From: Cladosporium halotolerans
Taxonomy: Eukaryota
Direction of reading: 5' to 3'
DNA length: 37,671 nucleotides
Assembly: GCF_011745625.1 (NCBI RefSeq)
Contig: NW_027191522.1
Span: 1-37,671, forward strand
Below are positions 1 through 37,671 of the stretch, piece by piece. The translations under genes and the position numbers were made by a program. Within the stretch, counting starts at the first letter, position 1. Every line of letters starts with the position of its first letter. Below the pieces are notes generated by a model that had not been told where the DNA came from, did no database searches, and saw only the letters and a list, made by a program, of their open reading frames with translations.

Positions 1-86
1 TCATTCCCAGACATCCATGTTCATATCATGTCGGAATGATGAACATGACATGACGTAATGAACATAATGAACATAATGGACTGTCG
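1..86. repeat. Micro-repeat/inverted-repeat-rich segment at the window edge (possible transposon or MITE terminus)
   Basis: Inverted pair CATGTTCAT (16-24)/ATGAACATG (39-47) and tandem TAATGAACA x2.5 (56-78). It is AT-richer than its surroundings. The transposon interpretation is inference. Confidence 0.45.
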
Positions 87-1615
87 GTGTACTCTCTGAA
101 GGGAAGCAGCTCAAACGCATCGATCAGAGTAGATACCCTTCAAATGCAATCCCATACAATACCATCACCGAGTTTCAATATCCCTCCCTACACTCTCCAT
201 AGTCTTATGCTCATCGTAAACCCCGTCTTGCGTAATCCCTGTCCTGTCCGCGCTCGATCGAGTACATCCCAATCCCATAGCAAAGCTGCACTCAAGGCGC
301 CACCAAGATGCACAAAGCGCTCCGATCCCCTTACAACCCCTCTCAATCCAAGCCCAAACACCTCCTCAATCAAAACCACCTCTCAAATCCACCCCAAATT
401 CCCGTGCTGCAGCGCAGTTCCCCTCCCAACTCCACCCCTCAACCCAGCAAAAGCACGCGTGAAGTCCGGCTTCGCGAGGCGGAGTCTTGGCGGCCACCAA
501 CCACCCAACACCTACGCGCAGCGTAGCACAGCACTTATCACATAATACAAGCCTACGGGCGGCACCTAGTTCTCACACAGCAAATGCGGCCACAGCGCAA
601 TGTGAAATTGCGCATTCGCGAAATCACAAGTCCCGAGCAGGCTGCCTGCTCTGGTCCTCCTGACCTCCAATACCGCTTACGGTAAGTACATGGACAGGAA
701 GCCACCGAAGGCCACAGCGAGAGCGAATGTGAACCAGCGCAGCGCATGCCCAGCCTGTGGCCGCGGAAAAGAACGATGTGCTCAGTAAGAAAGACATTGA
801 TGTTGTTGGAAGTGGTATATAGATAGACACTAGAGTACGTTAAAAAGGTAGATAAGATAAGTCAGAAATAAATTCGTCTTTCAATAAGTCCCCTTTCCTT
901 GCTTTCCTTTCCCACTCAATCCAATCCAATCCAAGCTGTCCATTTCAATCCAAAGGCTCCAAAAAAGCACCAAACTTCCATTCACTCTCTCGCAAGAAGA
1001 GAGGCTCGTAATACATCCAAAGCTGAGCCAGAAGGTGACAGAAAGCAGAAACTGTAGCGCAGCCTTGCAGAAAAAGGGGGAGGAAAATCCAAAAAGTAAG
1101 GCGGGCATGACGTGTGGTGAGTAGTAAGTCGTGCATGCATGCGGGTAAATGAATAAGGCGTCCCTGTCTGAACAAAAAATCAAGGAGAGGCCGAAGAGGT
1201 AAGTAGGCAAAGCTTGTGGCGGAGCCGAATCATCCAACGAGCGTGGCTCGCGCCGGCGGGATGTTGTCGAAAGAGATGCTTGAAGGAGTAGGTGAGGCTT
1301 CTAAGCGCAGCGGAGTCGGGAGTATCCAAAGAGCGCGCCTCCCTAGGGGGCTGGATGTTGTCGGAGTAGATGTTCAAATTGTAAGGCGAAGAGAAGGGAT
1401 CTCGCTTCGCGAGAGGAGCTCTTGCTTCTGCCCATATGATGGACAAATCGCCGATCGATGGGCGTGGCGACGGACGCTCCTGAGCGCCGGGATACAAAAC
1501 CCCTCCAAGGTCGAGAAGTCCCGGGTGCAGGCTCAGCCGAAGTGACACAGATGCAACGTTAGATAGCGCGAACATTGCGTCCCCCCTTCTCACACGCAGC
1601 TCAGAGCGTCATCGC

Positions 1616-4033
1616 TCACCGATAAGGATCATACTCCCCGACTCCCTCCCCCTCCCCACCCCTCAACTCCCCCACCGGCGACCCCTCCACACTCGTCCCC
1701 TTCCCCCACCCAAACCAGCCGTTCGCCTTCTTCTGCCCTGCCCCAGCCCCTCCGCCAATACTCAACGGCTGCACGGGCGGCGACTCGCCTTCCGCCCCAT
1801 CGCGCGGCGACGGGTACGCCGGATCCGGGCTGTAGATGGAATCCAGATCCGCGCTCGCGTCCTGCAGCTCGGCGGCGCTGCTGGGCCGCACGCCGACGGC
1901 CTTGACGAGCTCGACGACGGCTGCGGTGAGATTGCTCGCGGCAGCGTCGAGGAGGGCGACGGGCGAGAGGCCCTCGGCGGCGGCGTGCTGCTTGGTCGCG
2001 GTGATGAGGCTGTTGGCCGTGCCGGTGACGCGGGCCTTGAGCTTCGCGACGCTGGGGGCGGGGGCGGGGGCGCTCGAGGGCGAGGGCGAGGGCGTCGGGT
2101 AGCCGTCTGTGCCGATTGCGGCGGAGATGGCGGAGACGGCGAGGACGAGCTGTTTGGTGGATTCGAGGAGGGGGTCGTGGGAGGAGGCGGGGGCGCGGGC
2201 GGATTTGAGGAGCTCGTCGACGGAGAGCTGGAAGCGGGTGATGTGGATGTCAGAGACGAGGCCGTCTTGGGAGAGGAAGGAGGAGGTGCCGTTGGTGCGG
2301 GAGAGGGTGCCCATGTCGACGGAGGTGAGGCCAAGGCCGAGGGTGGAGGCGCGGAGGGCTTTGTTTTGGGCTTTCGCTTTGGCGTAGCGGTCGCGCCAGA
2401 TGTCGATTTCGCGGGTGAGCTTGGTCACTTGCGCGGAGAGCTTGTCTTCTTGCTCGATGGCGGAGTCGGTCTGGCGGCTGAGATCGCGCATCTCGTGGAG
2501 GTAGAGGGTGGCTTCTTCGCGGACTTCGTTGGTGAGCTTTTCTTGCGTCGCGAGCTGCTCTTCGAGGGCTTGGATCCGGCGGTCGGACTCCTCGCTGCCC
2601 ATAGAGCCTCGGTTGTGTGATTCCTCGCGCAGTTGGCGTAGTTCAGCCTGGTGGTTCTGCATCTGCGCCTGCATATCCTCGTTCTGAGCGTGGAGGTTCT
2701 CGTTCTCCGTACGCATGTTGTCAAGCCGCGTTCGGATGTCCGCCAGGTCTTGGTCGTGCTCGGCCTGAGCTTGCTGGTTCTCCTCCTTTTCGCGCCTGAG
2801 CGTGTCGATCTCCTCCTGCATGCTCTCCCGCAGAAGCTCTGCATCCCGAGCCTTCTGTTCAATCTCATTGCGCAGCGCCTCCCATTGGCTGCGCTCTCCA
2901 ACGACTGTGACTTGCTCACTGAGCTCTTCGCGAAGCCGTGAGAGCTCGGCTGCTTGCGTCTTGATCGTCTGACGGTTCTGTTCGCTCGACGTGACCGAAC
3001 CCGGAGCCTGGCTGAAGCGTGTGCTGCCTGCTTCTTCTTCCTCGTCATCGTCGTCCTCCACCATGGTGCTTTTGTTGGGCACGATGGTGTTACTCTGGAA
3101 AGTCTTCGGCAGCGGCCTGCCAAGAGAATTTGACTCGCTGATCTCACTAGGCGCACGAGGAGGTCCAGATGGTCGTCGCGGGCCAGGGCCGTTGGGTCCG
3201 AATCCAGGGCTCATGGGCGGTCTGTCACCCATTGGGGGCGGGCCGCGGTAGCTGGGCATAGGTGGAGCTCGCATGCCTGGCTGGCTGGGTCTGCGGCCGC
3301 CAACACTGCTAGCGGAACTGGGAGGACGGCTCGATTCACCGGTAGCGAAGCGAGGGACACGCCTCTCGAGCTCGTAGAAGACATCCGTGGCCAGCTGCCT
3401 GAAGCGATCGAGCGGGAGGGTGGAGAGCTTCTGGCGGGCCTGGTTGCGCTTGGGGTGGAAAGTGGTCTTGGGGAGCAGGAAGCGCGGGACGTCTTTCACG
3501 CGCTGCAGGCGCTCGTCCTCCCTGCGCATAAGCTCGTCGAAGACGTCCGTACTGAGCTCCATGAATTGCGTCACACTAAGACGCAACAGCTTGTCCCTAG
3601 CCCTGTTCGGCCTGATGTTTCCCTTCTCGTCGCGCAAGCTGGACGCCAGGTATTGGCGCAGCATCACATAGTGCCTGTTCAGCGAGGCCTCATGCTCCGG
3701 CCTGAACATCGGGCGACCTGTGTGTGGAGGCGCCCGCCCATCGCTGCGGCCGCCCAGGGAGCTGGCGGAGCTGGGCGGGCGCTGTCCGCTCACGCTGCTG
3801 TTGGCGGAGGGTCTCGACATGTCGGTCGAACCGCTGGGGTGCTGTGAACCAGGAGGCGAAGCGGGCCCGGATGTAGGAGGTCGCGACCCAGGGAAGGGCC
3901 CGGCGTTGTATGGGGGCTCATTGGGTGTGCCAGCAGGCGGGCTCGCGCCGTCTGGATTGCCGTATCGTGAAACAAAGCCTGACTCGGTGCTGTTCATGGA
4001 CAGCGGCGATATGGGACCATTGGTGCGGTTCAT
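1616..4033 (-). CDS. SPA2: Polarisome scaffold Spa2/SpaA (GIT/Spa2 homology domains plus coiled coil), ~805 aa, no intron needed
   Basis: Two SHD/GIT repeats (RARDKLLRLSVTQFMELSTDVFDELMRR; RNQARQKLSTLPLDRFRQLATDVFYELERR), a long coiled coil and the conserved C-terminal block ATKQHAAAEGLSPVALLDAAASNL. The first in-frame ATG is at 4033; the track's 4060 start is a TTG. Confidence 0.92.
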   Translation of the reverse strand: MNRTNGPISPLSMNSTESGFVSRYGNPDGASPPAGTPNEPPYNAGPFPGSRPPTSGPASPPGSQHPSGSTDMSRPSANSSVSGQRPPSSASSLGGRSDGRAPPHTGRPMFRPEHEASLNRHYVMLRQYLASSLRDEKGNIRPNRARDKLLRLSVTQFMELSTDVFDELMRREDERLQRVKDVPRFLLPKTTFHPKRNQARQKLSTLPLDRFRQLATDVFYELERRVPRFATGESSRPPSSASSVGGRRPSQPGMRAPPMPSYRGPPPMGDRPPMSPGFGPNGPGPRRPSGPPRAPSEISESNSLGRPLPKTFQSNTIVPNKSTMVEDDDDEEEEAGSTRFSQAPGSVTSSEQNRQTIKTQAAELSRLREELSEQVTVVGERSQWEALRNEIEQKARDAELLRESMQEEIDTLRREKEENQQAQAEHDQDLADIRTRLDNMRTENENLHAQNEDMQAQMQNHQAELRQLREESHNRGSMGSEESDRRIQALEEQLATQEKLTNEVREEATLYLHEMRDLSRQTDSAIEQEDKLSAQVTKLTREIDIWRDRYAKAKAQNKALRASTLGLGLTSVDMGTLSRTNGTSSFLSQDGLVSDIHITRFQLSVDELLKSARAPASSHDPLLESTKQLVLAVSAISAAIGTDGYPTPSPSPSSAPAPAPSVAKLKARVTGTANSLITATKQHAAAEGLSPVALLDAAASNLTAAVVELVKAVGVRPSSAAELQDASADLDSIYSPDPAYPSPRDGAEGESPPVQPLSIGGGAGAGQKKANGWFGWGKGTSVEGSPVGELRGGEGEGVGEYDPYR

Positions 4034-5619
4034 GGTCGGGGAGGGCGGTGCCAGTCGCAAACGGAGGAGGGATCAGGCGCGAATGTTCATGCGGCTGCGG
4101 CGCGCAGGGCTGTGTCGTCGAGTCGAGACGGGCGGCGGCGGTAGGCAAAGCCAAGGGGTGGTGGTGGTGGGCGTCGGACGGGTTTTGTCTCGGAGCGCGG
4201 TCCAAGCATGCGCTGCCGGCGAGCGCAAAAGTGCTGAAAGCAGCTGCAGCGTATCACCAGGCTCCTGGGAGTGTTTGGCGCAGGCAGGAGCAGCGAGTGT
4301 GGTGGTGCTTGGAGGAAGGGACCGCGTTGTTTGCGCGGGAGGTGACCAAGGGACGGGGTCTGGCAATTATTGCTGGGCTCCACCAGGTATGTGGGGATGC
4401 GTGGATGCGTGGAGGGTGTGGCAGAAGATTACAGAAGGTGGTAGCGAGAGGATGGCGCGCACGAGGATAGCGACAGTAGTGGTGGAAAGAAGAGAAGCGA
4501 GCAATAGGCGAGATGATTATGGGAGAGCAGCACAGCAGCACAGCAACAGCAGAGCAGGCGCAGATTGGATGGGCTGGGCTGGACTGGCTGGACGGTGGAC
4601 TGTGGGTGGTGGAGGATCGGGGCACCCCTGGACGACGCAGGCACACAGCAGGCGCATGCTCAGGCACACAGATGGGCAGACCTGAGTACCTGAGGAGGCC
4701 ACTACTACAGCTGAGAGCTCTGCCGCCAGTCTCCCGTCCGTCTAGTGCGTCTTCGTGCCTGCAGAAGCCTCCGGCGCCCTTCGCCAGCCCTTCCGGCGCT
4801 GCGGACAGTGCGCACTAAACGCGCAACAAGAGGACGCTATACCCGCCGCGCACGCGTCGTCCACCTACCCGGCCACGCGCAGAAGAAGAATCAGTGGCCC
4901 GCCGCTCGCACCGCTCAGGGGCCATCGAGCCCAGCAGCCTTCACTTCCACCCGGCGATGCTGTCTGGTACCTGCCAAGCAGCCGCTAACCAACAACTAAA
5001 CCTCGCGACGGCGCGTGGGAGATGGCCGGAGATTAATCGACGGCGCGCCTTTAGCTTCTGCCAGCCTGCGCCCCCGTGATTGGCGCCGCCTGCAGCCCGT
5101 CGTGCCGTCGCTGGCCTCGCATGAAGAGGGCAGACACGCCAGGCGAAGGAAGCTTGCAGACGACCGAGGCGCTTTTAGCCTGCCTGTCTGTGCTACGACT
5201 CCCTCACGTCTTCGGCCTATACCGGCCAGTGCTTATATCAAGCCGACGGCCTGTGTCTCTGCATCTCCCGTCGTCGCAGGCCAACTGCCATGCATCTATA
5301 TCAGAGGCGCCGTAAGACGGTCATGTGCATCTTACGCAGCCAGCCGGCTTCACGTGCTCTGCTCCGTAGACCACACCGCTTGCCGTCGACGACACCGCTT
5401 ACGGGGAGCAGAGATCCTAGTTAGGTCCAGAAAAACGTGTCTCCAACGATAACATCATCTTCACTCCGCTCTCTCCACACAGCATTCCTGCCCACCGTTT
5501 CCTTTGTTCTCTTCTCCGCAAACACCGCAAGCCTAGCAATCAACACCGTCGCCACCTCGCCATCCGAGCACCAACCGACCAACCAACCCCCAACACCAAC
5601 AAAATAAAATAAAATAAAA

Positions 5620-6407
5620 ATGTACACAACCTCAACAACGACTCACCTCCCCTCCCCCACCCGCCCAATCCAACCCGAACAACAACAATCCCAATCCCTC
5701 TCCACGCACTGGTGGAACACCAACCTCCCCCCTCCCACCGCACCCCCACCTGCCCCTCCTACCTCCTCTACGCCCTGCACCAGCCCAAAGAGCTCGCGAA
5801 CCTCAGCACGCCCGACGCCCTTTTCGTCCGGCAATCCTGGCCCGAAGTGCGCGCCAACGTAGCCGCCAACCGCCTCGACAAATTCGTGCGCGTGCCCAGC
5901 GAGCTGCGAGAGTACAGGCGGGAGACGGAGCGGCTGGAGAAGGAGTGGGGGAGCGTGATGCGGTTCGTCGTGGAGGCGAGGCTGGGGTGGGGGGAGGAGG
6001 ATTTCCGGCGAGGGGGGGAGGGGCGGTTCGGGGGCAAAGGTGTGTATTTCTTTCTCATCCGTCCTACCTTGATGTCTTTTTTGTTCGCTTTCCGCTGATG
6101 TGGATAAAAAGACTCCTACACGATCCTCCCCAACGACTACCCCTACGGCATCGACCCGCGCATCAGGCACTTGGTCGTCTGGACGAAATTCGCCTTCCCC
6201 TCGGATCCCGTCACCGACGACCTGCTGCCTTCTGCGAGGCGGGAGATCGAGGACTTCGTGCGGGAGAGGTTCACGAGCGTCTGGGGCGAGGAGAATGTGG
6301 TTTGGTTTCGGAATTGGGGCGCGCTGAAGAGCGTGAGGGCCGTGGAGCATTTTCATGTTATGGTTTTTGGGATGGGGGGAGGGGAGGTAAGGGAGTTGAC
6401 GGGGTAG
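5620..6407 (+). CDS. DUF3605 / GIG1-like (HIT-like) protein, ~238 aa after correcting a 1-nt frameshift
   Basis: Exons 5620-6039 and 6112-6407; intron 6040-6111 (GTGTGT...CTGAT...AAG). Family motifs: ILPNDYPYGIDPRIRHLVVWTK, WFRNWGALKSVRAVEHFHV and NRLDKFVRVPSELREY. The ATG frame (…HWWNTNLP) joins the conserved frame (PSHRTPTCPSYL) only if one C is added to the C6 run at 5727-5732. Confidence 0.82.
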
Positions 6408-6847
6408 AAAGGGTGGGAGGATAGGTGCATGGTTGGGATTTTGCTTTTGATGTTTGGTGTTCGGTATCAGGTGCTGGACTTTTTGGGCGGTGCGCATGCA
6501 TGGGTGGTGATTATACATGGTTGGATTCGGATTCGTTTCTGGGAGGCGTGGAGATGGAATGGGGCCTTGTGCGGTGTTCACGGCGCTTGTTTTGAGTAGG
6601 TTGATAATCACCCGAGAATACCAAAAACGGTATGCGAGCACTCGCTCGTGCATCTAATCATAAATGTGGGCGGTTGATGGTGCTGGTCGTCTCGCGAAAT
6701 ACTACGTGCAACTTCCAACGTTCAGCCAGCAGCTTGAATCTCGTCCATTTCCACGAACACGAGTTGGAGACCACCCACATCACGCAGTATGCCATCGCAA
6801 ATACGTGACAATTATCAAAGACACCCAAACAATCATCCGTATGATTT

Positions 6848-7234
6848 ATGACCACGCCCAAGCAATACCACACGACCATCACCAGCAATGGCGTCTGCAT
6901 GAACAACCCCAACCCTAACCCTACGTACCCTAAGCTTCCAGCCCGCCTGCGCCTCGCAAGCCGACGCAAGGCACACGCGCGCACCCCACGCCGCAGCATA
7001 CGCCAAAACGGGCACTGGCTTCGCTGCCGCGCAAAAATCGTACGAGACGGCACGTATGATGGCAGCCGAAAGCTTATACGCCTCGTCACCCACCCAACTC
7101 AGGTACGTACACCTGCGCCGTTCGGGGGATATTACGCTGTGTGGGTGATGATTGGAAGATCGGAGGATAGAGCAGGCATGCAGCTGCTGTTAATGGTGCA
7201 GGGAGGGAGAGTGTGGCGAGCCATGGCAGGGTAG
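6848..7234 (+). CDS. Candidate small basic hypothetical protein (~95 aa if the in-frame intron is spliced)
   Basis: Open frame with a plausible in-frame intron at 7103-7201 (CAG|GTACGT...TTAAT...GCAG). It shows the C-rich-to-G-rich gradient seen in the real genes here. No recognisable domain, and the start context is weak. Confidence 0.3.
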   Translation: MTTPKQYHTTITSNGVCMNNPNPNPTYPKLPARLRLASRRKAHARTPRRSIRQNGHWLRCRAKIVRDGTYDGSRKLIRLVTHPTQVRTPAPFGGYYAVWVMIGRSEDRAGMQLLLMVQGGRVWRAMAG

Positions 7235-8263
7235 ATGGGAGAAAGATGTCGTGCGACGCTCGCGATGCTGCGGTACGCTGTGCCTTGTATCGCCAGTGGC
7301 GTGGTTTTTGCTGGCGTCATGATTTGGGCGGTGCTGTGTGCTGCCTGTCCGTCTATATGTCATATGCCATGCACATCGCCTGTCAGACCGTACGATTCAA
7401 GCATTCGCCCTCGTCGTATCATCCTATTCAACACCTATCATTACACCTTACTCTCTCCAAGTGTTTCTTCATCCTCCCCAACGTCGGCCTCGCCAGGCTT
7501 CAAGCCGCAGTGGAGCACCCAATCTCTGACAGGGCTTCCTCCGTGGGACCGTTGTCCCCGCCCACCCAATCACCACCCCCCACCGGCCTGAGCCTGGCAG
7601 CGATCTCGTCCAGGGCCTGCCGTGCGTTGCATAACGCGTGCATGTAGTGCATACCAGCCCGCCGAGCTAATAGCTGCCAGCAAGTTTTTTGGACGCCCAG
7701 TGTTAGCGTTGGCAGTACCGCAATCAACCACCTCCTGCCGCTACACCGCTCCCGTCTAGATCCTCACCACACCTGGGAGCCGGGTCTCTACCACCACTCG
7801 TCTGTACATACTCCCAATCGTTGCCTCGGACAAGCTTTTGCCCGCCGGCTCTTCATCTCGCCTCTTTCGTCCCTAGCCCCGTCCTTCCTCCCTTTGACCG
7901 TTGCCCGACGCTCCTTTCCAGGGCCCGCGCAGCCCAGCCCCTCGCACAGACAACTTTTTGGACTGTCTTCGTCGGCACGGCTCGTTGCTGCAGACATTGG
8001 CAGGCGACCACAGGCAAAGAGCACGGGAGAGCATATCCAGACGACTCTCGAGGCCGCGCGCGCGACATGAAGGCGGCGCATTGAGAGCAAACCACCCAGC
8101 CATACCCCACCGCACCGAACAATACTAAGCCCTCCCCCCCCGAGCCGCCCTCGCGCGACACCCGCACAAGGGCACCCACGCCGCACCGCTCTGCACCGCC
8201 ACCTCGTGTGACCAGCTCGTGCATCCTCGCCGGATCACAGAGCAAGCACCGGAGAGCTTCAAC

Positions 8264-11200
8264 ATGCTCGACTCCCTCATCCCCACGCGCTGGCGGCGCA
8301 ACTACGACCCCACCAACCCCGACAAGCCGGGCTTCTACAACCGCCAGATCACCCCGTACCTGCAGTCCGTCTCCCACAAGGCCTGCACCCACCCGGTCTA
8401 CACCCTCTCCTTCTTCGCCATCCTCGCCAGCACCACCTACATCAGCCTCCTCGAGACTGGCTTCTTCCAGCCCGCAGCGGTCGGCGGCGTCGGCAAGGTA
8501 GACTTTGGCGCTCTGAGCGCTGGAAGCAGGAGGTTGCAATTGGGCGAGCAGACTGGCTGGAAATGGCAGGTGGAAGAGAGCGGCGCTCAGCCTCACATCG
8601 CTGAGCAGGTTCGCGAGGACATTGCGCTCGTGACGCTGGCCTTCCCGGACGCCGGCGCAAACGTATCCCCCGATGCCCTCCTCCAGTCGATTTCCATCCC
8701 CAAGGACGGCTCGATCGAGGTCGTGCCTTCTTCGGAGAACATACTCTCGCCCATCTCTTCCGATGCTACCCTCGCCCTCTCCATGCCTTTCAGCGAGACG
8801 GCTCAGTTCCTGGACAGCGTGAAGGAGATCCCTGCGGTCGTTCAGGTATCCGCTCAGGAAGATGGCAGCGACGACGAGCCCGAGAAGAAGATGTGGCTTA
8901 TGAAGTCCTCCAAGGCCCCCGGCAGCTCTAGCAGTCTCGTCGAGTGGGCTCAGAACTCGTGGACCGCCTTCATCGACCTCGTCAAGAACGCCGAGACCCT
9001 CGACATTATCATCATGTCCCTCGGCTACATCTCCATGTACCTGACTTTCATTTCGCTCTTCACGAGCATGCGCAAACTGGGCTCGAACTTCTGGCTTGCC
9101 ACGAGCGTTCTTTTCTCCTCCGCCATGGCTTTCCTCTTCGGCTTGATGGTCACCATGAAGATGGGTGTGCCAGTCAACGTCGTGCTTCTTTCCGAGGGTC
9201 TTCCTTTCTTGGTTGTCACTGTCGGATTTGAGAAGCCCATCATCCTCACCCAGGCTGTGCTCTCTGCTGCCATCCAGGGCAGGCGTCCGTCTCCTCCTGG
9301 CAGCCCTGGCCCGAACAGCGGCGAGGCTCCGCTCACCATCCAGAACGCCGTCCAGTCTGCCGTTCACGAGCGTGGCTTCGAGATCGTCCGCGACTACGCT
9401 GTTGAGATCGCCATTCTGTGCGTTGGCGCCGCTTCCGGCATCCAGGGCGGTCTGCGCCAGTTCTGCTTCCTCGCCGCCTGGACCCTGTTCTTCGACTGCA
9501 TCATGCTCTTCACCTTCTACACCGCCATCCTCACCATCAAGCTTGAGATCACCAGGATCAAGCGCCACGTCGCCACCCGCAAGGCTCTCGAGGAGGACGG
9601 CGTCAGCAGGCGCGTCGCCGAGAACGTCGCCAACAGCAACGACTGGCCCAGGGACGACGTCATCAGCAGCGACCTCAGCATCTTCGGCCGCAAGGCTAGG
9701 GACAGCAGCATTCCTCGTTTCAAGGTCTTGATGGTCACGGGTTTCCTCCTGATCAACGTGCTCAACCTCTGCACCATGCCTTTCCGCGGCGCGTACCACT
9801 CGTCGTCTGCTACCGCCGGCATTTCGAACGTCATGAGCCAGCTTCCCATGGATCCGTTCAAGGTCGCCGGTAGCGCTCTCGATCACCTGTCTGCGCAGGC
9901 CAAGGCCAGCGACAAGCCTCTCTCCGTCACCGTCTTCAACCCTGTCAAGTACGAGCTCCAGTACCCGTCCGTGCACTACTCGCCTGCTGAGAAGTCCGAC
10001 TGGTCCATGTTCGAGGTCGATTACTCCGATGGCGTCTTCTCCGTCGTCGGCGGCAGAGTCGTCGAGAGCATCCTCAAGAGCTTCGAAGACCCCGTGCTTA
10101 GCAAGTGGATCATCATCGCTCTTGTCATGAGCTTGGTCCTGAACGGCTACCTTTTCAACGCTGCCAGGTGGAGCATCAGGGGCACCGAGACCGACAACAG
10201 CGCTGCACCCACCCCGGCCCTCAAGCCCGCCGCCAACGGCCACGCTGTCGCGCCCATTGTCAAGAACCCCGAAGATAGAGTCTTCAAGGAGCTCAGCCCG
10301 CTCGACGAGGCGCCCAACGGCTCTGTCAACCGCAGCAAGGAGGAGTGCGAGGCGATCGTCAAGGAGGGCAAGGCCGCTCAGCTCACCGACAACGAGCTCA
10401 CCGACCTTGCTCTTCGCGGCAAGATTCCCGGCTACGCTCTCGAGAAGACCCTTGGCGACAAGGTCCGTGCTGTCAAGATCCGTCGTTCGCTCATCGCTCG
10501 CACTCCTGCTACCAAGGAGCTCACTGCCAAGCTTGAGAACTCTCTCCTGCCGTACAAATACATGGACTATGACCGCGTCTACGGTGCCTGCTGCGAGAAC
10601 GTCATCGGATACACCCCTCTGCCTATCGGTGTTGCTGGTCCCCTGACCATCGACGGCCGCAGCTACTTCCTGCCCATGACCACCACTGAGGGTGTCCTTG
10701 TCGCCAGTGTCAGCCGTGGCTGCAAGGCCATCAACGCCGGCGGCGGAGCCGTCACTGTCCTCACTGGCGACGGCATGACTCGTGGTCCCTGCGTTGGTTT
10801 CCAGACCCTCTCCCGCGCCGCCGCCGCCAAGATTTGGCTCGACAGCGCTGCCGGTCAGAAGGTCATGAAGGACGCCTTCAACTCTACCTCCCGCTTCGCC
10901 CGCCTGCAAGAAATCAAGAGCACCATCGCCGGCACCTACGTCTACATCCGCTTCAAGACCACGACCGGCGACGCCATGGGCATGAACATGATCTCCAAGG
11001 GCGTCGAGCACGCGCTGAGCGTCATGTCGAACGAGTCCGGCTTCGAGGACATGGCCATCATCACCGTGTCCGGCAACTACTGCACGGACAAGAAGCCGGC
11101 CGCGATCAACTGGATCGACGGCCGCGGCAAGAGCGTCGTCGCCGAGGCCATCATCCCCGCCGACGTCGTGCGCTCCGTCCTCAAGAGCGACGTCGACGCC

Positions 11201-11796
11201 CTCGTCGAGCTCAACACCTCCAAGAACCTCATCGGCTCCGCCATGGCCGGCTCCATCGGCGGCTTCAACGCCCACGCTGCCAACATCGTCACCGCCGTCT
11301 ACCTCGCCACCGGCCAGGACCCCGCCCAGAACGTCGAGAGCTCCAACTGCATCACCGTCATGAGAAAGTAAGTCTCCTTGCCTTCCCTTTCGCCCCACCC
11401 CCAACCAAAAACCTTCCCCCAAATACTAACCCCCCTCACAGCCTCAACGGCAACCTCCAAATCTCCGTCTCCATGCCTAGCATCGAAGTCGGCACCATCG
11501 GCGGCGGCACCATCCTCGAGCCCCAGGCCGCCATGCTCGACCTCCTCGGCGTCCGCGGCGCCCACCCCACCAACCCCGGCGCCAACGCCCAGCAGCTCGC
11601 CCGCATCGTCGCGGCCGGCGTCCTGGCGGGCGAATTGTCGCTTTGCTCTGCGCTCGCCGCGGGACATCTCGTGAAGGCGCACATGGCGCATAATAGGAGC
11701 GCGGCGCCGAGCGCGGCGCCGAGTAGAGCTCAGAGTCCGGGGCCGGGGCCGGCGGGGCCGGCGGGGAGGGGGCTGGGAATGACGCCGAGGAAGTAA
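8264..11796 (+). CDS. HMG1: 3-hydroxy-3-methylglutaryl-CoA reductase (class I, with sterol-sensing domain), 1152 aa
   Basis: Exons 8264-11367 and 11442-11796; intron 11368-11441 (GTAAGT, TACTAAC at 11424-11430, CAG). HPIH-like N-terminus (HPVYT), sterol-sensing TM region ([17 protein letters not shown]) and catalytic motifs CENVIG, TTEGVL, DAMGMN, GQDPAQN and GHLVKAHM. Confidence 0.98.
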
Positions 11797-12094
11797 GGTG
11801 ATGTGTACCTCAGGTGGTGTTCTTCTTATGGGAGAAAGGCTCTCCCGCTCGAATCTTTGCTTCACATCTGTTTCAGCGAGCATTTTTCATTCGAGAAAAA
11901 AAGGGCTTGTATATATCATCATACCTTAGTTTTAAACTGGCTAGACGCATAGATGTCTGGCTGTAATACTGAAAAGCTGTTCTGAATGAACTTCGATTCT
12001 CCCGATCGTTCGCTTGCGTGTGCTGGATGGGCCTCGGCGGAGTCTTGGTCAAATTCGACTTGTTACTTGTGAGTGCAGACATCAAAGTGTGAGC

Positions 12095-12100
12095 TATATA
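12095..12100 (+). promoter_or_regulatory. TATA element upstream of the 5S rRNA gene
   Basis: TATATA at -30 to -25 from the 5S start, the position known for dispersed 5S genes of filamentous ascomycetes such as Neurospora. Confidence 0.6.
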
Positions 12101-12124
12101 TTTTCCATAAAAGGGAGGATTGAT

Positions 12125-12243
12125 ACATACGACCACAGGTCAGTGAAAACTGGGCATCCCGTCCGCTCTGCCATACATAAGCACTGAACCGGGCGACTAG
12201 TACTAGAGTGGGTGACCATCTGGGAATCCCGCCTGTTGTATGT
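12125..12243 (+). rRNA. Dispersed 5S rRNA gene
   Basis: About 119 nt. The 5' ACATACGAC pairs with the 3' GTTGTATGT (helix I). It contains the conserved blocks CATCCCGTCCGCTCTG and TAGTACTAGAGTGGGTGACCATCTGGGAATCC, and is followed by oligo-T. Confidence 0.96.
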
Positions 12244-12265
12244 TTTTGATGGTTTTTTTTTTTTT
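12243..12265 (+). terminator. RNA polymerase III terminator (T5, then T13)
   Basis: T runs at 12243-12247 and 12253-12265, directly after the 5S gene. Confidence 0.85.
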
Positions 12266-12965
12266 GCTCTGCGAAATTTTGGAGGTTGCAGGTATTTCTC
12301 CAGGTCGGGAGCGTTTCCAGACATCACTCTGCGACACATTCAGCTCGCAACACCTTTCCAGCGCATCGAGAAACTCCCATTCTATTGCTAGTGAGTCTCG
12401 TCGGTTATCTGCATCCCGAGATGCCGTTCCCTGCCCTCGCGCTAAGCACACAACGCCCGGATAGAATTCGACACAAGCTCCACAAGACCATGTGCGCCAG
12501 AAAGCTTGTCCTCCGCCACGCCAGCCTCATTGGCCGACAGGAAAAATTCCCTGGCCGTTTGCCGTCACCTCTGGACCCTCGCGTGGTCTTTTCTCGACGG
12601 CTATCCCGGCCACGCCGGCCCATGCCCTGACAGTGGAAATGTCTGCGCTCACCAGTTATGTAAGGGCGATAGGACGCGTCGACTCTCTCGCGCTCGCGAC
12701 ACCCACACCTCTATCGCAAGTCGACGGCCACGTCCTATCGCGCCACCGCAGAACAGCAGCGCGTTAGGTACCAACTTTTCCTTGCACATACCCTCTCTTC
12801 CTCTTATCTGAAGGTTCCACACTACAACAAAGATCGCCACTGCATGAGCAAGACCTCGGTCTAGCACCGCTCAAAACCAACACCTAATAGCTTCATCTCA
12901 CTCACCGTGGTCCTGGGCAATATCCATATCCCTCAGTCGTCCGAGCAGGAGCCAGCATAAGCGAG

Positions 12966-14685
12966 ATGAGCTACACCACCGACGACTACGACATTGAAAA
13001 ACAGGTGTCCGCGCGCACCAAGCCCCATGGCGACAGCCAGTCTTCGTCCTCAGACGGCCCCAACGACCGCGCCGCCAGCGACAATGCCGTCGAAGACGCC
13101 AGCCTCTCGGGCAAGGACGGCTGGTCCGCGAAGCTCGTCCGCCTCGCCGACAAGCTGGGCGTCGAGCAGCGCGGCATCGAGCGCGTGCCCGAGACCGAGA
13201 GGCCGGAGACGGGCTTCAAGGCCCTGCTGAACGTCTCCACCATGTGGCTGTCGGCCAACATGGTCGTGGCGGCCTTCGCGCTGGGCCTGCTGGGCCAGAG
13301 CGTGTTTGGGCTCGGTGTCGCGGATGCGATGCTGGTCATCTTGTTTTTCAATCTCATCGGGATTACGCCTGTGTGTTTCTTTTCGACCTTTGGGCCGAAG
13401 TTCGGACTGTGAGTTTGAGAGTGGATTCTTTCCGTTTGGAGAGAGGATGGCTTGTACTGACTACTACCCACAGCCGACAGATGGTCCTCTCGCGGTTTTG
13501 GTATGGGTGGCACGGCGTCAAGCTGAGTATGTCAGCCGAGCTTGCATTCGCAAGAAGGAGAAAACTGACATGCGCCGCACAGTCGCCGTCTTCAACGTCC
13601 TCGCGTGTCTGGGCTGGTCCGCCGTGAACTCGATCGTCGGCGCGCAGCTCATCCAAGCCGTCAACCCGAGCGTGCCCGGCGGTGCGGGCATCGCCATTAT
13701 CGCCGTCTGCACCTTCATCGTTTGCACATTCGGCTACAAGCTCGTGCACGCCTACGAGTTCGTCGCCTGGGTCCCGCCCTTTATCATCTTCCTCATCATC
13801 CTCGGCGTCTTCGCCCACAGTGGCGACTTCGTCAACATCCCTATGAACACCGGCACTGCCGAGCTGGGCTCCGTCCTCTCCTTCGGCTCCGTCATCTACG
13901 GCTTCGCGACAGGCTGGACCTCGTACGCCGCCGACTACACCGTCTACCAACCGGCCACCCAGTCCCGCCGCAAAGTCTTCTTCTGGACCTGGCTCGGCCT
14001 CATCGTCCCCCTCCTCTTCACGCAATTCCTCGCCGTCGCCATCATGTCCGCCACCACCCTCAACGGCGGCGCCAACCGCTACCAAGCCGGCTACGACGCG
14101 ACGGGCACCGGCGGCCTCATCGGCGCCGTCCTGCACAACCTCGGCGGCTTCGGCAAATTCTGCATGGTCGTCCTCGCCCTCTCCATCATCGCCAACAACT
14201 GCCCGAACATCTACAGCGTCAGCCTGACCGCGCAGGTCCTGGCCCGCGGCACCGCGCGCGTCCCGCGCCCGCTCTGGACCCTCGTCGGCACGGGCATCTA
14301 CGTCGCCGTCGCCGTGCCAGGTTACTCCCACTTCGAGCAGATCCTGCACAACTTCATGAACTTCATCGGCTACTGGCTCGCGATCTACACGGGCATCTCC
14401 TTCTGCGACCACTTTGTTTTCCGCCGCGGCTTGGCCGGCTATGTGCCGGAGGACTACGACGATGCGCGCAAGCTGCCGCCGGGTATCGCGGCGGTCGTCG
14501 CGTTCTGCTGTGGCGTTGCGGGCATGGTGACGGGCATGTCGCAGGAGTGGTATGTGGGGCCCATTGCGCTGACGGCGGGCAAGGGCCCGACGGGGGGCGA
14601 TGTTGGGCCCGAGTTGGGGTTTGCGTTTGCGTTTGTGGGGTATTTGATTTTGAGGCCGGTTGAGAGGAGGTTGTTTGGGAGGTAG
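12966..14685 (+). CDS. FCY2: Purine-cytosine permease (NCS1 family, Fcy2/FcyB-like), 532 aa
   Basis: Exons 12966-13408, 13474-13526 and 13583-14685; introns 13409-13473 (GTGAGT..CTGAC..CAG) and 13527-13582 (GTATGT..CTGAC..CAG). Motifs EQRGIERVP, MWLSANM, FGPKFGLRQMVLSRFW, GWTSYAADYTVY, IANNCPNIYS and NFMNFIGYW; about 12 hydrophobic helices. Confidence 0.95.
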
Positions 14686-15704
14686 GGAATGGGAGTTGAG
14701 TTTTGAGAAGGAGGGATGTCGGGGTCCTGAGCTTTGGCAGGAGGGAGAAGAGAGACACACAACAGGTCGTGTGTATTTGTATGACGAGATATGTGTGATG
14801 TGATTATCGATTCATCATCGATTGTTGAACCAACTTTGCTCTACGTCGTCTTGTAGTATTGGCACGGTTTGCTGGCAGTCACTTCGCTTCGAGAAATATA
14901 CGATCAATGCGTTCCAGAGGCCGCTCGTAGCGTTGTTCATATCAACTCTTGCTCTCTGGCATGTGGAGAATCAGCGATAACCCTTCTCTTGTTGTCACCC
15001 CAGTCGACCAAGGCCTCTTGCTGCTGATCCTTCGTACCTTCACGGCCTTCTCATCGCTGCCGGAGACTCCCGTCATCCCCCTCTCCCACTTGTGCCTGGC
15101 TCTTCAATCTTGCATGTATTGAAGGATCAATCCTCGAAGGCGGCGGGTCATTGTTCAGCATCTATTGTATTTGAGGTAGAGAAGCTACAACGCTCATGGT
15201 GTGATGCCCTTGCTAGTAGACGTCGACGTCGGATCTCTTTGGCAGGCGGGCTGGAGCCGGGTTGTGGCAATGCTTTTAAGTGCGTTTGATTGTCATTCAG
15301 GGGTATGGGCTTCAATTGTAGAGGCGAAAGTGCGCGGCAGAGGAGCATCTCCTGGTCTCGTAGGGAATCGATTTGATCTGACATGAGAAGGGTTGCCACT
15401 GCAATCTAGAATGTTTGGCTGAGCAGGAAAATAGATTGAGCCCCTGCGATCATTATCCGCAGCATGGTACTTGAACGGCTTCGAGGAACGGTTAGGTCTG
15501 TTTTCCGTCGATACCCAACATCACAGCGGTTCGTTTTCGTTGTTTCCAAGAAGTGACAGGCGCGCGGGAGACCGCGGGCGCTTCCTGATACGGGATGTTC
15601 ACGTTGAAGAAGATCGATGCATCGTCTTCCTGTCACGCTCGACGGTGAGTATTGGAGAGCTTCTGCTCTGGCCGGCCACAGCAGTGGCCTGGGGCTGCGG
15701 GAGC

Positions 15705-15732
15705 GGGGCGCAATCTTCGAAGATTGCGTCCC
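15705..15732. repeat. 20-bp perfect palindrome with paired flanks
   Basis: CGCAATCTTCGAAGATTGCG (15709-15728) is its own reverse complement, and the flanks GGGG/TCCC extend the stem. Confidence 0.9.
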
Positions 15733-16155
15733 TCTCGTGAGGTTGTGAAGGTTGTAGGATCGTTTGGCTGCAAGTCGGAATGGTACAAGAGCTCGTTGTT
15801 GCTTCACTGAGTGACGTATGGTACGGTATAGCTGGGATATGATCAAGAGGGTCGATAGGAGCGCCGGTCTTCGATATCACTGCCGTTTACGTGGCTAATA
15901 TCGTCGACTTCGACGCGAGAAATCGTGTTATCAACTCTGTCTTGTCCTGCCGCGCCCGGGAGCTCCCTTCGCGCACCTAGAAGTGGAGCCTTTCGCGCGC
16001 GGTGTGTATTGATGTTGACGCTCAGCGCTGAGGAGCCTGCCAACGCTCACACCACACATTTCGTACGTACAATGCATTCAACGCCTGTGGATAGACGCAA
16101 TTTGCTGACCTGAACAGTTCAACCATTGACAACACCACCACGTCAAGATCAAGAA

Positions 16156-17054
16156 ATGTAGGTTCATTGCCTCATCCAACAACCTCATCGAGCGATCGCC
16201 GCTGACAGCTTCACAGGGACCAACTAGCAACTTACCAGTCGACCTCCGCCCACCGCAAATACAGCAGGATCATCGAATTATTCGAGATCGAGCTGCAAAG
16301 CCGCCTGGACCAGGACATCGATGGGACCGAGTACGGCAACAAACGGGGTTGGGTCGCGTGCAGATCGCTGTACGCCGAAGCAACGAGCGCGGATGACTTT
16401 GCCAGTCGTACTGCGTGCGCCGCCCTGTTCCGTCTTGCCGACTGGTGTTTCCAGAACGCTCCGTTGGTGCAAGGCACCGTATGCCCGCAGCGTTTAAACT
16501 GCGATGATCGCCACGGAGACGATCGATCTGTCGCTGACTGGCTGGCGATGCGGGGCGTGAGGATCCTGGAAGGCCTGTGGGCTCGTCTGCACGACGACAT
16601 GCGTGACGAGCAATGCGAGTTTGCAGCCTGCGCCGCCTGGTGGTGGTCCACGTACAGCTGGAAGCGCGAGGTCGACTCCCTGAGGGTGGGAGGCTCGCGC
16701 GACCGGGAGGCCTCATGGGCCGCTGAGACGGATAGGGCGCTGCAGGTAGCATCAGCCGCAAGAGACAGCGCGTGCAGCTTTGCAAGCGGTTGCGCGCTGT
16801 TGGCTGAAGAGGTTGCCAACTTGCATGGCATCGCGCGCAGGGTCTTACAGATGAGACCCACATGGTGGACTCACGTCCACTTCCGGGATTGGGTGAGAGG
16901 ATCCGAGTACGAGTACAGCGCGATGCCGCCGGCCTCGGACTTCGATCCCACGACTGCGCTGGAGGTGCTTGAGCGGCGGACAGATTGGGCCGCAACACAG
17001 CTCGTCGTGTTCCGCAAGGAGGGGCGGAACAACCTCAAGCACGAAAGGTGGTGA
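16156..17054 (+). CDS. Hypothetical protein (~279 aa) whose start codon is split by an intron
   Basis: AT(16156-16157)|GTAGGT...GCTGAC...CAG(16216)|G rebuilds ATG in frame with a stop-free frame from 16218 to 17054 (MDQLATYQSTSAHRKYSRIIELFEIELQ...). No domain recognised. Confidence 0.62.
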
Positions 17055-17507
17055 TCGTACGTATCCATTTTCTTTCTCGTCTTTACGCCCATACATGGCC
17101 TCCTATCCCCTATCTTGAGAAGACTACCAGAATGTTTGCATCAATGAGACAAGCATAATCAAGAGCTGGATGCACGACGAGGAAACGGTGGTATCATCCA
17201 CGGCGAGCGGACTGGCGGACCCCGAATGGCGGCAATGCTCAGAACGCCCTGCGAGCATCGGAGCCAAACGCGTTGCCAACGACGGTTTCCCCAAGGACGA
17301 TGATCCTCCGACGGGACTGGTTTTGTGCTGTTTGAGCATCTGGATTGTCGACGGATGTCTTCCGGCTGTGTTACATCGATTCGGGACTTCCACTCCTGGT
17401 TGTCAAAGGCAGCTAGGCGAAGTCCATCGCAAACGCGTCCACAATGGAGAGCCAGAAGGGATAAGGGCCAATAATTGCATTCAGTCGTATCTCATCCGTC
17501 GCAATCC

Positions 17508-18809
17508 CTACTTGCTCACTGCCAAATCTCCTTTGGGCAATTTCCTACACTCCGGACACAACCACTCCCCTGCAGGCTCGTTCTTGAGCCCCACGCATCC
17601 CCAGTGGAACCACTGATACTTGCAATTGTCATTGTCGCAGCCAACCATGTCTCCAAAAGAAACTTTCTGACAGAAGCAATACAGGGTTGTGTCCTCGCCC
17701 TCATCAAGATCCTCCTCTCCTTCGACATCAGAGCCACGATCACCAGCGCCATCAGCCTGAGTACGCGCAAGAGAAGAAGGCGTCGGAGAAGCGGATCCGT
17801 CTTCGCTGTCGGTCACGGAAGCATTGGTGCTCGGGGTTCCATCTCTGCCAGCACGAGCAAGTTGACGCCTACGATCGCCCTTCACCTTACTGCTTGTCCG
17901 ACCAGAACGTTTGCCCGTACGAGAGTTGGTACCAGGAACCGGTTTACGGTTTGGAGCAGCACCGGCTGGAACCTTCTTTGTGTTTGCAGGAGGCCTCGAA
18001 GGCTGAGCAGAACCAGCGCGCGAAGAGCTTGTCGCCGGACCAGGAGTCGTGGCCTTGGGCGTGCCTGCGGCAGTCGGCGGTTTGAGATTGCTGGGACCTT
18101 TAGGCAGCTGGATCTCGTTTGGGCGTCGTCGCTTGTTTGCCTCACTGCTGCCCTCACGAACAGACCGAGGAGCGCTCACAGGAGTTTGCGTCCCACCAGC
18201 ACGAGCTCCAGCAGAAGATTGGGCCATACGCAGCTGTGCAGCATTCGCGATGTTTGCCGTTCCTCCAAGAGATCCGATATTGCCAGAGATGCTTTGAAGA
18301 GGGCCACTTCCGACAGGCGTCGATACACCCGTTGCACTACCAGAAAGCATGCTTGGACCATTCCAGTCGGCAGGAAACTCCTCACGAATAGTCAGATGGC
18401 GTAGGCCGACATCGAGCCTCTTGATTTGGCGCTCCAATACTATCAGAGCCTTCTCGCTCAGGCCGCACTTTTCCGCCTGCAAGATTTCGCACTTGTCGAA
18501 GCAATCGTTGATGGTCTTGGAGAAGGCTTCTTCCTTAGGGTTCTGCACGTGGCCACCGTTCAACCGCACCCACTTCTGAAGTGCAGCATCGCGCTTGTTG
18601 ATCTCGTCCTTGTAAGCTAAGATTTGCTGGTCTTTCGCCTGGATTTCTTCAAGCAAATGTGTCACTTCAGCTGGAGTATTTGCCACTGGACTTTTTATTA
18701 GCACCACACCAACGCGCAAGCAAGACAGTCACGAGGGAAGAAAAGACCTACCATCATGCATGAACTGTTCGAGCACCGACGCGGCATCCTCTGGCATGTG
18801 GAGACTCAT
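17508..18809 (-). CDS. YNG2: ING-family PHD-finger chromatin protein, Yng2-like (NuA4 subunit), 411 aa
   Basis: Exons 18809-18752 and 18685-17508; intron 18751-18686 (GTAGGT..CTAAT..CAG). ING N-domain [32 protein letters not shown] and PHD finger YCFCQKVSFGDMVGCDNDNCKYQWFHWGCVG...WLCPEC. Confidence 0.92.
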
Positions 18810-19220
18810 GATTGCGACACTTTGCGACGACCGCTGGGAACGTGACCGGCCAAAGCCTCGCTAGAGCCTGCGCAAATTCTTAAAACTCCGCTTAACCGCA
18901 GCGCCTGTAGGGTCTGAGTGCGATCGCCGGGGTATAGTGATGGAGATCGATGGATGTGGAACATGCGCGCCGCGAACAGGCTCATATCCAGAAAGCGAAG
19001 GGCGATGTCCGAACAGTCGCGCTAAGCTCCGCGCGGATCTGCCGCCCGGCGCCACCCTCCGCTCCCGCAGAGCCGCATGCTCGGCGTGCTCGGCTCCGGA
19101 TTCCAGCCGCAGCGCATGAAGATGGCGGGAGGACGAACTGGCGCATTCTGTCGCATAACACCAGCAACATCCATACGAAACAGCCATTGTGACGCCGCAT
19201 AGCATGCGGCTGTCGCTAAA

Positions 19221-20867
19221 ATGGCAGGCTCAAACAACCCTCGCGCCGACGTTCAGGCTTCGATAGTACAGCAATGGTCCCCTCCGAACCGGCCCTCGCC
19301 TGGCAGCGGTTCACGAACGCCGGTGAACGGTCACACCCACGATGACGGATACGCGAATGGAGACGACTACACATGCGATGGCAGACCACCGCGAATTGAG
19401 ACACCTCCGATGACAGAAGATGACGAGCTGCGCTGGCAAGATGAGCAGCTCAACCGCAAGATCATGCAGCAGGTGGAGGACAACGGCATTGCGCGACCCA
19501 AAGGCTACAAAGTCTCATACCATTACAACAGCACAGTGGAAGACATGCATTTCGGCAGGACACATCCCATGAAGCCTTGGCGGCTCACACTCGCAAAGCA
19601 CCTCATTCTTGGCTACGGCCTGCAATACGCTATGGACACACACGAAGCGCTCCCGGCCTCGAAAGAACAAGTCTGCGCCTTCCATGACCCGGACTACGTC
19701 GACTTTCTCTCCGAAGTCGCACCAGAGACATTCGACCGCCTCTGCCAGAACCCGAAGTTCGCAAAAGCAGTGCCACCTCCCCACGACGCAGATAGTGTCT
19801 ATCTTGGGCCTTACAATCTCTCCACTTCACCTGGCGCTGATTGTCCTGTTTTTGCCGACATGAGCACATACCTCTTCCTGTACACAGGCGCCACTCTGGC
19901 AGCAAGTCACCAACTCACGACAGGACAGAGCGACATTGCAGTCAACTGGTCAGGCGGCCTCCATCACGCTCACAAATCCGAAGCTTCTGGCTTCTGCTAC
20001 ATCAATGACATTGTGCTATCCATTCTCGAGATGCTCAAAGTCTGGCCTAGAGTTCTCTACATTGACATTGACGTACATCACGGCGACGGAGTCGAAGAAG
20101 CCTTCCAAAGACAGCCCAGAGTAATGACACTCAGCTTCCACCGCTTTGGCACCTACGACGACACGGGACATAAGTTCTTCCCGGGTACTGGAGATATTAC
20201 AGACATTGGCTTGCGGTCGACACACGGCGAGCACTTCGCTCTGAACGTACCGATCAGCTCCGGCATTGATGATCGCCAATACAATTATCTGTTCACCTCT
20301 GTGGTAGGGCAGGCGGTGAAGGCCTTCAACCCGTCAGCAATTGTCCTGCAGTGCGGCGCCGACTCTCTCGGCGGCGACCGTCTTGGCCAGTTCAATATCA
20401 ACATCAAGCAGCACGGCGAATGCGTGCGCTTCGTCAAGTCGCTGAACGTGCCTCTGCTCCTCCTTGGCGGCGGAGGATACACTGCACGCAACGTAGCCAG
20501 GGCGTGGTGCCACGAAACAGCACTCGCCACTGACAACGAGCTCCCAGACGCCATCCCGCTCGACTTCATCCCCAGACCCGAAGCCTTCCAAGGCCGTGGT
20601 CATGGCGACGGGAAACTGTTCCCAGCTTTCGTTCGCTCGCACCCGAACTACTGCAGTAATTCTGACCTGGAGAACATGGTGAAGAAGATCGACTGGGATC
20701 TCCGCTACGTCGCAAATTCTCCATGGGTGCAGATGGATCAGCTTCCGAGAAGGAGCATGGTGGAGAGCATCACCGATGAGATCGATGAGGACAGGAAGCA
20801 CAATCGAGCAGAAAAGGACCGAAGACAGAAAGAAAGGGACCCAGCTGGAAGAGGCGAGCTGAGATAG
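19221..20867 (+). CDS. HOS2: Class I histone deacetylase, Hos2/HosA type, 548 aa
   Basis: Hos2-type HPMKPWRLTL. Catalytic and Zn-binding motifs are intact: NWSGGLHHA, SGFCYIND, IDIDVHHGDG, QCGADSLGGDRLG and GGGGYT. Confidence 0.92.
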   Translation: MAGSNNPRADVQASIVQQWSPPNRPSPGSGSRTPVNGHTHDDGYANGDDYTCDGRPPRIETPPMTEDDELRWQDEQLNRKIMQQVEDNGIARPKGYKVSYHYNSTVEDMHFGRTHPMKPWRLTLAKHLILGYGLQYAMDTHEALPASKEQVCAFHDPDYVDFLSEVAPETFDRLCQNPKFAKAVPPPHDADSVYLGPYNLSTSPGADCPVFADMSTYLFLYTGATLAASHQLTTGQSDIAVNWSGGLHHAHKSEASGFCYINDIVLSILEMLKVWPRVLYIDIDVHHGDGVEEAFQRQPRVMTLSFHRFGTYDDTGHKFFPGTGDITDIGLRSTHGEHFALNVPISSGIDDRQYNYLFTSVVGQAVKAFNPSAIVLQCGADSLGGDRLGQFNINIKQHGECVRFVKSLNVPLLLLGGGGYTARNVARAWCHETALATDNELPDAIPLDFIPRPEAFQGRGHGDGKLFPAFVRSHPNYCSNSDLENMVKKIDWDLRYVANSPWVQMDQLPRRSMVESITDEIDEDRKHNRAEKDRRQKERDPAGRGELR

Positions 20868-21788
20868 GCACGAGTGGGTTTGATTCAGCGTGGCGCTCGG
20901 TGTTGCTTTTCGTATGAATAAGGCATTACAGATTATCGGTGGTGGGAAAATCACAAAAGGCTAACTGTGAGGACATGATGGAAATAGGCCGGATAGGTGC
21001 AAGGTCTTCTAAAAGGAGTAGCCCAAACCGGGTCTTACTGCGAGATAAATACAATGCCAATTGCCATTATACATGAATCCAGACAGCAATCGCCCAAATA
21101 AATGTCACCTCGAAACCAAACTGAATGCCTGACTAATAAAGTTCGAAACAGGTATGGATCCGCTGAGGCACGTGGACTGCACGTTGCACCACGCGGGCCT
21201 TTCAACAACCGAGGCTTCATAAGTCTGATATTCCGTTTTTTGCATTCCTAAATGCTGTCGCACTTACTTTATGCCTACTTCAACCATGACATTTGTAAAC
21301 GATCCAGGTGCCGGATCGACATCGTTGCTTATCTCTTGTCTCCTTCCTACTCAGGAAGCTCGCTCGTGGCAGGCTGGGCAAACCCCGCTGATCGCTCTCC
21401 AAATTCTCATAGAAACCAAACCACCAAGCCGCGATGCCGAGCGGATGATACCGCAATGCTTGTACAGCCTCAAATCTAAGCGGAAGTATTCCTGGAATGT
21501 CATCATTCATGTAAATGGTGCTTTGCCATTGGTCCGCCGGCTGGCCTGACGCTAGTGTTCAAGCAGGCGGCGCGTTTGCTGCAAATCGTTCGCTGAGATG
21601 CCGTGTTGACCAAGGCAAGTAGATTCTTGGTCAAGACTTCGCTGAAGAAGGTAGGTGATCTTGCGATGGGCTTATCCTTGTCCACAGGCCGCACTTCTCT
21701 CGCTTCTCTGCACTCCTACAAAGCTTGCGGCGCTCGCTGCACGATCCTGGGAGCTGTCTACCTCCGACTATCTAATTACTAACCCATA

Positions 21789-23282
21789 ATGTTCGTCAAA
21801 GCCGCCGCTATCAGTACTCTGCTGAGCTTCGCCAGCGCTCAGGCATGGCGAGGTCTACCGGGTAGTCTCTACGGGCCTTCGGAGCCATGGGGATTCGCAC
21901 CGGAGGCAAGCTGGCCGCCCACGGATCTTGGAAAGGAAATCCAGCCTCAGAGGCCGGACAAATTGACTCGCGATATTGTCGCCCAGGTCGACCAGAAGCG
22001 CGTTGAGGACACCGTAACCAAGCTTGCGGACTTCGGAACAAGGCACACGCTTTCGATTCAGAACTCCAGCACACGCGGCATCGGCGCGGCCAGGGACTGG
22101 ATCTACAAGGAGATGCAAGGCTACGCTGCTGAGTCCGGTGGTAACATGGACGTATACTTCAACTCTTACATCCAGCCGGTGGCAAGCAGGATCTTGTTCC
22201 CTGTCAACATCACCAACGTGGTGGCCCAGGTCAACGGCACTACTGACCCGAACAGAGTTTACGTCGTGACAGGCCACTATGACAGCCGTCGCCTTGACGT
22301 AAACGACTACACTGGTGACGCCCCTGGTGCGGACGATGATGCTTCCGGAGTCGCTGTGGTGATGGAGATGGCCCGCATTTGCGCCAAGCTCAAGCCCAGA
22401 GCCACCATGATCTTCGCCGCAGTCGCCGGCGAGGAGCAAGGCCTCTACGGATCAGACAACCTCGCAAAGACCCTCAAGCAGCAAGGCTACAACGTCGAAG
22501 GCAACTGGAACAACGACATCGTCGGCAGCGGCTCCTTCCAACCCTTCAGCCCCATCAACGACTACACGATCCGCCTCTTCGGCGCCAGCATCCTATACCC
22601 CAACGCCTCGACCGCCGCCGAAGACCGACAAATCGGCATCATCGGCGGCGAAAACGACTCCCCCGCGCGCAACCTGGGCCGCTTCATCGCCGAGGTCGCC
22701 GCAGGCGCCTCCAAAGACCTCGACATGCAGGTCGCCCTCATCTACCGGCCGGACCGCTACCTGCGCGGCGGCGACCACCAGTCCTTCATCGAGCAGGGCT
22801 TCCCCGCCGTGCGCTTCACCGAGGCTGTGGAGGACTACAAGCACCAGCACCAGAACGTGCGGCTCGACAACGGCACGCAGTACGGTGACACGGTCGAGTT
22901 CGTCGACTTTGACTACACCTCGCGCGTCGCCAAGACGAACCTGGCGACCATGTGGGCGGCGGCCAACGCGCCGGCTATGCCGAGGAACGTCACGATCTCG
23001 CAGCAGATTGGTATCCCGGCTGCGGATGAGGACACGCCGCTGGAGATCGTGAACAATTTGAGCGCTTTCTCGTGGGTCACCGGTGGTGATCCGCTGGTTG
23101 CTGGGTATGAGCTCGTTTGGAGGGTCAGTGGTGCTCTGCAATGGAGCCACGCGCTCGATGTGGGCAACGTGGGCAATGTCACAGTTGATCTGCCCAAGGA
23201 TGTGATGCAGTTCGGTATCCGGGCTGTTGGCAGGGATGGCAAAAAGAGTCCGGCTGTGTTCCCTCTGCCGGGAAGCCGTTAA
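21789..23282 (+). CDS. Secreted M28-family zinc metallopeptidase, 497 aa
   Basis: Signal peptide MFVKAAAISTLLSFASA; Zn-ligand motifs GHYDS, GADDDASG, GEEQGLYGS, NNDIVG, GGDHQSF and HQH; beta-rich C-terminal domain. Confidence 0.92.
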   Translation: MFVKAAAISTLLSFASAQAWRGLPGSLYGPSEPWGFAPEASWPPTDLGKEIQPQRPDKLTRDIVAQVDQKRVEDTVTKLADFGTRHTLSIQNSSTRGIGAARDWIYKEMQGYAAESGGNMDVYFNSYIQPVASRILFPVNITNVVAQVNGTTDPNRVYVVTGHYDSRRLDVNDYTGDAPGADDDASGVAVVMEMARICAKLKPRATMIFAAVAGEEQGLYGSDNLAKTLKQQGYNVEGNWNNDIVGSGSFQPFSPINDYTIRLFGASILYPNASTAAEDRQIGIIGGENDSPARNLGRFIAEVAAGASKDLDMQVALIYRPDRYLRGGDHQSFIEQGFPAVRFTEAVEDYKHQHQNVRLDNGTQYGDTVEFVDFDYTSRVAKTNLATMWAAANAPAMPRNVTISQQIGIPAADEDTPLEIVNNLSAFSWVTGGDPLVAGYELVWRVSGALQWSHALDVGNVGNVTVDLPKDVMQFGIRAVGRDGKKSPAVFPLPGSR

Positions 23283-23531
23283 AGGGGTGAGCATGTTTAG
23301 AGTATTCGCTCTCGCTGGAGTTGGATCGATTGACTGGCATGGAGGCGACGGTAGATCGACAAAAGTAACCAGCAACGGTGAGAAATAGTACATTTGCGAT
23401 GACCTCACGTCACTTGTGTTTCAAAACGAGCGCATGCACATCGCTCTTAGAACGAGGTGATGGAAACTCTTGCATTGAGGATCTATCTAATAAGTTTCAA
23501 GAAATCCTGCTTTTGTTTTTGGCGGGCCAGT

Positions 23532-25229
23532 CTACCTCTTATACGCAACAGCGTGATCCAAGATAAACTGAATGCCCTCCTTGCGCCAAGTGTCGTCCTC
23601 GTTGAACGCATTGCCAGTGACGTTGGTGTCGAAGACAATGTTCTGCGGCTCGGAGTTGGAGTATACAGGCCACTCGGGCGTGGATGAGTTCCTGCCCTTG
23701 TAACCGTTCGGGTCCAAGTCGTGAATGAACGAGGCCCAGCTGGTGCTCATCAGGAAGCCGAGGTCCTGGTAGGACTGAGATTTGTTCGCGTACGGGTTGA
23801 CGGTACCCCAGAGCGGGCCATAGCCCAGACCCTGGGTGTTGTCGAAGACGAAAGCGACTTCTTGAAAGTGCGTGACGCCGGTCGTGAAGGGAATGCCGTT
23901 GGGGATGGTGTTGAAGCGGTAGCTCCAGGCGTCAACGCCGTTCGCGGTCCAAGTCTCGCATGCACCGCGGCGGTTCGCATTCATCAGAGCATCGCCCCAG
24001 TAGGCTGCGCTGCGGCGGTATTGAGCTTGGCCAGGGTATGTGTAGTTGCCGATCTCCTCAACGGGCGGCACCCAGTAGTCGGGCGTGTTGGGGTAAGCCT
24101 CCAGCGCTTCCGGAACGAAATGCTCTGGCAAGATCACGGAACTCTCTGGGTCAGTGAGGGTCTCCGCAAAGTCCTGCTCGGTGTCGATGCCGCGAGGGCC
24201 AAAGGCGGTGCCCTCGTCAGTGTTTGCACCAGAAATGATAGGAACCTTGACAAAGTCGCCCTCTTCGAGCTGGAGACTTCCCCATCGTTGGACGAAGTCG
24301 CCATCGACAATGACGTTCCAGTTGCCGCCTTCGGTCGAATTGAAGAAGTTGTTGACTTGCTCGTATGGAGCATAGCGAAGGCAGTCAAGAGTATCAGTGG
24401 CATTGCCGCAGCCGGTTGAATTTACCAATGCATCGTAGCCGGGCTGGTAATCAATCTCGGAGCGATAGCTGTTGTAGGCGACAGGATTGCCTGACTGCAT
24501 GATGCCTGCTCTGAAAAGTCCATCGTCGCGGCCGTTGTATGCAAGTAGGTGCCAGCCGACGGAAGCGGCGCCAGCAGACTCTCCCCAAATGGTGACCTTG
24601 GTTGGGTCGCCACCAAAGGCACCAATATTCTCTTGTACCCAGTGAAGGGCAAGGCGCTGATCTCTAAGAGCAATGTTGGTGTTGCCGCTGCCAGTGACCT
24701 GCTCAGAAGCCAGCAGACCCCAGCCCTGGAGGCGGTAATTGATGGAAACGCCAATGAAAGGCTTGCCGATCTTCACACCATTCTCGACAATGAAAGAGAG
24801 GTTGTAGCGAGCATCACGGCTGCCACCCATGCGGAGGCCGCCACCGTGAATCCACAGGCCAATGGGCAGCTCTTGGTCTTCGTAGCCAGAAGGTCGGACC
24901 ACGTTCAGGTACAGGCAGTCTTCCGAAACGGGGTAGCCGAGCTGGTCACCGCCATAACCGACGCAAGAGGACGCGTACTCGGTGGCCTCGTAAGTGCTGT
25001 TGTAGGTGGTGTTCAAAGATTGCGGGTTGCGGAATCGAAGACCGTTTACCGGAGGCTGGGCGTATGGAATGCCCAGGAAGTAGTCCTCATTGTAGGTAGA
25101 CGAATGAATGCCAGAGATGGTGCCGTTCTTCACGTCGACAGTAGGAGCGCCGCCCCCATAAGATGCTTGACGACGGTAGCTGGGAGCCGCACTGGCAGCT
25201 GCCAGCAGACTCGCAAAGATGGTGAGCAT
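23532..25229 (-). CDS. Secreted type-B carboxylesterase/lipase (alpha/beta hydrolase), 565 aa
   Basis: Signal peptide MLTIFASLLAAASA from ATG 25229; motifs FLGIPYAQPP, SEDCLYLNV, HGGG and nucleophile GESAG, with acid NTDEG and His in THFQE. The ORF track's longer N-terminus comes from a TTG start. Confidence 0.94.
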   Translation of the reverse strand: MLTIFASLLAAASAAPSYRRQASYGGGAPTVDVKNGTISGIHSSTYNEDYFLGIPYAQPPVNGLRFRNPQSLNTTYNSTYEATEYASSCVGYGGDQLGYPVSEDCLYLNVVRPSGYEDQELPIGLWIHGGGLRMGGSRDARYNLSFIVENGVKIGKPFIGVSINYRLQGWGLLASEQVTGSGNTNIALRDQRLALHWVQENIGAFGGDPTKVTIWGESAGAASVGWHLLAYNGRDDGLFRAGIMQSGNPVAYNSYRSEIDYQPGYDALVNSTGCGNATDTLDCLRYAPYEQVNNFFNSTEGGNWNVIVDGDFVQRWGSLQLEEGDFVKVPIISGANTDEGTAFGPRGIDTEQDFAETLTDPESSVILPEHFVPEALEAYPNTPDYWVPPVEEIGNYTYPGQAQYRRSAAYWGDALMNANRRGACETWTANGVDAWSYRFNTIPNGIPFTTGVTHFQEVAFVFDNTQGLGYGPLWGTVNPYANKSQSYQDLGFLMSTSWASFIHDLDPNGYKGRNSSTPEWPVYSNSEPQNIVFDTNVTGNAFNEDDTWRKEGIQFILDHAVAYKR

Positions 25230-25297
25230 GTTGGGAAGGGAGCAGGCGGGCTGAGAAGGCGTGGACAAGTCTGTAGAAGCAGGCTGTCTGTCCTTTC

Positions 25298-25304
25298 TTA
25301 TATA
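25298..25304 (-). promoter_or_regulatory. TATA box of the carboxylesterase gene
   Basis: TATATAA on the minus strand, about 70 nt upstream of the ATG and followed by a CT-rich leader. Confidence 0.55.
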
Positions 25305-26748
25305 ACAACCATGCTGGCGTAAGAGTGTGGATGTCGACACCGAGGGGCGCGGGCCGTGAACGTCATCGCGAGGGGGCCAGTAGCCGAGGACGGCTGGTGT
25401 AATGGATGATCTGCCGAAAACCGTCAAGCTTTCCCACCGTTGAGAGTCATGGGACTGACGAAGACAGAGTCTACCCCGTGCATGGACGATCTTGGGCAGG
25501 GTTTGGAGATTGTTGTGCGGGGCATGTGCGGAGAATTGCAGCGTGGTCGTTTCGGTCATGCCCCGTTTTCTCCGCTTGCAAACCTGCAACGCGATTCAAG
25601 ACGCCAGCCACGTTGCGTCTTAGCGTGCAAGAAGATTTCTTGGCTGCTATATGAGGGAATTATCGACCGCATGCATAGGCTAAAGCTTTACCCACAAGGT
25701 GTGGGTTGCTCTGGCCTCGCATTGTGTGTTGGCAAACGGCTCGTGGATCACGCGTTCCTGGGAGACGTCGAGCGAATGAAATTTGCCAGAAGGGAATTAC
25801 GTTGCAAAATAAGCTTGTTCATCCTTCCAAGCAAAGCCCTACTTCGCAATGACCACACTTTAGTTTATGTCGCCAGTGTAAACATTTGAGCGGCAAGCAA
25901 ATTCCCTGACAGCTAAATCGCTTGCTGTAGCAAAGGAAACCTATGGAAAGCACCGAGGGAAGCCTTCAACAACATTTTTTTCCATTGAACTCGCTCCAAG
26001 ATATGCGGAAATGTATTGATAGTTACCAAGACGGATCAGATAATTGAGGATTGTCCAGACTGTTCTGATTGTAATCTACCGTTGGCAAATGTCGCTTCTA
26101 CTGGGTTTTTTGGGCAGACCATCGCATACCAAAGTCAAAAGAGCAGGAGGGTAGCGATGCCGGTCCATTTGAACAAATACGGGTATACTTTGCCCCTGGC
26201 ACAAATTTTTGAGAACGGAGTTGAGTCCCGCAGTATGGTAAAAGCTAGAGTCAGAAACCACAGAGGTTTACAAATATAGATCAATCAAGAGGAAAACAGG
26301 GTGGATTATATCTACGACCGGCCCGTTAGGCACTACAAATCCACGGTGCGATCATTCACTGCCAAGTTTAAGCATTCAGCTTATCGCTGACCAAAGGAAC
26401 AAGGGCCGGATATGGCGTTATGACCACATCGACGAGAGCATTATGCCCAAAGCGAAGGACGACAAAGGCAAGCACTGATCGGTCATCAGTCTTCAATGAG
26501 CCACAAATAACCATTGAACCATTTGGATCTAGGGCGTATACTTTCGGGTCTTACGCATGAACTCGCGCGGCGCCACGGCGTTCGTTGCCGAGTGGTATGT
26601 GTAACATTTTGCAGAAAGATACCAATATCTCATCTAGAAGGGGCGATGATGAGTAAACGGACGATGACATAGACTCTATAAGAACAATGATGCGCCGTGT
26701 GTCTCACGCGTAATAGAAATGTCATGTACAATTTTGGTTGATCTACGT

Positions 26749-26861
26749 CAAAAAGTGATGTACTTGACAAAGCGTGCGAGGGGATTCGAACCATCGAACA
26801 CGGCGCGCACAAAAAGTGACGGAACCGTTACTACCCGCCTTTGGAGAGTAGTAACGGTTCC
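26749..26861 (-). other. tRNA-type B-box cassette flanked by 10-bp direct repeats, next to a perfect 14-bp hairpin
   Basis: GGTTCGAATCC on the minus strand (26782-26792); CAAAAAGTGA at 26749-26758 and 26810-26819; stem GGAACCGTTACTAC (26821-26834)/GTAGTAACGGTTCC (26848-26861). Confidence 0.6.
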
Positions 26862-27193
26862 TGAGGTAATGACCCTCTCGACGTTACATATAGGTACTCA
26901 TTAATCCTCTAACCCCCAATCTGCTGCTGCGAGGTGTGTCAGGTGACCAGGGGTCGGCTGGTGGCGACAATGACCACGGATTCACCTATTACCGTCACCA
27001 TCGGCTTGATACAGGCACTACAGAGATGCTTGAAGAGAGATTGTTACGGAACAGAGGAGGGCGAGATCAGCTTGGATTGTATGGGTCTATCTAATACACA
27101 GCTACACAACGGTTCTGCAAGGTTCGATGAAACAGAGGTTGTGGCCTTCTCCAGATTGAGACGCGAGACGCTCTCCATGTACTCGAGGTGGTC

Positions 27194-27612
27194 CGCTCGC
27201 CAGACAAAAAGAGGAGCGTGCCAGCGTGCGGTTCATCATCCGAAGGGTCTTCATCCCTCAGTTCGAACTCCACGCTGGCACGCTCCTCCTCTTCCGGACG
27301 AGCGCTATTGTTGCTCTTCACTTGCGAAGAGCCGGCACTCTCCGAAGTGAAGAGCAACAGGGTGACCGCCTCCTCCAGCCCCTCCGCATCACCCTGCATT
27401 CCGCGGCAGCGCACGGTAGGTGGAGGGTTTGTGTGAGGAAGTTATGGGCTGGTGTTGCTGCTCCGGCTCCATGATGACCACCGACCACAGAAGCGATAAC
27501 TTCTGCGATGGTGGCCACCACTTTGCCAGGAGCGGTGCCACAATCACCTCCACCACGCTGGCCGCCGGGGCGACCAGCCCTTCCACCAACCGTGCGTCCG
27601 GCTGCAACGGAA
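27194..27612 (-). ncRNA. Highly base-paired RNA domain (three long hairpins); candidate structured ncRNA or small-RNA precursor
   Basis: Perfect 18-bp stem 27211-27228/27271-27288, perfect 15-bp stem 27309-27323/27345-27359, and near-perfect 18/19-bp stem 27410-27427/27578-27596 with outer pairing out to 27399/27612. The inverted repeats are certain; RNA function and strand are inferred. Confidence 0.5.
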
Positions 27613-28448
27613 CGCTCCAGTCCCTTGTTGGGGGGCCCAGAAGACTAAAAGAATAACGAAGTCAGTGTCTGATCGGAGTAGCAAGGTTGGAGCGAGATAT
27701 TGGGACTCACCAATGCGTCCAGGGTGAGGCGGGCTGCCATGGAACCGTTCCTACTCTCCACTTGGATGTCGATCTATTCAGCGGCGGCTTCCAGGGCCTT
27801 GGTGGCCGCCGGCGGAAGGCAGATCGCGATGAGAGGCATGCTGGGCCAAACGGCAATGTCTTTGCAACTTGTGACGCTTTTGACGAAGTGAACTGCGAGA
27901 CTCAGTCAGTATGTGGACGAATCAGGACAGGGAGGGTTGAGAGAGGATGCGTACCGTCGGGCGCGCCGCCGAAGCGATGTGCATGATGAGCAGCAAGGTC
28001 TGCTGATGGGGTGTAGACACGCTTATGATGTGGATGACGATAATGCTTGATGCTTTGGTACGCTGTGTATGGATGGCGGCCGTCTTGGTCGTTGTGTGCT
28101 CGATGACGGTATGAGCAGGCGATCGGCGGCTGGCGTCGCTGATGGAGCTCCGCTCGGGATCACTGACGTTGTGAGTGAGCAAGCGTTGTCGAGGTGGAGG
28201 TGTGAGAATACTTACCGTAGCCTCTGCAGGAGATGCCACGTTCGTGCAGTGTCGTGCGTGGTGACTTGTCGTTCACTGCAAGGAAGCTGCTGGTGAGCCA
28301 CGCTGAGTGGAAGTGAGGTCCTTGGTCTTGCTTCTGCGGCCGTCAAGTGACGAGACCGCGACGATGCTCTGCAGTGGGAGTGTGTTTGTGTGAGCATGGT
28401 GTGCAGTGTGGTGTTGTTGTTGTTGTTGTTGTAGATGTGTGTGATCAT
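27389..28448 (-). CDS. Four-exon orphan gene model (292-aa ORF, or a spliced lncRNA)
   Basis: Exons 28448-28216, 28162-27955, 27892-27711 and 27644-27389; introns 28215-28163 (GTAAGT..CTCAC..CAG), 27954-27893 (GTACGC..CTGAC..CAG) and 27710-27645 (GTGAGT..CTGAC..TAG). The frame stays open across all three junctions (879 nt). Confidence 0.5.
28413..28430. repeat. (GTT)6 microsatellite
   Basis: Directly visible; it would encode poly-Asn near the N-terminus of the four-exon ORF. Confidence 0.85.
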
Positions 28449-29160
28449 GGTGAGTGAGTGAGTGAAGAGGTTGGGGAGAGAGGAAGAGAAAGAGAAGAAG
28501 CGGAGGCGGTGGAATTAAAGCAGGCAGCCGCCAAGACGCTTGCCTTCCTCGTGACATGTGGAAGGAGCTTCACAAGCCTGTGACGGGTGAAGCAGTGTGA
28601 GGCCAGGCCAGATCTACAAGTGAGGCTTACTGGTCGAGAGACTATTCGTGCATTGCCCTGCCCTTCTGAGCAACCGTGAGCCATGCGAGGGACCTCTTCA
28701 ATGTAACGACCTCTGTGTTGAGCAGGGGGCCTTGATGGAGCTCTGAGGGATAGCCGGTGGCCGCGGCGGTCAGTGTTGAAGGGCAGCTTGGCCTACCCTA
28801 GTCACCACATGGGCGCGTTTCTCTGACTGCCGACGCGACGCAACACTACCCTTGGGCAACCCACGTTTTTTATCATCATAGGATCTTCCTACAATTAGAT
28901 AGAGCGTCTCAAACACTCTGACTTCCTCATGGAGCGTTGATTGTGTGATTCCTCGTTCCGGTCAAAGCTTATCCAGATATGAGCGTTCGCTCCTTTGACA
29001 GAGCACGTGAAACTAGTTCACGATCTCAGTTCCAGATCACAGGTAAATATCATTCTGATCGTAGATACAGCGAAAAACCTTTTTCGAAATCGCCATACCT
29101 CTTGTGCTCATCTCTGCCTTCATAACAACACGACAGCAATCCGTACCATCGACCGCAACC

Positions 29161-29322
29161 ATGCGCCCCATTATCATCCTCGCAGCAATCAACGTCCTCA
29201 TAGAATTCGCTCTCAGTAGTCCCATCGACGACTCCAGCAAGATCGACACGCTAAGCTGGATCGCAAGAGTCTTGAACGCAGTTTTGCTTCTCGGATTCCT
29301 GCGCGTGGTCCTCCGTCGTTGA
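29161..29322 (+). CDS. Candidate 53-aa secretory/membrane microprotein
   Basis: ACCATG start. MRPIIILAAINVLIEFALS-SPI resembles a fungal signal peptide, and the C-terminal hydrophobic helix LSWIARVLNAVLLLGFLRVVL ends in RR. Confidence 0.35.
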   Translation: MRPIIILAAINVLIEFALSSPIDDSSKIDTLSWIARVLNAVLLLGFLRVVLRR

Positions 29323-32300
29323 GGAACGCGCTCTGATCCTCGTATGAAGGCCGAACGGCCTCTCTAACAACAACATCTTCGAGACCTGCGTAAGTCCCAC
29401 CGGCCTCCCAAGAGAGGCCCCTGCCCGACGCGCCCGCCGAGCAGCCACCCGGCGCGTACAAGAATCACAAACGCCGCTATCATCAAACCCCCAGATACCG
29501 CATGAGTGTCAGGCTCGAGTCGGCCAAGGCCGGACTACAAGGCGAGACAATGGATAGACCGCAGCGTGCTAGAGAAGGCAAGACCTTAGCGACATGCTCG
29601 CAGATAAGAGCATGCCAGACACAGGGAAGCACAGCTCGCGGACGCTGCTCCAGTACGGCCTCAAGCCAGAGCTGAGACCGGAAGAGGAGATACCACCAGA
29701 GACCTGATTGCCTACCGCAGAAGGCAAAAAGAGAAGTTGACAGAGAAACCGATGCCTCCCAGAGAAGGCGATCATATTCACGGTCAAAAGCTGGGACAGT
29801 GTCTCCCATGGGAGACAATGTCAGCTCAGAACACGGCAAACGACTTCCAGGGAAGAAATTTGGCGCAGCGGATACTTGCAGCTATGACGATTGTCTTGAT
29901 CGCACAGCGGAGACTACCGAGAAGTCATACCAAGAAGCGACAGCCATGGCTAACACGGTTGGTGATCCGCAGGATTCGAAGAACAGTCACCATTCCAAGG
30001 CGACGAAGCGACAGCCAGAGCGTGTACAGCTCGCGCGCAGGGTCTCGGTGTCCGAAACACAAAATGACAGCCATGACAATCACAGCCGATCCTCCGTTCT
30101 GGGCCCAGCAGTGCTCATCGCTCGATGTCGGAACAAGTCCTATAAGGCGTCTGCCAAAGCATCCACCAGTTGCATACCTTGATCCTTCAGATCGAGCACC
30201 AGAACAGCAATCAGTCGCAGCCAAAAGGAGGTAGCGTGCTAGTAGATGTTGGATGTCGTGGAAGAGAGTGTGTTACAAAAGCTGTCTACAAACAAGAGAA
30301 GGTTGCAGCACCTAGCTTCGATAGTGAATGCAATCTTAGCTCGGCTAATGCTAGTTCGCAGCAAATTCCGCAGTCACAGTATGTTTGTCAAGATATCCGC
30401 GACATTGGCAGTGACTGTACCGTCGTCACATACAAGGACGGGCGAGAACCCATTTCAGCTCTCAAAAGAAGTGCATGTCGGCCGGGCGACGACCGTCGGC
30501 CTGAGGGACGTTCAGGACACTACCTAGGATTGGATGCTCTCGATCGGAATGCGGCCCGATACAACATGGCAACAGGAATGCAAGTTCGCGAGATTGCGAA
30601 GTCTCGCCCACACCGCACGTTTCCAGACTGTTCCCCACTGGCACCATCACAGACACGGGGATTGACTGACATCTCCAGTGCTGTGCTCGATGTCGTCACG
30701 CCAAAAGCTGTAGGCGGTTTTTGGCAATACAGGCGGATCACAATGTCCCCTATCTATGTGTAAGGAGCCAGTATAGCGATGAGCCAATCATCGTTCAAGC
30801 CATTCCGCACGACAGCAACCCTCTTTGGTAATCCTAGCAACCAATTGCAAGGCTGTAGAAGGCAATACCTGGAACCTCCCCCGTGAAGCTTCAAGACCAA
30901 AGCATGGTAACGGCAAGCCACATTACAACAAGCGCTCGGCTATTTTGCTTCAATCTCCGAGGAGCGGAGCAATTCTTTCGCTGCCCTCATTCTCAGGCCG
31001 CAGTGACCAGAGCTCGGAAGACACCATCGCCTCCATTAGCATTCACCCGAGAGCGGCACCGACGCAGACCACCTGTCCGATAGCGGAATGACAAGACAAG
31101 TCCATCTGCACAAAACCACCGATTCCTCCCCAAAGCATCGCCTGTCGCAACCCGCAACCCCATCCCCGAGGTCTGGGGTCATCACACCTCGGGCAGCCGC
31201 GGGCAGTCCTCCAAGCGCACGCACGCCTATCTCCCGTCTACTGAGATCTCCACGAAAAAGGAAAGACTCCACAAAGCCACTAACGCAGCACCTGCATTGC
31301 CGTTCCTGGCCGAGCGACTTGGAAAGATAAGATAGGGCAAGAAGGCAGAGATTACACGATTTCCCGACGTCTCGGCTTCGGACCGGGCCTTCACAAATAC
31401 CTTATTACAGAACCTAAATTTTCTTGCTGGAAGAGTGTGCGCGCTAGTGGTGGGCGGAGGAGATCTCGCGTGCGTCATGAGGTCTGCTGACCTGTGGTGG
31501 AGTAAGGCTGGTCTGGCCTGCTCTGGCTGCGGAGCGCAGTCGCGATGAGCCAGCATAGCGCAAGATGGAAGGGCGACGGCAGGTCCATCAGCCAAGTTGG
31601 CAGTGGGACAACGGCCTTCGTCAAATTTGCAGCAGCGAGACAACAATGACGAAAGCCAGAGACACGTCTTCATGACAACTGCACAGCTCCGACTCCCAAA
31701 CCCGCACGCGACCAGCCGCCCGCCCTCCAATCAGCGCATCACCAATCCCATCATCACCGTCGTCTCCTCCCATCCTCCTCCCATCACCAGCGCTCGCAGA
31801 TAGCCCGTCCTCCGGCCGCCTCCCCCAAAATCGACCGCTGAGCGCCCGAACGCGATCTTCAAAGCCCTTCCCCACCAACACCAGCAGCGCCAACGTCGTC
31901 CGACAATAGCCGCCTGGACTTTGAGTTTCCCTTACAGCAGCAAATCGCCCCCCGACCCCACAAGGCTGGCGCGCAGGGCTCCACTGGCTTCAAAGCCGCT
32001 CGGCTTTTCTGTGCAGGGAGGCTGCGCGCTAACGGGTTCTAGTGCGTGCGGATTTGAGGGCTCTGGGAGCTTGAGGGGACGTCGGGTCGTGGATGGTGAA
32101 GGGGAAATGGAGAGGGAGGGTGTGTGGGAAATACGAGTGGTTTTGAAATGTTCATTCGTAATTGGTTGTTATATAATAATGTGTGACGTGTATGGAAATT
32201 GCGCCGGCAGATTCTCTGCTGCTCGTGGTAAGAAATGCACCCATGCCTGTACAGTTTGAGGAAAAAGAAAAGCCCCGTCCATCCAACCGTGCTGAAAATT

Positions 32301-32465
32301 GCTCGCTAAATCCCCAATGGTGATGTCAAAAGATTCGTGTCAAAATGTCATATCCCGCAGCAGCAGCAGCTGCTGCGCGGCCCCTTCGTAGATGATCATG
32401 CTCTCCAAGAACGCCGTCGCTGTAACCAATCAATCGCGTCTCAAACAACAAAACACCATCGACAC

Positions 32466-33923
32466 TCAAGCAAGGCCGACAGACGCCTTCATGCGCCTCC
32501 AGATCTCCGCGCCCATCGCCTTGCGCGTGTCCGAAGTCCTCGACGCGGCGTCCTTGTTCTCCGCAGCGCGGCGCAGCAGGTAGTTCAGGCACTCGGTCAT
32601 GCTGCCCCAGGCGATGCACTTGACGACCTGCTCCTTGACCTTGCTCTCGTCGCCGCCGCTCAGGCGGGTGGCGGCGAGCAGCGAGCAGGAGACCTCGTCG
32701 GCCATGCCCTGCAGCTGCGCGTAGACGAGCGGCGTCAGCGGCTCGCCGCGGTCGAGCTGCTCCTGGCGCAGGCGCTGCGCGAGCCCGACGGTGTTGGCGT
32801 TGTGCGAGGCGATGACGACGCGGCTGGCGGGCCAGGGGGCGGAGGCGGCGGCGGGGGAGGTGGGCGGCACGACGGAGTTGTAGTCGCGGTGGATGAGAGC
32901 GGACATCATGCCGTCGTAGCAGGCGTGGGTGTCTTCGATGGTGTCGTGGATGAGCGAGCGCTCTTCGGAGAACAGGTAGGCGCCGCGGACGAGCTTGGCG
33001 CCCAGGGTAAAGCCTTCGGCGCGGGCGATGTCGAGGTGGCGGGAGAGGGTGGCGGGCGCGGACTTGAGATAGCACTGGTAGGTGTTGTAGAGGACCGTCT
33101 GGCCGTCGCGGTTGAAGATGCGCTGCAGGTTGAGGGTCCAAGCGTGGTAGCCGGGGAGGTTCCAATTCTCTTCGGCGGAGGGGAGGAGGCAGACGCCCTT
33201 CTCGGCAGCGGCCTTGCAGACGTGCTTCATGGCCTTGTCCATGGCCTCGCTGGGGTCTTTCTGCGCGGCGCAGAGGCGGAGAGCCGCGGGGCCCATGCCG
33301 CTCCACTTCAGGCCGATGAAGTCGCCGGCCTCAGCGATGGAGACGGAGGCGAGCATGCCCTTCTGCCAGGTCTCAACATCCTTAAGCTCGTCGCCTTCGG
33401 CGTCCTTGAGGACCTCCAGGGCGTACTCCAGGATAACACCACCGTAGCCTTGCTCGCGGAGCTGCTTGGAAGTCGCGCTTACCTGTGCGGGCGTGGAGCC
33501 AGCGCAGAACTGCTTGTAGAAGGTCTGGTAAAGCAGGGCTCTTGCCAGAGGGTTCTTCTCGAGGCTGAAGAGGAAGTTCTTGCTCTCGAGCATGCGGCGA
33601 AGGATGGCGGAAGATGCGTCGAGAAGGCGCGGCGAAGAGGAGACGGCGGTGATCATGTAGGAGCGCAGAATCTGGGTGAGAGGGAGGAAGCCAAGGGCAG
33701 AGACCTCAGCCTTGGAGGGGCCATTGGCGGCAGCAGCGTTTGCGCTGGGAGAGTTGAAGTTGGGGTAGGCGGCCGACTGGTCGTTGTGAGGCGAGGAGTG
33801 GATGCCTCTGCGGTGGGAGACCTTTGTGTGAGCGTGCCTGGCGGAGACGTAGCAGAAGGCGGTCTGCTTGGGCAGGGCAGAGAAGGCGCTCTCGAGCGCC
33901 TGGACGCGGACTGCGGTGTTCAT
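32466..33923 (-). CDS. PUT1: Proline dehydrogenase family flavoprotein (Put1/PrnD-like, atypical active site), 485 aa
   Basis: TFYKQFCAG, YNTYQCYLK, GAKLVRGAY, IASHN, AQLQGMADEVS and NYLLRRAAEN, with a mitochondrial-like N-terminus. The first in-frame ATG is at 33923. Confidence 0.9.
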   Translation of the reverse strand: MNTAVRVQALESAFSALPKQTAFCYVSARHAHTKVSHRRGIHSSPHNDQSAAYPNFNSPSANAAAANGPSKAEVSALGFLPLTQILRSYMITAVSSSPRLLDASSAILRRMLESKNFLFSLEKNPLARALLYQTFYKQFCAGSTPAQVSATSKQLREQGYGGVILEYALEVLKDAEGDELKDVETWQKGMLASVSIAEAGDFIGLKWSGMGPAALRLCAAQKDPSEAMDKAMKHVCKAAAEKGVCLLPSAEENWNLPGYHAWTLNLQRIFNRDGQTVLYNTYQCYLKSAPATLSRHLDIARAEGFTLGAKLVRGAYLFSEERSLIHDTIEDTHACYDGMMSALIHRDYNSVVPPTSPAAASAPWPASRVVIASHNANTVGLAQRLRQEQLDRGEPLTPLVYAQLQGMADEVSCSLLAATRLSGGDESKVKEQVVKCIAWGSMTECLNYLLRRAAENKDAASRTSDTRKAMGAEIWRRMKASVGLA

Positions 33924-33927
33924 AATT

Positions 33928-33981
33928 GCCAGAGTATATTGTCCGGCCAGAGGGTATTGTCCAGCCAAAGGGAGTTATCCA
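33928..33981. repeat. Three 18-bp imperfect tandem repeats directly upstream of the PRODH start codon
   Basis: GCCAGAGTATATTGTCCG / GCCAGAGGGTATTGTCCA / GCCAAAGGGAGTTATCCA at 33928, 33946 and 33964. Confidence 0.85.
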
Positions 33982-34963
33982 AGGGCGACAGGTCCAAAGT
34001 CCGTGGAGGGGTGGGAGACTTGGAGACAGAGGAGATAGCGAGACAACAAAGGAAGACACTCCTACCTGGCACGCACGAATATATGGGCGACATGGTGCTC
34101 GGCCCCGGACTGATAGCTTTTTGCAATGCCGCGGGTGCCAATCGCAGCAATCGGGCGCGGTGGCTCTGGTCGACGATGGGGACTGGACTGCGTCGCTCGG
34201 CTACTGGCGGCTCTGAGCTAATCGCAGACATTTGCTTGGCGGCTGTCCTCAGGCTGCTAAGCTGACTTGTCTCCCCACAGTCGCTGGGTGAGGCAAAGCC
34301 AGCGACCGGCCGCCTCCGCTATCGCTGCAGCCAGGGCCAGCCAGGGCCAGCCCAGCCTGCTGCACGTCCGCAACCGGCGCCATGCTCGGCCTCGGCTGCA
34401 GCATAGCCCCGACCTCACCTGTTGACTGCACTGGTTAATGAAGCCTTGTTATCCCGTATAAAGGTGCACATAGCAATGTTTCCATGATGCAACAGTAGTG
34501 AATCTGTTCCAAAGTACCTCTTAGATAGCCAACGTGGCTCTGAGCAGCCCCCGGCCAAGCAAACGCATGCAGGCGCCGTGATAAGCTCTCGTGGCGCCCC
34601 CAGCAAAGATAAGCAGATCGTCGGCGAAGAATGTTATAGGCGATCTCACAACACATAAAACGGCTTAATTGTTTGGCAGTGTTGTTAGTCTGCTTGCGAT
34701 TTGCAAGAACGAACTGCCCGCAGCGCGGCGGCAAACATAGCAGCTTCCACACCGCCAACACTCACCCAAAGGCAATCACATTGAGCGCTGCACCAGCGGC
34801 AAAAGAAGGAAAGAAGAAGGAGGTGCGAGAAATATGTACGAGCAAAATCCATTCAACATAAGAACTACGTAAAGTAATGTGCGTGGGTCGTTTCGCCAGC
34901 CACCCGTATCCGACGGAACAGGATGCCTTAGCTCAAGCAAAGCGCCAAAAAAAGCCCTTGCTA

Positions 34964-35304
34964 AGCCGCGCTTTGGTTTGATCTTGGCCGTGGCTGCGCG
35001 CCGCTCGCACTTGCACGGGGACAAGAGAGTGCGGCGGGCCGCCTTGGATCGTTGGCCGTTGCATGCGCTCTCAATTGGGAAAGCGCATCTAATCCATCCG
35101 TAACCAAAAGAAAAGATGTACACGGCGCGTTTTGCAAGTCATCCCTAGGCTCCCAAAGGGAGCAAGGATGCCTGGTGCTTCAGCCGTGCTTTGTTTGATC
35201 TTGGCCGTGGCTACGCGCCGCTCGCACTCTCATCGAGACAAGGGAGTGCGGCGGGCCGCCGTGGATCGTTGGCCATTGAATGCGCTTTCGCGAGGAAGGC
35301 GATC
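34964..35304. repeat. Diverged direct repeat, two copies of ~125 bp (period 218)
   Basis: Copy 1 at 34964-35089 and copy 2 at 35182-35304 share TTTGATCTTGGCCGTGGCT.CGCGCCGCTCGCACT and GAGTGCGGCGGGCCGCC.TGGATCGTTGGCC. Confidence 0.9.
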
Positions 35305-35485
35305 GGAGTGTAGGGGGATGGGTGTTGGAGGGAAAGTGCAGTGCAGTTTGTGGAGTGTGAGAAGATGCGTATAGTATACCTTGTGGCCAGGTCGGTGGCG
35401 GCGACGGGGAGGGCCAGAGGGATTCTAGTTTTTGTAGAGGGGTGTAAGCGGCGTGATTGCGACGCTGAAACGGAGGGTGGATGGT

Positions 35486-35536
35486 CTGCTGCTGATGCTA
35501 CTGCTGCCGATGCTACTGCTGCTGCTGCTGCTGCTG
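35486..35536. repeat. Imperfect (CTG)n microsatellite
   Basis: About 17 triplets dominated by CTG/GCT. Confidence 0.85.
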
Positions 35537-36480
35537 TTCGTGCCCAGATCCTGTATACACGTCAGCGCACGACAAAACGGAAGCGAAAGCAATGCGACGT
35601 TGCGTCGGAGAAGTGTATGGATGTATGCGCACTAAGTAACCTTGCTCCACAGCTGGGAAATCCCAGCGAAGCGAAGGTGTGCAATGCGCAAGACTTGATT
35701 TAGGGCGTATCAAATCAAGCATGCTCATAGAGGAGAGGAGCATGCTCGCGATAAACCGCCCACTTGTCGATGGGGTCGTCGACTGCTGGATGCGGCATCG
35801 AGAAGAAGGGAACATACCAGGTTGGCCAGCGATGATAACCGAAAGCCATAAGAGAGTCCAAGAGGGTGTGAAAAGAAATGAATCTGGGAGACAAGTCAGC
35901 GTAGAGACAGCGCGTTGGAGCAAGCCCCAACGCGCGTGCACAAGTATGCGTACGGAATTGGGAGCGGAATTTATGCTCGATCAGACATCGCAACATCCCC
36001 GACGCACAAGGCGCGCCCAAAGGTACGAGGAGTCCGACCGAGCAACGTTGATGTCGGGTTCGCTTTTTAGGCAAGGCCAATGAGACTCTGGCAGTGCCCC
36101 AGTCTGATCGCGGGTGAACGACCCTTGGGTGGGGAAATGATGAGGAAGGGGTTGATGAAATGCTGTGGCTCTAGAAAAGTCAGCGAAGTTGCGACATCCG
36201 AAGCACGTAGAGCAGAGCTGTGCGCAATGGATGTCGGGCTGTGTTGAGGCAAAGTCCCAAAGACAGTACCCTTCCCACCGCCCTTTTGATCTCGGACCGT
36301 GTAGTAGTGCAAAGCCAATTGGACTCTGACAGTGCACAACAACGGTCCTTCCATTGTCCAGACTGACGCTGAATCGAATGTTTGGTGCGCGCAAGAGGGG
36401 TGGAGGCTCACATGTGATGGGGGGTGGTGGGGATGAGAGGTCTTTGTGGCAGGCGTCCTTGAGAGAGTGATGTCGGGGTC

Positions 36481-37112
36481 GGAACTGCCAAGTATGTCAG
36501 TGTACGTTCGCTTTCATGGTAGTGTAAAGTGAGCGGTCCGCGACACGAAGAAGAAGCAAGGGAAAAAACAGGGAAAAAAAACAACAAAGAAAAAGAAATG
36601 TCCGCTAAGCTAGTACCCCCAGTCCATGAGCCTTGAGGAAAGAGGGCGTTCTTGCGGAGCGGCGATCCTGCGTGAAATTGTCAAGAGAGATCAATCTGGG
36701 GCCGTCGTCTCGGCAGTACCAATTGAAAGATGGTATAGCCTTGCTGACGAGTCGACCCCGCCATGGGGAAGGAGGAAGATGAGGGAATGATTGAAAGAGA
36801 GAGAAGTCGCGCGTATCGATCGCGAAAGACAATGGCGGGCAAGAAGGGTGCCTGCAGGGAGGTGGCCGGACATACGAGCCTGAAAGAGGAGCTGTCAATT
36901 GTATCAGTGTACGTTCGCTTTGATGGTCGCGTGAAGTAGGCGGTCAGCAGCAAGAAGAATAGCCACGAGAAAATAGGAATGTCCGCTCGGCTAGAACCCT
37001 CAGTCCATGAGCCTTAAGGAAAGAGAGTGTGTATCCGGAGCGGCCCAGGATGGGTTGATCTCGTGTCGGCGCCTGGCTGATACCAAAGGAGAGATGGCAC
37101 AGTCTTATTGGC
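36481..37112. repeat. Diverged direct repeat, two copies of ~230-270 bp (period ~400)
   Basis: Shared blocks TCAGTGTACGTTCGCTTT (36497 and 36904), AATGTCCGCT and CAGTCCATGAGCCTT.AGGAAAGAG, plus CGGAGCGGC. Boundaries are approximate. Confidence 0.85.
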
Positions 37113-37236
37113 GGACGGCACGTTTCAACAACTTTGTGCTCTGGCAAAGCAATCGGAAACTGTGGAACCCTCTGTTCTGTTTCAGACCATTAGTCTTCGG
37201 AAGGAAACTCAAAATAAGTTCCTCTGTCGATCCGGG

Positions 37237-37305
37237 TGATACCTCGCCTCCAGCGGCCCCCAATTCCCACAGCCGTAAACGGCAATTGCTGGAGGCAAGG
37301 TATCA
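37237..37305. repeat. 18-bp inverted repeat with one mismatch, forming a hairpin
   Basis: TGATACCTCGCCTCCAGC (37237-37254) versus GCTGGAGGCAAGGTATCA (37288-37305), with an inner GCCGT-AA-ACGGC mini-stem. Confidence 0.9.
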
Positions 37306-37577
37306 GCGCGGACCGGTGCAGATTGATATGGGCCGTGGGTGGACCGAGCATCGATAAGATGGCCGGTACCGCTCGACTTGCTGAACAAAGTCGAAACCCC
37401 GGCCCAAGTGTTTTCTGGGTATCCGATCCCTCTCTTTCACAGACCGGTCTTGTACCCTTCGACGCGCTGCGTGTCAATGTCTTGGTTTTTGCGAGAAGAT
37501 GCCTCTTCGATGATGCCCGTTGAGGATCAAACGATCAGGCGGTCTCAGATGGCCGAAGTTAATGGGCCTCGACCATA

Positions 37578-37671
37578 GATCTTGAATCTTGATTTTCTCA
37601 ATCAGATAATCAATCAGGTAATCAATCAATCAGGTCCCTGATTGAGCTCGGACCTGAATAATCAGATTCAG
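37578..37671. repeat. AATC-rich micro-repeat segment at the window edge (possible transposon or MITE terminus)
   Basis: Reiterated (A)ATCA units at 37599-37633 and inverted pair TCAGGTCC (37630-37637)/GGACCTGA (37650-37657). Confidence 0.45.

Follow-up and report, generated by a model that had tools for sequence, protein, structure and literature searches.

An unclassified structured RNA locus in Cladosporium halotolerans with a hairpin array, two specific sequence links and a candidate role in a small-RNA circuit

Several described RNA systems share parts with the locus reported here. The four main milRNAs of Neurospora, milR-1 to milR-4, derive from Pol III units that carry a T run and TATA-like elements (PMC3547838), and milR-2 depends on Argonaute slicing, not on Dicer (PMC3547838; PMC3759863). 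Precursors of Drosophila hpRNAs are spliced, capped and polyadenylated (PMC10317233), a hallmark of plant TAS3 is a poorly conserved ORF that ends 8–20 nt before a non-cleavable site (PMC5699049), and short hairpins processed by Argonaute have a 16–20-bp stem, a loop of ≤5 nt and a 5′ guide (PMC5737282). A literature search that covered few of the subscription papers found no paper on the present locus or its arrangement. Judged from sequence, it is a genuine structured RNA locus, as yet unclassified, that carries two specific sequence links, and its function is a candidate one.

The window, by which we mean the whole 37,671-nt stretch analysed (contig NW_027191522.1 of assembly GCF_011745625.1), holds genes recognized by domain as Spa2, ING, histone deacetylase, peptidase, esterase and proline dehydrogenase, plus a 5S gene. 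This 5S rRNA gene (12125–12244, plus strand) belongs to a dispersed set of at least 39 copies, and a 1190-codon ORF without a Pfam match (7853–11425, minus strand) has a paralogue with 69% identity on C32. The last 97 bases of the window (37574–37670) are the exact reverse complement of G000:C681:1-97; both contigs thus stop within a common repeat or where an inverted repeat has been collapsed.

The hairpins had been placed by an initial annotation at the 3′ end of a spliced host transcript, and this transcript was recovered: contigs of run X8 join over three GT-AG introns on the minus strand, and the joints equal those of the public gene model P0050. The X8 splice joints have only 20–25 letters on their short side, below the 31-letter bar, in contigs without listed differences from the window, and X8 is possibly the source of P0050, so that these two lines of support are not independent. 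Exon 1 (28216–28520), bounded by the joint 28162/28216 in X8 and by P0050, has an approximate 5′ end, placed by a pyrimidine-rich tract, and its first ATG lies at 28448. It is followed by intron 1 (28163–28215, 53 nt; X8 joint), exon 2 (27955–28162; X8 joints and P0050), intron 2 (27893–27954, 62 nt; X8 joint and P0050), exon 3 (27711–27892; splice joints), which contains a 21-codon ORF (27839–27774) and a site that we call A, and intron 3 (27645–27710, 66 nt; X8 joint 27644/27711). The array lies in exon 4, the last exon, and no branch-plus-acceptor motif for an alternative intron skipping it was found in 27644–26801. The spliced 292-aa ORF (27389–28448; splice joints and public model) is identical to the hypothetical protein P0050; the annotated CDS includes domain I of the array and stops before hairpins H2 and H3 and a 41-nt hairpin farther downstream. 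Contig depth in X8, which cannot rank genes and whose holes prove nothing, was ∼5,500–5,900 for the exon 1–2 pieces, 1,862 for 27113–27313, 44–67 for 27314–27715, 0 for 26711–26911 and 50 for the esterase gene; duplex regions are known to drop out (PMC10317233).

The stems that had been read from the sequence are largely as described. Perfect pairing was found for 27211–27228/27271–27288 (18/18, with outer CGCTCG/CGAGCG 6/6 and inner GTTC/GAAC 4/4) and for 27309–27323/27345–27359 (15/15), which on the minus strand lengthens to 22 bp including two G-U pairs. An 8-bp stem is present with all eight positions paired at 27358–27365/27389–27396, its left arm one base away from the 27359–27366 first proposed, and the stem 27410–27427/27579–27596 exists but is less perfect than claimed, with 16 of 18 positions pairing ungapped (14 of 15, a bulge, then further pairs). 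The nested helices CAGAAG/CTTCTG (6/6) and GCTCC/GGAGC (5/5) were confirmed, the former as the tip of a 23-bp hairpin (27521–27471) with six G-U pairs that had been missed and that folds at −36.8 on the minus strand vs. −18.5 on the plus strand. In the minus-strand fold, the array comprises the branched domain I (27396–27615), closed by 14-bp and 15-bp helices and containing the 23-bp hairpin (27471–27521); the 8-bp stem (27358–27396; 8–10 bp in the fold) with its purine-rich loop, which competes with the base of domain I; H2 (27310–27358), with 22 bp and a 4-nt loop; and H3 (27194–27304), with 38 bp, a 7-bp apical stem and a perfect 18-bp core. The last two were also recovered by the inverted-repeat scan.

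Folding energies set this region apart. The minus strand of 27180–27630 (451 nt) folds at −265.9 kcal/mol (z −13.98), a value reached by 0 of 100 shuffles, and the plus strand at only −220.4 kcal/mol (z −7.45); both lie far below their shuffles, the minus strand much more so, in agreement with the strand favoured originally. G-U pairs make up 21 of 169 pairs in the minus-strand fold vs. 11 of 151 in the plus-strand fold, and every module of the array folds better on the minus strand. Only two perfect inverted repeats in the 37.7-kb window reach 15 bp with their arms lying ≤200 nt from each other, and both belong to the array; even one perfect 12-bp inverted repeat arises in just 4 of 300 shuffles of the region. 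Three consecutive 150-nt tiles over the array on the minus strand have z values of −3.9, −5.8 and −7.0, the last being the lowest of 251 tiles, among which three outside the array reach −5.2 to −5.6. The array hairpins are real RNA structure belonging to the minus strand. Elsewhere in the window, tiles with z values of −3.5 to −5.6 lie at 29551–29850, which includes a 14-bp palindrome (29795–29822), and at 31951–32100, 37201–37350, 25651–25800 and 22501–22650.

The array and its flanks are single-copy in the genome contigs, as far as searches that give lower bounds can tell, and with the same reservation the 20-bp inverted ends at 26842 and 27760 have no other genomic copy. Rfam returned sub-threshold hits only, and neither a repeat match nor a tRNA was found. 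Ascomycete telomerase RNA was considered and rejected, with no Rfam match and no template-like repeat near the locus, the telomere repeat used in that search being the one we presume to apply. A MITE or foldback element with many copies sharing terminal repeats was also rejected, given that no further copy was found by these lower-bound searches. DNA orthologues could be confirmed neither among metagenome contigs (63 and 127 pattern hits) nor among viral contigs (22). Pieces of runs X2 and X3 over 27182–27587 carry 9/151, 12/207 and 8/270 differences and by themselves show no constraint, since these rates are no better than those of flanking pieces. Constraint appeared in a substitution test on one cluster of six related ORF records over 27543–27094, in which single-base changes are deduced from amino-acid differences, so that two of three codon positions are seen and two-sided covariation is not visible. 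Among the 19 changes, 3 fall on 128 long-helix sites and 16 on 172 other visible sites (Fisher p 0.011); two of the three still pair as G-U, and one change is disruptive vs. 3.8 expected (p 0.054). Folding is equally good in the variant that bears the eight shared changes, and in the weaker helices changes do break pairs. Given the folding and strand bias, the single copy, the lack of an Rfam family and the sparing of the long stems, the array is very probably a selected RNA structure and not a MITE. The initial annotation is partly supported by these sequence comparisons: its structured minus-strand RNA in a spliced host stands, and milRNA production is a candidate property.

A better milRNA candidate, and the sole sequence with an evident target, is 26861–26821, which lies outside the 27194–27612 interval annotated before. 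This minus-strand hairpin of 41 nt, found by folding ∼330 nt beyond a 48-nt stretch described below, has 18 pairs (16 uninterrupted), a 3-nt loop and one U-C stem mismatch near the loop, and folds with a z of −7.9; on its 3′ side follow 5 nt and then a T run, with a 9–10-nt tail. Its 5′ arm B (26861–26842), which faces the 3′ arm A′ (26839–26821), is complementary at 19 of 20 positions, with a central mismatch, to site A (27741–27760, minus strand) in exon 3, a match found in 0 of 300 shuffled loci. The A/B motif is confined to the locus, with 3 genomic matches at ≤3 mismatches vs. 10 for the control. Site A lies 13 nt past the stop of the 21-codon ORF, abuts ATG 27740 and precedes the intron 3 donor by 30 nt. 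The supplements of PMC9757828 contain neither Cladosporium nor arm B in its DNA spelling.

Around the 41-nt hairpin, a motif scan of the minus strand found elements of Pol III milR type, at the level of motifs only: a TATA-like motif (26888–26892) 30 nt before 26862, a T5 run (26811–26815) 6 nt past the hairpin, whose 10-mer context recurs at 26758–26749 with a second T5 (26754–26750), and an exact B-box (26782–26792), with no A-box found in the surroundings. The B-box is the sole exact one in the window, where 0.12 were expected and 12 of 100 shuffles have one somewhere. We take 26888–26892 to be a TATA-like motif and 26782–26792 to be a Pol III B-box on the basis of consensus sequences that we assume, and the 30-nt spacing to a start at A 26862 is presumably the usual one. 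If 26862 is the start, guide positions 2–17 pair with the 3′ arm, and positions 2–21 pair with site A except position 11. The B-box also sits within a small tRNA-like arm (26812–26770, minus strand) with 6–7 closing pairs, which at z −1.3 is not significant alone and drew no tRNA call. In run X1, contigs return to the window at 26728 and at 26748 and depart from it at 26894, an interval equal to the span of the TATA-like, T5 and B-box motifs; an X2 piece over 26728–26923 has 12/196 differences.

The other specific link is the 48-nt stretch 27187–27140 (minus strand), which begins 7 nt past H3, directly 3′ of the last hairpin. A genome search showed it to be identical at 44 of 48 positions, in the same sense, to codons 226–241 in the coding middle of a coiled-coil ORF of 385 aa that lies on a different contig (G000:C671:693095-694249), with an E value of 1.6e-11 and no further copy in the genome, where the coiled-coil gene also has no other family member. 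A decayed paralogue was rejected, given that the similarity ends sharply at a 48–62-nt patch; in the wider family of the gene, this stretch is unconserved. The coiled-coil protein matched no Pfam or NCBIfam family; it has 37 relatives, and its model predicts three long helices. Its family (P0001, alignment A2) has a conserved C-terminal motif and a CmcJ/NvfI-type domain upstream in 5 of 20 aligned members, and the gene has a long C/A-rich leader (L002:150-826), which has a 16-mer in common with host exon 1 (28399–28414; 15/16, E 0.54).

In run X1, two contigs of the apparent coiled-coil orthologue likewise end at 27140 and 27187, and one contig leaves the window at 26894, skips 26895–27129 and resumes at 27130. 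From these ends and this resumption, placed at 80% likeness, the 48-nt stretch seems to predate the split from the X1 relative and to have persisted next to sequence that cannot be aligned; the stretch, like the motif block, aligns at ≥80% next to patches that do not. All four differences from the gene are G-U-compatible for an antisense copy of the stretch against the coiled-coil mRNA (−101.2 vs. −92.5 kcal/mol for the opposite strands), an outcome with a 1-in-16 chance, and they may be drift after one-time capture. A S-to-T change among homologues of the gene has no counterpart in the six RNA homologues, and the minus-strand host RNA itself showed no pairing with the coiled-coil mRNA above shuffles. 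Of 13 core codons, 11 are identical, which looks more like nucleotide than peptide constraint. Another short shared piece lies 2 kb from the locus: 29417–29455 is identical at 35 of 39 positions to G000:C681:1994-2032 (L023, L027), both copies are preceded by a near-identical 17–18-mer that in the window includes a splice-donor-like motif, and X8 and X1 contigs show the same ends. The C681 locus revealed no ORF family and no strong fold. No further shared pieces were found in 19.9 kb of the window (39 of 52 candidates scored, 38 of them 5S copies), in a search that missed the known 39-nt piece.

Starting from the observed stems, strand, splice sites, single copy, A:B and 48-nt matches and motifs, we tentatively propose that the locus may work as an RNA in a small-RNA circuit. 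In the spliced Pol II transcript, the 22–38-bp hairpins of the last exon would be a substrate or a boundary for RNase III (Dicer); a Dicer-domain gene is present in the genome, with one Dicer_dimer match. The 41-nt hairpin would be a short separate RNA, transcribed by Pol III as its motifs might indicate, or a product cut from a read-through transcript, and the small RNA from arm B would be loaded in Argonaute and bind site A in exon 3, where a start at 26862 would put the lone mismatch at guide position 11 and imply binding without slicing. The host RNA, marked or cut, would serve as template for an RNA-dependent polymerase that starts at the 3′ end of this RNA and proceeds as far as the hairpins, and the resulting antisense strand over the 48-nt stretch would silence the unlinked coiled-coil gene. 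The complete trans-acting siRNA cascade at one fungal locus, from a Pol III-made, Argonaute-processed 41-nt hairpin through non-slicing binding to its upstream neighbour and array-bounded copying to antisense siRNAs from a captured 48-nt fragment against one unlinked gene, is unlikely as a whole.

The small-RNA circuit draws on the folding and strand bias of the array and the avoidance of substitutions by its long helices, on the locus-specific A:B match, on the low z of the 41-nt hairpin together with its TATA-like motif, T5 and sole exact B-box, on the alignability of the motif block and 48-nt stretch in X1, on the unique, wobble-compatible match and on the Dicer-domain gene. Set against it are the sense orientation of the 48-nt stretch, outside any stem and unpaired with the mRNA, which makes it necessary to postulate an RdRP or antisense step, and wobble compatibility of a kind that chance or drift after capture could give, with the S-to-T change unmirrored. 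The absent A-box, the hairpin mismatch and the long 3′ tail, the latter two contrary to the rules of Argonaute hairpins, also weigh against it, as do three AUGs in another frame that precede the 21-codon ORF, the length of the 292-aa ORF, the dependence of the substitution test on one cluster with two of three codon positions, and the 80%-likeness placement of the X1 joints. A:B also forms in cis, which leads to a strong rival that we consider doubtful. In a read-through pre-mRNA, arm B would pair with site A first and then flip to A′, thereby controlling intron 3 splicing, 3′-end formation or use of ATG 27740, and A:B would loop out intron 3, the array and the 3′-end region, with the hairpins compacting the loop. 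Such a cis switch agrees with the position of site A next to the donor and the ATG, and with the energies, which are −32.4 kcal/mol for A:B vs. −31.2 kcal/mol for B:A′, with forced A:B 3.4 kcal/mol above the free-fold optimum and a computed probability of 0.95 for A:B in nascent RNA ending before A′. It leaves the TATA-like, T5 and B-box motifs and the 48-nt match unexplained, and no contig holding both A and B was found. The other strong rival, also doubtful and a shade more so, is a structured mRNA tail: the transcript would encode the 292-aa protein or one of two short products farther downstream, starting at ATG 27740 (118 aa) or at ATG 27178 (44 aa, the first of which are MESVSRLNLE as in the coiled-coil gene), and the hairpins would bind proteins and set stability, location or translation. 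An ORF of 292 codons is longer than those of 1984 of 2000 shuffles, 16 giving one as long, a public gene model exists, both 707-nt X1 pieces over exons 1–3 have 9 gap letters, a multiple of three, and the peptide in common with the coiled-coil gene is in frame with the long ORF. However, the codon scores of this ORF are negative (−0.10, −0.02, −0.34 and −0.14, vs. +0.01 to +0.26 for seven real genes), its protein has no Pfam family, a one-member cluster and a pLDDT of 0.32, second codon positions account for 4 of 10 visible changes, and codon identity in the shared stretch looks nucleotide-like. The 292-aa ORF is probably not a selected protein, and looks weakly coding at best.

According to the version closest to the initial annotation, the array alone would matter, its three unbranched stems of 22, 23 and 38 bp each yielding discrete 19–25-nt milRNAs with imperfect targets, and the 41-nt hairpin and the 48-nt stretch would be incidental, which we think unlikely. 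These three helices and the 18-pair hairpin are unbranched with ≤20 unpaired bases, the duplex form required of fungal mi/milRNAs in PMC9757828, and the stems are conserved in a genome with a Dicer domain. Two X8 chimeric contigs also end inside 5′ stem arms (27349 and 27582), as cut ends might, but each is one contig, joined to the 5′ part of an unrelated mRNA from a membrane-protein gene or a Zn2Cys6 gene, in one case right after the ATG. Guided trans-splicing was rejected for these contigs, given that their partner–array pairing was equalled by 10 of 60 and 48 of 60 random 30-mers, which points to library chimeras. In addition, the one arm tested, from H3, had 5 other genomic matches at 2 mismatches vs. 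5 for the control, with no target excess, and the host is a Pol II spliced transcript with part of the array in an annotated CDS. Very unlikely is a relic of a foldback or MITE-like element, with 26842–27760 as terminal repeats and a captured gene fragment, without present function. The 20-bp inverted ends, the captured look of the fragment and the shared piece at 29417–29455 would fit such a relic, but ends and body have no other copy, the span crosses a spliced intron, G-U pairs are biased to one strand and the stems are spared by change.

Compared with Neurospora milR-1 to -4, the 41-nt hairpin is likewise an intergenic stem-loop with a T run directly behind it and a TATA-like element, at motif level (PMC3547838). 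Unlike those units, it measures just 41 nt and has a near-perfect site in a neighbouring upstream transcript, and the array belongs to an exon of a spliced Pol II transcript, with T run and TATA, A-box and B-box elements absent. Like Drosophila hpRNAs in PMC10317233, the locus combines a spliced, mRNA-like host and long duplexes with a segment whose homologue is an unlinked gene restricted to one lineage; in contrast to them, no duplex arm homologous to that gene was found, the matching piece being sense and outside the stems, and there are several short stems where hpRNAs have one inverted repeat. As in plant TAS3 or the target mimic IPS1 (PMC5699049), a poorly conserved ORF, a short ORF 13 nt before a centrally mismatched putative site, within the 8–20-nt TAS3 range, and a downstream segment matching another mRNA come together, with guide start and ORF use conditional on our reading; here, however, the setting is fungal, the guide is encoded beside its target, a hairpin array lies between site and segment, and no second site was found. 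Its 18-pair stem, 3-nt loop, target-matching 5′ arm and, with a start at 26862, unpaired 5′ A recall miR-451-type hairpins, but those have no mismatch and a 1–3-nt 3′ overhang according to PMC5737282, unlike the mismatch near the loop and the long 3′ tail observed here. Homology to mir-451 itself was rejected (Rfam score 19 bits vs. a cut-off of 66.5). The locus thus appears to resemble parts of the milR, hpRNA and TAS3 systems and is assigned to none, because defining features of each either fail or are not assessable from sequence. Convincing endogenous targets are available for few of the small hairpin RNAs of fungi; in this case, a guide and a site can be read from the sequence itself, together with one further gene. 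Should the cis switch alone prove true, the locus would be a long-range RNA switch of 900 nt, of no established class, with a conserved hairpin array inside it; should the cascade prove true, it would give fungi a TAS-like relay that arose from the capture of a gene fragment.
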